Source of the DNA: an uncultured bacterium
GTDB lineage: Bacteria > Abyssobacteria > SURF-5
NCBI GenBank assembly: GCA_964607485.1
Contig: CAZSKP010000008.1
Span: 1-64,000 of the forward strand
Direction: 5' to 3'
DNA: 64,000 bases
The position numbers and the translations under genes are program-made. Of this stretch, positions 1 through 64,000 are shown piece after piece (positions within the stretch are counted from its first letter, which is position 1; each line of letters begins with the position of its first letter). The notes beneath the pieces are model-generated. The model was not told the origin of the DNA and did no database searches. It saw only the letters and a program-made list of their open reading frames with translations.

Positions 1-33
1 TCTCGTTGGATCGTATATGTGTATAATAGACAG
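1..33 (+). other. Degraded Nextera/Tn5 read-2 adapter remnant (assembly artefact)
   Basis: TCTCGTTGGATCGTATATGTGTATAATAGACAG matches TCTCGTGGGCTCGGAGATGTGTATAAGAGACAG at 28/33 positions. It lies at the contig end and interrupts the oxidase reading frame with TAA TAG. Confidence 0.85.
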
Positions 34-35
34 CC

Positions 36-1658
36 GTGGACCAGACCCTCCATTGGGCTAATCCGCCGGGTGGCAATGCCGGAAGGGATATGCGCGGCAC
101 CGACCCGAACCCCTATACGGGACCGGTTCCCATGATCACTCACGTTCATGGAGCCCACACGTATCAGGAAAGCGACGGCTATCCGGAAGCGTGGTACCTG
201 CCCGCAGCGAATAACATTCCCGCCGGCTACGCGACCACGGGCACGAAATATGACGACTTTGTGACTTCAGCCGTGTCTGCTGCCAACGGAGACAATTTGG
301 GAGCCCTCTGGACGCCAGGATCAGCCGTGTTTGAATATCCCAATGATCAGCGGGCCACGACGCTCTGGTACCACGATCATGCGCTGGGCATGACCCGCCT
401 GAATGTCTACGCGGGGCCTGCCGGCTTCTATCTCCTTCGTGGTGGTCCTGACGACATGGTGCTTGACGGCGCAACCGGGCTCCCGGCAATACTTCCACGG
501 CCAGCGCCGAGCGATTCGCCGGGAGGAAACAATGGGATGAAGATGTACTATGAAATCCCCATCGTAATTCAGGACCGGTCATTCAATACGGATGGCTCGC
601 TGGCCTATCCCGACAACCGAGCCTTCTTTGAAGGCCTCGCCCCGGAACAACTGCAAATCCCGTTCATCCCGGATGAAGCGTGTGACGGAATGGACAGTGA
701 CGTAGCGCCCATATGGAACCCGGAATTCTTCGGGGACACGATCGTGGTCAATGGAAAAACGTGGCCGTTCTTGAACGTGGAGCCGCGTCGCTATCGTCTC
801 CGTTTCCTGAATGGTTGCCAGGCCCGCTTCCTGATTCTGGCGTTCGACGATGCGAATGTGGACGTCTGGCAGATCGGAGCTGACGGCGGATTCCTGGCAG
901 CTCCGGTACACCGGGTGGATCCGATCCTGCTCGGTCCCGCCGAACGAGCCGACTGCATCGTCGATTTCTCGGCGTTTGCGCCCGGTGCCTCGATCATCCT
1001 TCTAAACGTCGCTCCGGATGAGCCGTTTGGCGGTGGCGATTTCGATCCGGCAGACCCGGCGACAACCGGACAGGTAATGCAATTCCGTGTCGTTGCGCCG
1101 GGGCCCGGCTCGCTAGCGGATAACTCCACTCCTCCCGCGCAGCTCTTGTTGCCGGGTTTCGCACCGCTTGTTCCCACGGTGACGAGACAGATATCGCTGA
1201 ACGAAGAGGAATCCAAGAGCGTCTTCGTTTCTGAAGATGCGGATGGGAATGTCGTCCTGGATTGCGCCGACGGTGAGGCGTTTGGGCCGACGGCTGCATT
1301 GCTGGGCACCGTCAATATGGATGGAACGGGTAATCCTTTGCTGTGGATGGATGCGGTCACGGAGAACCCGGCCGTGGGCGCTGTTGAAGAGTGGGAAATC
1401 CACAACTTCACGGCGGATGCTCATCCCATTCATATCCATCTTGTGCAATTCCAGATCGTGAATCGCCAGCCTTTCGGTGGAACGGCCTACTTGCCGGGAC
1501 CTGAGGAGGACGGTTTCAAAGACACTGTCATCGCCTATCCGGGCGAGATCACCCGAGTCAAGGCCAGGTTCGACATCGCGGGCCTCTTCGTGTGGCACTG
1601 CCATATTCTCGAACATGAGGACAATGAGATGATGCGGCCGTATCGTGTTGGTCCGTAA
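36..1658 (+). CDS. Multicopper oxidase, CotA/bilirubin oxidase-like (5'-truncated)
   Basis: Copper-binding motifs HVHG, WYHDH, HPIHIH and HCHILEHED..M. The ORF begins mid-domain (VDQTLHWANP) right after the adapter. Confidence 0.92.
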   Translation: MDQTLHWANPPGGNAGRDMRGTDPNPYTGPVPMITHVHGAHTYQESDGYPEAWYLPAANNIPAGYATTGTKYDDFVTSAVSAANGDNLGALWTPGSAVFEYPNDQRATTLWYHDHALGMTRLNVYAGPAGFYLLRGGPDDMVLDGATGLPAILPRPAPSDSPGGNNGMKMYYEIPIVIQDRSFNTDGSLAYPDNRAFFEGLAPEQLQIPFIPDEACDGMDSDVAPIWNPEFFGDTIVVNGKTWPFLNVEPRRYRLRFLNGCQARFLILAFDDANVDVWQIGADGGFLAAPVHRVDPILLGPAERADCIVDFSAFAPGASIILLNVAPDEPFGGGDFDPADPATTGQVMQFRVVAPGPGSLADNSTPPAQLLLPGFAPLVPTVTRQISLNEEESKSVFVSEDADGNVVLDCADGEAFGPTAALLGTVNMDGTGNPLLWMDAVTENPAVGAVEEWEIHNFTADAHPIHIHLVQFQIVNRQPFGGTAYLPGPEEDGFKDTVIAYPGEITRVKARFDIAGLFVWHCHILEHEDNEMMRPYRVGP

Positions 1659-1712
1659 GAACTGCAAGTAGAATCGGCTTCGGATTAAGTGTGGAGATCG
1701 CACGAATTGACG

Positions 1713-1750
1713 GAAGGGCAGGGCCCGCGAAGGCCCTGCCCTTCTTGATT
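1713..1750 (+). terminator. Intrinsic terminator hairpin
   Basis: 13-bp perfect stem GAAGGGCAGGGCC / GGCCCTGCCCTTC with a 6-nt loop and a short T-rich tail, downstream of the oxidase. Confidence 0.75.
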
Positions 1751-2005
1751 GCGCGCCCGCGCTGAACGCGCCTCAGAAAAGTGGTCGAGAGTCACACCCT
1801 TCTCCGGTGCTGGGAAGGGCACGTCCCACCCATCCGATCATTCAAGTATCGCTTCTGGTGAGTCAACATTCCGTTTTCTATTCCGCACTGATTCTCCGCT
1901 TCAAAACTTGCGTCCCGATCTAGTGCGTAGTCGTTCTCACCAAACCATTCTCTTGATTAATTTCTCTGGTGTGAGTAATATGAGCCGCAGCAGATTACCT
2001 GCGGT

Positions 2006-4408
2006 TTGTCATGGAAGTTCAACAAAAACCCGGAGCAGACAATGTCTGTCGAAAATCCCTTCTGGAACACATATGATCCTTTGGGAATGAATCGGATAGT
2101 TCGCTTTCCAGAGTTGTACGAAATCCGCATCTCGGTTTTTGCTCCTGAACAAGGGGCGTATGCTTCCAAATTCTATCACCTTGAGCACCTGGGCGACGCG
2201 GGGAACGTATTACGCGCCAACTCACATTCGGCAAATTGTTCGTACGCCTCCGCTGAGTTTTCTTTCGCCGGATTCATTTTCGGAGTTGAATATGTCGCTG
2301 CAGACAACGGCTCATTGACCTGTTATGTAACCCCCATCTCGGTGGCGGATCCATTCACGATGGTCCTCGTGGAAGTTCTTCAGGCATGGGAATTGGGAGG
2401 AATCGTTAAGCTCGAAGAAGACCACACGATATCATTTCCGAGTTCTCCCGGCGGAAGAATCCTCGTTGAGGCCGTGCAAGAGAACTGTTCGGTTTATAAT
2501 CCCGGTGCTCCAATCACAGGCGGAGTGTATGTATCTGAGGAAGAATTTCTGAAATCTCTTTCTCAGTCAAAGACGCTCAATGGGGCCTGCGGTGAAGGCG
2601 GTTTCGCGGCAATAGGCTTCAACGCAAGGATTCCGCTGAAGATAGCGGCACGGTCGGAAGATCTCTCCAAGGATGCGTCATTGAGCAAGGCTGCGCCAAT
2701 TGAAATCAAGAACCGGATTCGGAAGGCAAAGGAAGACCATGACAACAGCTCGCCGTCAATTCACGGTGGACCCTTCGAGGGATGCCACCGCGCCGGTGCC
2801 TCTGTGATGAACTGGATGACGGTTTGGGATCAGCTCCACGGGATTCCGTATGCCCCCGTCAGCCGTGCATGGGTTGACAACTACATGGTCAGGATTGGAT
2901 TCGACAAGTCTGTCCGCGGACCACTCACAGGTCTTTGGGATAGCTTTTTTCATGCAATCATGCAATGCGTGAACGATCAGGCGCTTGCTGAAGGCAATCT
3001 CCATGTGGTATTGGGAGACCATGCGCTAATGAAGGAGGGATATCCAACAAATTACATGGTTTCGAATTTTCTGTCTGGCGACCGCAGTCAACCTCCCCTT
3101 GGAGCCCTTGCTGCATGGAAGCTGTATCGTCGATTCGGAAACTCCGAACTGCTCGAATGGATATATCCGCGCCTGAAGCGTTGGCGACAATGGTGGAAAA
3201 CCAGGAGAGACGGAAACTCCGATGGCCTGTTAGAGTGGGGCTCCAACATAGAAACCGACAAACCGGGCAACGATGCTGGAACCCTGTTTGCAGCCAAATG
3301 CGAGTCGGGCATGGACAATAGTCCTCTATATGACGATGCAGAATTCGACCAGACAATCGGCACCATGAATCTCTCCGATGTCGGGCTTAATGCGCTTTTC
3401 GCGGCCGATGCGATGTACCTCGCCAAGATAGCGGGCGTTTTGGGGAAAACAACCGAAAAGGAAGCCTTGGAGAATGAGCATCTGGAACTGGCGGAAAGAA
3501 TAGACGCCGAGCTTTGGAATGAAGAAGCCGAGGCCTATTTGGATAGGTACTGGAACTGCGATTTCTCATCCAGGATGGGACCGACCATGTTTTATCCGCT
3601 GTTGGCAAAAATTCCGAACGCAGAGCGCGCGGCAAAGCTTGTGAAACGGCACTTGCTTAATGAAGAGGAGTTCTGGGGCGAGTTCGTGATACCCACTATT
3701 AGCCGCAACGATCCTGCCTTCAGGGACCAGCTCTATTGGAGAGGGCGTATATGGCCTCCCGTGAATTATCTGGTATATCTGGGATTAAGAGCAAACGGAT
3801 TCGATGATGTGGCACACCAGCTTGCGTGTCGCAGCGTTCGGCTTTTCATGCACGAATGGAAGCTGAGAGGGCATTGCCACGAGAACTATAATGCTACAAC
3901 CGGTGAAGCCGATGACGTGCCGGTCCCTTCTTCGCCGGGGTCCAACGGCTCCGATAGATTCTATCCATGGGGAGCTCTGTTGGCGTTGATGGGGATTGAG
4001 GAATTGTTTGATGTTGAGACGGAAGAAGGGATTAGGTTCGGATGTAGATTTCTGGAGGAGAGGACACAACTGTCAAATGTTCCTTATGGCGATGGAGTAT
4101 ACACGGTTGTTGCTTCATCCGAAGAAACGGTTGCATTGAGGAGTAACCAAGAGTTCTTCTTCTCCGCTCCGGGAGCCAATGTGGGGAATTATGCTTCGAG
4201 AGACGACAATGTAGAGTTTACGGTATCTGGAAACGGCAAGACGGCTTTCAGGATTTCCGAGTTCGCCCCATCCTGTGAAATCACAATCCAGCATGAGGGG
4301 AGTAATCCGCGCCGTACACGATCGGATGAACATGGAACCGTCTCGTTTGATCTGGTAATTTCCGAAGTCAGCACGAGAGTAGTTATCACCGGAAAACTTA
4401 AGACCTAA
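2006..4408 (+). CDS. MGH1/GH63-like (alpha/alpha)6 glycoside hydrolase
   Basis: Motifs LWDSFF, SQPPL, ESGMDNSPLYD, YWRGRIWPPVNY and HENYNA; 800 aa. Confidence 0.85.
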   Translation: MSWKFNKNPEQTMSVENPFWNTYDPLGMNRIVRFPELYEIRISVFAPEQGAYASKFYHLEHLGDAGNVLRANSHSANCSYASAEFSFAGFIFGVEYVAADNGSLTCYVTPISVADPFTMVLVEVLQAWELGGIVKLEEDHTISFPSSPGGRILVEAVQENCSVYNPGAPITGGVYVSEEEFLKSLSQSKTLNGACGEGGFAAIGFNARIPLKIAARSEDLSKDASLSKAAPIEIKNRIRKAKEDHDNSSPSIHGGPFEGCHRAGASVMNWMTVWDQLHGIPYAPVSRAWVDNYMVRIGFDKSVRGPLTGLWDSFFHAIMQCVNDQALAEGNLHVVLGDHALMKEGYPTNYMVSNFLSGDRSQPPLGALAAWKLYRRFGNSELLEWIYPRLKRWRQWWKTRRDGNSDGLLEWGSNIETDKPGNDAGTLFAAKCESGMDNSPLYDDAEFDQTIGTMNLSDVGLNALFAADAMYLAKIAGVLGKTTEKEALENEHLELAERIDAELWNEEAEAYLDRYWNCDFSSRMGPTMFYPLLAKIPNAERAAKLVKRHLLNEEEFWGEFVIPTISRNDPAFRDQLYWRGRIWPPVNYLVYLGLRANGFDDVAHQLACRSVRLFMHEWKLRGHCHENYNATTGEADDVPVPSSPGSNGSDRFYPWGALLALMGIEELFDVETEEGIRFGCRFLEERTQLSNVPYGDGVYTVVASSEETVALRSNQEFFFSAPGANVGNYASRDDNVEFTVSGNGKTAFRISEFAPSCEITIQHEGSNPRRTRSDEHGTVSFDLVISEVSTRVVITGKLKT

Positions 4409-4485
4409 CTGCAAGAAGGACGTGATTCTCCGCCTCCAAGGGGAAAGAATACCGCTCTTTTCAGACCAGACCTTCACACCGCGCA

Positions 4486-4545
4486 TTCGTGTAATTCGTC
4501 GTTTACACCGTTCTTCCTCTTTGTGTTCTTGGCGTCTTTGCGGTG
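4486..4545. repeat. Right half-copies of periodic (8-10 nt unit) palindromic repeats
   Basis: ATTCGTGTAATTCGTCG and CTTTGTGTTCTTGGCGTCTTTGCGGTG, between convergent genes; same type as 43708-43735. Confidence 0.6.
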
Positions 4546-4581
4546 GATAGTCTCGTTTGAAGGGGGCGGGGGGGAAAGGGC

Positions 4582-5896
<1,315 letters not shown>

Positions 5897-5925
<29 letters not shown>

Positions 5926-7990
5926 CTGTCGAATTCTCCCTTCTCAAGGGATGATACTTGGCCGGACCCACCGGCAGCGTGATGGTGCACGTCGTTCCCA
6001 TGCCCTGCTTGCTCTGTATCTCGATCGTCCCGCCGTGCATCTCGATGATATGGAGCGAGATGGGCAGGCCCAGTCCGGTCCCCTTCTCTTTGCTCGTGTA
6101 GAAGACCTCGAATACCTTGTTGAGGTCCTTCTCGGGAAATCCCGTGCCGGAATCCGCAATTGTCAGGATAACCCGCTTCTGTTTCACCTGCGTCGAAATG
6201 TTCAGCCGTCCGCCGCCGGGCATCGCCTCTATCGAGTTCTGAACGACGTTTATGAGCGCCTGCTTCATCTTCTCCGCGTCGAGCGAGAGCAGAGGCAGGT
6301 CATCCACGTATTCACGGTCGAGCGTTATCGCGTTCTGGGACATCCGCGCGTGGAAAAGCGCGAACACGTCGTCGAGTATTCGATGAAGCTTGGTGGGATG
6401 ACATTCGAGGTTCAGCGGCTTCGCGAAGTAGAGGAACTCGGTGACGAGGTTGTCGAGCCGCGACACTTCTTCGCGGACGATGTTGATCAGTTGCAGCGAT
6501 TCCCCCTCCGAGTATTTCGAGCCGTCGCGTATGCGCCTCTCCAGCAGCAGAAGCTGGAGGTTGGCCGAGTTCAGAGGGTTCCGTATCTCGTGGGCGAGTC
6601 CGGCGGTGAAGGTGCCGACGGACGCGAGTTTCTCCGTCTGAACGAGCTGCCGCTCCAGCAGCCGTCTCTCGGTGACGTCGCGCAGGAAGCTCTGGCACAC
6701 CTTTCGACCCGAGTACTCTATGAGACTGGCGCTTATATCGACCAGCCCGACCGAGCCGTCTTTTCTCAGCATGGGCGCATCGTCGAAGCTGGCCGACCCC
6801 TCGGAGGCGATCTGGGCGAGGCGCTTGTCCACCCTCGCCGCATCCCGGGGAAGGTGAATGTCTCTCATGCTCATCTGAAGCAGTTCGGCCCGGCTATAGC
6901 CGGTCAGCTCCTCGGCCTTTCGATTGACGTCGAGGAAGCGGCCGTCGCCGGGGTCGATGATGAAGATGGCGTCGTTCGCGCCCTCGAACAGCGATATGTA
7001 TTCGTCGGCCTTTCTCTGAAAACGGGTTCGGCTCTCGGCCAGTTCCTTCGCGCTCATCTCCACCTTGCGCCTCAGCCTGCGGTTCACCATCCAGCCCGCG
7101 AACCCGAGCGCGGAGACGACTATGCCCAGCACCCACAAGATGAGGAAGGTCATCGGCGAGCTCTTTCTCAGGTCCTCACCGAACCAGACCTTGAAAATCC
7201 GGTCGTATTCGCCGCTTTGCTTGACGGCGGTCAGCGCCTTATCCAGCCGGGAAACCAGCTCGTGGTTCCCTTCTTGTACGGCGATGCAGTAGCCCACCTG
7301 GTGTATCGGGGAGCCGACAATCCTGATGTTCTGAAGGCGGAGCCTCTTGATCAGGTATTGTCCGGTCAGTTGGCTCCCGGCAAAGGCCGCCACGTCGCCC
7401 CGCTCGAGCATCCTGAGCGCGTTCTCATACGACTCGTTGGCGACTATGTGTACCCGCTTCCCTCTCTGCAGAACCTCCCCTATGTAATCGCCTTGAGCGA
7501 CGGCGACCGTTCGCCCCTCCAAATCGACGGTGCTGTTTATGTCCGTCGTGTCGTCCCTGACGAAAATGACGTCGGATATCGTGCATATCGGGCTGGTGAA
7601 ATCGAATTGGTCGTCGCGCTCGATGCTGTAGGCGACTCCCAGAACGCCATCGATGACTCCTCGGCGAAGCTCCGCAAGCCCCTCCATCTTGCTCAATTGA
7701 CGATATTCGACCCTCACTCCCATCTGCTTTGCCAACGCGTTGAGAATCTCCACGTCGAAACCTTCGAATCTGCCTTCGAGCCGGTTGTAATATTCGTAGG
7801 GAGGATAGTCCGAGTGTGAAGCGATTATGAGCGTTTTCTCATTGGTCTGGGGCGGATGATTGGCTTCCTGAGCGGTCGAGGCCGCCGATGGACAGAAGGC
7901 AAGAAACACGAGTGCGAAAAACAGGAGAGCAGCCTTCCGCGCCGGTGAGAGCATAAGCAGGAACTCACATATCCTCAAAACAGACTTCAT
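5897..7990 (-). CDS. Sensor histidine kinase: periplasmic family-3 solute-binding domain, TM, PAS, HisKA, HATPase
   Basis: DYPPYEY..GFDVE sensor domain, PAS, LAHEIRNPL, NSIEAM and GTGLGL. Overlaps its cognate regulator. Confidence 0.92.
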
Positions 7991-8064
7991 CTTACAGCAC
8001 CCATTTTACCATAGGGTTTCAGACTCAGTCAACCGACTTCAGGCCGCTGTGTCGGCGTTGCACG

Positions 8065-8093
8065 TTGACTTTTGATGCATATCAAGCTAAAAT
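8065..8093 (+). promoter_or_regulatory. Sigma70 promoter with a perfect FNR-type palindrome in the spacer
   Basis: TTGACT-17-TAAAAT, with TTGAT-GCAT-ATCAA at 8072-8085. Confidence 0.65.
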
Positions 8094-8136
8094 AATGCTC
8101 AATAGCAGACAAATCTCATGCGGAAGGGAGAGTCGA

Positions 8137-8595
8137 GTGGCTACTTTCGACATTTTTCGTGAGATGAGCAAATCGGAGATAAACCGTGTCATCGACTTGG
8201 GCATGATTCGTTCCATAGATAAGGGAAAGCTGTTGTTTCGCAAGGGCGATGTGGGCCACGAGATGTACATCCTGTTGAAGGGAACGATCAACATCATCGA
8301 CGAATACGATACGCATAAGAAAATTCTGGCCGAATTGGGACCGGGCGAGATTTTCGGAGAGATGGCCATGTTCGAGCAACACACGCGCTCGGCGCACGCC
8401 TTGGCCAAGGAGCCGTCTCAAATTGTCGTGCTCAGCGAGGACGTGTTGAAGAAGCTGCTCGAGAAGAAGGTGCCCAAGAAATTCCTTGCGAATATCATCA
8501 CCGTGCTCTGTCATCGTCTCAGACTCACGAACAGCATGTACATGCGCGCCAAATACGGCGACGGAATGTCGAAAGAAGTGAAGTGGCTGGGCTAG
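8137..8595 (+). CDS. Stand-alone cyclic-nucleotide-binding domain protein
   Basis: LFRKGDVG..MYILLKG..GEIFGEMA..RSAHA, with no HTH. GTG start after AAGGGAG. Confidence 0.85.
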   Translation: MATFDIFREMSKSEINRVIDLGMIRSIDKGKLLFRKGDVGHEMYILLKGTINIIDEYDTHKKILAELGPGEIFGEMAMFEQHTRSAHALAKEPSQIVVLSEDVLKKLLEKKVPKKFLANIITVLCHRLRLTNSMYMRAKYGDGMSKEVKWLG

Positions 8596-8651
8596 GCTCA
8601 CTTCATGAGTCCCGCACGATACTTTCAGGAAGTCGAAGCATGCCTTTCGAT

Positions 8652-8749
8652 GTCATCCTGAACGAAGGGCCGCAGGCCCAAGTGAAGGATCTCGGGTTTC
8701 AATGCAAGCCATTGCGCAATAATAGATTCTTCGCTGCGCTCAGAATGAC
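8652..8749. repeat. GTCAT...ATGAC composite palindromic repeat (CGTC-type REP-like)
   Basis: Outer arms GTCATCCTGAAC / GCTCAGAATGAC and inner arms GAAGGATCT / AGATTCTTC. Confidence 0.8.
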
Positions 8750-8877
8750 CGCCATTATCACAATCTCTGCTTGATGGTCATGGCATATCTCTTTGGAACG
8801 TCAAGACGGGGCGGCGCGCCGCCCCATTCCTCGGCCTGCTCTCTCCTCTCATTGCTCTCGCCGGTGAGTTTCCACAA

Positions 8878-8906
8878 TTGCAAGATAATAGAGGGTGTGT
8901 TATAAT
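8878..8906 (+). promoter_or_regulatory. Sigma70 promoter
   Basis: TTGCAA-17-TATAAT with an extended -10 TG. Confidence 0.6.
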
Positions 8907-8996
8907 CTTATGTAGAAACATAACGAGGTTATCCCCGCCCCAAAACGTCCACTCCACCCCAGCCGGAAACCTCGAGTGTGTGAGAAAGGCAGTAGG

Positions 8997-10211
8997 ATGA
9001 AAAAAATAAAAACGATTGTCCTCCTTCTCTTGTTTCTCCCCGTTCCTTTTGTAATCGCTCTGAGCAACCGAAGCTCAGCGAAGAATCACCAGATCGAGGA
9101 CCTCGAATATGCGCTCGGCAACGACGACGCCGACGTGCGTCTCGGCGCCGTCGTCTCCCTTATCGATTACGGCGAAGCGGCCGTGCCGAGCTTGAGGAAG
9201 GCTCTCAAGGACTCCGACCCCAAGGTCAAGGCGCAGGCCATACGCGCGCTGGGAAAAATCGGGGGGCAAGAGGCGGCCGACGCTCTCGCCGACACGTTCA
9301 CCGACCCCGACATGAATATGCGCGTCAGGGCGATCGTCGCGCTGACCCAGGTGGGAATGCCGGCCAAGCCACATGTGCTCAAGGCACTCGAAAACGACCC
9401 ATTCCCCCGAGCGAGGATGTTTGCGGCCAACGCGATGGCCAAGCTGGGTCGCCCGGGCGACGCTCCCGAAATCATGAAGAGGTTCGAGCGACAAGACGTG
9501 GCGACTCAAATGCACCTCGTGATCGCGCTCGTCAGAATAGGCGACGACGAGGCCTATGCCGGCCTCGCCCGCCTGATCGAGTCACCAAACCGGCTCATTC
9601 GCTTCTATGTCGTCAATACGATCACCGAGGAGGGCGTCTCAAAGAAGGCGCTGCCCATCCTCACCAAATCGCTCAAGGACGAGGCCGAGGAGGTTCGGAT
9701 ATGGGGGATATACGGCCTGCAAATGCTCAACCTTCCCGAATCCTATCCGGCCGTCCTCGACTCGCTGGACGATGACTATGCCTACGTTCGCAAAGAGGCG
9801 GCCTTTACGCTCGGCAACCTGGGCAATCCCGAAGCGGTGCCACACCTGATTTTATGCCTGAAAGATCCCCACTACCTCGTCAGGGGCGACGCCGCCGAAG
9901 CGCTCGGCATGCTGGGCGACCCGCAAGCGGTGTCTGTGCTGAAGCCACTCCTGAACGAGCCGGAACCGTCGGTGCAGATAAAAGCCGCCGAGGCTCTTGC
10001 GCGCCTGAACGATTTCAGCGGCATGGAAACGCTGATAGCGCAGGTGGGTTCGCCCGCCTATTTGTACAGGCAGGAGGCCAGTCGCCGACTGAAGGGCTTA
10101 ACCAACCAGGATTTCGGCCAGGACCGCCAGGCGTGGGCCGACTGGTGGAAACAGGCAAAGGACACCATCCAGCGGCAAGCCGCTCAGCAAGCCGAGGGAG
10201 CGAACGACTGA
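8997..10211 (+). CDS. HEAT-repeat (PBS-lyase-like) protein with N-terminal signal/anchor
   Basis: Repeated L.D.D..VR..AA.ALG units and a basic-hydrophobic N-terminus. Confidence 0.88.
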   Translation: MKKIKTIVLLLLFLPVPFVIALSNRSSAKNHQIEDLEYALGNDDADVRLGAVVSLIDYGEAAVPSLRKALKDSDPKVKAQAIRALGKIGGQEAADALADTFTDPDMNMRVRAIVALTQVGMPAKPHVLKALENDPFPRARMFAANAMAKLGRPGDAPEIMKRFERQDVATQMHLVIALVRIGDDEAYAGLARLIESPNRLIRFYVVNTITEEGVSKKALPILTKSLKDEAEEVRIWGIYGLQMLNLPESYPAVLDSLDDDYAYVRKEAAFTLGNLGNPEAVPHLILCLKDPHYLVRGDAAEALGMLGDPQAVSVLKPLLNEPEPSVQIKAAEALARLNDFSGMETLIAQVGSPAYLYRQEASRRLKGLTNQDFGQDRQAWADWWKQAKDTIQRQAAQQAEGAND

Positions 10212-10502
10212 GCGCAAGCCGTTTTATAAATTAATCTCAGCGCCTCCGAGGGAGAACCCGTCCTCTCGCCTAACCCCATCCTCTCCACCGGGCAGTAGTG
10301 CACTCTCCCGCTTTGACTTTCTGCGTAAAAATTGCATAGACTAAATCGCGCGCATTCGGGCTTCGGGTGCGTTCCCGTTTGGCAACATTTAGGGTATAAT
10401 ATCACTGTCATATATTTTTCGGAGAGGCAAAAGACGGAATAATCTTTTGAGCCGTCGCCGCTCAACCGCAACCGGGACCGTTTGTCCAGGGGGAACGCCA
10501 TC

Positions 10503-11399
10503 ATGCTATTCTTCAAGAAGAAGGAAGACGTCGCTCGCGTGTATCAGGGCCTGAGCTCCTCGCAGATGAAACACCTCAACAAGGCCGGAATTCAAGAATG
10601 GTTTGCGAAGGGGTCTCCCATATTCCGGAAAGGACAGACCGGCAAGGAACTGTTCATCATCGTGGACGGAGCGGTCCACATCGTGGACGATACGGTGGAC
10701 CCGCCGAAACGGATCGCCCTGCTGCGAGAGGGCGAGCTGTTCGGAGAGATGTCGTTGACCGCGAAGTCCACACGGCGTTCCACCAGGGAAGAATCCCTCC
10801 GCCGTTCCGCCTCCGCAATCGCGGCGAAGGACAGCACGATGTTCGTCGTGCATGAAGACGTGTTCCGCAACCTGCTCGACCGCGACCCCGGCCTTGCGTC
10901 GAAACTCCTGATGAACCTGTTCTACGTGACGGGCCGGCGTCTGCGCGAAACCATTCGGGGCAAAGTCATAGCCGAGGGCACGCCCATGCCCAAGCTCATC
11001 AGAGGGCTCAAGGACGCCGAGAAACGCAGGCTGCTGAAGTACAGCAACGTGATGCATGTGCCCCAGGGGCAACCGGTGTTCGTCGAGGGGCAGGCGGGCG
11101 AGGAGATGTTCTACATCCTCTCAGGCGTGATTGACATCGTGAAGAAGGAAGGCAATCAGCGCAGGCGGCTGGCCGTGATGGGCGAGGGAGACGTGTTCGG
11201 CGAGCTGGGCATGGTGACCAAGAAGGAGCGGATGGCCTCGGCGGTGGCGCGCTCCAATTCCGAGGTCCTCGCCATCAGCGAGAAGGGGCTCCTAAAACTG
11301 CGCGACAAGAACCCCGAAATCGCCACGAAGGTGTTCCTCAACCTGTTCAGAATCATCACGGCGCGAATGCGTTCGCTCATCAGCCCTATGGCCGTGTGA
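10503..11399 (+). CDS. Tandem cyclic-nucleotide-binding domain protein
   Basis: Two cNMP domains: GELFGEMS..RSASA and GDVFGELG..RMASA. Confidence 0.88.
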   Translation: MLFFKKKEDVARVYQGLSSSQMKHLNKAGIQEWFAKGSPIFRKGQTGKELFIIVDGAVHIVDDTVDPPKRIALLREGELFGEMSLTAKSTRRSTREESLRRSASAIAAKDSTMFVVHEDVFRNLLDRDPGLASKLLMNLFYVTGRRLRETIRGKVIAEGTPMPKLIRGLKDAEKRRLLKYSNVMHVPQGQPVFVEGQAGEEMFYILSGVIDIVKKEGNQRRRLAVMGEGDVFGELGMVTKKERMASAVARSNSEVLAISEKGLLKLRDKNPEIATKVFLNLFRIITARMRSLISPMAV

Positions 11400-11444
11400 G
11401 CGAAGCGGGGAACCCGCAGCGGCGAATCCGTCCGGCGTCCTGCC

Positions 11445-11669
11445 TCAGAAGCAGCCCAGTTGGCAACTGGAAATCTTTATCTTGAGTTGCGTCGCCGCGT
11501 CGCCGACCTTCTTCCTCGGCAGGCCCAGCTTTTCCGCGACGGCGAACATCTCGGCGCACGTGATCCTGTTCTCTTTCGCCCTCGAACGCAACGCGGCCTC
11601 GAGCTCCTTATTGTCGATGGTCTCCTTGCCCGTCACATTCCCGAACTTTTCCACTTCTTCATGCGTCAT
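11445..11669 (-). CDS. Small conserved hypothetical protein with C-terminal CQLGCF
   Basis: ITCAEMFAVAEKLG..KIKISSCQLGCF pattern typical of anaerobes; AGGAG RBS. Confidence 0.75.
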   Translation of the reverse strand: MTHEEVEKFGNVTGKETIDNKELEAALRSRAKENRITCAEMFAVAEKLGLPRKKVGDAATQLKIKISSCQLGCF

Positions 11670-11749
11670 CTTCTTTCTCCTTGAGCATTGCAGCCCCGAA
11701 GGGGGAAAATGCCACAGCGACGTACTCTCTCTTGCCGCAAAAGATCCCT

Positions 11750-11781
11750 TATCCGCAGATTGACACAGATTGACACAGATT
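11750..11781. repeat. Left half of periodic palindromic repeat (CAGATT family)
   Basis: TATCCGCAGATT GACACAGATT GACACAGATT; inverted relative to 12968-12998. Confidence 0.75.
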
Positions 11782-11920
11782 GAAAGACAAGAGCAGGACG
11801 AGTGATTAATTGTGGAAACTGGCGTTAAATCAAGGAGTCTTGGGGAGCTTTAAGATCCCCCTCCTACTTCTTGCAAAAGGGAATTTCCACACCACGCCTA
11901 CGCAATCAAACACCAGAGTT

Positions 11921-12751
11921 CTAGTTCTTCCAAGTATTACTTTTTCTCGCATTGACATTATATTTTTCTGCATTCCATCTCTCAACGACACCGAATTTCA
12001 GCTTATGCTGATTGTGAACAAGTGCAGAGTTATACAACTCCTCAAGCTCGTCATAGAGCCTGAAGTGAAATTTCTCTTTATAGTTTCGAAATGGGGTCTG
12101 ATTTGTGTATTGGTGGAATAATTCATGTTCTTTTTGGGTAGGTCCAATGACAAAAAACTGAACGGCGAATCTTCTCGGAATCTTCAATAGTCGATCCAAT
12201 CCCGACCTGATTCTCGTTGTGTGTTCGACCTCGAAAGCATATACAGGAAATAATCCATAATCATCTTCGTCGAACCACAGAGCGTCGATTTGCCTTATTT
12301 TCCCAACGTTTGGTCCCCGAAAGATGTCTGTGCAGTTGGAGACTGTCACGAAATCCTTTAGTGGTTTACCTTGGAAACTTCTAATGGTTTGGTCTTGGGG
12401 AGGAGCATACGTTTCATACCCATAGATCTTTCCAAGCGCCGACAGCATTCCCTGCGCTATTCCATGGTCAATTTCCGGCTCTTCTGTGAAATTCTGTCGG
12501 TCAGGCTTCACGAAGACCTCTTCCGTAAGTTTATAGATCCCGCTTCTTGGAGGCGGTATGGACTCAAAAAGCTTATACTGTCGCACAACACGTCTGATAG
12601 TATCCCGCCAAGTCGGATTGGTACGGGTCTTAGGATGTTCTGCAACAATCTTGTTAATCTCTGATAGATGACCTTGTCCGCCAAGTTCCAATAAGGCGTC
12701 TCTCACTACTTCTTTCCAAGTTACCTGTTTTTTCTCAGTTCCAGAATCCAT
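11921..12751 (-). CDS. Putative restriction-like endonuclease: N-terminal winged helix plus PD-(D/E)XK-like domain
   Basis: TWKEVVRDALLELGGQGHLSEI..WRDTIR winged helix; IDALWF..AFEVEHT catalytic-like motif. AT-rich; start could be 12775. Confidence 0.7.
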   Translation of the reverse strand: MDSGTEKKQVTWKEVVRDALLELGGQGHLSEINKIVAEHPKTRTNPTWRDTIRRVVRQYKLFESIPPPRSGIYKLTEEVFVKPDRQNFTEEPEIDHGIAQGMLSALGKIYGYETYAPPQDQTIRSFQGKPLKDFVTVSNCTDIFRGPNVGKIRQIDALWFDEDDYGLFPVYAFEVEHTTRIRSGLDRLLKIPRRFAVQFFVIGPTQKEHELFHQYTNQTPFRNYKEKFHFRLYDELEELYNSALVHNQHKLKFGVVERWNAEKYNVNARKSNTWKN

Positions 12752-12967
12752 ACCGCCCAGCAATCCAATCCTCAATCTGAAATCAAGTCATCATCACAGA
12801 TCCTGCGCTTCTTTTGTGGCCACAAAAATATCATATTCAAATCAGTTGAGTCAAGCACGATCATGAAGTTTCTGAATTCTTCAGTCTTTGAAAGCCTGCA
12901 TTAATTCAGCATAAAACTGCAATTTCTCATTTGTCGCCCCTTTCATAAGAGCGAACGAAGGCGGGAA

Positions 12968-12998
12968 AATCTGTGGGAATCTGCGAAATCTGCGGATA
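12968..12998. repeat. Right half of periodic palindromic repeat (AATCTG family)
   Basis: AATCTGTGGG AATCTGCGA AATCTGCGGATA. Confidence 0.75.
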
Positions 12999-13003
12999 GG
13001 GAT

Positions 13004-13651
13004 TCATTTTGTACTTTGTATCTTCTCGGCGGCTTTGCGAAGTTTGCTGGCGGTGAGCGCGCCGCAGATGGCGAGGTCTTCGGTGCGCAGGATCGAGTTG
13101 GCGGTCCTGTCGAACAGCACGTTCACCTCGGGCGGAAATTCGGAATCGCCGCGCCACACGACGACGGCGAGAGGAACCTTCGGGAAGACGGGAATCCGCA
13201 GGCCGACGTCGCCGATGTCGAGCGGTTCCGCGCCGAGCGGTCCGGCGGCGGGGGGGAGCAGGTCGGGCCGGTCGCCGAACGTATTCTTGAGCGGAGCCAG
13301 CGTCCTGTCGTTGAAAGAACCGAAATACGCGTCGCCGCCCTCGAACTCGCGGAAGGATGTCCACTCGCCCGCAAGCGGGTTCTCATCCACGCCGACGAGA
13401 TAGTGGAGTATCAACACGGACAGGAACGGATACACCTCCGACCCGCCTTCAAACAGCACCTTTCGCGCCGCCACGTCCACGAAGTAGCGGTCGGCGAGGA
13501 ACGGCACCGCGACCCGTCCGCCCGATTCGTCCAGCTCGACCAAACCGTGAGCGGCGACCGTTGCGGGCTCGCGCTGCTCCAGCGTCGCCCACGCAATCTC
13601 GCGGGCCGCCTCGTACGTGTTCTGCGGAGGACGCTTCATCGGCGGTGTCAT
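13004..13651 (-). CDS. DUF3786 domain protein
   Basis: W.SFREFEGG..Y and VFPKVPL..VVWRGDSEFPP.VNVLFD. Confidence 0.85.
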   Translation of the reverse strand: MTPPMKRPPQNTYEAAREIAWATLEQREPATVAAHGLVELDESGGRVAVPFLADRYFVDVAARKVLFEGGSEVYPFLSVLILHYLVGVDENPLAGEWTSFREFEGGDAYFGSFNDRTLAPLKNTFGDRPDLLPPAAGPLGAEPLDIGDVGLRIPVFPKVPLAVVVWRGDSEFPPEVNVLFDRTANSILRTEDLAICGALTASKLRKAAEKIQSTK

Positions 13652-14217
13652 CTTTTCTGGGCCTTGCGCTCCGTCCGTCTCTTGGCGATTCTGTATCCTG
13701 CCATGAGGGCGGCGCGGTTCTGGTCCTTTGTGTGGCTTGGCACCCGAGCGAGCATGGATTTTTTCAGACTTTCCAGCTTCACCACTTTGCCCACGGCCGC
13801 TATCGCGCCCAGCGCGACCATGTTCACGCTTAGAAGGCTTCCTATTTCGTCGCGCGCTATGTCGGTCATGGGGAATTGGTATTTGGATTTAGCTTTGTGG
13901 ATGCGGACATTGTTCGAGTCCACGATGAGGATGCCTCCTTCCTTGAGGGAGGCCTTGTTCTCATCGAATGCGCGCTGCGACAGTGCGACGAGAAGGTCGA
14001 GCTGGAGGCATTTGGGGTAATCGATTTCGGCGTCGCTGATGACGACATCCGTCTTGCTCGAGTCGCCGCGCGCCGCGGGGCCGTAGTCCTGCACCTGCGT
14101 CACGTATTTGCCCTCACCCAGCGCGGCGGCTTCGGCCAGGATGATTCCCGCCAGGATGATGCCCTGTCCGCCGGAGCCGCAGAGCCTGCATTCCTTCCTC
14201 GTATTCTGTCTGCTCAT
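13648..14217 (-). CDS. korC: 2-oxoacid:ferredoxin oxidoreductase gamma subunit
   Basis: GSGGQGIILAG, YGPAARG and NMVALGA; operon context. Confidence 0.9.
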   Translation of the reverse strand: MSRQNTRKECRLCGSGGQGIILAGIILAEAAALGEGKYVTQVQDYGPAARGDSSKTDVVISDAEIDYPKCLQLDLLVALSQRAFDENKASLKEGGILIVDSNNVRIHKAKSKYQFPMTDIARDEIGSLLSVNMVALGAIAAVGKVVKLESLKKSMLARVPSHTKDQNRAALMAGYRIAKRRTERKAQKR

Positions 14218-15068
14218 TTCCCCTTGTTTTTGCCGTTTCCTCTGACGGTCGCCACCATATCGTAATATTCGCTCACGAACTCCGGCGCCTCCCGGTCAAC
14301 GAAGACGCCCGTCAGGAACTTGCCGCCAAGGTCTTCCTTCGCGAGGTCCGTCTCGCTCGCCCATCGCTGGCGCACCTTGTCGAGCGACACCGCGTTGTCG
14401 CGCATCCACCTCATCATCTCGACCGGCCCGCCCATCTTGTTCAGGCGGCCGTATATGGTGGGACACTGACTGATGATTTCGACCAGCGAGAATCCCTTGT
14501 GCGCGAGAGCGGTCTTGATGAAGCGCTCGGTCTCCCGCGCGAAGTACGTCGTCCCGCGCGCGACAAACGTCGCCCCGGCTCCCGCCGCGAGATTGCAGAT
14601 GTCAAATGCATAGTCGATGTTGCCGTAAGGGACCGTGGTGGCGTATTCGCCCCGGGGTGTGGCGGGCGAGCACTGGCCTCCCGTCATCCCGTAGATGCGG
14701 TTGTTGAACACGATAGCCGTGATGTCTATGTTGCGCCTGCACGCATGGATGAAGTGGTTGCCCCCGATGGCGACGGCGTCTCCGTCGCCCATTATCGCGA
14801 TCACGTGGAGGTGCGGCTTGACGAGCTTGATGCCCGTCGCGAACGCAAGCGCCCGGCCGTGCGTCGTGTGGAGCGTGTTGAAATCGACGTACACGGGCGC
14901 GCGTGCGGCGCACCCGATTCCGGAGACAAGGATGACGTCGTTTCGCGAAAACTCGAGCGTGTCTATCGCGCGCACCAGCGCCGCGAGCCCGACTCCGTTG
15001 CCGCAGCCCGGACACCACATGTGCGGAAACTTCTTCGTCGAACGAATATATTTGTGCATGATCGACAT
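14214..15068 (-). CDS. korB: 2-oxoacid:ferredoxin oxidoreductase beta subunit (TPP-binding)
   Basis: WCPGCG, SGIGC, HGRA, GDGD..AIGGNH and YGMTGGQ. Confidence 0.93.
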   Translation of the reverse strand: MSIMHKYIRSTKKFPHMWCPGCGNGVGLAALVRAIDTLEFSRNDVILVSGIGCAARAPVYVDFNTLHTTHGRALAFATGIKLVKPHLHVIAIMGDGDAVAIGGNHFIHACRRNIDITAIVFNNRIYGMTGGQCSPATPRGEYATTVPYGNIDYAFDICNLAAGAGATFVARGTTYFARETERFIKTALAHKGFSLVEIISQCPTIYGRLNKMGGPVEMMRWMRDNAVSLDKVRQRWASETDLAKEDLGGKFLTGVFVDREAPEFVSEYYDMVATVRGNGKNKGK

Positions 15069-15074
15069 CGCCCG

Positions 15075-16238
15075 TCATTCCTCCTCGGTGAGGCGGCCGA
15101 CCACTTCGGCGGGAGTGATAAGCTCGCCGTCGTAGCGCGTGACGGAATTCACAACGGTCTTTCCGGCTACGATTCTCTCCACTTCATGAACGACCTGGCC
15201 GAGGTTCAATTCGACGACGATGAACCTCTTGACCGAAGGCGCATAGTGCGAGATCAGCCGGCGCGGAAAAGGCCAGACGGTTTTCGGGCGGATGAGGCCC
15301 ACCTTGATCCCCTGGTCGCGCGCGGCGTCCACGGCGGCCTTGCACGACCTCGCGGCGCTGCCGATTGCGACGAGTATGTGCTCGGCGTCTTCGCACCTGT
15401 ATTCCTCGCTCAGACATATGTCGTGTCGGTTCAATTCGATCTTGTCCCTGAGCCGGGTGAGCAGCGACTTCGTCTCGTCCGGGCGCATGGTCGGGAACCC
15501 CCACTGATCGTGCGTGAGCCCGGTCACGTGGTAGCGATAGCCGCTGCCGAAATCGGCCATCGGCGGCACGAGGTCGGACGTCATTTCGTACGGTTGATAC
15601 GCGTGGGCGGGAACGTCGGGCCGCTTCCGCTCGACGGGTTTGACGCCGGATTTCTTGGGAATCCTCACCTTTTCGCGCATGTGGCCGATGACTTCGTCCA
15701 GAAGCAGAATGACGGGCGTGCGGTACTTCTCGGAGAAATCGAAGGCGGTGACGGTGAGGCTCAGCGTTTCCGCGACCGACCAGGGGGCCAGCGCGATGAT
15801 CGGGTGGTCGCCGTGGGTGCCCCACCGGGCCTGCATGATGTCGCCCTGGCTGACGGAGGTGGGAAGCCCCGTGCTCGGTCCTCCTCTCATCACATCGACC
15901 ACCACGCACGGAATCTCGGTAAACGAGGCGAACCCGAGGTTCTCCTGTTTCAGGGAGAAGCCCGGGCCCGACGTGGCCGTCATTGCCTTGGCGCCCGCCA
16001 GCGATGCGCCGATGACCGCGCCCATGCTCGCGATCTCATCTTCCATCTGGACGAAAACGCCGCCGCGGCGGGGAAGCTCGCGGGCCATCAATTCAGCGAT
16101 CTCGGTCGAGGGCGTAATCGGATAGCCTGCGAAAAACGTGACTCCCGCCAGGAGCGCTCCGTGCACGCACGCTTCGTTGCCCTGCAGGAGTCTCACATCA
16201 CCGTCGGTTCTCTTGTCGGCTTTCGGTTTCTTCCCCAT
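15075..16238 (-). CDS. korA: 2-oxoacid:ferredoxin oxidoreductase alpha subunit
   Basis: GYPITPSTEI, QMEDEIAS, TATSGPGFSL and RGGPSTG. Confidence 0.93.
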   Translation of the reverse strand: MGKKPKADKRTDGDVRLLQGNEACVHGALLAGVTFFAGYPITPSTEIAELMARELPRRGGVFVQMEDEIASMGAVIGASLAGAKAMTATSGPGFSLKQENLGFASFTEIPCVVVDVMRGGPSTGLPTSVSQGDIMQARWGTHGDHPIIALAPWSVAETLSLTVTAFDFSEKYRTPVILLLDEVIGHMREKVRIPKKSGVKPVERKRPDVPAHAYQPYEMTSDLVPPMADFGSGYRYHVTGLTHDQWGFPTMRPDETKSLLTRLRDKIELNRHDICLSEEYRCEDAEHILVAIGSAARSCKAAVDAARDQGIKVGLIRPKTVWPFPRRLISHYAPSVKRFIVVELNLGQVVHEVERIVAGKTVVNSVTRYDGELITPAEVVGRLTEEE

Positions 16239-16320
16239 TATTCTTTCCCGGGGCGGTCAGGGGTAAAGATAGTCTGACGAGCGAATGCCGTCGCCCGCAC
16301 CGGAACAACCCCGCGAGCGT

Positions 16321-16563
16321 TCACTCGCTGAGGATGAACTCCTCGATGAGTTTCCTCTTGGCTTCTTCGTCGTCCACTATGGCGTAGTCGGGGCACTGGA
16401 TCACGCACAGCCCACACTGGACGCAATGGTCAACATGTTCCGGATGGGGGTAGCCTTCTTTATCCATCTCGAATACTTCCTTCGGGCAGAACTCTTTGCA
16501 CAGGCCGCAGCGCTTGCACCATTTCTTGTTCACCCAGATGAACGGTCTTTTCTTCTTCTTCAT
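16321..16563 (-). CDS. korD: 2x[4Fe-4S] ferredoxin (delta subunit)
   Basis: Two CxxCxxCxxxCP motifs. Confidence 0.88.
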   Translation of the reverse strand: MKKKKRPFIWVNKKWCKRCGLCKEFCPKEVFEMDKEGYPHPEHVDHCVQCGLCVIQCPDYAIVDDEEAKRKLIEEFILSE

Positions 16564-16573
16564 GAGACTTTCT

Positions 16574-17278
16574 CTACGTTTTCGACCCGCGGTTCGCAGC
16601 CTTCTCGAGGCGCCGGATGTCGCGGACGATTATCTGTCCCCGTCGAAAATCTATCAGTCCCTTGTCCCTGAACTGATTCAAAGTTGTCGTCGTGGTCTCC
16701 CGCGTCGAGCCGATGAGTCCCGCGAGGTCCTGATGCGTTATCTTCATCTCGATGACGTGCTCGCCCGACTCCGTCTTCTCGCCGTAGTCGTGCGCCAGGT
16801 CAACGAGCAGGCTGGCCAGCCTTTGGGCCACGTCCTTGAAGACGAGGTCGCTCAGTTTCTGTTCAAGGGTGCGTATTCTCTCGCCCACGTGTTTCCCCAA
16901 TGCGGTCACCAGCGCGGGGTCTTCGGCCATGAACTTCGCGAGGTCGGAGCATTTGACGGTGAAGATTTCGGCGTCTTCGAGAGCGGTGGCGAGAGTGCTG
17001 TGCGGGCCCTCGTCGAACAGGCAAAGCTCGCCGAACACGTCGCCCTTTCCCAGGACGCAGAGCACGAGCTCCTTGCCCTCGGGCGATACCTGCGTGAGCT
17101 TCACCCTGCCGCTCAGCACCGCATAGAGCCTCGCGCGCGGGTCGGAAGGCATGTAGATAACCTGCTTCTCCGCAAATCGATGAAGGGCGACGAGCGGCGT
17201 AAGCTGCTGAAGGTGCTCGCCGCTGAGCTCCTTGAAAATATCGACCTTCTTCATGAGGTCGACCTTCTTTGTGTCCAT
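16574..17278 (-). CDS. Crp/Fnr family transcriptional regulator
   Basis: cNMP domain plus HTH ITHQDLAGLIGSTRET. Confidence 0.92.
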   Translation of the reverse strand: MDTKKVDLMKKVDIFKELSGEHLQQLTPLVALHRFAEKQVIYMPSDPRARLYAVLSGRVKLTQVSPEGKELVLCVLGKGDVFGELCLFDEGPHSTLATALEDAEIFTVKCSDLAKFMAEDPALVTALGKHVGERIRTLEQKLSDLVFKDVAQRLASLLVDLAHDYGEKTESGEHVIEMKITHQDLAGLIGSTRETTTTTLNQFRDKGLIDFRRGQIIVRDIRRLEKAANRGSKT

Positions 17279-17302
17279 CCCTCCGGATTTCCTCCGCCAA
17301 TG

Positions 17303-18331
17303 TTACCGCGGGAATATCTTTCCGAAGACGTCGAGAGCTTCCTCTATATCCCCGGCGGAAACGTCGAGATGTGTGACCGCGCGGATGAGCGTGAATCCCA
17401 TCGGGTCGATGAGCACCCCGCGCTCGCGCGCCTCGTTCATCGCTTCGAGCGCGTTCGCGTCGGCCCCGGCGACGTCGAAATACACCAGGTTCGTTTCGAC
17501 GGGCTCGTTGAGCACACGCACGCCGTCGAGCCCCGCCAGCCCTTCGGCGAGGCGTCGCGCATTTTGGTGGTCCTCGGCGAGCCGTTCGATGTTGTTGTCG
17601 AGGGCGTACATGGCCGCCGCGGCCAGTATGCCCACCTGCCTCATCCCTCCGCCGAGCATCTTGCGGTACCGGTGCGCCCGTTGGATGAACTCGGCGCTGC
17701 CCGTGATTATCGAGCCCGCCGGCGCGCCCAGCCCTTTCGAAAAGCAAAAGGAGAGCGAATCGACCTGCTTGGCATATTCCTCGGGCGGGATGTCGGCCGC
17801 GACGCATGCGTTGAACAGCCGCGCGCCGTCCATGTGCACGGCGAGGCCGTAGTTCAACGCGACGTTCCTTATCGCCTTCACCTTTTCGAGCGGAAACACG
17901 GTGCCGCCGCCCTTGTTGTGAGTGTTCTCGAGGCACACGAGCCTTGTGGGCGCAAAGTGCACGTCGGGAAACCTGATCGATTGCTCGACCTGCTCGGCCT
18001 CCATGATTCCCCGCTCGCCGTCGACCACGAACGGCTGGACTCCCGCGAGCGCCGCCAGTCCGCCGGCCTCGTGGTTGAAGATGTGCGAGCCGCGTTCGAG
18101 GATTACCTCGTCGCCCGGCCGCGTGTGCGCGAGCAGCGAGGTCAGGTTGGCCATCGTGCCCGACGCCACGAACAGCGCGGCCTCCTTGCCGAGCATAGTG
18201 GCGACCCGCTCCTGCAGCCGGTTGACCGTCGGGTCCTCACCATGGACGTCGTCGCCCACTTCTGCCTCGGCCATGGCGCGGCGCATGCCGGCCGAGGGTT
18301 TCGTCACCGTGTCACTGCGAAGGTCGATCAT
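17303..18331 (-). CDS. ltaE: Low-specificity L-threonine aldolase
   Basis: [29 protein letters not shown] and GGGMRQVG. Confidence 0.93.
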
Positions 18332-19139
18332 TTTCTTTCTGCGCTTTCGAGCGTTCCCACAGCTCATCCATCTCGGCGAGCGTCGCCTCGTCAGCCGATT
18401 TGCCCGCCCGGCCGAGTTCCGACTCTATGTACTTGAATCGCGCGATAAACTTGTCTATCGTTCCGCCGAGGAGCGATTCGGCGTCCATCTTGGCGAAGCG
18501 TGCGAGGTTCACGCATGAGAACAGCAGGTCGCCCAGCTCTTTGCCCGCCTCGCTCGCGTCGCCGGCGGCGAGTGCCTCGCGCAGTTCGGCCGTTTCCTCT
18601 TCGATTTTTTCCAGTATCCCGTCACGGTCGGGCCAGTCGAACCCGACCTCGGCGGCCGCTTTCTGCACATGGTCTGCGCGTTTGAGGGCGGAATAGAAGG
18701 GCGGGAGATTATCCATCAGCGATTTTGGCCGTTCGTCCTTCTCATTCGCCTTGATTTTTTCCCATTGACCGATAATCTCCTCGACGGCGCCCGCGCTGCT
18801 CGTCGAGAACACGTGGGGGTGTCGGCGAATCATCTTCGCCTCGATGGCGCGCAACGCTTCCTCCGTCTTGAAGTCGCCCGCTCCCTCGGCGATGGCGGCG
18901 AACATGAACAGGATGAACACCACGTCGCCCCATTCCTCGATTGTTCCGTTGGGGTCGTTTCTCCCGACGGCTTCCGCGAGTTCGGACGTCTCTTCGCGCA
19001 GGTATTTCAGAATGCTCTCGAGCCCCTGTGCTCTATCCCATGGGCAGCCGTGTTTGCCCCGCAGGTAGTGCGCCAGTTCGTAAAGAGCGGCGAATGCGCC
19101 GGCGATGGGTGGAGTGCGGTCGGGCGGATAATCCGTCAT
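18312..19139 (-). CDS. mazG: Nucleoside triphosphate pyrophosphohydrolase MazG
   Basis: [20 protein letters not shown] and ELGDLLFS. Confidence 0.93.
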
Positions 19140-19220
19140 GGGTTTGTCGTTACTCCGGAGACGAAATGGGGGCTGCTGGTTGGAGATGGTTCGCGTCCGC
19201 ACCACGCAGCCCCGTTCGGT

Positions 19221-19628
19221 TTATTCATAGTGTCCGGGGACGAGAATCCGTTTCTCGTATCTCGACCCGTCGGGCGCCGTATAGACACGAGTTTCTTCGT
19301 GCTCTGGAACCCACCTGCGGCCCTCGGCGTTGTAATCGCCTTCGTAGTAGTCGCCGCCGCCGTAATACTCGCCTTCAGACTGATAAGCAGGCGGTGGCGG
19401 CTGGCGGCTCTTGTCTATCTCATGGCCGATTAAGCCGCCGCTAATGGCGCCGACGGCACCACCGATGAGCGCGCCCTCGCCGCCATGGCCCGACTGGTGG
19501 CCGATGATGGCTCCCGTTCCTGCTCCTATTGCGCCGCCCGCGACCGCGCCCTGTTGAGTGGTTGTGCAGCCAACCATCAGGCCCGTCAGCAACAGCGCGA
19601 GGAGCGTCAGTACGACTCTATCTTTCAT
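19221..19628 (-). CDS. Glycine-zipper lipoprotein
   Basis: Signal peptide with lipobox MVGC and a GAVAGGAIGAGTGAIIG glycine zipper. Confidence 0.82.
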   Translation of the reverse strand: MKDRVVLTLLALLLTGLMVGCTTTQQGAVAGGAIGAGTGAIIGHQSGHGGEGALIGGAVGAISGGLIGHEIDKSRQPPPPAYQSEGEYYGGGDYYEGDYNAEGRRWVPEHEETRVYTAPDGSRYEKRILVPGHYE

Positions 19629-19671
19629 TTCGCTTCCCTCCTCTAAGAGAAGTTTAACAAAAATTCTCTTT

Positions 19672-20925
19672 CTATGTGATATAAGCTTCCGCGCCAAGCG
19701 AGCGAATGACTTCGTCGATTGTGGTGCGTCCGTCTTTCACCTTGCGGAGCCCGACTTGAAACAGAGGGATCATTCCTTCCACCCGGGCGGTCTTGTTCAG
19801 CTCCTTGGTGCTTGCCTTCGCGATGATTGCGGTCCGGAGCTTGTCGCCTACCGCGAGCAGCTCGGCGATTACCGTGCGGCCAGAGTAGCCCGTGTGGTTG
19901 CACCTCTCGCAGCCCGAACCTTTGAGCAGCCGAACGTTGTCGGAGCCGAACCATCTCTTCAGCGCTTCCTCCATGTATTCGGGCGGCTCGTAGGCGACTC
20001 TGCATTTTGGGCATATTATTCGGACCAGCCTCTGGGCCACGACCGCCGTTATCGACGAGGCGACGACGAACGGCTCGATGCCCATGTCGAGAATTCTCGT
20101 TATCACTTCGGCAGCCGTTCCGCTGTGAACGGTCGTGAGCACCAGGTGGCCCGTGAGCCCGGCTCTCATCGCTATCTCGCAGGTCTCCGGGTCGCGGATC
20201 TCGCCGACCATTATCGCCTCCGGGTCCTGCCTGAGCACGGCGCGCAGGCACTCTGCGAACGTCAGCCCCAGCTTGCGTTTCACCTCCATCTGGGGGAAGA
20301 GCCCGAAGTTTACCTCGACGGGGTCCTCGATTGTCAGGATGCTCGCGCACTCGCTCTTCAGCTTGCTGAGTTTTTGCAGGGCCGCGTAGAGAGTTGTCGT
20401 CTTCCCGCTCCCGGTCGGTCCGGCGACGATTATCGAGCCCTGGAGGCTCAGCAGTACTTCCTCGAACTTCTTCTGTGTTTCCGGGTAGAAGCCCAGCTTG
20501 TCCAAGTCAAAGACGAACCGGGTCGAATCGAATACCCTGACGACCGCTTTTTCTCCCGTCACGGTCGGGATGGTGCTGATCCTGAAGTCCACCCGCTTGT
20601 TTCCCATCGCCATAGAAATCCGCCCGTCCTGCGGTTGTCTCTTCTCGTGCGCGTTCAATTCCGCCATCACTTTCAACCGCGCGATAAGCTTGTCGTGGTG
20701 TTCCGCCGGCAGCGTCAGGACATCTCGGAAGAACCCGTCGATTCTGTACCTGACACGCAACATGTCCCTGTAAGATTCGAAGTGAATGTCGCTTGCCTTG
20801 TGTCTCGTTCCCTGTTCGATAACGACGTCCACGACTTGGCTTATCTCGGCGTTCTCGTTCACGAGCTTGTGGACGAGCACCCTCTGGATGTCAGAAAGTT
20901 CCAGCTTCCCATCGGGCATCTTCAT
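19672..20925 (-). CDS. GspE/PilB family secretion or pilus assembly ATPase
   Basis: ASDIHFE, PQDGRI, GPTGSGKTTTLY, LRQDPE..GEIRD and tetracysteine motifs. Confidence 0.92.
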   Translation of the reverse strand: MKMPDGKLELSDIQRVLVHKLVNENAEISQVVDVVIEQGTRHKASDIHFESYRDMLRVRYRIDGFFRDVLTLPAEHHDKLIARLKVMAELNAHEKRQPQDGRISMAMGNKRVDFRISTIPTVTGEKAVVRVFDSTRFVFDLDKLGFYPETQKKFEEVLLSLQGSIIVAGPTGSGKTTTLYAALQKLSKLKSECASILTIEDPVEVNFGLFPQMEVKRKLGLTFAECLRAVLRQDPEAIMVGEIRDPETCEIAMRAGLTGHLVLTTVHSGTAAEVITRILDMGIEPFVVASSITAVVAQRLVRIICPKCRVAYEPPEYMEEALKRWFGSDNVRLLKGSGCERCNHTGYSGRTVIAELLAVGDKLRTAIIAKASTKELNKTARVEGMIPLFQVGLRKVKDGRTTIDEVIRSLGAEAYIT

Positions 20926-21065
20926 GATAGTTCCCGTTTCATATTAGACGCCGTGAGTCCCCCGGTTCATTCAATTATACTCGCTATTTTAGGAACATTC
21001 TACCACAAAGCCCATCGGGTGTCAAAATGCGGCAAGTGCTTCTGCTACAAGCTCTTTGGGATGTT

Positions 21066-22376
21066 CTACAGGCACATGCTGGCGACGACATGAAACATCG
21101 TGCGCAGGCCGAAGGAGAGGTTCTCGACCGAGACCTTTTCGTTGTCCCCATGAATCGTTGCGATGTCGTCTTTGTTGAAAATCATCGGCACGAATCCATA
21201 GGCGGGCACGCCCTTTGCTCTGAGCAGGCGCGAATCCGTGCCGCCGGGCATGATGAAGGAAGTGACGACGCTTTCCGGACGGTTCGATGTGACCACACGC
21301 TCGATTGTCGAGAAGAGTTCGGTGTCGATGGGCGATTCCGTCGCGTCGTTGAATATCTCGAAGTCGAGCCGTACCTTGTCTGAATCCACAAGCCCGAGGA
21401 TGGTATCCTCCAGCTTCGCGCGCGTCACTCCGGGCAGGATGCGGCAGTCGAGCATCAATTCGCAGTCGTCGGGGATGATGTTCACCTTCACGCCGCCCTT
21501 TATTGCCGTCGGAGTTATCGTCGTCTGCACCATGAATCTGATGCGGTCATCATTCGAGAGCGCCAGAAGAAGCCTGCCGAGGATGGGGATGTCGAGAAAT
21601 TTGAGAAGATTCGCGCGCGCGTCGAGCTTGGCGGAGGCTCTGGCGAAGTTTCGGAACGTGTCTGTCACGACTATTTCCGGCCGGTAGTGCGAGATGTTCC
21701 GTATCGCGCGAGCCATATGGAGTACGGCATTGTCGGAGTGCGGCAGCGAGCCGTGGCCGGAGCGGCCCGTGGCGGTCAGCTTTGCCCACGTCATTCCCTT
21801 TTCCGCGTTCGCGCAGAGGAACATCGGTTTGCCCCCGACGTCCATTCCGAACCCGCCCTCGTTCAGCGCGAATTCGGCCTCTATTTTGTCGAAGTGATTA
21901 TCGACCATCCATTCGGCCCCGTACTTGCCCCCGGCCTCCTCATCGGCGTTTGCCATGAAGATGATGTCTCGCTTCAGCGGGTCGCCGCGCCGCTTCAGGA
22001 GAAACATCGCGAGCAGGTGCATCACGGTGAGCCCCTTCGTGTCGAGGGTGCCTCTGCCCCATATCACACCGTCCCGGATTTCCCCCGAAAACGGCGGAAC
22101 CGTCCACCGGGAACTCTCGGCGTGGACGACGTCGAGGTGAGACATCAGGAGCAGGGGCTTTTTGGAGCCGTCGCCCCGAAGGCGTGCGATGACGTTGCCC
22201 CTGCCCGGCGTCGATTCCAGCACCAGCGGCTCGACACCTTCGCTCGACAGCAGCTCCGCCAGGTGCTTGGCGCATTCGAGCTCGTTGCCCGGAGGATTGG
22301 TGGTGTCGAACTTCACAAGGTCAACGAGGTATCGGGTCGCTTCTTCGGTCGCGGCTTTCCAGTCGATGTCGTTCAC
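21066..22376 (-). CDS. M20/M25/M40 family metallopeptidase
   Basis: SHLDVV, GRGTLDTKG, DEEAGG and HGDNE. Confidence 0.9.
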   Translation of the reverse strand: MNDIDWKAATEEATRYLVDLVKFDTTNPPGNELECAKHLAELLSSEGVEPLVLESTPGRGNVIARLRGDGSKKPLLLMSHLDVVHAESSRWTVPPFSGEIRDGVIWGRGTLDTKGLTVMHLLAMFLLKRRGDPLKRDIIFMANADEEAGGKYGAEWMVDNHFDKIEAEFALNEGGFGMDVGGKPMFLCANAEKGMTWAKLTATGRSGHGSLPHSDNAVLHMARAIRNISHYRPEIVVTDTFRNFARASAKLDARANLLKFLDIPILGRLLLALSNDDRIRFMVQTTITPTAIKGGVKVNIIPDDCELMLDCRILPGVTRAKLEDTILGLVDSDKVRLDFEIFNDATESPIDTELFSTIERVVTSNRPESVVTSFIMPGGTDSRLLRAKGVPAYGFVPMIFNKDDIATIHGDNEKVSVENLSFGLRTMFHVVASMCL

Positions 22377-22454
22377 GACGGCTCCTTGTAATTGGGGTGA
22401 GGTTTATGGGGTCCGCTGTCCACTTAGGTTCTTGTTTCATGAGTCCATCGGAAA

Positions 22455-22562
22455 TGTCATTCTGAGGAGCGAAGAGTCGCAGACCCGGGCGACGAAGAAT
22501 CTCTCATTTTTCCGGAAAATTTCACCTCACAACAGAGATTCTTCGCTGAGCTCAGAATGACA
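22455..22562. repeat. GTCAT...ATGAC composite palindromic repeat
   Basis: Outer arms TGTCATTCTGAG / CTCAGAATGACA and inner arms CGAAGAATCTCT / AGAGATTCTTCG. Confidence 0.8.
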
Positions 22563-22613
22563 ATCGGTGACCGCCATTCGGGCAACACGCCGTGTGGACC
22601 TGACCCTTACAGC

Positions 22614-25010
22614 TCAGTTACGCAGGGGCTTGCCCGTCATGAGCATGTGCTGCATTCTCTCCTGCGATTTCTTCATGCCGCAGAGGCTGAGGAACGCCTC
22701 GCGCTCGAGGTCGAGCAGGTACTGTTCGCTCACGGGACCGGAGGGCTCGGCATCGCCGCCGGACAGCACGTGGGCGAGCTTCCTGCCGATGATCTCGTCG
22801 TGCTCGCTTATCTGATTTGCCTGTTTGGAAGCCTCGAGCGCCTGCTCGATCGCCTGTCTGCCCGCCGGTCCGGCCACGCGGATGTCCTCTCGCGGTTTCG
22901 GCTTCTTGTAGCCCTTCGCCAGTTCGAGCACGTCCTGTTTCGCGTCGAAGATGAGCCGGTCGCGACCCAGAGTGATCCTGTCGGATTTTCGGAGGATTGC
23001 CATCTGCATCGCCTCTTTCGCGCTTGTCGATACCTTCGCGAGCGCTATCGTCTGGAACGCGGCCTGCAGGGCGGGCAGCGGGTCGTCCGCCTTGGCCGCC
23101 GACTGAGCGCGCACGAGCATTTCTTTTGTGCCGCCTCCGCCGGGGATGATGCCGACGCCCACCTCGACCATGCCGATGTAAAGCTCGGAGTACGCGCGGA
23201 TCATGTCGGCGCCCATCGGTATCTCGCATCCGCCGCCGAGCGACATGCCGAACGGCGCGCACACGACCGGTTTGTCGGAGTAGCGCAGGCGCATGTTCGC
23301 ATCCTGGAACGCCTTCACTATCTGGTTGATGCGCTCCCAGTTCTCCTGCTGGCTTTCCATCATGAGCAGGAACAGGTTGGCGCCCACGGAGAAGTTGTCG
23401 GCATGATTGCTTACGACCATTCCGGCAAAATTCTTCGCGACTTCCTCGACGCTTTCGTGCATCATCGACACGATGTCGTCGTCCACCGAATTCATCTTGG
23501 TGTGGAATTCGAGGCACACGACGCCGTCGCCGATGTCCACGAGGGTCGCGCCGGGATTCTGTTTGACGACCTTCTTGCGTTCCTTCAGTGAGGGGAGGAG
23601 GATGATGGTGGGTTTTTCGGGGAGTTCGATGTATTTCTCGGTCTTGACGTCGAAGTAGCTGAGTTTGCCGTCCGAGCGCTTGTAGAAGACGCCGTCGCCC
23701 TTCGTGAGCACCTTTTCGACGATGGGCGGAATGGCCCGGCCTTCGCCCTTCATCCGCTCGACCGATTCCTTCACGCCGATCGCGTCCCACGTCTCGAACA
23801 GCCCCAGCGACCAGTTGAACCCCCACTTTATTCCGTTGTCGATGTTGACGATGTCGTCGGCGATTTCGGGGATTCGGTTGGCGGCGTAGATGAGGCTGTC
23901 GACCAGCACTCTCCAGGCGTATTTCCCCGCCTTGTCGTCGTAGTTCACGAGAGTCTTGATGCGCTCGCCGACGTCCTCGATGTCCTTGACGGCGCCCAGC
24001 GAGTCGTATCTCACCTTCTGCTGCGGGCGGTATTCGAACGTGTCGAAGTCGAGCGCGAGTATCTGTTTTTCGGGCTTCTTGACGAGCTTGTAGAAGCCGC
24101 CCCGCGTCTTGTCGCCCAGCCATTTCTTCTCGAGCATCTTCTTCAGCACGTCGGGGATGGCAAACACGTCCCGCGCCTCGTCGTCGGGGGCGTTGTCGTA
24201 CACGTTGCCCGATACGTTGACGAATGTGTCGAGCCCGACGATATCGGCCGTCCGAAACGCCGCGCTCTTGGGCCTTCCCATGGCGGGACCGAGTATCTTG
24301 TCCACCTCTTCCATGGCGAGACCCTCTTCGAGCATTATCTTTATGGCGTCCATCATGCCGAACACGCCGACGCGGTTAGCGACGAAGTTCGGCGTGTCTT
24401 TCCCGAAAACGATTCCCTTCCCGAGCACATTCTCGCCGACGTCGGCCAGGAACTCGACCACCTCGGGCTTTGTCTGTTTGTTCGGGATAATTTCGAGGAG
24501 CTTCATGTAGCGGACGGGATTGAAGAAGTGGGTCACGAGGAAATGCTGCTTGAACTCGTCGGGCATCCCTTCGGCCATCGCCTCGATGGACACGCCGGAC
24601 GTGTTGGAGCTGACGATGGTGCCGGGCACGCGCGCCTCGGCGACTTTCTTGAACAGTTGCCGCTTTATGTTGAGATTCTCGACGACGACCTCGATTATCC
24701 AATCGACCTGCTTGAGCCAGTCGAAGTTGTCCTCGAAGTTGCCCGTCGTGATGAGCTCCGCGTCGCGCTTGGAATACAGCAGCGCCGGGCGCGACTCGAG
24801 CAGCTTCTGCTTCCCGGTCGCCGCAAAGCGGTTGCGGACCTCGGGACTGTCGAGCGTGAGCCCCTTCGACTTCTCCTCTTCCGTCAACTCCTTCGGAACG
24901 ATGTCCAACATGAAGCTTGGTATGCCGGCGTTGGCCAGGTGCGCGGCGATGCCGCTGCCCATCACGCCTGCGCCGAGAACTGCCACCTTCTTGATTTCGC
25001 GTTTGCTCAT
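22614..25010 (-). CDS. fadN: 3-hydroxyacyl-CoA dehydrogenase / enoyl-CoA hydratase (FadN-like)
   Basis: GAGVMGSGIA, SNTSG, HFFNPVRY and a C-terminal crotonase domain (LGGGCE). Confidence 0.9.
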   Translation of the reverse strand: MSKREIKKVAVLGAGVMGSGIAAHLANAGIPSFMLDIVPKELTEEEKSKGLTLDSPEVRNRFAATGKQKLLESRPALLYSKRDAELITTGNFEDNFDWLKQVDWIIEVVVENLNIKRQLFKKVAEARVPGTIVSSNTSGVSIEAMAEGMPDEFKQHFLVTHFFNPVRYMKLLEIIPNKQTKPEVVEFLADVGENVLGKGIVFGKDTPNFVANRVGVFGMMDAIKIMLEEGLAMEEVDKILGPAMGRPKSAAFRTADIVGLDTFVNVSGNVYDNAPDDEARDVFAIPDVLKKMLEKKWLGDKTRGGFYKLVKKPEKQILALDFDTFEYRPQQKVRYDSLGAVKDIEDVGERIKTLVNYDDKAGKYAWRVLVDSLIYAANRIPEIADDIVNIDNGIKWGFNWSLGLFETWDAIGVKESVERMKGEGRAIPPIVEKVLTKGDGVFYKRSDGKLSYFDVKTEKYIELPEKPTIILLPSLKERKKVVKQNPGATLVDIGDGVVCLEFHTKMNSVDDDIVSMMHESVEEVAKNFAGMVVSNHADNFSVGANLFLLMMESQQENWERINQIVKAFQDANMRLRYSDKPVVCAPFGMSLGGGCEIPMGADMIRAYSELYIGMVEVGVGIIPGGGGTKEMLVRAQSAAKADDPLPALQAAFQTIALAKVSTSAKEAMQMAILRKSDRITLGRDRLIFDAKQDVLELAKGYKKPKPREDIRVAGPAGRQAIEQALEASKQANQISEHDEIIGRKLAHVLSGGDAEPSGPVSEQYLLDLEREAFLSLCGMKKSQERMQHMLMTGKPLRN

Positions 25011-25116
25011 GGCGTCAACTTCCTCCGTGGGTCGGTCTCTCATGTTTGGGGTGATTGGTGGGTGCATCCGATTCCCCGGTGTGCCCCGGGGACGGTCCCT
25101 ATCGCTTTCACGGTTT

Positions 25117-25144
25117 GTACGGGCGCACGGCCGTGCGCCCCTAC
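25117..25144. repeat. GTAG-type REP palindrome
   Basis: GTACGGGCGCACGGCCGTGCGCCCCTAC. Confidence 0.7.
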
Positions 25145-25195
25145 AAAAGCCAAAATATATTTCTATGGAGACAGTGAATCTGTTCGCCGGCGCGT

Positions 25196-26458
25196 CTATT
25201 TCAGCTTATCGCGGCGGAAACCGAGAACGTTCCGTGCGACTATGAGCATGTTGATCTGGCCGGTTCCCTCGAATATGTCGTTGATCTTGCAGTCGCGCAT
25301 CCATTTCTCGAGCAGATAATCGCGCGAGTAACCCAGCGGCCCCATCAGCTCGACCGCCTTCTGGCAGATGTGCGTGACCGCCAGGCCGGCCTTCGCCTTG
25401 GCCATCGAGGCCTCGAGGCTGTTGCGCTCGCGCCGGTCGATCATCCAGCAGGCGCGCCAGGTGAGCAGCCGGGCGGCCTTGAGGTTGGCCTCCATGGCGT
25501 GTATGTCCTTCTCGACCGCGGTCATTCTGTAAGGGGATATGCCGTAGCGAATCTCGATGCCCTTCTCGGCGAGCTTCTGCTTGACGAAATCCAGCGCGGC
25601 CCGGCCGATGCCGATGGCGCTGGCGGCCACGTTGGGCCGGGTGGCGTCGAATGTGGCCATGACGCCCTTGAACCCCTTTGTGGTGTCGCGCTTCTGCACC
25701 TCCGGGCTGCCGAGGATGTTGTCGAGCGGAATACGACAATCCTCGAACACTATCGTGGCGGTGTCGGAGGCGCGTATGCCCAACTTGTGTTCGAGCTTCG
25801 TGACCGTCATGCCGGGCGTGCCTTTCTCGACGATAAAGCTCTTGATGCCCGCACGGCCCGCCGACTTGTCGATGGTCGCCCATACGACCACCCACCCGTC
25901 GCTTTCCTCGGCCGCCATCTTGCCGCTGGTCACGAATATCTTCTCGCCGTTCAGCACCCACGAGTCTCCGTCGCGAACGGCTGAGGCGGTGATGGCCGCC
26001 GTGTCGGAGCCGGCGTTGGCCTCGGTGATCGCCATCGCGCCCCATTTGGGAGGGTCTTCGGTGAATCGCTTGAAGAGGCGGCGTTTCTGCTCCGGCGTGC
26101 CGACCGCGTTCACCGCGGCTCCGCCGAGCCTGGGGCCCGGGCTGCACAGGTTAAGGCCCGCGTCGCCCCACGAGTTCTCTTCGCGGAGCACGGCGCTCAT
26201 GATCATGGGCTGACCGCCCGACTGAGCGACGCTTTTCTTCTTGGCCTCGGCGCGCTGCTCATCGGTCTGCTCCAGCGCCTCCAACTGTGCCGCCATCTCC
26301 TTCTTCACGTCTTCCCATACGAGCTTTATGTAATCCCACGGCTTTTCATGTTCCCTCTCATCGTATTCTCTCGCCACCGGCCGCATGTGTTTTATGGCTA
26401 TTTCGTGCGCCTCTTTCTGGGCCGCGACTACTTGTTCCGGCAGTTCGAAATCGATCAT
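25196..26458 (-). CDS. Acyl-CoA dehydrogenase
   Basis: AMAITEANAGSD, LNGEKIFVT and DIFEGTGQI. Confidence 0.93.
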   Translation of the reverse strand: MIDFELPEQVVAAQKEAHEIAIKHMRPVAREYDEREHEKPWDYIKLVWEDVKKEMAAQLEALEQTDEQRAEAKKKSVAQSGGQPMIMSAVLREENSWGDAGLNLCSPGPRLGGAAVNAVGTPEQKRRLFKRFTEDPPKWGAMAITEANAGSDTAAITASAVRDGDSWVLNGEKIFVTSGKMAAEESDGWVVVWATIDKSAGRAGIKSFIVEKGTPGMTVTKLEHKLGIRASDTATIVFEDCRIPLDNILGSPEVQKRDTTKGFKGVMATFDATRPNVAASAIGIGRAALDFVKQKLAEKGIEIRYGISPYRMTAVEKDIHAMEANLKAARLLTWRACWMIDRRERNSLEASMAKAKAGLAVTHICQKAVELMGPLGYSRDYLLEKWMRDCKINDIFEGTGQINMLIVARNVLGFRRDKLK

Positions 26459-26613
26459 CGCGAAGACCTCCCCTGCAAAATCAGTGTCGTATGGATAAAG
26501 CTACTGAGGGCGTCCGCTATTATAATCGTTTCAAGGGACAGTTTCAAGCGATGGGTCTTGGGGTGGAGTTTGAATTAGCCGGCCACAAGGGAGGTCCCCG
26601 TCACGCATGATAG

Positions 26614-26643
26614 TTGACACGGCGATGAGAAAGGGCTTAGAAT
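26614..26643 (+). promoter_or_regulatory. Sigma70 promoter
   Basis: TTGACA-18-TAGAAT upstream of the two-component cluster. Confidence 0.55.
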
Positions 26644-26727
26644 AAGCCGTAAACACCCCTAACGTTTGCCTGAATTCGGAACACTGGTCAAGAGAGCAGT
26701 CTGCCGTGTTTTAAACGGAGGAGGGCC

Positions 26728-27960
26728 ATGTCTGTCATCACCATTTTCAGCGCGTCACACTGCCGGGGGGACGAAATCGCCGCGAAAGTGGCCGAAACGC
26801 TTGGCTACGGCCGCATTGGCGACGAGATGCTTGACTGGGCTGCTCGGGAGTTTGATGTGTCTCGTGAGAAACTCCTCCGCGCCATGCACGGCGGCGGCTC
26901 GGTGCTTGATAAATTGGGCCAGGACAAAGAGCGGAGCGTGGCCTGCATCAGGGCGGCGATTGCCGAGGGCGTGAAGGGCGACAACGTCGTCTATCACGGA
27001 TTCGCCGGGCATCTCCTGCCGAGGGACATCGCCCATGTGCTGAAAGTATGCCTCGTGGCCAATCGCGACTACAGGGTCGCGCTCGCCGCCGAGAGCGAGG
27101 GTGTGTCGAAAAAGAGCGCCCTGAAGACAATCAGGAAAGACGATGACGAGCGCAAGAAATGGACGCAGTACCTCTTCGACCTCGGGCCGTGGGACAAGAG
27201 TCTCTACGACATCAAGATTCCGATGCACACCACGTCCGTAGAGGATGCGGTGAAAATCATCTGTGAAAACGTCCAAAAAGAGCCCGTCAAGACGACGCCG
27301 AAATCGCAGAAGGCGATGGACGACTTCGTGTTCGCCTCGAAGGTCAACGTCGCCCTTGTCGAGCGCGGCCACGACGTCGAAGTGTCTTCGGACGACGGGA
27401 ACATCACGATTCTGATAAACAAGTACACGATGCGGCTGGAACATCTGAAGAAAGAGCTGAGCGACATCGCCCAGGCCGTGCCGGGCGTGAAGGGTACGGA
27501 AGTGCGTCCGGGACCGAAATACAAGCGGCCTGCCATATATCCGGGAATGGACTTCGAGCTGCCCTCGAAGGTGCTCCTGGTGGACGACGAACGGGAGTTT
27601 GTGCAGACCCTGTCGGAACGTCTGCAGATGCGGGATTTGAGCACCGCCGTGGTTTATAACGGCGAGGAGGCGCTCTCCTACATCAAGGAAGACGAGCCGG
27701 AGGTCATGATTCTGGACTTGAGGATGCCCGGAATCGACGGCGTCGAGGTTCTCAGGCGCGTCAAGAAGAGCCACCCCAGCGTGGAGGTCATCATCCTGAC
27801 CGGTCACGGCACGGAAAAGGACGAAGAGTTGACGCGCGAGCTGGGAGCGTTTGCCTACCTGGAGAAGCCGGTGGAGATTGACAAGCTTGCCAAGACGGTG
27901 AAAGAGGCCTATGAAAAGATAAGAAGAGAAAAGGCCGAAAGGCAGCGTGGAAACGACTGA
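26728..27960 (+). CDS. Response regulator with N-terminal cytidylate-kinase-like domain and C-terminal REC
   Basis: The N-terminus resembles the cytidylate kinase-like family with a degenerate P-loop; VLLVDDE..ILDLRMPG..LTGHG..KP at the C-terminus. Confidence 0.82.
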   Translation: MSVITIFSASHCRGDEIAAKVAETLGYGRIGDEMLDWAAREFDVSREKLLRAMHGGGSVLDKLGQDKERSVACIRAAIAEGVKGDNVVYHGFAGHLLPRDIAHVLKVCLVANRDYRVALAAESEGVSKKSALKTIRKDDDERKKWTQYLFDLGPWDKSLYDIKIPMHTTSVEDAVKIICENVQKEPVKTTPKSQKAMDDFVFASKVNVALVERGHDVEVSSDDGNITILINKYTMRLEHLKKELSDIAQAVPGVKGTEVRPGPKYKRPAIYPGMDFELPSKVLLVDDEREFVQTLSERLQMRDLSTAVVYNGEEALSYIKEDEPEVMILDLRMPGIDGVEVLRRVKKSHPSVEVIILTGHGTEKDEELTRELGAFAYLEKPVEIDKLAKTVKEAYEKIRREKAERQRGND

Positions 27961-29713
27961 CACAAAAAGCCCTGAGCCGAAAGGTTTTTGGAGCTCTCTG
28001 GTTCTGTCCCTCCGCAAGCTTACGCCCGCCGGCTGGAAAATCGGAGCCGGCGAGAGAAGAAAGCTGTCCCGCTACAATCGGCTGTGGAGATTCACGGTCA
28101 TCCTCACCGCCGGCGTGTCACTGACCCCGCTCGTCGTGATGACCGTCTTCGACTACTACTCGAATCGGCAGGCCTTCAAGCAGGAGACGATTCGCCCCAT
28201 CCTCCGCCTCACATCCACGACCAAGCGGTCGCTGGAATTCTTCCTCGAAGAGCGCTGGTCGGCGCTGGACTTCATCATCCACGATAATCCTTTCGTCGAG
28301 CTGTCCGACCAGGAAAAACTCAGGGTCATATTCAAGAATATGAGGAGGTCGTTCGGCGGCTTTGTGGACGTGGGCCTCATCGACTCGACGGGCATGCAGA
28401 GGTCGTATGTCGGCCCCTACGAGCTTATGGGCAAGAACTATCAGGGACAGGACTGGTTTCACGAGGTCAGCCTGAGGGGCGTGTATGTCAGCGACGTCTT
28501 CATGGGGTACCGAAAATTTCCCCATTTCGTGATAGCGGTCAAGTACGAAAAGGACGACGGAGACTTCTACGTGCTTCGGGCAACCATCGATACCGAAGTC
28601 TTGGACCGACAGATTCTCTCGCTTGGGCTCAGGCCGTCGAGCGACGCCTTTATTATCAACCGGAAGGGAGTCCTGCAGACACCCTCGCAGATTTATGGAA
28701 ACGTTCTGGAGACCGTTCCCATACCCGTGCCCCCCTTCTCCGAAAATGCGGAAGTGCAGGAGATACGCGACCGGCAGGGGAAGGTGTACGTATTGGGATA
28801 TGCGTATATTAACCGCTCACCCTTCATTTTGGTGGTGATGAAAGAACCGGGCACGTTGATGGAGAACTGGTTCACCTTGAGGCGCAAGCTGGTGGGATTT
28901 CTCATACTCAGCATAGCAGTCATCGTGCTGCTGATAATGGGAACCTCGTCCTATCTCGTCTCTCGCATCCGGGAGGCCGACCTCAGGCAGGCCGAGGCTC
29001 TGCATAGCGTTCAGTACACGAGCAAGATGGCCTCCATCGGACGACTCGCCGCCGGCGTGGCCCATGAAGTCAACAATCCCCTTGCCATCATCAACGAGAA
29101 AGCCGGCCTGGCGAAGGACCTCATCTCTCTCTCGCAAGACTTCCCTCAAAAAGAAAAGTTCTCGAAGCTGCTCGAATCCATTCAGGCGTCCGTCGAACGC
29201 TGCAGCACCATCACTCACCGCCTGCTGGGCTTTGCCAAACGGATGGACGTGCACGTTGAGACCATCGACCTCGAAGTCCTCATCAATGAGGTGCTGGGCT
29301 TCTTGGAAAAGGAGGCCGGCTACCGGAACATAGCGATAGATGTTCATGCCTGCGACGGTCTGCCTTCAATCGAAAGCGACCGCGGACAGCTCCAGCAGGT
29401 GTTCTTGAACATCATCAATAACGCCATCGAAGAACTGGAGGGCGGCGGCCAGGTGGACATCTCGCTCGAAAAAGAGGATGCCGGCAAGGTGAAGGTCACC
29501 ATCACGGACAACGGGCGGGGCATCCCCGAGGAGCACCTGAAGAACATCTTTGAGCCCTTCTTCACCACCAAGAAAGATTACGGAACCGGGTTGGGCCTGT
29601 CGATAACCTATGGCATCGTGGAAAAGCTCGGGGGCACTATCAGCGTGAAGAGCGAGGTGGGTCGTGGGACCAGCTTCGCCGTCACGTTGCCGGTCAGGAA
29701 ATCCTTACTCTAG
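27947..29713 (+). CDS. Membrane sensor histidine kinase (Cache-type sensor)
   Basis: Two TM segments, AHEVNNPL, DNGRGI and GTGLGLS. Confidence 0.92.
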   Translation: METTDTKSPEPKGFWSSLVLSLRKLTPAGWKIGAGERRKLSRYNRLWRFTVILTAGVSLTPLVVMTVFDYYSNRQAFKQETIRPILRLTSTTKRSLEFFLEERWSALDFIIHDNPFVELSDQEKLRVIFKNMRRSFGGFVDVGLIDSTGMQRSYVGPYELMGKNYQGQDWFHEVSLRGVYVSDVFMGYRKFPHFVIAVKYEKDDGDFYVLRATIDTEVLDRQILSLGLRPSSDAFIINRKGVLQTPSQIYGNVLETVPIPVPPFSENAEVQEIRDRQGKVYVLGYAYINRSPFILVVMKEPGTLMENWFTLRRKLVGFLILSIAVIVLLIMGTSSYLVSRIREADLRQAEALHSVQYTSKMASIGRLAAGVAHEVNNPLAIINEKAGLAKDLISLSQDFPQKEKFSKLLESIQASVERCSTITHRLLGFAKRMDVHVETIDLEVLINEVLGFLEKEAGYRNIAIDVHACDGLPSIESDRGQLQQVFLNIINNAIEELEGGGQVDISLEKEDAGKVKVTITDNGRGIPEEHLKNIFEPFFTTKKDYGTGLGLSITYGIVEKLGGTISVKSEVGRGTSFAVTLPVRKSLL

Positions 29714-29722
29714 GAGCGAGAC

Positions 29723-30088
29723 ATGGGCACGTTGAGAGTCTTGATTGTCGACGACGAAGAGGAACTGGTTTCCACCCTGACGGAACGTCTGGCGCTCAGG
29801 GACATCGACGCCGACGGAGCCATCACCGGAGCCGAGGCGCTTGAGCGCGTACAGGAAAAAGAGTACGGTGTGGTGGTGTTGGACGTCAAGATGCCGGGAA
29901 TAGACGGGTTGGAAGTGATGAAAAAGATTCGCGCGATGCGCCCGAAGGTGCAGGTTATCCTTCTCACAGGGCGTGGGTCTGAGAAGGAGAGCCAGACAGG
30001 CATCGACGAGGGTGCCTTCGACTATCTTGTGAAACCCATCGACATCGAAGACCTGATAAAGAAAATGAGGGAAGCCGTGGGCGAGTGA
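29723..30088 (+). CDS. Single-domain response regulator
   Basis: VDDE, DVKMPG and KP. Confidence 0.9.
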   Translation: MGTLRVLIVDDEEELVSTLTERLALRDIDADGAITGAEALERVQEKEYGVVVLDVKMPGIDGLEVMKKIRAMRPKVQVILLTGRGSEKESQTGIDEGAFDYLVKPIDIEDLIKKMREAVGE

Positions 30089-30103
30089 AGGAGAAGGCTG
30101 CGC

Positions 30104-30778
30104 ATGGATGAACGGGAAAACCGCCTGTTGCGGGAGAAAGGATTGTCGTTCTTCGGGGTTGTCACGGCCAGCCTTTCACATGAAATCAACAACGTGATAG
30201 CCATCATCGGCGAGCTTTCCGGGCTCTTGGACGACCTCCTCCTGGGCGCTCAAGAGGGACGCCCGCCGGATAGCCAAAAGCTGAAGGACCTCTCCGAGAG
30301 AATCACCGCTCAGGTGAAAAAGGGGGAGGGCATAATCAAGCGGCTCAACCGTTTTGCCCACAGCATTGACGAACCGGTCAAGAGCTTCGACCTGACCGAA
30401 CTCCTGAAAGAGATAAGCGCCATAGCTCAGCGCTTTGCGTTCTTGAAAGGGGTGAGCCTCGAAACCCAGTCGGCGGAAGGACCGATGAACGTAGTGGGCG
30501 ACCCTTTCAGTCTCCAGCAGGCTATTTTCATCTGCATCGAGCTTGCCCTGGCCGCGTCGGAAAAGAGCGGAGCCGTCACCGTCACACTCGACAAGGCGCA
30601 ATCGGGAGCAACCATCGCGATAACGGGCGCTCCGCTCGTGAGAACTGAGGCCGTCGATTCAAAGCTGTCCTTCCTCTCCATCCTGATAGAAGAACTGGGG
30701 GGCAAAGTGGAGGCTGCCACCGCCGGCGATAAGCATTCATTGACTCTCTTCGTTCCTGAGTCGATCGACAGGCGCTGA
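30104..30778 (+). CDS. Sensor-less histidine-kinase-like protein with degenerate ATPase domain
   Basis: H-box SHEINN is present, but N, G1 and G2 boxes are not recognisable. Confidence 0.75.
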   Translation: MDERENRLLREKGLSFFGVVTASLSHEINNVIAIIGELSGLLDDLLLGAQEGRPPDSQKLKDLSERITAQVKKGEGIIKRLNRFAHSIDEPVKSFDLTELLKEISAIAQRFAFLKGVSLETQSAEGPMNVVGDPFSLQQAIFICIELALAASEKSGAVTVTLDKAQSGATIAITGAPLVRTEAVDSKLSFLSILIEELGGKVEAATAGDKHSLTLFVPESIDRR

Positions 30779-30804
30779 CCGACTCGATGCCAAGGAGGTT
30801 TCCC

Positions 30805-31236
30805 ATGCCGGACGAAAAGATATTGCTCGTGGACGACGAGGAGGAATTCACCCGCATCCTGTCCGAGAGAATGAATGCGAGAGGAGTTTCCGTTGTCACC
30901 GCCAAGAGCGGCCCCGACGCCCTCGAAAAGGCGCAGAAAGAAAGGTTCGACGCGATCATCCTGGATATGCTCATGCCGGGAATGGACGGCATCGAGACGC
31001 TCAAGCGCCTTCGCGAGATCAATCCCGATTTTCAGATAATCATGCTCACGGGCCACGCGACGCTGCAGAAGGGGATCGAAGCGGTGAAGCTGGGGGCGAT
31101 GGACTTCTTGGAGAAGCCGGCCGACATACAGCAGCTCGTGGAGAAGATAAAAGAGGCAAAGGTCAAGACGATGATTTTAGTGGAAAAAGAGACCGAGGAA
31201 AAAATCCGGAAGATCCTGAAATCCAAAGGTTGGTGA
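30805..31236 (+). CDS. Single-domain response regulator
   Basis: LVDDE, DMLMPG, LTGHA and EKP. Confidence 0.9.
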   Translation: MPDEKILLVDDEEEFTRILSERMNARGVSVVTAKSGPDALEKAQKERFDAIILDMLMPGMDGIETLKRLREINPDFQIIMLTGHATLQKGIEAVKLGAMDFLEKPADIQQLVEKIKEAKVKTMILVEKETEEKIRKILKSKGW

Positions 31237-31480
31237 CATAAAACGTCGGTGGGGGTGAGGCGATGGAAGCGAAATCGACCGAAGTGATAGTGATTCGACC
31301 GGACAGGTGACCCCATGTTTCCCGCCGGTCCACGATGCGGCAGCCCATGGCCGTGACGGGAACATCGCAGCCTGAGGTTGATCGTCGCACATCCCTCCCC
31401 CGCGTTTTCTTGGCTTTTGATGACACACAGTAATCGGCATCTGCGAACGCCGCGGTGAAACGGCACATGAAAGGGACGCG

Positions 31481-33040
31481 TTGATGTCGGAAGAACGGAT
31501 TAACGAGGAGCGCATTCCGCCGGAACGCTCAGAGGCGAAGACTCGGTCGGCGAAAACCCCGCCTGCGGCCCGGCGCACATACCTGTCCGAGGCCGTCAAA
31601 CGGGTCGATTGGCGAAGGCTGCTGTTCATGTTCGGCGGCATCGCCCTGTTCTCCATCGTGTACCTTTCGCCGTCCTGGCCCGACGCCATCGACCCCGCGG
31701 GAAAGCAGTTCGAGCTCACCCGAGAGGGCAAGGCCGCCCTGGCACTGTTCCTGCTCACCGCCACGTGGTGGGTGTTCGAGGTGGTGCCCATCGGCGTGAC
31801 CAGCATCGCCGTCGGCGTGATCCAGGCTCTCTTCCTCATCCGGGATTCGCGCGTGGCCTTCAGCGACTTCATGGACCCGTCGGTCTGGTTCATATTCGGG
31901 TCGATTGTCATCGGGATGGCTTTCACGAGGACCGGCCTCACTCGGCGGATGGCGTACAAGATGCTGGCGCTCGTGGGAGAACGCACCAGCCTGATCTATC
32001 TCGGATGTTTCGTCATGACCGGGGCGCTGACGTTGATCATGGCCCACACTGCCGTGGCCGCCGCCGTGTACCCGCTGCTCATGGCCATATACACTCTCTA
32101 TCAGGAAGACGAAAAGCCCACCCGATTCGGCAAAGGATTGTTCATCGGCATGGCGTTCACCGCGGGAGCGGGCAGCATAATCACACTGCTCGGCGCGGCC
32201 CGGGGCGCGGTGGCCATAGGCTTCTTCAAAGACATGGCCGGGCGCGAGATCTCCTTCTTCGAGCTGTCCTACTACATGTTCCCCGTCGGATGGACGATGA
32301 TTCTGCTCCTCTGGGGATTCTTCATGATTTTTTTCAAGCCGGAGAAGAAGACCATCCCCGGCCTGCGCGAGCGGGCGAAGGCCCTCAGCGCGAGGTTGGG
32401 ACCTATCAGCCGCACCGAGATACTCACGCTGGTGATCGTGTTCTCCGCCATTGCGGTGCTGAGCCTGCGGTCGTTCATCCCGGCGCTCGACCCTCTCAAC
32501 AAGAGCGCAATCATACTCGTCACGACCGTCCTGTTTTTCCTGTTCAAAATCCTCACCATTCAGGACCTCGAGGAAATCCCCTGGAACATCATCCTGCTGT
32601 TCGGCGGCGCGATGAGCATCGGCTTCTGCCTGTGGCAGACGGGCGCAGCCAGTTGGCTCGCGGTCAAGTGGCTGGTCTTGTTCCAGGAGGCCCCGTGGTT
32701 TGTGTTCGTCATGGCCATATCCTTCTTCGTGCTTGTGATGACCAACTTCATCATGAACGTGGCCGCGATAGCCATATCCCTGCCCGTCGCGCTGGTGATA
32801 GCGGGCTACCTGAATGTGGCCCCCGAGGTGATTCTGTTCGCCTCGCTCACCACGGCGGGCATGCCTTTCGTCTTGCTGGTCGGGGCGGCGCCCAACGCCA
32901 TCGCCTACGAGAGCAAGCAGTTTACCTCGGGCGAATTCTTCATGTACGGCGTGCCTGCAAGCCTCATGCTGATGGTTGTGCTGGGTGCTTTCGTCTGGGT
33001 CATATGGCCGCTCATGGGCATGCCGATACTCGCTCAATAG
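31481..33040 (+). CDS. DASS/SLC13 family anion (sulfate/dicarboxylate) symporter
   Basis: Multiple TM segments; WWVFEVVPIGVT, TGLTRR, IPWNIILLFGG and APNAIAY. Confidence 0.88.
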   Translation: MMSEERINEERIPPERSEAKTRSAKTPPAARRTYLSEAVKRVDWRRLLFMFGGIALFSIVYLSPSWPDAIDPAGKQFELTREGKAALALFLLTATWWVFEVVPIGVTSIAVGVIQALFLIRDSRVAFSDFMDPSVWFIFGSIVIGMAFTRTGLTRRMAYKMLALVGERTSLIYLGCFVMTGALTLIMAHTAVAAAVYPLLMAIYTLYQEDEKPTRFGKGLFIGMAFTAGAGSIITLLGAARGAVAIGFFKDMAGREISFFELSYYMFPVGWTMILLLWGFFMIFFKPEKKTIPGLRERAKALSARLGPISRTEILTLVIVFSAIAVLSLRSFIPALDPLNKSAIILVTTVLFFLFKILTIQDLEEIPWNIILLFGGAMSIGFCLWQTGAASWLAVKWLVLFQEAPWFVFVMAISFFVLVMTNFIMNVAAIAISLPVALVIAGYLNVAPEVILFASLTTAGMPFVLLVGAAPNAIAYESKQFTSGEFFMYGVPASLMLMVVLGAFVWVIWPLMGMPILAQ

Positions 33041-33063
33041 GATGAGCGGCCGCGTCGAAGTAT

Positions 33064-33092
33064 TTGACTAAAGAAGTTGCAGAGACTATAAT
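33064..33092 (+). promoter_or_regulatory. Near-consensus sigma70 promoter
   Basis: TTGACT-17-TATAAT. Confidence 0.8.
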
Positions 33093-33121
33093 CGACCAAA
33101 TCATATAAGGGTGTCAGGTTT

Positions 33122-33216
33122 TTCTCCGATTCAACCCGCCTAAGGCAAGAGGCTATGGCGGTTGAACGGCAGGTGCGGATGGAAACGTCCGTGCCCCCCA
33201 TCCTCGGAAAGGAGAA
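33122..33216 (+). ncRNA. Moco/Wco RNA motif (riboswitch candidate), P3-less tungsten-cofactor type
   Basis: P1 TTCTCC/GGAGAA; CTCCGA; P2 TTCAACC(C)GCC-TAAG...TAT-GGCGGTTGAA; P4 GGTGCGGATG-GAAA-CGTCCGTGCC; P5 followed by GGAAAGGAG. Only about 5 nt lie between P2 and P4. Confidence 0.82.
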
Positions 33217-33227
33217 GACGCCAAACG

Positions 33228-33268
33228 AAAGCCGGTTCCACGCGGTTTGGGGACTGGCTTTTCTTTTT
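33228..33268 (+). terminator. Intrinsic terminator (riboswitch expression platform)
   Basis: AAAGCCGGTTCC / GGGACTGGCTTT 12-bp stem (2 GU pairs) followed by TCTTTTT, upstream of the porin start. Confidence 0.8.
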
Positions 33269-33327
33269 GGAGCGAACAGGCCCTTGTATCACATTCACCA
33301 CTTGTTTCATCAGACAGGAGGTAACGA

Positions 33328-34809
33328 ATGAAGCACGCAAAATCCGTTTTGGCGGCCCTGCTGAGTATTCCCCGGAGGCTGTTTCTAGCTGTTCCTCTCT
33401 CAGCTTGCTTATGTCTCCTCTTCGGCGTCGGTCCCGCATGGGCTGAGGAGCCGGCGACCGTCGAGGAACGGCTGCTCCGCATGGAACGGGAGATACAGAC
33501 GCTGAGGCAAAAGAACGAACGGCTCGAGCATGAGGTGAGCGCTCTCAGGCAAAAGCTGGAAGCCGGACAATGCGCGGCCGCGAAGGCCGGCGGGGAAGCT
33601 GCGACGGAGACGGCGGGCGAAACCCAACCCGTGTGCGCCGCGGAGAAGCCCGGGGAATTCAATCTCCGACTCAAGGGGGAATATAAGAACGGCTTCGCGG
33701 TTTCTTCCGAAGACGGACTGTACAAGCTCAAGCTTGGCGGACGCGTCACGACCAGGTTCATGGCATTGGACTCGGACCATCCGTCCAATGACGAGTTCTC
33801 CGTCGAGCGGGCGCGCCTGTACACCAATCTGAGCCTGCTCGACCAATATGACCTGAGAATTCAAGTCGAGTTCGCCGAGAACCCCAAGCTCAAGGACGGC
33901 TATCTCGACATCCATTACGTCCCGTGGGCCCGCTTGAAGATGGGTCAATACAAGCCTCCCTTTACGTGGGAGAATCTCGAATCGCACAAATACATCGACT
34001 TCGCCGAGCGCTCCATCGCCGTGAACAACATGCGTCTGCCGAGCCGCGACATCGGCATCATGCTCCACGGCGGATTCTGCGACGACATGATTGAATACCA
34101 GTTGGCCGTCCTCAACGGAACGGGCGAGAACAAGGGCGACGACAACGACGCGAAAGACCTCGCGGGCCGGCTCTTCGTGCAGCCGTTCCGGGGCGCGGAA
34201 GGCGGAATCTTCTCCGACCTGCATCTGGGCGTTTCCGGCACGTGGGGCGACCAGAACACGGATTACTCAAGCACTTCGTTCAAGACGACCGCCGGAACGC
34301 CGTTCGTCGATTTCGCGGCCGATACCATGCACAAGGGAAACCGCAAGCGCCTCGGAACCGAGCTCATCTGGCCCGTCGGGCCCGCCTCGCTCAAGGCGGA
34401 GTGGATGCAGATGTGGCTGGATAACTTCCAACTGGAGCCGATGAGAGAGGGCCTTCAGTTCTACGCGTGGTACGTTTCGGGAAGCTACCTTCTGACCGGT
34501 GAGACGAAACCGCTGGGCAGGGTCGTTCCCAACCACCCGTTCGACCCCTCTCAAGGCGCCTGGGGCGCGTGGGAGGTGGCGGCGCGGTACTCCGTGTTCC
34601 ATAGCGACCGCGACCTTTTCGACCTCGGAATGGCCGAAGGCACCGACCAGACCGAGGCCTTCACCGTCGGGCTCAACTGGTATCTCAACCGGTTGTTCCG
34701 GGTGACATTTAACTACGAGCACACTGAGTTCGACGACGATCTCGTCATTGACGGGAAAACCCTTGACGACGAAGATGCATTTCTCCTGCAATGCCAGCTC
34801 GAATTCTGA
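33328..34809 (+). CDS. Outer-membrane porin, OprO/OprP (phosphate-selective porin) family
   Basis: Signal peptide, N-terminal coiled coil, RARL, GQYKPPF..E, RDIG, WYVSGSYLLTGE, GAWEVAARYS, VGLNWYLN and C-terminal Phe. Confidence 0.87.
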   Translation: MKHAKSVLAALLSIPRRLFLAVPLSACLCLLFGVGPAWAEEPATVEERLLRMEREIQTLRQKNERLEHEVSALRQKLEAGQCAAAKAGGEAATETAGETQPVCAAEKPGEFNLRLKGEYKNGFAVSSEDGLYKLKLGGRVTTRFMALDSDHPSNDEFSVERARLYTNLSLLDQYDLRIQVEFAENPKLKDGYLDIHYVPWARLKMGQYKPPFTWENLESHKYIDFAERSIAVNNMRLPSRDIGIMLHGGFCDDMIEYQLAVLNGTGENKGDDNDAKDLAGRLFVQPFRGAEGGIFSDLHLGVSGTWGDQNTDYSSTSFKTTAGTPFVDFAADTMHKGNRKRLGTELIWPVGPASLKAEWMQMWLDNFQLEPMREGLQFYAWYVSGSYLLTGETKPLGRVVPNHPFDPSQGAWGAWEVAARYSVFHSDRDLFDLGMAEGTDQTEAFTVGLNWYLNRLFRVTFNYEHTEFDDDLVIDGKTLDDEDAFLLQCQLEF

Positions 34810-34846
34810 AATGTTGAAAAAAATCAAAGAAATCTGCTTTAATCGG

Positions 34847-34875
34847 TTGACAAGATTTATTTCTTCCCGTAAAAT
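34847..34875 (+). promoter_or_regulatory. Sigma70 promoter
   Basis: TTGACA-17-TAAAAT. Confidence 0.7.
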
Positions 34876-34949
34876 ACGTAAAAGATACTGGCTGTCCGGT
34901 TGGTCCGGCCGGCAAGCCTCGTGCGGATTCGACGAGATTCAGGGTTCTT

Positions 34950-35459
34950 ATGAAACTCATCGTCGTAAAGGGAAGCGGAACTGGCACCGAATTCAGATTG
35001 CACGATGGCATCAATATGCTCGGCCGGGACGTGACTAATCGCATCAGGCTGCTCGACACCAGGGTCTCACGCAAACATTGCAGGATACGGAAGCTGGGCC
35101 GCTCGCTGTTCCTCTTCGACCTCGGGACGAAGAACGGCACGCTCGTCAACGGCGTTTCGGTGAGCGAGCGGGAACTTGAGATAGGCGACCGCATCAAGGT
35201 GGGAAGCACGCTTCTCGAAGTTGCGGATGCGCATCATGTGCCGAAAAAAATCGACGAGAGTGCGGCGCCCGCCTCTTTCTTCCGTACCATCACGATGGCC
35301 GTCTTCGGTCAGCGGCGGAGTCAACGACCGACCGCGGTCGAGCGCGAGTTCGGGAAGTTCTTTCGGAGGCCCCGAAAATCGTTCTGGCGACCTTCCGTCG
35401 ATACCGACCCGCCCGAAGGCCGCCGCGAAACGCTGATCTCCCACTCCGACCCCGACTGA
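34950..35459 (+). CDS. FHA domain protein
   Basis: LGRD..VSRKH..DLGTKNGTLVNG..GDRIKVG. Confidence 0.88.
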   Translation: MKLIVVKGSGTGTEFRLHDGINMLGRDVTNRIRLLDTRVSRKHCRIRKLGRSLFLFDLGTKNGTLVNGVSVSERELEIGDRIKVGSTLLEVADAHHVPKKIDESAAPASFFRTITMAVFGQRRSQRPTAVEREFGKFFRRPRKSFWRPSVDTDPPEGRRETLISHSDPD

Positions 35460-35529
35460 GATTGAACGCCGCTCTGTCCCCTCTTTTTCCCCCATATACC
35501 GTAAGTGTTTGCCGAACAGAGGAGAGTTT

Positions 35530-35558
35530 GTAGGGGCAGGCCCCTGCGCCTGCCCTAC
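35530..35558. repeat. GTAG-type REP palindrome
   Basis: GTAGGGGCAGGCCCCTGCGCCTGCCCTAC, between convergent genes. Confidence 0.7.
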
Positions 35559-35561
35559 TCT

Positions 35562-36857
35562 TCATTCAAACCAGGCGGGGTCGAGCTTGTTCTGCGAGGC
35601 TATTTGCGCGTACACCCTTGCGCTCGGTCGGGGCGACCGCTTCTGCGTCTCGTAGTCGACGGCGACGAGCCCGAAACGGGGAGTCAGCCCCTCGGCCCAC
35701 TCGAAGTTATCCAACAGCGACCAATGGAAATAGCCCCGAACGTCGGCGCCCTCGGAGACCGCCCTGTGAATCTGGGTCAGATGGTCTCGCAGGTAGGCGC
35801 GCCTGAGCGAATCGTCTGCGGCGGCGATTCCGTTCTCGGTAATGTATATCGGCTTGCCGTAGCGCTTCAACCACATCAGAACCCGGTGCAGCCCTTCCGG
35901 GTACAGTTCCCATCCGAGGTCGTTCGTGGCGCAGCCGGGACGGTTCATATTCTCCATGAACAGCATATGCGGCTTCAACAGATTGAAGCGAATCATTTCG
36001 CGCGTGTAGTAATTCAGCCCGATGAAATCGTGGGTGGCCGCGAGGAGCTGCACCTTCTGCCCCATGCCCAGCGGCCACGCCAGCCTGCCGGTATCGACGG
36101 CGTCGAGAAACCACTGGTTCAGTATGAAGTCGCCCAGCCTGGCGAGCGCCCTGTCGCACACGTGTCGCGGACGCAGGGGGTCTAAAAGCCGGATGTGTTT
36201 CGCTATGCCGACGCTGCTGCCCCGGCCGGGCGAGGTCTCGTGAATGATATGGTAGGCCAGCGCGTGCGCCCGCAGCATGTTGGTCATGACGATCGCCGCG
36301 CTCCGAAGACTCTTCGAACCCGGCGGCCAGATGCCCTCGACGTACCCCTCGTAGGCGTAAACCGAAGGCTCGTTTATCGTGTTCCAAAAGCGGACCAGTT
36401 CGCCCAGTTCGCTCGCCACCACTTTCGCGTAGCGCGTGAAGTACTCGACGACCTCTGGATTTTCCCAGCCGCCCGTTCTTGAAAGCCAGAGAGGATTGGT
36501 GAAATGGTGAAGCGTCACCAGCGGCTCGATGTCGCGTTCGCGAAGCGCTTCGAGCACGCGCCGGTAATGTGCGAGCGCCTCGGACGAAAACACGCCCTGC
36601 TGCGGCTCGATGCGGCTCCATTCAAGCGACAGCCGGTGCGCGTTGTGGCCGAGTTCCCGTGCGAGGTCGAAGTCCTCCTCGTACCTGTTGTACTGGTCGC
36701 AGGCGATCTCCGACGTCGTGCCGTCGGCTATCTTGCCGCCGCGATGTTCCCATTCCCACCAATCGTTGTTGCGGTTGCCTCCCTCCACCTGATGCGCGGC
36801 CGTCGCGGCGCCCCAGAGGAACCCCTTCGGGAATTCAATCGCCCTGCTCATCTCCAT
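35562..36857 (-). CDS. Glycoside hydrolase family 1 (beta-glucosidase)
   Basis: FPKGFLWGAATAAHQVEG, TINEP, ITENG and DNFEWAEG. Confidence 0.93.
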   Translation of the reverse strand: MEMSRAIEFPKGFLWGAATAAHQVEGGNRNNDWWEWEHRGGKIADGTTSEIACDQYNRYEEDFDLARELGHNAHRLSLEWSRIEPQQGVFSSEALAHYRRVLEALRERDIEPLVTLHHFTNPLWLSRTGGWENPEVVEYFTRYAKVVASELGELVRFWNTINEPSVYAYEGYVEGIWPPGSKSLRSAAIVMTNMLRAHALAYHIIHETSPGRGSSVGIAKHIRLLDPLRPRHVCDRALARLGDFILNQWFLDAVDTGRLAWPLGMGQKVQLLAATHDFIGLNYYTREMIRFNLLKPHMLFMENMNRPGCATNDLGWELYPEGLHRVLMWLKRYGKPIYITENGIAAADDSLRRAYLRDHLTQIHRAVSEGADVRGYFHWSLLDNFEWAEGLTPRFGLVAVDYETQKRSPRPSARVYAQIASQNKLDPAWFE

Positions 36858-36927
36858 GTGATCAGTCCTAGTGCCTGGTTGCAAAAATCGGCATTGTCTT
36901 GTCCCATCTTGAAATCCCCCTCAATCC

Positions 36928-37365
36928 CAGCGCTGTCCGGGATAGCAAATAGAAATCGGCCTGTTCAAGAGCCTTATGTGATATTGTAGCTTTGCGAGAA
37001 ACACAAGCCACATAAGGAGAACAAGCCGATGGCACATTATAACACGGTCATGAATCAACTGCTTGATTTGGTTCCGAGACATGAGTTCGGGCGTATTGTC
37101 AGAGAGCACGGAGGCGACCGCAACGTGAAGAAGTTTAGCTGCTTTCAGCAATTCGCCGTCATGCTGTTTGCTTAATTGCGCGGACTGGACAGTTTCAGAT
37201 AGATTCAGACTGCGCTTCGTGCTCACCAGGCACGCTGGTATCATCTTGGCCTTAGGACCGTCAAGCGCTCCACGTTGGCCGACGCAAACACCACTCGCCC
37301 ATGGCAGATATATCAGGAGTTGTATCATCAGATTCTTCATTGGTACCAGTGCTTCGCCCCAAAAC
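36928..37365 (+). mobile_element. IS4-family insertion sequence remnant: left end plus truncated DUF4372-type transposase pseudogene
   Basis: ATG at 37029 reads MAHYNTVMNQLLDLVPRHEF..FSCFQQF..MLFA*LRGLDSFR*IQ..YHLG..VKRSTLADAN..RPWQIY, with stops at 37173 and 37200. CAGCGCTGTCC is the putative left IR; there is no DDE domain. Confidence 0.82.
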
Positions 37366-37534
37366 TCCTGGCGGTGTTCCTGTCAGAGATTGTCTTCTTT
37401 TGTCTCTGGGAGCGGTCCGCAGCCGCGCGGTTGTTGGACCGGCCCTCTATGTTGTCCACGTTGGTCTCTTCTTTTTCGGGCATCCGCCCTAGCGAACGCG
37501 CTCGTCCTGCGCAAACGCACTCCCTTACATCACC

Positions 37535-38170
37535 TCAGCTGAACACCCCCACAAGTGCCGCTGTCGCGATGATTTGCACTGCAACTATACCCGTAATCCA
37601 GGACGGCCTGTTTGCCATAAATCTTTCCGGGCCAGGTATGGCTTTGATAAAGAAGGAGGCATTCGCTAGATTAAAGACCACGATAATCCAGAATAGCGCT
37701 GTACCTCCTCCGTAAACCCACCAACAGAAAACTCCATAGATTGTCTCGAAGGCGAAGGCAACAGGGGGCTTTTCGTAGAGCTCTAGGCCCAACTTCCTGT
37801 CCGTCCAAAATGGCATTATGACAATATCACGGGCATGACTAATCAAATCGAGCACGAGATGCGAACAGATTCCCACTGCAAGGGCCATTCCTACATCATG
37901 CGTTTTGAAGCCCAAGGCAAAGAGCATCCATGCGCCCAGCGCCAAAACGACCGTAGAGACAACTGAGTGAGAAAACGGCATATACTCAAGATGCACGTCC
38001 CTGACCGATTCCACTCTGTTTTCGGTCGATGTCTTTTCTATGCCAAGAAAGTTGAGTACGACCCAGAGGCCCTCTATGAGCTGAACAGAAACTAATATCG
38101 CTACCATCGGTGCGTCGGGAAATATCCTTTTGATAATCAAACCAGTGGCCGCATGATTTATGGCGAACAT
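37535..38170 (-). CDS. Membrane protein, putative membrane-bound metal-dependent hydrolase
   Basis: Multi-TM with NH.., PFSHS and SHLVLD..H motifs; AT-rich. Confidence 0.7.
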   Translation of the reverse strand: MFAINHAATGLIIKRIFPDAPMVAILVSVQLIEGLWVVLNFLGIEKTSTENRVESVRDVHLEYMPFSHSVVSTVVLALGAWMLFALGFKTHDVGMALAVGICSHLVLDLISHARDIVIMPFWTDRKLGLELYEKPPVAFAFETIYGVFCWWVYGGGTALFWIIVVFNLANASFFIKAIPGPERFMANRPSWITGIVAVQIIATAALVGVFS

Positions 38171-38357
38171 GCCCGGATCTCCTTTGCAGGCCTCGTTTGT
38201 ATCGACTTCCTTTCCAACTTAATTGACATAACAATATATTAAGCGATATGCGCACTCTAGCGGTATTATGCAGGAATTTCATTTCAAAGGAAAGGTCCCT
38301 TCTTCGGCTTTTGAGGAGACGCAACCGTGAGAATCTCGGCATTTCCACGAGTGCGTG

Positions 38358-39437
38358 CTAGCCCTTCTCCAGCTCGTCTATCAGATTGTAGTAACAGTCC
38401 CGCTGCCGGGGCGCGAAGCCTGCATCTTCGATGATTGTCCTCATCTCCGAAAGGCTCATCCTGAACGTGACCCCCGCGGCGCGCACGACGTTTTCCTCTA
38501 TCATCGTGCTGCCCAAATCGTTCGCGCCGAATTGAAGCGCCAGTTGAGCTACCTTTGCGCCCTGGGTGACCCATGACGCCTGAATGTTCGGAACGTTGTC
38601 GAGGAACAGGCGCGAGACGGCCAGCGTCTTCAGGTACTCGACGCCGCCCGCCGGCGTTCCGCCCATTTCTGTGTTGGACGGTTGGAAGGTCCACGGGATG
38701 AACGCCGTGAAGCCGCCCGTCTCATCCTGCAGTTCGCGAACCTTTGAAAGGTGCTCGACCCTGTCCGCATAGTTTTCAGCATGCGCGAACATCATCGTCG
38801 CCGTCGTGCGCATTCCCATCTTGTGCGCGGTCCTCATCACGTCGAGCCATTCCCTGGCGGTGCACTTGCACGGGCTTATCCGGGAGCGAACGTGTTCCGC
38901 CAGAATCTCCGCGCCTCCGCCGGGAATCGTGTCGAGCCCCGCCGAACGCAGCCGCGAAATCACCTGCGGAACGGCCATCGCGTTGAGTCGCGCAAAATGA
39001 ACGATCTCGGGCGGCGAGAAGCCGTGTATGTGGATTTTGAACTCGCGCTTGATGAACCTGAGCATGTCGCAGTAGAACTGGAGCCGAAGGTCGGGGTGAA
39101 GCCCTCCCTGGAGCAATATCTGTGTGCCGCCCAGCTCGACCGTCTCCCTTATCTTTTGGGCCAGTCCCCGCCGGGACAGCACGTAGGCGTCGGGCATGCC
39201 GGCCGACCGGTGAAACGCGCAGAACTTGCATCCGGACACGCAGATGTTCGTGTAGTTGATGTTGCGGTCCACAGCGTAGGTGACAAGGCCGTCGGGATGC
39301 AGCCGCCGGCGGATTTCGTTGGCGACGCCGCCGATGGCGAGCAGGTCGTTGGAATGAAACAGCGCCAGCGCGGACTCTTCGTCGATGCGGCGGCCTTCGA
39401 GCGCGGAACGCAGGATGTTAGCGGTCGTCAACGGCAA
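38358..39437 (-). CDS. mqnC: Cyclic dehypoxanthinyl futalosine synthase (radical SAM)
   Basis: DRNINYTNIC..CKFC, ILLQGGLHP, TAFIPWTFQ, NIQASWVT and GANDLGSTMIEENVV. Confidence 0.92.
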   Translation of the reverse strand: MPLTTANILRSALEGRRIDEESALALFHSNDLLAIGGVANEIRRRLHPDGLVTYAVDRNINYTNICVSGCKFCAFHRSAGMPDAYVLSRRGLAQKIRETVELGGTQILLQGGLHPDLRLQFYCDMLRFIKREFKIHIHGFSPPEIVHFARLNAMAVPQVISRLRSAGLDTIPGGGAEILAEHVRSRISPCKCTAREWLDVMRTAHKMGMRTTATMMFAHAENYADRVEHLSKVRELQDETGGFTAFIPWTFQPSNTEMGGTPAGGVEYLKTLAVSRLFLDNVPNIQASWVTQGAKVAQLALQFGANDLGSTMIEENVVRAAGVTFRMSLSEMRTIIEDAGFAPRQRDCYYNLIDELEKG

Positions 39438-40230
39438 TCCGAACGTCTCCCGGGCAGAGCCCGTCTTCGGCGGCGAGCTTCTGGAACGTGCGCAGCGCCT
39501 CGGCTTCGCGCTCGCCCAGTTCGTACCTCATGATGTTCTTCAAGTAATTCAGGCAGGTCTCTTCGCTCAAGCCGGTATCCTTGGCGGCCTCAGCGGCTAT
39601 CTCGCGCACCCTCGCCAGCCCCTCGTCGCGCGCCTTCGACAGCTTCGGCCGCAACGCGCGCACGTCCACGTCGCCCCTGGCCACCCACATCGCGTAAACG
39701 AACGGCAGCCCGGTGAGCTTTTTCCATTCTTCGCCCAGGTCGAAAACGAAGGTGGGACTCTCCGACCGGAACGTCATCGCCGGGTCGCCTATCAGCAGCA
39801 TCGCGTCGGCGTCGATGTCGCTCAGGGCCGCGTCGGGCGCGCATCTTGTAAGGCTCGGGAGCGAGCCGAGCTTCCTTTTCAGCAGAATCTTTGACAGCGC
39901 CACCGAGGTGCGCGAACTCTCGTCGAGCGCCAGCGAGCGGATGTCCCTGACGGATTTCTTCGAAAAAATGCGCACGCTCTCCACCATTCCGTCGGCGGAG
40001 ATGGAAATGCCCGGCACTATCCGATAGCCATTGTTCCGAAAGTACTCGATTGACGGCAGCAGCGCCGCGTCGAGCCGGGCCTGTTCCATCATCTGCGTGA
40101 GGAGGCTCGGGACCTCATGCGTCAATTCAGTCGTCGGCGGCTCGGCCGGGTCCAAGTAGCGTACGAGCGGCCTCCCGTTCAGAAATGGGACCGCTCCCAG
40201 TCGGAGCGCGCCGGTTGCCCCGCCCATCAT
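39418..40230 (-). CDS. mqnA: Chorismate dehydratase (futalosine pathway)
   Basis: VPFLNGRPL, SRTSVAL, LLIGD and DLGEEW..TGLPFVYAMW. Confidence 0.9.
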   Translation of the reverse strand: MMGGATGALRLGAVPFLNGRPLVRYLDPAEPPTTELTHEVPSLLTQMMEQARLDAALLPSIEYFRNNGYRIVPGISISADGMVESVRIFSKKSVRDIRSLALDESSRTSVALSKILLKRKLGSLPSLTRCAPDAALSDIDADAMLLIGDPAMTFRSESPTFVFDLGEEWKKLTGLPFVYAMWVARGDVDVRALRPKLSKARDEGLARVREIAAEAAKDTGLSEETCLNYLKNIMRYELGEREAEALRTFQKLAAEDGLCPGDVRIAVDDR

Positions 40231-41369
40231 TTGCGAGCTCCCGGTATCCCGCGTTTCACGACGCCGTACAGGGTGTCGCGTTCGACGGGAACGCGTCCGG
40301 CCTCGACGATGAGCCGCTCCAGTTCCTTCACGGTGAGCGCCTGCGGAGTCTCGGCGCCGGCGGCGTGGGTGATGCGCTCCTCGACCACGGTCCCGTCGAT
40401 GTCGTCAACGCCGAACCAGAGCGACACCTGCGCGAGCTTTATCCCAAGCATTATCCAGAACGCCTTCACGTGGTCGAAGTTGTCGAGCATCAATCTGCCG
40501 ATGGCGAGCGTCTTGAGGTCGGTGAAGCCGGTCGTCGGCGGTCTGTCGCTCAACTCCGTGTTGGCCGGATGAAACGCGAGCGGAATGAAGCTCATGAATC
40601 CGCCCGTCTCGTCCTGCAACTCGCGCAGCCTGACCATGTGCTCTATTCGTTCCTCTTCGGTTTCGATGTGGCCGTAAAGCATCGTGGCATTGCTGCGCAG
40701 GCCGAGCCGGTGAGCCTCGCGCATGACGTCCAGCCATTTCTCGGCGGACAGTTTTTCGGGACACACAAGCTCGCGCACGCGGGGTGAGAACACCTCTGCG
40801 CCGCCGCCCGGGAGCGACCCCAGCCCCGCCTTTTTCAGCTCCTGCAGAGTCTCGCCGACGCGCAGGCCGGCCACCTCCGCGATGTGCGCGATCTCGACCG
40901 CCGTGAACGCCTGCAGATGCACGTGAGGAAAAGCGTTGTGCAGCTTGCCTATCATCTCAAGGTATCGCGAGAACGGCCACGTCGGATGCGCGCCGCCGAC
41001 GATGTGGATTTCCGTCGCGCCCAACGTGCGCACCTGCTTGGCGCGCTCCATCATCTCGGCCATCGTCATCTCGTACGCGCCGCGTTCGTCGGGCCCTCTC
41101 CGGCTGAACGCGCAGAAGCGGCAGTTGTTCTTGCAGATGTTCGAGTAGTTTATGTGGAGGTTCACCACGTAATAGGCGAGGTCGCCGTTCTTGCGCTCGC
41201 GGGCCATGTTGGCCATGTGCCCCAGCGCGAGGATGTCGTTGCTCCGATACAGTCGCAGGCCGTCCTCCGGTTCGAGCCGGCGGCCTTCCTGCACCTTGTG
41301 GTATATGTCGGCGAGTTCGCTCTTCTCAAGAAGCTCAGAGATCACTGGATTGTTCCTTGATGTTTCCAT
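40227..41369 (-). CDS. mqnE: Aminodeoxyfutalosine synthase (radical SAM)
   Basis: HINYSNIC..CRFC, EIHIVGG, SNATMLYGHIE, FIPLAFHP, HVKAFWIM and DGTVVEERITHAAG. Confidence 0.92.
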   Translation of the reverse strand: METSRNNPVISELLEKSELADIYHKVQEGRRLEPEDGLRLYRSNDILALGHMANMARERKNGDLAYYVVNLHINYSNICKNNCRFCAFSRRGPDERGAYEMTMAEMMERAKQVRTLGATEIHIVGGAHPTWPFSRYLEMIGKLHNAFPHVHLQAFTAVEIAHIAEVAGLRVGETLQELKKAGLGSLPGGGAEVFSPRVRELVCPEKLSAEKWLDVMREAHRLGLRSNATMLYGHIETEEERIEHMVRLRELQDETGGFMSFIPLAFHPANTELSDRPPTTGFTDLKTLAIGRLMLDNFDHVKAFWIMLGIKLAQVSLWFGVDDIDGTVVEERITHAAGAETPQALTVKELERLIVEAGRVPVERDTLYGVVKRGIPGARK

Positions 41370-41535
41370 TGTTCAGGATAAAATAGACAAACTCCGGCCA
41401 TCATTCCCGGAAATATGTGGTCCCGCCTTCGGGCCGGCAACCCCTCATTTTATCTCTCCGCCCGCCCCAAGTCAAGACCGCCGCCGGGGCTGTCGCAGGG
41501 TTAAAAAGAGAAAAGGCGAAAAGGGGAAGGGGAAA

Positions 41536-41570
41536 TCGGTTTCGGGTTTACGGTTTATGGTTTAGGGTTC
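41536..41570. repeat. Heptamer tandem repeat, 5 x NNGGTTY
   Basis: TCGGTTT CGGGTTT ACGGTTT ATGGTTT AGGGTTC. Confidence 0.75.
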
Positions 41571-41571
41571 A

Positions 41572-41618
41572 ATATTCTCACGCAAAGCCGCCAAGATTTT
41601 CTCCGTGTCTCTGCGGTT
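41572..41618. repeat. Periodic palindromic repeat (hybrid of two half types) at the 3' end of the GxxExxY gene
   Basis: ATATTCTCACGCAAAGCCGCCAAG followed by CTCCGTGTCTCTGCGGTT. Confidence 0.7.
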
Positions 41619-42013
41619 CAACTTGGGGTTCTATCCGGCAAGCCGTTCACCACTCGCTTGATACCATTTTTAATCAGTGCTTCTCCGAAGTTCACCAGCA
41701 AACCCAGACGCTTGTTCATCAGCCGGAGATATGTAAGCAATTGTTTGCCGTGGACCGGAGCAACCTTTTCCAACGACTTCAGCTCGACGATCACCTTGTC
41801 TTCGACAATCAGATCTGCGCGGAAACCTTCCTCGAACTCAAGGTCCTTCCATCTGATCGGCACGGGAGCCTGCCTCTGGACACGCAGACCGCGCTCGGTC
41901 AATTCGTGGGCCAATACCACCTCATAAACCGATTCCAGCAGGCCCGGCCCAAGTTGAGAGTGTACTTGGTAGCACACATCCACAATGATCCGTGCGATTT
42001 CATTTTCTGTCAT
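41618..42013 (-). CDS. GxxExxY protein (PD-(D/E)XK nuclease superfamily)
   Basis: VHSQLGPGLLESVYE, FRADLIVEDKVIVELKS and QLLTYL..GLLVNFG; 131 aa. Confidence 0.93.
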   Translation of the reverse strand: MTENEIARIIVDVCYQVHSQLGPGLLESVYEVVLAHELTERGLRVQRQAPVPIRWKDLEFEEGFRADLIVEDKVIVELKSLEKVAPVHGKQLLTYLRLMNKRLGLLVNFGEALIKNGIKRVVNGLPDRTPS

Positions 42014-42063
42014 AACTGAAGCTCTTCAGCAATGGTCTCAGAATCGCCAACATTATTCCCGTC

Positions 42064-42132
42064 TATATTCTCACGCAAAGTCGCAAAGCCGCCAAGGTTT
42101 TTTTCTTTGCGCCTTTGCGTCTTGGCGTGAGA
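42064..42132. repeat. Complete periodic palindromic repeat
   Basis: TCTCACGCAAAGTCGCAAAGCCGCCAAG - T-rich spacer - CTTTGCGCCTTTGCGTCTTGGCGTGAGA. Confidence 0.85.
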
Positions 42133-42227
42133 CAAATCTTTTCTATTGCCTCGATCTACGAGTCCAGTTCTTGCCTTGCGACATTGTCCGTTCTTCATCT
42201 CTCTTGACGTTCCACGTCGTTTGTCTT

Positions 42228-42260
42228 TATATTCTCACGCAAAGTCGCAAAGCCGCCAAG
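42228..42260. repeat. 33-bp exact direct copy of 42064-42096 (left half only)
   Basis: TATATTCTCACGCAAAGTCGCAAAGCCGCCAAG. Confidence 0.85.
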
Positions 42261-42299
42261 AGATTTTCTGTTCGGGATTGCCCTTCGGGCGGGATTACT

Positions 42300-42728
42300 C
42301 TATGTGTTAGTGCTCTCACCGATAGTCCCACGTCCCTCATGGATTCTTCTATGACATTCTCTGCATAATACAATCACGTCGTTCGCTTCTTCCTGTCCTC
42401 GCCGCTCGTAGCTATTGTGATGGACTTCCAGACCATCGGCGTTACTGCACGCTTGACATCGACGTTTAGCACGTTCCAACGCGTCTTCGCGAATTTGCCA
42501 CCAATGATACGTTTTCAGGTAGTCGGCATATGGCAAGCTTTGCAGGCGGAGAATTTCACTTTCTTTAAAACCTCGCGATTGGCGTCTTGAATGGCGTTGT
42601 CTTAGCTGTTCGGCCATATTCGCATAAAGTGGTGCAATCAGAGCCACATATATGAGCGATCCAATCACTAGTACCAAACATATAAGTGCAATCCAGCCAG
42701 CAACTGTCAGACTTCCGAAAAGTTCCAT
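42300..42728 (-). CDS. Membrane-anchored HNH endonuclease-like protein
   Basis: N-terminal TM helix; Y..YL...HW...R....RCQAC..LEVHH..Y..LCRECH..IH. Confidence 0.78.
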   Translation of the reverse strand: MELFGSLTVAGWIALICLVLVIGSLIYVALIAPLYANMAEQLRQRHSRRQSRGFKESEILRLQSLPYADYLKTYHWWQIREDALERAKRRCQACSNADGLEVHHNSYERRGQEEANDVIVLCRECHRRIHEGRGTIGESTNT

Positions 42729-42923
42729 AACCCCACCACATTCCTTCTCACTCTATGGGGTGCCCTCCCGCGAATCTTCTGCCATTACATATGCGATCAA
42801 CGATAGGGAAAGTCTATTGGCAACCTGCTCATTAATATCCACAGGTCATGCCAGGGTCCGATCCTCCGTGATATATTCTGGCGCTCAAGGTAAGCGATAG
42901 GTTTGACCTCATTCACTTGTGTT

Positions 42924-43544
42924 TTATGGATTACTAATCAAATTGTCTCGATTCTCTTGGTCCATCCTTTTCGTCTCATCGTCACCTAGAGATGGTAATC
43001 TTACAGCTTCAACCAGCTTTTCTCCAGCCTCTCGGATCACCTTAACGCATTCCCGTCTTTCATTAGCGTCTGATATTATTCTAAGATTTCCCGCCTCCAT
43101 GAATGCGAGGCGAAACGCCTTTCTTGCCTCTGCGTCTAAGTAAAGGTTATTCTTAATCCACCATTCTTGACATTCATATGCTGTTTCCATTGCCTTCTTG
43201 TTATCGTCCGAGCTCCAAAGAAGCTTATTCCACAGAACGTAAGCTTCTTGATGCTTCCTCAGACGTTCATCCAAGGCAGCTAGCTTCAGTTGATTTGATA
43301 ATTGTAGGGAGGCCTTGTGGGTTTCAAGTTGAGTGTTGAGTTGTAATCGGACTCCCTCAACTTTTTTCGTAATCTCTGCAATATCCTCTTTGGTGGCAAG
43401 ATTTTCGGCTTTCTTCGTTAAATACGACCCCAGAAAAATGCCTATGGCAACTGCTATGAGCAGCGCTACATAAAACGACCAATCAAACGTATCTGCATTG
43501 TGTATTGCTTCTTCAACGAGAACTCTGATTGTCTCGGCATCCAT
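42924..43544 (-). CDS. Hypothetical single-TM protein (KAENLATKEDI type)
   Basis: TM helix followed by YLTKKAENLATKEDIAEITKKVE and a helical domain; AT-rich. Confidence 0.7.
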   Translation of the reverse strand: MDAETIRVLVEEAIHNADTFDWSFYVALLIAVAIGIFLGSYLTKKAENLATKEDIAEITKKVEGVRLQLNTQLETHKASLQLSNQLKLAALDERLRKHQEAYVLWNKLLWSSDDNKKAMETAYECQEWWIKNNLYLDAEARKAFRLAFMEAGNLRIISDANERRECVKVIREAGEKLVEAVRLPSLGDDETKRMDQENRDNLISNP

Positions 43545-43629
43545 AACACAGATATTATAGAAAAGAGTTTGCGGTCATGTCAAAAGTGGTCACCTGAAAC
43601 AAGCGAGGAGAAAAAGGGGAAGGGGAAAA

Positions 43630-43735
43630 CTGCGTTTATCTGTGTTCATCTGTGGTTTCATAAGTCTTTATCCCATTCCTTCGTGGCCCTTTGCGGATGA
43701 ATCTTTCCTTTGCGTTCTTTGCGTCTTTGCGGTGA
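43630..43735. repeat. Cluster of right half-copies of periodic palindromic repeats
   Basis: CTGCGTTTATCTGTGTTCATCTGTGGTT, CTTCGTGGCCCTTTGCGG and CTTTGCGTTCTTTGCGTCTTTGCGGTGA. Confidence 0.72.
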
Positions 43736-43888
43736 TTATTCCTGCATTCCTTCCTGCGCCATGAAAATTAACAAAAACTTCCTTGCTGGAATTCGCGGTG
43801 GCGGATAACAATAGCCCCAGTCGACTGAAGAACAGCCTGGATGGCACGGAACGCGCGCGCTCCCCGAACCGCACAAAGGAGATCAAGA

Positions 43889-44182
43889 GTGAAGCGATCG
43901 TGGAAAAGGCGATCAACCGTATCCGCCCGCGAGTTTGAATCCCTCTGGCGGAATGCCGCGGTGTCTGAGCGCCTGGCACCGGTGAGGGCGTACCCATGGG
44001 AACCCCCGCTTCCTTCAGCGGCAGGCCCGCGGAGAAACCCCACGACAGACCGGGTCACCGGCCGCTTGCGCCGCCATGGAAGGCATCTCCGGCCCGCAGT
44101 TTGGGCCGGGGCGGACGAGAAGGGGTCGCCTGTCTCAAGGTTCACAGGTGTGCGTACCAGAAGGGACGCACCGGCCACGTAA
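43889..44182 (+). CDS. Possible small Arg/Pro-rich hypothetical protein (97 aa)
   Basis: AAAGGAG 7 nt before GTG and an upstream sigma54-like TGGCACGGAACGCGC; no recognisable domain. Confidence 0.3.
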   Translation: MKRSWKRRSTVSAREFESLWRNAAVSERLAPVRAYPWEPPLPSAAGPRRNPTTDRVTGRLRRHGRHLRPAVWAGADEKGSPVSRFTGVRTRRDAPAT

Positions 44183-44225
44183 CAAATTCCGGCGCCGGAA
44201 CACCAGGCTCCATGCAGGGCCGCAT

Positions 44226-44255
44226 TTGACTTTCACCTGCTCGGCCAGCTATAAT
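44226..44255 (+). promoter_or_regulatory. Sigma70 promoter of the vor-like operon
   Basis: TTGACT-18-TATAAT. Confidence 0.65.
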
Positions 44256-44323
44256 TAATTATTGGGTCATCACTTGTCCTCAACAAGCGCGGCGCGGAAA
44301 AATCCGCTGTAGGCATCAGAAAC

Positions 44324-44560
44324 ATGTCATCCGAATCCCCCGGAAAAAAGAAGAGGGAAGCCTACATCGTCATACTGGAAGAGCGATGTAAGAGCTGCCG
44401 TTTTTGCGTGGATACCTGTCCGCTCGACTGCATCGTCATCGGCACGGAAATCAATTCGCAGGGCTACAATCCCGCCAAATTTCAGGGCAACGGCCGCTGC
44501 ACCGGCTGCTGCCTGTGCGCCGAGGTGTGTCCCGACACGGCGATAGAGGTTTATAAGTAG
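44324..44560 (+). CDS. 2x[4Fe-4S] ferredoxin (delta subunit)
   Basis: CKSCRFCVDTCP and CTGCCLCAEVCP. Confidence 0.9.
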   Translation: MSSESPGKKKREAYIVILEERCKSCRFCVDTCPLDCIVIGTEINSQGYNPAKFQGNGRCTGCCLCAEVCPDTAIEVYK

Positions 44561-44580
44561 GCGGTTCCGGCGGGGCTCTG

Positions 44581-44650
44581 GGGGACAGTCCCTAGAGCAA
44601 TTATGTAGGGGCGGTTCGCGAACCACCCGAAAATATGGTGTCTGTCCCCA
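44581..44650. repeat. Nested REP-like elements
   Basis: GGGGACAG...CTGTCCCC arms enclosing GTAGGGGCGGTTCGCGAACCACCC (44605-44628). Confidence 0.65.
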
Positions 44651-45714
44651 TATTAGGAGTGCGTAAGTGAAAGAGACGCAATTGATTAAGGGAAACGTGG
44701 CGCTGGCCGAGGCGGCCATTCAGGCCGGATGCCGCTACTACTTCGGCTACCCGATAACCCCTCAGAACGACATCCCCGAATACCTCTCCGAGCACCTGCC
44801 GAAGGCCAACGGCATATTCATCCAGGCCGAGAGTGAGATCGCCTCTATCAACATGGTGATGGGCGCATCGGCCACGGGCGTTCGCGCCATGACGTCGTCG
44901 TCCGGCCCCGGCATCTCGTTGATGCAGGAAGGAATGTCCTACATGGCCGGCAGCGAGATTCCCGGCCTCGTGGTCAACATCATGCGATGCGGCCCCGGGC
45001 TGGGCGGAATCTCGCCCACGCAGGGCGACTATTTTCAGGCCACGCGCGGCGGCGGCCACGGCGACTACTACAACATCGTGCTCGCGCCCGCGTCGGTGCA
45101 GGAGATGTTCGACCTCACGATCAAGGCATTCGAGTTGTCCGACAAATACCGCAACCCCGCGATGATACTCGCCGACGCGATACTGGGCCAGATGAAAGAG
45201 CCCGCGTCGCTCGAGCCGCGCGAGCCCGTCCGGTTCTTTGACAAGCCGTGGTCGGTGACCGGCGCGATGGGCCGGAGCCCGCAGTATTTGAAAACGCTGT
45301 ACCTGAGCGACGGCGAGCAGGAGGCGCACAACCTCGAGCTCAAGAGGAAATACGACGAAATCCGCGAGAAGGAAGTCCTGTATGAAGCCAAGGCTCTCGA
45401 CGACGCCGAGCTTTTCGTCGTCGCCTTCGGCACGGCCTCGCGCATCGTGAAGACGGCTATGAACATGGCGCGCGAGGAAGGGCTTCGCGTCGGGCTGATC
45501 CGTCCGATAACGCTTTTCCCGTTTCCGTCGAAGGCCATCTACGAGGCGTCCGAGCGGATACCGAAGGTGCTTGTGGTCGAGATGAACACGGGACAGATGC
45601 TCACCGATGTGCAGGTGTCGGCGCACAAGGGAGCCGAAATATTCTTCTATGGCCGTCCCGGCGGCGGAGTGCCCACGCCGGAAGAGGTCCTCGAAGAGAT
45701 GAAAAGGAGCGCAC

Positions 45715-46470
<756 letters not shown>

Positions 46471-46518
46471 GCTGGATGGCGCATATTATTTTCGGCGAAC
46501 CGGTAAAGTCACGATTTT

Positions 46519-46546
46519 GTAGGGGCGGTTCGCGAACCGTCCCTAC
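46519..46546. repeat. GTAG-type REP palindrome
   Basis: GTAGGGGCGGTTCGCGAACCGTCCCTAC. Confidence 0.8.
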
Positions 46547-46600
46547 ATGTGATGTAGATGGTTGCCTCCGAAGTGGTGTGCGACTTCAGAAGGAAACGAC

Positions 46601-47146
46601 ATGTACTACGACGTCATAATGGCCGGGTTTGGCGGCCAAGGGATCATGCTGATTGGCGACATCCTCGCCTATGCCGCCATGCGCGAGGAGAAGCGCGTCA
46701 CGTATATGCCGACGTACGGCGTCGAGATGCGCGGCGGCACCGCCAACTGCACCATCATGATCTCGGACGAGGAAATCGGGTCGCCCATGACCGGCCACCC
46801 CTACTCGGCAATCGTGATGAACGGGCCGTCGCTCGAGAAATTTCAGCCGCGCGTGCGGCCGGGCGGGTTCCTGCTCGTCAACACCTCGCTCATCGATGGC
46901 AAGCAGGCCAACCGGACCGACATCGACACGCTGCTCCTTCCCACGAACGACATCGCGCTCGAACTGGGCAACGCGAAGATGGCGAACATGGTCGCGCTGG
47001 GCGGGTTTGTCGAACGGACGCAGGTGGTCTCGCTCGAAAGCATCAAGAACACGCTGCCGAAGGCCATCGCCGAGCGTTATCATAAAACGATTCCGCTGAA
47101 CATCAAGGCGATAGAAACCGGCGCGCAACTCGCGCGGAGAGGGTAG
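46601..47146 (+). CDS. 2-oxoacid:ferredoxin oxidoreductase gamma subunit
   Basis: AGFGGQG, YGVEMRGGTANC and NMVALGG. Confidence 0.9.
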   Translation: MYYDVIMAGFGGQGIMLIGDILAYAAMREEKRVTYMPTYGVEMRGGTANCTIMISDEEIGSPMTGHPYSAIVMNGPSLEKFQPRVRPGGFLLVNTSLIDGKQANRTDIDTLLLPTNDIALELGNAKMANMVALGGFVERTQVVSLESIKNTLPKAIAERYHKTIPLNIKAIETGAQLARRG

Positions 47147-47153
47147 AGGCGTA

Positions 47154-47258
47154 CGTCATTGCGAGGAACGGAGTGACGAAGCAATCCCGATAGGTGAGGG
47201 ATTCGCATTCGGGATTGCCGCGGTCGACGCTTTGCGTCTCCCTCGCAATGACAGAAGA
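47154..47258. repeat. CGTCATTGCGAG...CTCGCAATGAC composite palindrome, left copy
   Basis: 105-bp direct repeat of 47694-47798 with 4 mismatches. Confidence 0.9.
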
Positions 47259-47341
47259 AGGAGCGATAAAAACGAACCTTGCGCCATGCGGGGCGGGTTT
47301 TCGCCGTGAGAGAGGAATGAGTTCCTCAGCGAAGTCGAAAA

Positions 47342-47638
47342 ATGCAACGCAAGATTTTTTGCGTTTACATAATGACAAACGGGAGAAACACGGTCTTATA
47401 GACAGGTGTCACCAGCGACTTGCAGAGGCGAGTATACGAACATAAACAGAAAGCAAGCAGAGGTTTTACCCGAAAGTATAATATCGACAAGTTAGTCTAT
47501 TACGAACAATTTGATGATTCCTACGACGCCATTGCCAGAGAGAAGCAAATAAAGGCGGGTTCTCGAAAAAGGAAAATAGAGCTGATTGAAGGGATGAATA
47601 AAGACTGGAGCGATTTGAGCGAAGGGTGGTATGGGTGA
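47342..47638 (+). pseudogene. Small GIY-YIG nuclease (YhbQ-like) with a nonsense codon
   Basis: [57 protein letters not shown]; TAG at 47399-47401 replaces the Tyr of the YIG/YTG motif. Confidence 0.88.
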
Positions 47639-47693
47639 GGTCATCTCGGCGCTCCAGCGGCTCTTCACAATTGTTCATAGCAATAACTTTTCC

Positions 47694-47798
47694 CGTCATT
47701 GCGAGGAACGAAGTGACGAAGCAATCCCGATAGGTGAAGGATTCGCATTCGGGATTGCCGCGGTCGACGCTTTGTCTCTCCCTCGCAATGACAGAAGA
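47694..47798. repeat. CGTCATTGCGAG...CTCGCAATGAC composite palindrome, right copy
   Basis: Direct repeat exactly 540 bp downstream of the left copy. Confidence 0.9.
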
Positions 47799-47841
47799 GA
47801 AAATATGGGCGAGTGCGCTCGAACTCAGGAGAACGGATAGC

Positions 47842-48423
47842 ATGGCCGAAATAGAGGAAATGCACGTTGGCGAGAAGATCAAGAAGCTGCGCGAGGAAAA
47901 GGGGATGTCGCTGCCGGAGCTGGCCGAGAAGTCGGGCTTTTCATCGGCGCTGCTGTCTCAGATAGAGAACCACATGATCTCGCCGCCGCTCGGCACGCTC
48001 ATCAGGCTCGGGCAGGCGATGGATGTGCCCATCGGCTATTTCTTCGAGGACAAGGCCGAGGCGCCGTTCGTCATCGTCCGCTCCGCCGAACGCAAGCACG
48101 TCTCGCGCGTGGCATCGAAGGAAGGCGTGAAGTTCGGCTATTCGTATGAGTCGCTGGCGCAGGACAAGAAGAACCGGTTCATGGAGCCGTTTCTCGTCAC
48201 GCTCGAGCCGGCCACCAAAAAAGACCGCAACGCCTACTCACATGAAGGCGAGGAGTTCATCTTCGTGCTCGAAGGAGAGATGGAAGTCACGCTCGAAGAC
48301 CACACCGACGTGCTCAAGCCCGGCGACTGCATCTACTTCGACTCCCGGCTGCGGCATCGCGTCGAATGTGTTGGAGACAAAGAGGCGAGAATTCTCGCCG
48401 TCATCCACGCCCCGCATAAGTAG
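47842..48423 (+). CDS. XRE-family transcriptional regulator with cupin domain
   Basis: VGEKIKKLREEKGMSL..LSQIEN; HEGEEFIFVLEG..GDCIYFDS..H. Confidence 0.92.
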   Translation: MAEIEEMHVGEKIKKLREEKGMSLPELAEKSGFSSALLSQIENHMISPPLGTLIRLGQAMDVPIGYFFEDKAEAPFVIVRSAERKHVSRVASKEGVKFGYSYESLAQDKKNRFMEPFLVTLEPATKKDRNAYSHEGEEFIFVLEGEMEVTLEDHTDVLKPGDCIYFDSRLRHRVECVGDKEARILAVIHAPHK

Positions 48424-48429
48424 ATACAG

Positions 48430-48472
48430 AGGGGTCAGGTCTTGAAATCTGAAGTTACAAGACCTGACCCCT
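48430..48472. repeat. GGGGTCAGGTCT-type palindrome (may also act as a terminator)
   Basis: 15-bp perfect arms AGGGGTCAGGTCTTG / CAAGACCTGACCCCT; a half copy lies at 50879-50895. Confidence 0.75.
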
Positions 48473-48537
48473 TTGTTGCTCCTAATTCGCGACGTTCGTG
48501 GTATAATAACGGTGATGAAACAAGGGGGAGACTAACA

Positions 48538-48822
48538 ATGTTTGATAGAGTACGGATACGAGTGGAAATCTTCAGAGAAGGCGACAGATACATGAGTCTT
48601 TGTCCCGAACTCAATGTGTCGAGTTACGGGGATACGCCGGAGGAGGCGAGGGAGAGTCTCAAAGAAGCTGTGTCGTTGTTTCTGGAAGAATGTGAAAGCA
48701 TGGGAACTCTGCAGGATGTCCTGGAGGAGGCGGGGTTCGAGCATAGAACCCACCCCCATGATGAATGGTTGGCTCCACACCCGTTTGCGACCGAAGAGAT
48801 AGATATTCGGACGGTGGCCTAA
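48538..48822 (+). CDS. hicB: HicB family antitoxin
   Basis: YMSLCPELNVSSYGDTPEEARESLKEAV. Confidence 0.85.
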   Translation: MFDRVRIRVEIFREGDRYMSLCPELNVSSYGDTPEEARESLKEAVSLFLEECESMGTLQDVLEEAGFEHRTHPHDEWLAPHPFATEEIDIRTVA

Positions 48823-49056
48823 GTGCCAAGAATTGTTCCCATTGATTATCGAAAGTCAATCAGGATATTCGAACTTGACGGTTTCAAAATCGGCAGACGA
48901 AAAGGTGACCACATTAGCATGACTAAACCGGGAGTGGCCAGACCCATCGTCATAAAAACCAGTCCTGGATTGGTTCCCGTTTCCCACATCCGAACAAACA
49001 TGACCACGGCCGGGATGACGAGAGAGCGATATTTTGAACTGTTGGAGAAGGTGTAA
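48823..49056 (+). CDS. hicA: HicA family toxin
   Basis: GFKIGRRKGDHISM, immediately after hicB. Confidence 0.85.
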   Translation: MPRIVPIDYRKSIRIFELDGFKIGRRKGDHISMTKPGVARPIVIKTSPGLVPVSHIRTNMTTAGMTRERYFELLEKV

Positions 49057-49076
49057 GGAAATCCAAAGGGGTCGAG

Positions 49077-50621
49077 TCACGGTTTTCCGGCGGGCAGCAC
49101 GATCTCCACAGTTGTCCCCTCGTTGACGCTGCTTCTTATGATCAGTCTCCCGCCGTGCGCTTCGACGATCTTCTTGCAGATGGGAACGCCCAGCCCCGTG
49201 CCCTGTGCTTTCGTTGTGAAGAATGGCTCTTGAATTCGCTCCAGATTCTCTTCCTCGATTCCGCAGCCGCTGTCGGATACGCAAAGCTTCAGCGCGCCTT
49301 CGTTCTCGGAAAACTGTGAGTGTATCGTCAGAATTCCTCCGTTGGGCATTGCCTCCGCCGCGTTCGAGATAATATTCACGAGCACCCTGGCGATCTTTTG
49401 CGCGTCAATGTATATCTCCCTGTCGCCCGATTGCAACTCTAAGCGAGTGTTGATGTTGCGAAGCTTATGGTCGGCGGCGCTCAGTGCCTGACCAACGATG
49501 TCGCTGACCGTCCACGGAGTGTATTCCAGATTGACCGGCCTCGAATATTCCAGAAGCTCCGCGACGGTGCCGTTGAGCGTTTCGATGCCGGATTCGATGT
49601 CCTGCAGGATTTCCAGTTTGCTTTCATCCTCGCCGATCTCCGCTCGAATTTCATCGACGCCGAGGCGAATGTTTTGGAGAGGATTCCTGATTTCGTGAGC
49701 CACGAACGATACCATCTGCCCGAGCGTCGCCAGCCTCTGCGCCTGCTGGAGCTCGGCCACTTTCTCTTTGACCGTTTCTTCGAGTCTCTCGGAGAGGCCG
49801 CGATATCGACCTTCCGACTCGCGCAGCGCTTCCTCGCTTTGCTTCAGGTTCCTGAAAAGCAAATTGTATGGGTCCATCAGGCCGGTCACAATGATGGCCT
49901 TGTAAATGAGATAGAAGGAGATGATTTCGAGAATATGTCCGATGAGATTAGCGTGGCCGTACGCGCTCGTGTACAACGTGAACGCGAGCTCGGAGCATAT
50001 GGTGACCAGAATAGATGCGACCAGCCACCTCAGCACGCTCGGGTCGAATTCGCTCCGCTTTTGAATCAGTAATCCGGCTGAGCCGAGCAGAATGACGGAG
50101 ATGATATACTCGCTGATCTTTTTGAACGGCGTCAGTCCCACACCTTCGATGAAACACTCGGGGAAGATGCCCCAGTAGAATATGGACACCATCAACAGGA
50201 GGAAAACCCCAGCGTATCCGGCAAAGACAAAGTTGGCTCTCAACTTTCGGCCGAGGAACAGGGGGGCGAACAGAAAGGAAAGACTCTCGACATACCGAGC
50301 GGCGATCCAGAGCTGCGTGGGCAGGTTGGTGCCGTAGCCGGTGAACACTCCCATCCCCGTATAAGCCAATGAATGAATCAAGTCGATGGCGCCGACGAAC
50401 AGGTAGGCGATGCCTATGAACAGGAGGTAATTGTTATCCATGAACCGGCGGGAGTTCCAGGCGACCATGAAAATGCACCATGACACGACCACCCCGAATA
50501 TTTCCGCCAGGCTGTGGAAGAGGAGGTAATTGTAATAGCTGGTCAGATATATTCCGGCCAGGAATGGAATTCCAAAAATGATGTCTCTGTATCTGTCGGA
50601 AATGGCGTCGCGTCTTTCCAT
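49077..50621 (-). CDS. MASE3-domain sensor histidine kinase
   Basis: NYLLFHSLAE..HSLAYTGMGVF..NLPTQLWIAARY..GLTPFKKISEY; AHEIRNPL; GTGLG. Confidence 0.9.
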   Translation of the reverse strand: MERRDAISDRYRDIIFGIPFLAGIYLTSYYNYLLFHSLAEIFGVVVSWCIFMVAWNSRRFMDNNYLLFIGIAYLFVGAIDLIHSLAYTGMGVFTGYGTNLPTQLWIAARYVESLSFLFAPLFLGRKLRANFVFAGYAGVFLLLMVSIFYWGIFPECFIEGVGLTPFKKISEYIISVILLGSAGLLIQKRSEFDPSVLRWLVASILVTICSELAFTLYTSAYGHANLIGHILEIISFYLIYKAIIVTGLMDPYNLLFRNLKQSEEALRESEGRYRGLSERLEETVKEKVAELQQAQRLATLGQMVSFVAHEIRNPLQNIRLGVDEIRAEIGEDESKLEILQDIESGIETLNGTVAELLEYSRPVNLEYTPWTVSDIVGQALSAADHKLRNINTRLELQSGDREIYIDAQKIARVLVNIISNAAEAMPNGGILTIHSQFSENEGALKLCVSDSGCGIEEENLERIQEPFFTTKAQGTGLGVPICKKIVEAHGGRLIIRSSVNEGTTVEIVLPAGKP

Positions 50622-50915
50622 GATTCCTTTTCCTGGGGACGGGTCTTACGCAGTCGGACTACGATGTGTCCGGGGTTCGCCCGTTGTTATGGGACGCCGG
50701 GGTATCCTTAAAGAAGATGACGTGTTCAGTCTTGTGGCCAGGGCAACAGCGCAGAGCGGGACCTCTGTTTAGCTCTGTCATTCAAACGGAATTATAGACG
50801 ATTTGCGGAAATATTTCAAAAAGCGGTTTTGTTGCATTCGGCTTTTGCGACTTGAGAGAGCCGGGGCACCACGCCGTTAAGACCTGACCCCTCTGCGAAA
50901 AGGCTCGAGGGGAGA

Positions 50916-51278
50916 TCAGGCGCTGCTCTCTTCGGTCAGGCGCCGGACGAGTTGCACCAACTGTTCCGAACCGAACGGCTTGACAAGGACGGCATTGGGC
51001 TTGAGGTTTTCCATACCTTCAGGATACGCAGTGACGATTGCGACAGGGAGGCTGGGATAAATGGCCCGGATATGATTGAGCAATGAAACGCCGTCCACGC
51101 CCGGCATTCTCCTGTCGGTCAGAACAAGGTCGAATTCCCGTTCGCCTAGCATTTGGATCGCCTCATCCCCCGAAGGGGCCTGCAAGACCTCATAGCCTTC
51201 CGCACTCAACAGGCGAGACATCTGCCGCCTCTGCACGTCATCGTCTTCCACGACAAGAAGGATGATCTTCTTCGGCAT
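50916..51278 (-). CDS. Single-domain response regulator
   Basis: VVEDDD, TDRRMPG, TAY and KPF. Confidence 0.85.
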   Translation of the reverse strand: MPKKIILLVVEDDDVQRRQMSRLLSAEGYEVLQAPSGDEAIQMLGEREFDLVLTDRRMPGVDGVSLLNHIRAIYPSLPVAIVTAYPEGMENLKPNAVLVKPFGSEQLVQLVRRLTEESSA

Positions 51279-51733
51279 GACGATTCTCCACGCGTGCCCC
51301 TTATTGGAGGCCTCGTCGTGCGCGATGCATTTGCAGATTTCCTTTCTGCCGGCATCGCAATAAATAAATGCGAGAGAGGACAAATGACAGGACACCTAAG
51401 TATATCAAGCAACTATGTCCAAAAGGAGGCCAAAAGGAAAGGGCCGGGCAGAAAGAATTTTTTGGGCGCGGGGGATAGTGGATGAGGACGTTCCAAAATG
51501 TAGGGGCGGTTCGCGAACCTGTTCCGGAGGGGGACGGGGTGGGGGGTCAAAGGGGAATATCAGCGCGAACTGGTGGTTCCCCCGGTGACAAATTTCCCTG
51601 TTTCTGGACAGGCGCTTCGCACATAGTACAAACGGTTCGCACCATGTACGAAGGTCTCTGGACATTTTTTGGACGGCGTCGTCGATGGCTGTGAGGTTTC
51701 CCGGGGACGTTGCAGGACCCTGCCCGGCAGGCG

Positions 51734-52399
51734 TCATTCGCGGACATCTTTGCCGTCGAGGCTGTATGGCAGGATCGCGCCCGTCCTGGTGTCGAGTTTT
51801 CCCGTATAGGTGAGGACCTGGCCCTCGGTATAATTAAGCAGCTTGCCGCGCAATGTATTCGGGAACGACACGAGCACGTCGTAGGTGAGGGTGCCGGGCT
51901 TGTGCCTAAATCCCGCGCTGATACCTCCCCCGCCCAGGCCTTCCTTAAGGTACGTCAGCTCTCCCGTCCACGTCACATATTTCCCCTCGTAATCTTTCCA
52001 TAATTCATCCTTTTGAAGGTCGGTCAGTTTGCTGTCTGCGCCGAAGATGTCATCGACCTCTTCGAAACTCTGTGAGAGGGATTCCCTCGCGGGCGGCGGC
52101 GCGATCTGAGATGGCCCTTTATCCGCCGACAGGGTTGCGATGACTGCCAGGCCAGCGACGGCGGTGACGGCGATCCTAAGCCAGAGCGCCCATCGGTTTG
52201 CGGTCCACATAAGGATAAGCCCGATGGGCAGACAGAACAGCAGTGAGATTCCGACTACCAGGTGCGAATGATACCAGGGTATTTTCGGTGGCGCAGGAGG
52301 CGGCGCGACGGCACGCCGGAGTGGCCGGCCGCACTTGGGGCAGGCGTGGGCCTGGTCTGATACCTGGGTGCGGCAATCCGGACAGACGATGAGAGCCAT
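51734..52399 (-). CDS. Zinc-ribbon membrane protein with a C-terminal extracytoplasmic (OB-fold-like) domain
   Basis: MALIVCPDC..VSDQA..CPKCG, TM segments and YEGKYVTWTG. Confidence 0.75.
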   Translation of the reverse strand: MALIVCPDCRTQVSDQAHACPKCGRPLRRAVAPPPAPPKIPWYHSHLVVGISLLFCLPIGLILMWTANRWALWLRIAVTAVAGLAVIATLSADKGPSQIAPPPARESLSQSFEEVDDIFGADSKLTDLQKDELWKDYEGKYVTWTGELTYLKEGLGGGGISAGFRHKPGTLTYDVLVSFPNTLRGKLLNYTEGQVLTYTGKLDTRTGAILPYSLDGKDVRE

Positions 52400-52415
52400 A
52401 GTTTCCCCTCCTTTT

Positions 52416-52811
52416 TCAGCGGCGTTTTGTAGTGGCGTCGAGCTTATTGAGGATGGATTCGAGGTCGGTCGCGAGGCTTTCTAGTCTGGCGGCGCCCCGT
52501 CGAAGCTGTTCGATGAGTCCGCTCATATCCGCGTGGTAGAATGCGGAGGCCTCCGCAACCCGGTCCGCCATCGGTTTCCCTTCCTTTATATAAGGATCAC
52601 CTTCCCCGGTTAAAAGCCACGTCGGATTACACCCAGTTTTATCCGCAATCATAGCGAGAGATTCAGGACTAGGCAGCCTCTCATCCCGTATCCACGCAGA
52701 GACGATTTGATGTTTAACCTCCAGTTGCCGGGCGAAGTCGGCCACAGTACCTTGGCCCATTAGCACACGGAGCCTATCTAAAAGCCCCTCTCTATAGTGG
52801 TGCACTCTCAT
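52416..52811 (-). CDS. Phage CI-like XRE repressor (no peptidase domain)
   Basis: DFARQLEV..VSAW..RLPS..L..IA...CNPTWLLTGEG. Confidence 0.8.
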   Translation of the reverse strand: MRVHHYREGLLDRLRVLMGQGTVADFARQLEVKHQIVSAWIRDERLPSPESLAMIADKTGCNPTWLLTGEGDPYIKEGKPMADRVAEASAFYHADMSGLIEQLRRGAARLESLATDLESILNKLDATTKRR

Positions 52812-52853
52812 TTGTATTTTCTTCTTGACAGAATACAAAGCCTAGTGTATAAT
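52811..52853 (+). promoter_or_regulatory. Perfect consensus promoter with overlapping operator-like inverted repeat
   Basis: TTGACA (52825-52830)-17-TATAAT (52848-52853); TTTGTATT-13-AATACAAA straddles the -35. Confidence 0.75.
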
Positions 52854-52882
52854 TCTTTTCAGGGCATTTAGAGGTAAACCGG

Positions 52883-53131
52883 ATGGGGCAAAAAAAGAAA
52901 GAGGAAATTCTAAGGGCCGACACGCTGGCGATTAAGATTCGGCAGTGGAAGCTGGGCGTGACGAACCGCGAGATCGCGTGGGCGATGGGAGTGACCGAGC
53001 AGTTTGTCGGCCAGATAATAAACGGGAGTAATAGCTCGAAGGATCGTCGCATAGAGAGGTACCTGGCGCGGAGGCTGAACGCGCCGGTTGAGAAGCTGTT
53101 CCCTCGTTGCCGCTCTAGCCAGGCCGCATGA
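52883..53131 (+). CDS. Cro/Ner-like small HTH protein
   Basis: GVTNREIAWAMGVTEQFVGQIING..IERYLARRLNAPVEKLFP; divergent from the repressor. Confidence 0.75.
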   Translation: MGQKKKEEILRADTLAIKIRQWKLGVTNREIAWAMGVTEQFVGQIINGSNSSKDRRIERYLARRLNAPVEKLFPRCRSSQAA

Positions 53132-53279
53132 GGGGGCGGCTCCTTCCTTTTATAGTTGGGAGCTGGTAAGGCTTTAACGAAATTATAAACGACAGAGACA
53201 TCGATGTCAATTATGGAATCAGCGGGGAGATGGTAATGATGTAATGAAATATTTACAACTAATTGCTAGGAGGGTGGTT

Positions 53280-53528
53280 ATGAGAAGCGAAAGAGTAATT
53301 GTGAGGGCTTATGGCAATAGTCCCGTAGTTTGCCGCATATGGGATGAGGATGTTAGAGGTTTCTATGTTACAAATGACGAGCAGTACGAATTGCTCATGG
53401 CCGGGAAAGAAGCCATTCCGCCCATTGGAATTCCGAAGGAAGATGTATTTAAGTATGATACATCACTGAAAAATTGTACAAAAAACGGAGTGTGTGATTG
53501 GGGAAATCTAACTCTAATGAAGTTGTAA
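53280..53528 (+). CDS. Hypothetical protein (AT-rich)
   Basis: AGGAGG RBS, 82-aa ORF, no recognisable domain. Confidence 0.5.
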   Translation: MRSERVIVRAYGNSPVVCRIWDEDVRGFYVTNDEQYELLMAGKEAIPPIGIPKEDVFKYDTSLKNCTKNGVCDWGNLTLMKL

Positions 53529-53537
53529 CATCGCCAT

Positions 53538-53646
53538 CTATGTTTTATCCTTTTGCTTCCATCTGGCTTTTGCGGCCTTACGGGCTATCTCTTTGCGCTT
53601 CTTGGCGGAGAGCTTCTTCGCCCTTGCCTTGCCGCCCTTTAATCCA
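53538..53646 (-). pseudogene. 5'-truncated small basic protein (GGKARA...KAAKARW family)
   Basis: GLKGGKARAKKLSAKKRKEIARKAAKARW; the N-terminus is replaced by the REP half at the insertion boundary. Confidence 0.6.
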
Positions 53647-53691
53647 CGAACCGCCCCTACAAGAACCGCCGAGAACAGGGTTAACAAGGCT

Positions 53692-56600
53692 CTAGGAGTT
53701 TCCGACGGGCAGGCTGATCTCGACCGTGGTGCCTTCGTTAACTGCGCTCTTAATGCTGAAACCGCCGTTGTGTGCGTCGACGATTTTCTTGCAGATGTGA
53801 ATGCCCAGCCCCGTTCCGGATGTCTTGGTGGTGAAGAACGGCTCCTTGATTCGCTCCAGACCTTCCGCATCTATTCCGCAGCCGGTGTCCGAGATGGAAA
53901 GGTTCAGGAGACGTGCGCCGTCGCTCTCGACAAACTTGGAGCGTATCCAGAGGTCCCCTCCGTCGGGCATCGCCTCCACGGCGTTCGCTATGAGATTCAC
54001 GAGAGCCCGGGTCATCTTGGGAGCATCCACGAAAAATTCGCCGTCTTCCCGTTCCAACTCCAGACGGATGTTCGTTTTGTGAAGCCTGTGAGACAGGGAA
54101 TGCAATGCCTGTTCGACGATATCCCGAATCGCCCACGTGGAGCATTGCAGTTTGACCGGTCTCGAATATTCGAGCAGGTCTTCGACTATTCGGTTCAGCG
54201 AGTTGATGCCGTAATCGACTTCTTCCAGAAGCTCCCCCGTGCCCTTGTCTCCCTTTGTTCCTTTGCGAACCGCGTCGATTCCCATGCGAATGTTCTGGAG
54301 GGGATTCCGGATTTCGTGCGCCACGACCGACACCATCTGCCCGATGGATGCAAGACTCTCGGCCTGCTTGAGTTCCTGCACCTTCTTCTTTACCTCCCGA
54401 TCCAGATTCTCGGAGAGGCCGCGATATTTGGCTTCTGAACTGCGCAGTGCACCCAGATACAGGCTGTTTTGCAGAGCGATAGACGCGTGGTCGGCGAAGG
54501 CCGATGCCAGGCGAACATCATCGTCGGTGAAGCCGCCGGGCTTGTTGGCCAGTCCCATGAGGCCGACAGCGTTGCCGTTTAGGATGAGCGGCGCGAACAT
54601 CACGTTGTCCAACCGCGCGTGGCCTGGAGGCAGAAACGCGACCCACTCGGAGTCGGCGAAGTTATTATCATACACCGGTCTGCCCGAGCGGTACGCCTCG
54701 GCCCTGAGCCCGCGGACGGGCATGGGGATCTTCGGGTCAACTGAGCACGGCAAGTCTCCCGATTCGAGAAAGATAACTTCGTTCCGCGTTCCGTCTCTGC
54801 TCAAGAGGGCGACATATCCGGCGGTGGCTCCGATCAGATTCCTGCACGAATTGAATATTGCCTGCGCTGCCTTTTTGAAACTTTGGCGTTCCAAAACGGC
54901 GTGCGAGCTCTCCAGCAGCGCCTCGGTCTCGGCGGAGTGTCGCCGCGATTCATCAAGCGCATCGCGCACCTTTTCATTGGCCTGCTTTCGCTCGGTGATG
55001 TCGGTCATCACGCCGACCACCCGCCGCACGCGTCCGCTCTCGTCGCGTTCAACTGCATGAGAGTAGCCCTCAACCCAAAACCAATGGCCCTTCTTGTGTC
55101 GGAGGCGCACCTCGACATGATAGCCCGGAGATCTGCCCTCAATGAAGTCTTCGTAGGTGCGCTTTAGGAGGTCGAGGTCCTCTGGATGAACACGCTCATA
55201 GAGCCAGTCCAGGAAACGATCGTGCGGGGGCAGTTCGTTGCGGTTATACCCGAGCAACTCGGCCCAACGCTCATCATGGTAGGTCGATTCGTCGAGCGGT
55301 ACCCGGTGGTCGTATATCGCGCCGCCGGATGCGTCAAGCGCCGTTCTCAGCCGTTCTCTGCTCTCGCGCACCTTTTCTTCGGCCTGCTTTCGCTCCGTGA
55401 TGTCAATGCAGATGCCGGACATGCGTTGCGGCTTCCCATCGCTGTCGTATATCGTGTCCCCCAGGGCATTGACCCATCGTAGTTCACCGGATGGAAGCAC
55501 TATTCTAAATTCATTCGCGAGAGGCGTACCGTTGGCAATGGCCTCCTCGATCCTTTTCTCGGCAAGTACTCTATCGTCGGGATACATTATGCTTCGCCAG
55601 GAGTCAAAGCTGGCCTCGGTTTTTTGGGGGTCCAGGCCATAGAGATGGAACAGTTCTTCAGACCATTCAAGCTTGTCGGCAGACATATCCCAAACCCACA
55701 TGCCGGCTCCCGCCGAGACTTGAGCGAGTCTAAGGCGCGCTTCACTCTCTTTCAGTGCCTCCGCCGCATTCTTTCGCTCGGTGATGTCCTGCGTCGTGCC
55801 AAAACTGCCGAGCAACTCACCGTTTTTTTCGAACTCCAGCTTAGCGCGCTCGCGGACCCACTTAACAGTGTCGCCGACGACTATGCGGTGCTCGATGTCG
55901 TAGGGCTCGCCACGGAGGGCGGCCTTCCACTTCGTGTCCACATACTCCCGGTCGTCGGGATGAACTGTGCCGAGGAACGCATCATAGGTCAGCGGCGTCC
56001 CTATCGGAATCCCGAATATCCGATAGGTCTCGTCGGACCAGAGAAATTCATTCTTCTGCAAATCCAACCGCCAGCTTCCGGTATGAGCCACGGCCTGGGC
56101 GCGGTTCAGGTCCTCCCGGCTCTTGCGCAGCGCTTCCTCGAACTGCTTTCGCGCGGAAATGTCGCTGAATAGCACCGCGAATTGTCGGGGCGAGGGGCAG
56201 AAGGCAAAGACCTCATAGTCTTTATTGAGCCTGGATGAATAGTTCTCGAAGCGTACCGGCTCTCCGGTGAGCGCCACCTTTCCGTAGGTCTCGATCCAAT
56301 AAGGTTCGATATTGGGCAGCACTTCGCGGACGGTCCTGCCGATCACGTCGCTCCGCTTCAGGCCCGTGAGACGCTCGAAGGCCGGATTCACCTCGAGGAA
56401 CCGGTAATCGCACGGCTCGCCTTTTTCGTCGCAGATGATCTCGTGGAACGCAAAGCCTTCGTTCATCCGGCTGAACAGCAACTGAAACTGCCCCTCGCGC
56501 TCGAGCACGCGTTGCTCGAGGATTTCATTGATGTTGCGGAGTGTCTCCTCGGCCTGCTTTTGCTCGGTGATGTCGATGCCCATCTCGAGGATGAGCGTGG

Positions 56601-57945
56601 AGCCGTCGGTATCGATAAAGGGGAAGTCGTAGATGTAGTAGTTGCGGCCGTCCGGCCCGAGCCATTCCCACTCGTGGGGTTGCATGGTCTTCAGGACTGT
56701 AAAGGTCTCACATGTTTCGCAGGGCTCGGTTCGGTTGAACAGATAATCGTAACAGCATCTGCCGTGCGATTCGCCGAAGCGCTCGCGGAAGAAGCGATTG
56801 TCGAAGGGCACATGATAATCGGACGTAAGCAACACCACGTAGGCCGGCAGCGTCTCCAGCACGTCGAGGAACCGCTGGCGTTCGGCCTTCGCGGTGGCCT
56901 CGACCCGCTCGCGCTGTCTGCTGACTTCCTCTTCGGCGCGGATGCGGTCGGTCACGTCCACCAGGCACAGGAGCGCTCCCTCCACCTTTTCCGACGCGTC
57001 CTTTACCGGAATCAGGCTCCAGTCCCAGTGCGACACGCCCCGCTCGGGGTGCTCCGCGTACTCGAAGGGCTTCGCATAGACGGAATGCGGCTCGCCCGTC
57101 TCGACGACGCGCCGGAAGATTGCCTCGTTCTCCTTGTTGGGAAACAGGGCGAAGTGATTCTTGCCGATGAAGAAGTCCGGGTTGCGCTCATCCGCTTTGG
57201 CGTACGCGTCGTTCACCCGGATGAAGTTGAAATCGGTGTCCATGTATGCGATCAACACGTGGGTGTCCGAGAATATCTTCTCAAGGAGCTCGTTTGAATC
57301 CCGCAGTTCGCCGGTGCGCTGTTTCACCAGTTCCTCGAGGTGGTGGCGGTGTCTGTCCAGTTCCTCCCCGATCTTCTTGCGCTCGCTGATGTCGCGGATA
57401 AGGAACCGGAGCCCCGTCGGCTTGCCGTCCCGGTCGCGCACACGGGCCACGGTGATGGAAGCATAGAAGAGCTCTCCATCTCTCGGCTGCAGGACGGCCT
57501 GCCAGTTCTCCACCCGGTCGCTCTCCGTCAGTTGAGCCAGTTGAGGGTGCCAGTTTTTGCGCTCCCCCTCGGCGAGATAGAGAAAGAACGGTTTGCCCGC
57601 GAGGAACTGCTGCGAGACGTTGAGCATGGCCGCGGCGGCGCAATTTGCCTCGCGGATGACCCCCTTGGCGTCGGTCACGATGTAGCCGTCGGGCGCCAGG
57701 TCGAACAGGTCCAGGTAGCGTTTGTGCTCGGCCTCGACGGCCTGATTGGCGGCGGCCAGCTCCTCGTTCTGCTGGCGCAATTCCTCATCTGCCACCTGCA
57801 GTTCTTCGAGAGTGGTGACCAATTCCTCGAGCACGTCGGACATGAGCTCGTCGCGATTGTCGGAACCTTCGGCAGCGCGCTGATGGAGCTCAGTCAGCCG
57901 CTGCTGGAGGTGTTCGATTTGATGGTTGGGTGCAGGCTCTTTCAT
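53692..57945 (-). CDS. Cytoplasmic multi-PAS/GAF histidine kinase (1417 aa)
   Basis: N-terminal EEL coiled coil, several PAS/PAC units (DITERK), GAF, AHEIRNPL and GTGLG. Confidence 0.93.
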   Translation of the reverse strand: MKEPAPNHQIEHLQQRLTELHQRAAEGSDNRDELMSDVLEELVTTLEELQVADEELRQQNEELAAANQAVEAEHKRYLDLFDLAPDGYIVTDAKGVIREANCAAAAMLNVSQQFLAGKPFFLYLAEGERKNWHPQLAQLTESDRVENWQAVLQPRDGELFYASITVARVRDRDGKPTGLRFLIRDISERKKIGEELDRHRHHLEELVKQRTGELRDSNELLEKIFSDTHVLIAYMDTDFNFIRVNDAYAKADERNPDFFIGKNHFALFPNKENEAIFRRVVETGEPHSVYAKPFEYAEHPERGVSHWDWSLIPVKDASEKVEGALLCLVDVTDRIRAEEEVSRQRERVEATAKAERQRFLDVLETLPAYVVLLTSDYHVPFDNRFFRERFGESHGRCCYDYLFNRTEPCETCETFTVLKTMQPHEWEWLGPDGRNYYIYDFPFIDTDGSTLILEMGIDITEQKQAEETLRNINEILEQRVLEREGQFQLLFSRMNEGFAFHEIICDEKGEPCDYRFLEVNPAFERLTGLKRSDVIGRTVREVLPNIEPYWIETYGKVALTGEPVRFENYSSRLNKDYEVFAFCPSPRQFAVLFSDISARKQFEEALRKSREDLNRAQAVAHTGSWRLDLQKNEFLWSDETYRIFGIPIGTPLTYDAFLGTVHPDDREYVDTKWKAALRGEPYDIEHRIVVGDTVKWVRERAKLEFEKNGELLGSFGTTQDITERKNAAEALKESEARLRLAQVSAGAGMWVWDMSADKLEWSEELFHLYGLDPQKTEASFDSWRSIMYPDDRVLAEKRIEEAIANGTPLANEFRIVLPSGELRWVNALGDTIYDSDGKPQRMSGICIDITERKQAEEKVRESRERLRTALDASGGAIYDHRVPLDESTYHDERWAELLGYNRNELPPHDRFLDWLYERVHPEDLDLLKRTYEDFIEGRSPGYHVEVRLRHKKGHWFWVEGYSHAVERDESGRVRRVVGVMTDITERKQANEKVRDALDESRRHSAETEALLESSHAVLERQSFKKAAQAIFNSCRNLIGATAGYVALLSRDGTRNEVIFLESGDLPCSVDPKIPMPVRGLRAEAYRSGRPVYDNNFADSEWVAFLPPGHARLDNVMFAPLILNGNAVGLMGLANKPGGFTDDDVRLASAFADHASIALQNSLYLGALRSSEAKYRGLSENLDREVKKKVQELKQAESLASIGQMVSVVAHEIRNPLQNIRMGIDAVRKGTKGDKGTGELLEEVDYGINSLNRIVEDLLEYSRPVKLQCSTWAIRDIVEQALHSLSHRLHKTNIRLELEREDGEFFVDAPKMTRALVNLIANAVEAMPDGGDLWIRSKFVESDGARLLNLSISDTGCGIDAEGLERIKEPFFTTKTSGTGLGIHICKKIVDAHNGGFSIKSAVNEGTTVEISLPVGNS

Positions 57946-58050
57946 GGTGTTTCCCCATGTTTCCCCGCCTTCAGAAAAAAAATGCTACATCTTTACTACG
58001 TTACTCATGCCAAGACGCCAAGAGATTTATCAGGCTCAAGGCAGAATGTT

Positions 58051-58119
58051 AACCACCAAGACACCAAGGCACAAAGAGAATTTCTTCTTGTTCCTTGGTG
58101 TCTTTGTGTCTTGGTGGTT
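58051..58119. repeat. Complete periodic palindromic repeat
   Basis: AACCACCAAGACACCAAGGCACAAAG / CTTGGTGTCTTTGTGTCTTGGTGGTT; an extra half copy lies at about 58004-58022. Confidence 0.82.
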
Positions 58120-58206
58120 CAAAATTATGTGTTCTTTCGTTCTCGGTTTTGAGCGCATGGCAATGCCTCCCTACACTGTCTTGCTAACAGTTGCGACGGC
58201 GTGCTC

Positions 58207-60060
58207 TCACAGTTCTTCCATCAGTACGATGACTCCCTGTATTTCTTTCTCCGTACCGATCAGCGGCGTGCATGTAACCCCACACCGTATGGACTTTCCG
58301 CGACGGTTGGTGGCGTCGAGTTGTAATTCCTCCACTTCGACCTTGCCGTTGAGGATCGCGCGAATGGGCCCCTTGAGCTCGTTCACGGGAAGCCCGATGT
58401 CAAGGTTCAGCAAGAATTGGTCCTTGACCTCGTCGGCCCGCAGTCCCCACAGGTCGTTGCTTTTCGTGTTCCACCTGAGGATTTTGATGTCGCTGTCCAC
58501 GACGACCACCCCAATGCGGAGGCCCGTGAGAATGGACTCCAGGAACGAGTTTGTCTGGTTGAGCAAATCGCTTCGCTCATTCAATTCGTCGTTGATGGTC
58601 CGCAGTTGCTCGTTTGTGGCCTGGAGCTCCTCATTCATCGTCTCCATCTCTTCGTTGGTGGACTGCAGCTCCTCGTTGGTCGTCTCGAGTTCTTCGTTCG
58701 ACGATTGGAGCTCCTCGTTGGTGGTTTCCAGTTCCTCATTGGCCGACTGGAGCTCCTCATTAGCGGTCTCCAGCTCCTGGTTGGCGTGACCGAGGTCTCG
58801 CTCCAGTTGCTTGCAGCGTGTCTCGTCGGTAAACGTGATGGACACGCCGAGCGTGCTGCTCTGGTTGTCGAAGAGAGGCAGCACGTGGACATTCAGATAC
58901 TGCACCTTCCCGTCCGGCAAGGGTCGTTCGACATCGTGGAGAAGCACGGCCTTTCCGTCGGCATAGGCCTGCTCGATGGACTTGCGGAGCTCGATCGGTT
59001 CGTATGAGATTCTCAATTCGTGGAACGGACGACCGAGATCCCTCGTATCCACATCCAGGAGGGACCTGGCCTCGTTGTTGGCCGACGTGAGAACGCCGTC
59101 CATGTCCACCACGAGCTGCGCCGCGGGCGTCGTCTCGAAGGCCGCCTCACGCAGGTGCAAGCCCCGGGTCATTTGTGTGCCGGCTTCCGCGTTCCCGATC
59201 TGCGCCATGAGAAGCGCATGGTTTCTGAGGGGCACTCGTGCCACCTTCTGAAAGATGCGATGCTTCAGGTTCACCGGCATGAAGAGCCGTGCGCGCGTGA
59301 GCATCGTCTCGGCTTTACCGAGGAAGAGGACACCGTTGTCGTTCAGGGCGAAGTGAAACCGTGCCAGGATTCTGTTCTGTATCTCGGAGTTGAAATACAT
59401 TAAGGTGTTGCGGCACACGAGCAAATCGAGATGCGAGATGGGGGCGTTCTGTACGGCATCGTTGGTGCCGAAGATGACCGAGCGGCGCAGGTCGGGCGAA
59501 AAAGCGAACCGGTCTCCCACCTGTTTGAAATACTTCTTCCTCAGCTTGTCAGGAACGGATTCAAGGTCGGCGTCGCGATAATGAGCGTGGCGGGCCTGGT
59601 CCAGCGCCTCTTCGTCAACGTCGGTGGCGTAAATCTTCACTCGCTTGCGGAACTCGTCTTTTCCCAGCGCCTCGGCAAGCACGATGGCCACGGTATAGGC
59701 TTCCTCGCCCGAGGCACAGCCGACGCTCCATGCCCGGATGGGTTCGTTCGAGGATTTCTCGTCCACTATGCTCGGTATTACCTCTTCCGCGAGGCAGTTC
59801 CAGGCCTCGGGGTCCCGGAAAAATTTGGTGACGTTTATCAGGATAGTGTTGAACAGTTGGATGAACTCCTCGGGCTCGACCTCGAGGTAATCCTTGTAAT
59901 CGGAGACCCCGTCCACGTTGACGGTCTGCATCCGTTTGGTTATCCTGCGGATGAGGCTGCTGCGTTTGTAGCCGGTGAAGTCGAACCCGCGCGACTCGCG
60001 TATGAATTCCAAAAGGGCCTCGAGTTCCTGGTTCTTTTCGGAACTCTGCTTCGCAGTCAT
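58207..60060 (-). CDS. cheR: CheR-type methyltransferase with PAS domains and an NEELQS coiled coil
   Basis: DFTGYKRSSL.RRI, INVTKFFRD, WSVGCASGEEAY, IYATDVD and CRNTLMYF. Confidence 0.9.
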   Translation of the reverse strand: MTAKQSSEKNQELEALLEFIRESRGFDFTGYKRSSLIRRITKRMQTVNVDGVSDYKDYLEVEPEEFIQLFNTILINVTKFFRDPEAWNCLAEEVIPSIVDEKSSNEPIRAWSVGCASGEEAYTVAIVLAEALGKDEFRKRVKIYATDVDEEALDQARHAHYRDADLESVPDKLRKKYFKQVGDRFAFSPDLRRSVIFGTNDAVQNAPISHLDLLVCRNTLMYFNSEIQNRILARFHFALNDNGVLFLGKAETMLTRARLFMPVNLKHRIFQKVARVPLRNHALLMAQIGNAEAGTQMTRGLHLREAAFETTPAAQLVVDMDGVLTSANNEARSLLDVDTRDLGRPFHELRISYEPIELRKSIEQAYADGKAVLLHDVERPLPDGKVQYLNVHVLPLFDNQSSTLGVSITFTDETRCKQLERDLGHANQELETANEELQSANEELETTNEELQSSNEELETTNEELQSTNEEMETMNEELQATNEQLRTINDELNERSDLLNQTNSFLESILTGLRIGVVVVDSDIKILRWNTKSNDLWGLRADEVKDQFLLNLDIGLPVNELKGPIRAILNGKVEVEELQLDATNRRGKSIRCGVTCTPLIGTEKEIQGVIVLMEEL

Positions 60061-60683
60061 ACGGTTTCTCCTTTCATCACCAGCGTCACCAGGGCGAGCG
60101 GAATCTCTTTCAGTGAAAGAACAAAATCGACGTTTCCAGTCTGGATGGCCGCATTGGGCATACCGAAGAATTCCGAGGATTGCTCGTCCTGAACGATTAC
60201 GGTGCCTTCCATCTTCTTGATGGCCTGGACGCCCATCGAACCGTCGCTGCCCGTTCCGGTGAGAACGACTGCGATGGCCCGTTCCTTGTGGCTCGCGGCC
60301 ACCGACTCGAACAACAGGTCGGCCGACGGGCGAACGAAATGTACCAGTTCCGACTGGGTGAGTGAGAGGGTGTCGTCGGAGTTCACGAGGAGGTGACGAT
60401 TCGGCGGCGCGATATAGACCGTGCCCGGCCTCAGACTGTCGCCATTCTCAGCCTGCTTGACCTTCAGAGACGTGTGCCGACTGAGGATGTCGGCCATCAG
60501 GCTGCGGTGGCGGGGGTCGAGATGCTGCACCACGACGAGGGCGGCGGGAAAATCCTCTGGCAATGACGAAAGGATTTGGTCCAGAGCCTTCAGGCCGCCG
60601 GCAGAGGACGCGATGGCCACGATGTCGAACGCCTCGCTGACGAAACGCGACCTCCTCTGCTCCTCTTCACGGTCTCTCTTCAC
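60057..60683 (-). CDS. cheB: Stand-alone CheB methylesterase domain
   Basis: ASSAGG, VQHL, RPSADLLF and LTGTGSDG; no REC domain. Confidence 0.92.
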   Translation of the reverse strand: MKRDREEEQRRSRFVSEAFDIVAIASSAGGLKALDQILSSLPEDFPAALVVVQHLDPRHRSLMADILSRHTSLKVKQAENGDSLRPGTVYIAPPNRHLLVNSDDTLSLTQSELVHFVRPSADLLFESVAASHKERAIAVVLTGTGSDGSMGVQAIKKMEGTVIVQDEQSSEFFGMPNAAIQTGNVDFVLSLKEIPLALVTLVMKGETV

Positions 60684-61012
60684 GCTTCATGCACCACCCG
60701 GACCGCAGGCATACATCACCACTTACGAAAATATTATGCAGGGCAGTTTGCAGGCGCCCAGATCCCGTTCCATATAGTTTATCACAAAAGGTTACGGATT
60801 AACAATGGTTCAGGCACAATCGACCCTTTTTCTCTCTTTTTTTTCGACCCGTTTGATGTGATTATGCCGCCGCGAGGCTGATAAAACCTGTTGACAACCC
60901 CCTGAGCGCTGGGGTAGTCTTAGGAGACCGGACCAATCCTCCCAGCCCGGTCCGGCACACCGTGTCCTCCCGGCAAGGAATATGTCTCTGGCTATTTTGA
61001 AGGGAAATCGTC

Positions 61013-62011
61013 ATGAAAATAGTTGCTTACGTTGACACCGGCCTGATGGAAGTCCGCGAAATCCCGACGCCCGAGCCGAAGGATGATGAGGTTCTCGTGA
61101 AGGTCGCCTATTGCGGCGTGTGCGGTTCGGACATCCATCAGGTTCAGTATGGAATGGAGGAACCCGACAACATCATGATGGGCCATGAGGCCAGCGGCGT
61201 GGTGGCCGCGGTCGGAAAGAAGGTCGAGCGGTGGCGCGAGGGCGACCGGGTCATATTCGATCGCTCGCTCCCGTGCGGCCAATGCTGGTACTGCATGAAC
61301 AAGCTGCCCGACATGTGCAGGAACAAACGATCGGCGAGCAACGGCGGCTACGCCGAGTATGCCACATGCTCGCCCCACCACCTCTACCCGCTCCCCGACG
61401 ACGTGTCGCTCAAGGCGGCGGCGCTGTGGAACCCGCTGACCAACGCCATTCACGCGGTGCAGTTGTCACTGCAAAAGCTGTCGGATTTCGCCGTGGTCAT
61501 GGGGACCGGCCCGATCGGCCTCTTCACGATAGCCGCCGCCAGGCGGGCGGGAGCCTTCCCGGTACTCGCGACCGAGGTGTTGCCGAAGAGGGCCGAGGCC
61601 GCGCGCAAGCTGGGCGCGCAGTATGTGCTCAATCCTCTCGAGGACGACGTGTTGACCGCCTGCACCGACATCAAGAAGGTGGGCGCCGACGTGGTGTACG
61701 AATGCGCCGGAGGGGCCGAGACGCTGCAGGAGGCCATCCGCTACGCCCGCTGCGGGGGACAGGTTGTGCTCGTGGGCATTCACATGGAATTCTTCCAGTT
61801 CAACACGATACTCTGGATTACGAAGGAGATAAACATCCAGGCCGCCTTCGGATTCACCGACCAGTTGCCCATCGCCGTCGAGATGCTCCGCGACGGAACC
61901 ATAAACGAGGAGGACATCATCACGAGCGTCATCTCACTGGAGCAATTGCCCGAAACCATGAAGACCCTCTTCGGCCCGAACGAAGAGATCAAGGTCGTCG
62001 TGAAACCATAG
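61013..62011 (+). CDS. Zinc-dependent medium-chain dehydrogenase
   Basis: CGVCGSDIH, GHEASG, CGQCWYC..C and GTGPIG. Confidence 0.92.
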   Translation: MKIVAYVDTGLMEVREIPTPEPKDDEVLVKVAYCGVCGSDIHQVQYGMEEPDNIMMGHEASGVVAAVGKKVERWREGDRVIFDRSLPCGQCWYCMNKLPDMCRNKRSASNGGYAEYATCSPHHLYPLPDDVSLKAAALWNPLTNAIHAVQLSLQKLSDFAVVMGTGPIGLFTIAAARRAGAFPVLATEVLPKRAEAARKLGAQYVLNPLEDDVLTACTDIKKVGADVVYECAGGAETLQEAIRYARCGGQVVLVGIHMEFFQFNTILWITKEINIQAAFGFTDQLPIAVEMLRDGTINEEDIITSVISLEQLPETMKTLFGPNEEIKVVVKP

Positions 62012-62035
62012 CCGCGAGGCCGTTCTCATATTTCT

Positions 62036-62183
62036 GCGGGGGCGGTTCGCGAGCCGCGCCTACAGCCGTTGTAGACGACGTACGATTTGACCAACCAGCC
62101 GAGCCCGTGACGGGCTCCGTTCCTTCTCGCTGTCTTGTACAACCGCCTCATCTAACCGTAGGAGCGCAGCATGCTGCGCCCGT
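62036..62183. repeat. Degenerate GTAG-type REP palindromes
   Basis: GGGGCGGTTCGCGAGCCGCGCCTAC (ending 62063) and GTAGGAGCGCAGCATGCTGCGCCC (from 62158). Confidence 0.6.
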
Positions 62184-62244
62184 CCGAAAAAAGTCGATAT
62201 CCAAGAGCAAAGTTGACAGAGCACTAAAATTCGTAGGTTCGTCT

Positions 62245-62360
62245 CGTCATTGCGAGGAGCAAAGAGCTGCAAGCTCCGGCGACGAAGCAATCCCGATGAC
62301 AAGCGAGAAACGCCTCCGAGATTGCTTCGGTTGAGTCAGTGACTCTCCCTCGCAATGACG
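62245..62360. repeat. CGTCATTGCGAG...CTCGCAATGACG composite palindrome
   Basis: 13-bp outer arms and inner arms CGAAGCAATC / GATTGCTTCG. Confidence 0.85.
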
Positions 62361-62478
62361 CCGAATTTCCTAGCCGCCGGCGATAAAAGTGTTAGAGTAC
62401 AATACGGCGTGACCAATTCCCGCATGACGAGAGTTTATTTCACCTCGCCTTACGGCGGAAACATATCGAGGGTATGAA

Positions 62479-63357
62479 GTGGACGTCTCTTTCCTCAAGC
62501 CCGGACACCCGGAGGCGGCGGCACTGGCCGGCGGCTTTTTGCTCTTGCTGGCGCTCGAGGCCGTCTTCCCGCTTCGCCGACGGAAGCGTTCGCGGGCGCC
62601 TCGCATCTTTGTAAATCTCTGCCTCTCCGGGGTGGCCTTCCTCGTCGGGTCGTACGTTGTGAGGCCTGCTTCGCTCGGGCTGTCGGCGTGGACATCGGAC
62701 CGAGCCTTCGGCCTGCTGCACGTTGTCGCGTTGCCGGCGGGCGTCCGGTTCGTCATCGGGTTTCTGCTGATGGACCTCACGTTCTACTACTGGCATCGCG
62801 CCAACCACGTTGTCCCGCTGCTCTGGCGATTCCACAACGTCCACCATGTCGATCCCGACCTCGATGTCACGACGTCGTTTCGGTTCCACCTTGCGGAGAT
62901 TCTGTATTCGACGTGCTTTCGGGTCGTTCAGGTGGGGCTGTTGGGGCTCGCGCCGTTCACCTATATCGTCTATGAATTCTTCTTTCAGTCCGCGACGATG
63001 TTTCAACACAGCAACCTGCGCCTACCCATCCGGGCGGAACGATTGCTGAACAAGGTCGTTGTCACCCCTCGCATGCACGGCATCCACCATTCCGTTGTGA
63101 AGGGCGAGACCAATTCCAACTATTCGGTGATCTTTCGGTGGTGGGACCCGCTTCACCGGAGCCTGCGCCTGAACATACCCCAGTCCGACATCGACATCGG
63201 CGTCGCCGGCTACCGCGAACCGGGAGATAACGGGCTGTGGAGCCTGCTGGCATTGCCGTTTCGGAAACAGAGGGAATACTGGCGCCTGCCCGACGGCACG
63301 CTTTCGGTGCGGGAACCGGCCGGCGAGACAGGCGGCATACACGTCCTGGCGGAGTAA
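62479..63357 (+). CDS. Sterol desaturase / fatty acid hydroxylase family protein
   Basis: His boxes WHRANH, FHNVHH, QH and HGIHH. Confidence 0.9.
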   Translation: MDVSFLKPGHPEAAALAGGFLLLLALEAVFPLRRRKRSRAPRIFVNLCLSGVAFLVGSYVVRPASLGLSAWTSDRAFGLLHVVALPAGVRFVIGFLLMDLTFYYWHRANHVVPLLWRFHNVHHVDPDLDVTTSFRFHLAEILYSTCFRVVQVGLLGLAPFTYIVYEFFFQSATMFQHSNLRLPIRAERLLNKVVVTPRMHGIHHSVVKGETNSNYSVIFRWWDPLHRSLRLNIPQSDIDIGVAGYREPGDNGLWSLLALPFRKQREYWRLPDGTLSVREPAGETGGIHVLAE

Positions 63358-63494
63358 ACGGTGGACCGGTGTCGTCCAAAGCGCCGCCGAACATGGCCTC
63401 CGGGGAGAAAGCATGATAAAGTGGGAAGAAAGAATGAGCGCATGCGGTCAGTACCGACGCGATTCTGGGAGAACTTGGGATGGGGTGAAGGGAA

Positions 63495-64000
63495 ATGAAC
63501 AATTTTGAAAGGCAGATAGAGGCGGTCACCGGCGGAGGACTGCACAGCCTTGAAATCGAGACCCTGCAGGTCAACCTGGGCCTGCGCTGCAACCAACGGT
63601 GTGCGCATTGCCACCTTGAGGCCTCGCCGCAGCGAAGTGAGATGATGGAATGGCCCACCATGCAGGCCGTGCTGGAGGCGGCCAGGAGGGTCGGCTGTCG
63701 GCTTGTCGATTTGACCGGAGGAGCGCCGGAGCTTAATCCCCATTTCCGACTCTTCTTGGATGCCCTTTGCGAGACGGGCAATCGCGTGCAGGTGCGCACC
63801 AATCTCACCGTGCTCCTCGAACCGGGCATGGAGACGATACCCGAATGGTTTCAGGAACGCGAGGTCCAGATCGTGGCCTCCATGCCGTGTTATCTCGAAG
63901 AGAACGTTCGGGCCCAGCGCGGCGCGGGAGCGTATGAGAAAAGCATCGAGGCTATCAAGCGGTTGAACGCCGTCGGCTACGGCTCCGAGTCCCGGCTGCC
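63495..64000 (+). CDS. arsS: ArsS-like radical SAM protein (runs off the window; missing from the ORF track)
   Basis: TLQVNLGLRCNQRCAHCH.EASP.R.EMM, DLTGGAPELNP, RTNLTVL and ASMPCYLEENV..QRG. Confidence 0.82.
   Translation, partial: MNNFERQIEAVTGGGLHSLEIETLQVNLGLRCNQRCAHCHLEASPQRSEMMEWPTMQAVLEAARRVGCRLVDLTGGAPELNPHFRLFLDALCETGNRVQVRTNLTVLLEPGMETIPEWFQEREVQIVASMPCYLEENVRAQRGAGAYEKSIEAIKRLNAVGYGSESRL

Follow-up and report, generated by a model that had tools for sequence, protein, structure and literature searches.

A P3-less Moco/Tuco-class riboswitch precedes an OprO/OprP-family porin gene, a candidate tungstate channel

Layout of the riboswitch-porin unit

The window, the whole stretch of 64,000 nucleotides that was analysed, contains a single porin gene preceded by its own promoter, a riboswitch aptamer and an intrinsic terminator, and located downstream of a DASS-family symporter gene and four two-component genes (Table 1). 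A covariance-model search against Rfam identified the aptamer as a member of RF01055 (Moco/Tuco riboswitch) with an E-value of 3.5e-14 and a score well above the gathering score of 36 bits, the alignment covering model positions 1-135 and thus the entire model. It is the sole Rfam match within the window and is recovered at the same position in a whole-genome search. The RF01055 core is present, comprising P1, P2 with its CCUAAG/UAUGG internal loop, a GAAA-capped P4 and GGAAAGGAG, and core positions are invariant in all 12 leaders of the window's phylum, from which we also built our own model, R1. An earlier note made from the sequence alone had proposed a Moco-motif RNA without P3; every hallmark it named is in place and the P3 stem-loop (ca. 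model positions 59-73) is deleted in the RF01055 alignment. P3-less members of the Moco class are thought to sense the tungsten cofactor. Beyond the missing P3 stem, the host genome encodes tungsten-metabolism genes (tupABC and AOR-family), consistent with a Tuco-type RNA.

Table 1. Coordinates of features at the riboswitch-porin locus
Feature	Position	Strand	Basis or remark
dCache sensor kinase, response regulator, kinase-like protein, response regulator	27947..31236	+	conserved cluster with DASS gene and porin
DASS-family anion:sodium symporter gene, not behind riboswitch	31481..33040	+	TIGR00785, 204.8 bits; synteny with G010
Sigma-70-type promoter TTGACT-17-TATAAT	33064..33092	+	11/12 consensus positions
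RF01055 Moco/Tuco aptamer, P3 absent	33112..33230	+	Rfam 67.8 bits; R1 122.6 bits
Hallmark CTCCGA	33124-33129	+	read from sequence
Hallmark CCTAAGG	33139-33145	+	read from sequence
Hallmark TATGG	33154-33158	+	read from sequence
Hallmark GAAA loop	33182-33185	+	read from sequence
Candidate antiterminator A, 5' arm (aptamer CCCCAUCCUCG)	33196..33206	+	pairs with 33241-33252
Hallmark GGAAAGGAG	33207-33215	+	read from sequence
CCAAAC, 5' arm of competing helix of the earlier note	33221..33226	+	complementary to 33245-33250
Intrinsic terminator: hairpin 33227-33262 and U-run	33227..33268	+	folding
Terminator loop and start of its 3' arm; 3' arm common to both candidate antiterminators	33241..33252	+	
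Ribosome-binding site AGGAGG	33316..33321	+	read from sequence; 6 nt 5' of ATG
Porin gene (493 aa) with signal peptide, N-terminal helix and putative OprO/OprP-family barrel	33328..34809	+	PF07396

The near-consensus promoter claimed in the note is found and would place the transcript start at about 33099-33101. A consensus scan detected three promoter-like sites between 32900 and 35000, compared with 0.5 +/- 0.7 in shuffled sequences. The interval between aptamer and start codon holds a terminator-type expression platform, a GC-rich hairpin with a U-run. In its core, 33231-33239 pairs with 33250-33258 and CUUUUU follows the hairpin; across the phylum's 12 leaders these nine core pairs form without exception (100% of cells paired). 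The segment 33215-33272 folds with -23.9 kcal/mol (z -3.32), a value reached by 1 of 200 shuffles, so that folding bears out the intrinsic terminator of the note. The consensus terminator scan does not list it because that scan is restricted to loops of 3-8 nucleotides. Folded as a whole, the leader forms the aptamer and the terminator together, at -70.6 kcal/mol (z -2.68).

Two helices are candidate antiterminators. Antiterminator A is paired in 85.2% of cells in the 12 phylum leaders versus 42-52% when slid, a comparison biased by the fact that the helix was discovered by inspecting the very sequences then scored; in the window leader 9 of its 11 pairs form. The note had instead proposed a competing CCAAAC/GTTTGG helix. 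Its two arms are present and complementary, but their conservation is weak, with 72.3% of cells paired versus 37-59% when slid and 78 of 500 shuffles reaching the observed value. Antiterminator A is at least as good a candidate, and both show little covariation among the 12 leaders. Ligand-free folding predicts the terminator form to be more stable than the two antiterminator forms (-62.1 and -59.2 kcal/mol), and this predicted preference for termination even without ligand counts against the proposed switch.

The encoded protein aligns to positions 9-370 of the 370-position PF07396 profile (Porin_O_P) and scores 131.3 bits (cut-off 20.9), confirming the assignment to the OprO/OprP family, and is the only PF07396 protein encoded in the genome. 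Sequence comparison with OprO/OprP gives E-values of 1e-12 to 3e-10. A structure model of low confidence (mean pLDDT 57.5; other four models 34-40), used for fold look-up only, returned OprO, an OprO mutant and OprP as its top three PDB matches (E ca. 1e-15, TM 0.46-0.55).

Tungstate uptake genes and recurrence of the pairing

The genome's only other RF01055 copy precedes tupABC-moaC, genes that encode TupA (274.8 bits to NF041772), TupB, an ABC ATPase, MoaC and a MOSC-domain protein. The aptamer of this tupA leader is the closest of 11 others to the window aptamer (84.0% identity, 100/119), and the same TTGACT...TATAAT layout precedes it; the aptamer of genome G004 has 83.2% identity. AOR-type enzymes are a tungstoenzyme family, and the genome contains 11 AFOR_N (AOR-family) genes.

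In the window's small phylum the riboswitch-porin pairing is unique: 12 riboswitch matches occur in 8 of 11 genomes and only the one described here precedes a porin. None of the three other porin orthologues in the phylum has a riboswitch, one of them being co-operonic with a DASS symporter. At E <= 1e-20 a porin orthologue is absent from 8 of the 11 genomes, most of which keep riboswitch-tup, so the porin is dispensable for tungstate uptake in this lineage.

The survey of riboswitch-porin pairs suggested in the note uncovered further examples, linked to tupA, in two phyla besides that of the window. In a Desulfobacterota sample, RF01055 is found in 36 of 151 genomes (80 matches), 13 of which also encode PF07396 proteins. 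In 5 of these 36 genomes a Porin_O_P gene is immediately preceded by a P3-less RF01055 RNA, on the same strand and 312-485 nt from the porin match, where rough arithmetic from our tables gives about 0.007 pairs expected by chance. The Nitrospirota sample contains RF01055 in 25 of 151 genomes, PF07396 in 15 of the 25 and the direct pairing in 3, again with P3-less RNAs; a fourth genome shows the gene order porin-riboswitch-tupA. Because genomes within a phylum are related, the eight outside cases represent only two porin clades. A TupA-type gene follows downstream in the same direction at five of the eight loci, a riboswitch-tupA unit lies just upstream at one, and two are single-gene units like that of the window. 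One of the latter, in genome G238, is accompanied by a second riboswitch before tupA, the layout found in the window genome. At six further porin loci tupA is directly upstream without a riboswitch.

A porin tree places the nine riboswitch-linked porins together with the window's subfamily on one side of a split with 96% SH-aLRT support, and the sulfate-ABC-linked, phoB-linked and tupA-adjacent clades on the opposite side. The riboswitch-porin finding suggests that different OprO/OprP-family porins work with different oxyanion importers, those for sulfate, tungstate and phosphate. To our knowledge all porins of the family are now annotated as 'phosphate-selective', and a division by oxyanion would be useful for genome annotation. 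A group-wise comparison of conserved blocks found a GQFK.PF block common to all porin groups compared and no tungstate-specific pore residues separating riboswitch-linked from sulfate- or phoB-linked porins. Searching 163 (83 + 80) other porin loci with R1 yielded no riboswitch, the three other matches having E-values of 0.19-0.58; R1 is clade-specific and this null result is weak for distant riboswitches. In 12 loci selected for an Rfam search, among them the close orthologues and all six tupA-porin loci, the only matches were two tRNAs, and RF01055 is absent from five genomes reached via porin loci.

P3 is absent from 9 of 9 porin-linked riboswitches and the binding proteins linked to riboswitch-porin loci score as TupA, not ModA. 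Molybdate is therefore less favoured than tungstate as the candidate substrate.

Genomic setting of the porin and alternative readings

In G010, a relative from the same phylum, the genes for kinase, regulator, kinase-like protein, regulator, DASS symporter and porin are in full synteny with the window, and the porin gene starts about 30 nt after the DASS stop codon without a riboswitch. The DASS proteins of the two genomes are 83% identical and the porins 54%. Judged by this synteny, the DASS gene is the porin's ancestral neighbour, and because the cluster in G010 is riboswitch-free, the promoter-riboswitch-terminator cassette looks like an insertion between the two genes. Two further runs of the same study yielded small contigs that leave parts of the porin gene uncovered but bridge both junctions with 0 differences (X2 at 32983-33178 and 33221-33371; X3 at 32917-33067 and 33139-33306).

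This arrangement could also mean that the porin works in the outer membrane alongside the DASS symporter and two-component system and admits a different anion, for instance sulfate or a dicarboxylate, the riboswitch being a lineage-specific add-on. The riboswitch might then merely throttle a general anion pore, for example by limiting excess tungstate, or have no adaptive meaning. Besides the G010 cluster, such a role would agree with the survey, where a sulfate-binding protein follows 56 of 166 porin loci and CysT-type permease genes adjoin 39, and with a paper on Geobacter bemidjiensis that describes a sensor and regulator of the dicarboxylate type 5' of a 'phosphate-selective porin' (PMC2996986). 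However, the cassette has a strong promoter of its own, and both its aptamer and its terminator are intact. Riboswitches are also paired with porins in two further phyla, in most cases together with tupA, and no DASS gene lies beside any of 160 other surveyed porin loci. We regard the DASS partnership as unlikely, while it is the most serious of the alternatives.

Far less probable is a conventional OprP/OprO-like porin for phosphate or diphosphate that is regulated by phosphate starvation. The Pfam family name and the best solved relatives point in that direction, and because it is the only PF07396 protein in the genome the porin may also carry phosphate. Yet the neighbours include no pst or pho genes, consisting instead of the two-component system, the DASS symporter, an FHA protein and a GH1 enzyme; control is exerted through a Moco-class riboswitch, phoB-linked homologues form a separate clade, and identity to OprO/OprP in the fold alignment is only about 18%.

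The least credible explanation is that the assembly is chimeric where the riboswitch is repeated, or that the riboswitch is a decaying, functionless copy. A metagenome-assembled genome with two similar riboswitches might indeed be joined wrongly, and the pairing has no counterpart in the phylum. But both flanks are ancestral neighbours in G010, which makes a random join implausible, the contigs from the two other runs of the study agree with the assembly, and the window copy outscores the tupA copy (67.8 versus 60.3 bits) and retains its terminator.

Proposed mechanism and comparison with known systems

The reading we consider probable, with reservations, is that a cofactor-controlled OFF riboswitch acts on a single-gene porin operon, that the porin is a likely tungstate channel and that the cassette was inserted. 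Its regulatory part, the proposed control of the porin gene by the riboswitch, is well supported, while the tungstate-channel role is suggested by gene association. Transcription would begin from the cassette's promoter; read-through from the DASS gene may also occur, since no terminator is seen between that gene and the promoter. With cofactor plentiful, the P3-less aptamer would keep its 3' half, and the terminator hairpin and U-run would end the transcript ahead of the ribosome-binding site. With cofactor scarce, an alternative pairing, either antiterminator A or CCAAAC with GTTTGG, would capture the start of the terminator 3' arm and the porin would be made. We infer this OFF logic from the terminator and by analogy with E. 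coli moaA (PMC2408646). The porin, as an anion channel, would most likely pass tungstate across the outer membrane to periplasmic TupA, and the receiving TupABC importer would be under control of the genome's second, similar riboswitch. Insertion of the cassette would thereby have put an existing anion porin under tungsten-cofactor control.

More tentatively, and with somewhat less confidence than in the local reading, we suggest that part of the OprO/OprP family may be dedicated tungstate channels, forming with TupABC a complete outside-to-cytoplasm route under the Tuco riboswitch, and that a mobile cassette may have rewired a porin of a former DASS operon. If true, no earlier tungsten-specific component of the outer membrane would precede these channels, and in the window genome outer-membrane permeability would have been rewired to cofactor status.

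The outer-membrane step of molybdate and tungstate uptake is usually left as 'presumably via porins', the wording of a Campylobacter review (PMC3417520). The note knew of no characterised porin with such a role, and our literature search likewise found no publication on a riboswitch-controlled tungstate/molybdate porin. Neither Regulski et al., 2008 (PMC2408646) nor Weinberg et al., 2007, uses the word 'porin' in the main text, and 'outer membrane' is likewise absent from that of the former, whose supplementary gene-context lists could mention porins. Riboswitch-linked porins are good candidates for the outer-membrane entry route of tungstate: porins that share their regulation, and often a transcript, with tupA would give this step a named candidate, and outer-membrane channels would join the known Moco/Tuco riboswitch regulon.

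The leader resembles the P3-less 'Tuco' subclass of the Moco RNA motif as presented in the main text of Regulski et al., 2008 (PMC2408646) in its full-length match without P3 and in the tup and AOR-family genes of its organism. A terminator follows the aptamer, as it does in some Moco RNA representatives of that study, and the genome's paralogous riboswitch controls tungstate transport and pterin synthesis genes. In the window, however, the controlled gene encodes an outer-membrane porin.

OprP and OprO of Pseudomonas aeruginosa (PDB 2o4v, 4rjw) belong to the same Pfam family and are the porin's only solved relatives by sequence as well as the best fold matches of its low-confidence model. Many conserved arginine and lysine residues in the window porin fit an anion pore as in OprP/OprO. 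Unlike them, it possesses a long N-terminal helical extension and stands under riboswitch control without pst/pho context. The sole NCBIfam match, the ExtI porin of a selenite/tellurite reduction operon (NF040900), is likewise of Porin_O_P type and tied by name to a group-16 oxyanion; the window porin is not a member, since it scores 48.1 bits where the cut-off is 150 and aligns over just 88 residues.

The closest counterparts in organization are the eight outside loci (L211-L215, L218-L220), where a P3-less RF01055 RNA and a terminator-like hairpin precede a Porin_O_P gene as in the window. L218 and L220 are the single-gene units. Their porins lie on the same side of the supported tree split as the window's while being only 27-33% identical to it. 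Five of these operons include tupA, and three add GEGP dihaem and PKD/Lcl_C proteins, whereas the window porin adjoins a DASS symporter instead.

A cofactor riboswitch upstream of a porin gene

The arrangement of a riboswitch before a porin gene is confirmed at the locus. Reading the sequence directly, we found every element listed in the earlier note, from the promoter-like site through the Moco-motif hallmarks and intrinsic terminator to the porin gene. The aptamer is a significant match to the Moco/Tuco family RF01055 (gathering score 36) and the only Rfam match in the whole window. Its P3 stem-loop is deleted in the alignment, and representatives of this type have been proposed to sense the tungsten cofactor, which is still a proposal (PMC2408646). 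A consensus scan found three promoter-like sites in 2.1 kb compared with 0.5 ± 0.7 in shuffled sequences. The terminator on the plus strand is missing from the same scan because only loops of 3-8 bases are admitted, and was identified by folding. The entire leader folds as aptamer plus hairpin (-70.6 kcal/mol, z -2.68). A further promoter-like site directly follows the porin gene and precedes an FHA-domain gene; the porin is therefore read as a single-gene unit. Overall, riboswitch control of the porin is a sound reading of the window.

Features of the porin locus and of related loci
Sequence	Position	Strand	Feature	Details
Window	26728-33040		Response-regulator-containing protein, dCache kinase, regulator, kinase-like protein, regulator, DASS symporter	Kinase-like protein without Pfam match
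Window	33064-33092	+	Promoter-like TTGACT-17-TATAAT	11/12 consensus positions
Window	33112-33230	+	RF01055 aptamer	67.8 bits, E 3.5e-14, whole model covered
Window	33196-33206		Alternative helix, aptamer arm CCCCAUCCUCG
Window	33227-33262	+	Long hairpin, then U-run	-23.9 kcal/mol, z -3.32
Window	33241-33252		Alternative helix, terminator loop and 3' arm
Window	33316-33321	+	AGGAGG	Precedes porin ORF
Window	33328-34809	+	Porin ORF, 493 aa	Porin_O_P, 131.3 bits
Window	34847-34875		Promoter-like TTGACA-17-TAAAAT	11/12
Window	34950-35459		FHA-domain gene
Contig 22			Second RF01055 copy	Upstream of TupA, TupB-like permease, ABC ATPase, MoaC, MOSC-domain protein
L211	5193-7025		Riboswitch-porin unit with GEGP module
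L212	6582-8387		Riboswitch-porin unit with GEGP module
L212	2569-4599		TonB-dependent receptor	Closes the G114 gene string
L213	5703-7514		Riboswitch-porin unit with GEGP module
L213	10814-14733	-	Riboswitch, two DUF364/DUF4213 'heavy-metal chelation' proteins, ModB/WtpB-like permease, WtpC-like ATPase
L213	16059-18554	-	RF01055, Alginate_exp barrel (479 aa), ModA	40.6 bits; PF13372, 126 bits

Nine pairs of the terminator core are formed in all 12 leaders of the window's phylum, and two alternative helices could block the terminator. The CCAAAC/GTTTGG helix put forward in the earlier note pairs in 72.3% of cells versus 37-59% when slid, but 78 of 500 shuffles equal it, so that the competing helix stands as a candidate only. 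The helix between CCCCAUCCUCG and the terminator, picked by eye from the very sequences scored, is paired in 85.2% of cells versus 42-52% when slid, with almost no covariation. Forced folds of the two alternatives reach -62.1 and -59.2 kcal/mol and are less stable than the terminator form; the choice would thus have to be kinetic, and either helix could serve. From the architecture and by analogy with the E. coli moaA riboswitch, where repression requires cofactor synthesis (PMC2408646), we infer that the window riboswitch would act as an OFF switch.

Origin of the leader and tungsten genes of the genome

Among 11 genomes sampled from the window's phylum, eight contain RF01055 with 12 matches in total, whose gene context was assigned by tblastn on the loci. 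Seven matches precede tupA, a tandem pair at one gene among them; one is located at a contig end, and only that of the window lies before a porin. The remaining three, L084 (G003), L089 (G002) and L091 (G007), lie directly upstream of tupB with tupA absent within 1.5 kb on either side. Porin orthologues (E <= 1e-20) are encoded in three of the 11 genomes, namely the window genome, G004 (two copies) and G010, and no riboswitch was found at the three orthologues outside the window. G010 preserves the window's gene order, with identities of 70% for the dCache kinase, 83% for the DASS symporter and 54% for the porin; a regulator, a kinase-like protein and another regulator lie, in this order, between kinase and symporter. 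The G010 porin begins with a GTG about 30 nt past the DASS stop codon, whereas the 287 nt gap in the window contains promoter, aptamer and terminator. The window arrangement is therefore best read as a promoter-riboswitch-terminator cassette inserted between two formerly co-transcribed genes. Assembly error is an unlikely source because both flanks are ancestral neighbours and contigs from two further runs belonging to the same study, covering 32983-33178, 33221-33371, 32917-33067 and 33139-33306, show no differences to the window. The nearest match to the window aptamer is the tupA leader of the same genome (84.0%, 100/119), with that of G004 almost level at 83.2%. The cassette derives from the phylum's tup-type leader, an intragenomic origin being only a candidate.

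The window assembly (93 contigs, 97.5% complete) contains exactly two RF01055 matches, the second preceding a run of tup genes whose TupA-type member scores 274.8 bits to NF041772, under that model's strict cut-off of 400. The porin and tupA leaders share the TTGACT...TATAAT layout, the terminator stem and near-identical aptamer cores. The 4.7 Mb genome encodes 11 genes with an AOR-family N-terminal domain (AFOR_N), spread over contigs 3, 5, 7, 9, 16, 23, 24 and 48, and one modA, upstream of which the genome-wide RF01055 search found no riboswitch. The porin is its only PF07396 gene. The gene set suggests an organism that makes heavy use of tungsten and controls both the tungstate importer and the porin through its two cofactor riboswitches.

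Riboswitch-porin pairs in other phyla

The survey of riboswitch-porin pairs suggested in the earlier note recovered them in both further samples, partly together with tupA. Of 151 genomes sampled from the phylum to which a MAG titled Desulfobacterales belongs, 36 contain RF01055 (80 matches), and 13 of these genomes also encode PF07396. In five, the porin match is preceded on its own strand, at a distance of 312-485 nt, by a riboswitch; rough arithmetic from genome sizes and hit numbers gives a chance expectation of about 0.007 such cases. These riboswitches all lack P3, and each is followed by a hairpin and U-run. Of 151 genomes sampled from the phylum that includes a MAG titled Nitrospirota, 25 carry RF01055 and 15 of these PF07396; the riboswitches at the four porin loci lack P3 as well. 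G167 and G238 resemble the window, and G238 shares the window genome's layout in that a second riboswitch directly precedes tupA.

Gene order at riboswitch-porin loci
Genome	Sample	Order
G145	Desulfobacterota	riboswitch, porin, GEGP dihaem protein, small protein, TupA
G083	Desulfobacterota	tandem riboswitch, porin, GEGP dihaem protein, small protein, PKD/Lcl_C protein, TupA
G114	Desulfobacterota	riboswitch, TupA; riboswitch, porin, small protein, GEGP protein, further genes, TonB-dependent receptor
G076	Desulfobacterota	riboswitch, MoaE; then riboswitch, porin, TupA
G032	Desulfobacterota	tandem riboswitch, porin, TupA-like binding protein (PBP_like_2)
G204	Nitrospirota	riboswitch, porin, TupA, TupB
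G167, G238	Nitrospirota	riboswitch, lone porin
G186	Nitrospirota	porin, riboswitch, TupA, fused TupBC

Three Desulfobacterota loci (L211-L213) encode a GEGP-motif dihaem protein of about 600 amino acids (392-446 bits to NF041762) and a small protein, and two of these loci add a PKD/Lcl_C protein ahead of tupA. This set forms a conserved module, periplasmic or outer, with a putative role in tungsten acquisition. The Alginate_exp barrel of L213 would represent a second type of outer-membrane channel found with a molybdate-type binding protein under RF01055.

The wider porin family and the proposed tungstate channel

Homology searches gathered 166 porin loci. The largest group carries sulfate ABC transporter genes (Sbp/CysP, CysT/W) downstream (e.g. 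L062, L160); a sulfate-binding protein gene follows the porin in 56 loci, CysT-type permease genes adjoin 39 and an Rrf2 regulator lies upstream in 22 sulfate-linked loci. These members, annotated as 'phosphate-selective', resemble porins of sulfate systems. A PhoB-type regulator is found near seven porins, and a DASS gene beside no surveyed porin but that of G010. Six loci (L034, L042, L115, L117, L140, L145) have tupA directly upstream of the porin, with tupB downstream in L115 and L117, and form a separate clade; RF01055 was not found at any of them, and they represent a tup-porin linkage under other control. In an unrooted 66-row IQ-TREE phylogeny with some long branches, computed by a short search under LG+G4 with SH-aLRT as the only support measure, the riboswitch-linked porins fall into two clades. 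One (99%) unites six rows drawn from both phyla, and the other (100%) contains three Desulfobacterota rows; the window's subfamily comprises 12 rows (100%). A 96% split separates these riboswitch-linked clades and the window's subfamily from the sulfate-linked, phoB-linked and tupA-adjacent clades. A bigger FastTree gave a similar picture.

The earlier note knew of no characterised porin with such a role, and our full-text literature searches likewise found no description of a riboswitch-controlled tungstate/molybdate porin. 'Moco riboswitch' did not co-occur with porin, nor did Moco, riboswitch and tungstate with 'outer membrane'. Matches for tungstate, porin and riboswitch, Geobacter papers included, did not concern such a porin in the text available. 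Among the matches listed, none was related for tupA with porin or, judged by title, for OprP with molybdate, and 'Tuco riboswitch' concerns a Gram-positive organism. The main text of Regulski 2008 (PMC2408646) contains neither 'porin' nor 'outer membrane', and that of Weinberg 2007 does not contain 'porin'.

The comparative evidence from two other phyla lends real support to the window porin as a probable tungstate entry channel, a proposal tempered by its DASS-linked ancestry in its own lineage. By sequence, its only solved relatives are OprO and OprP, which are also the best fold matches of a low-confidence structure model.
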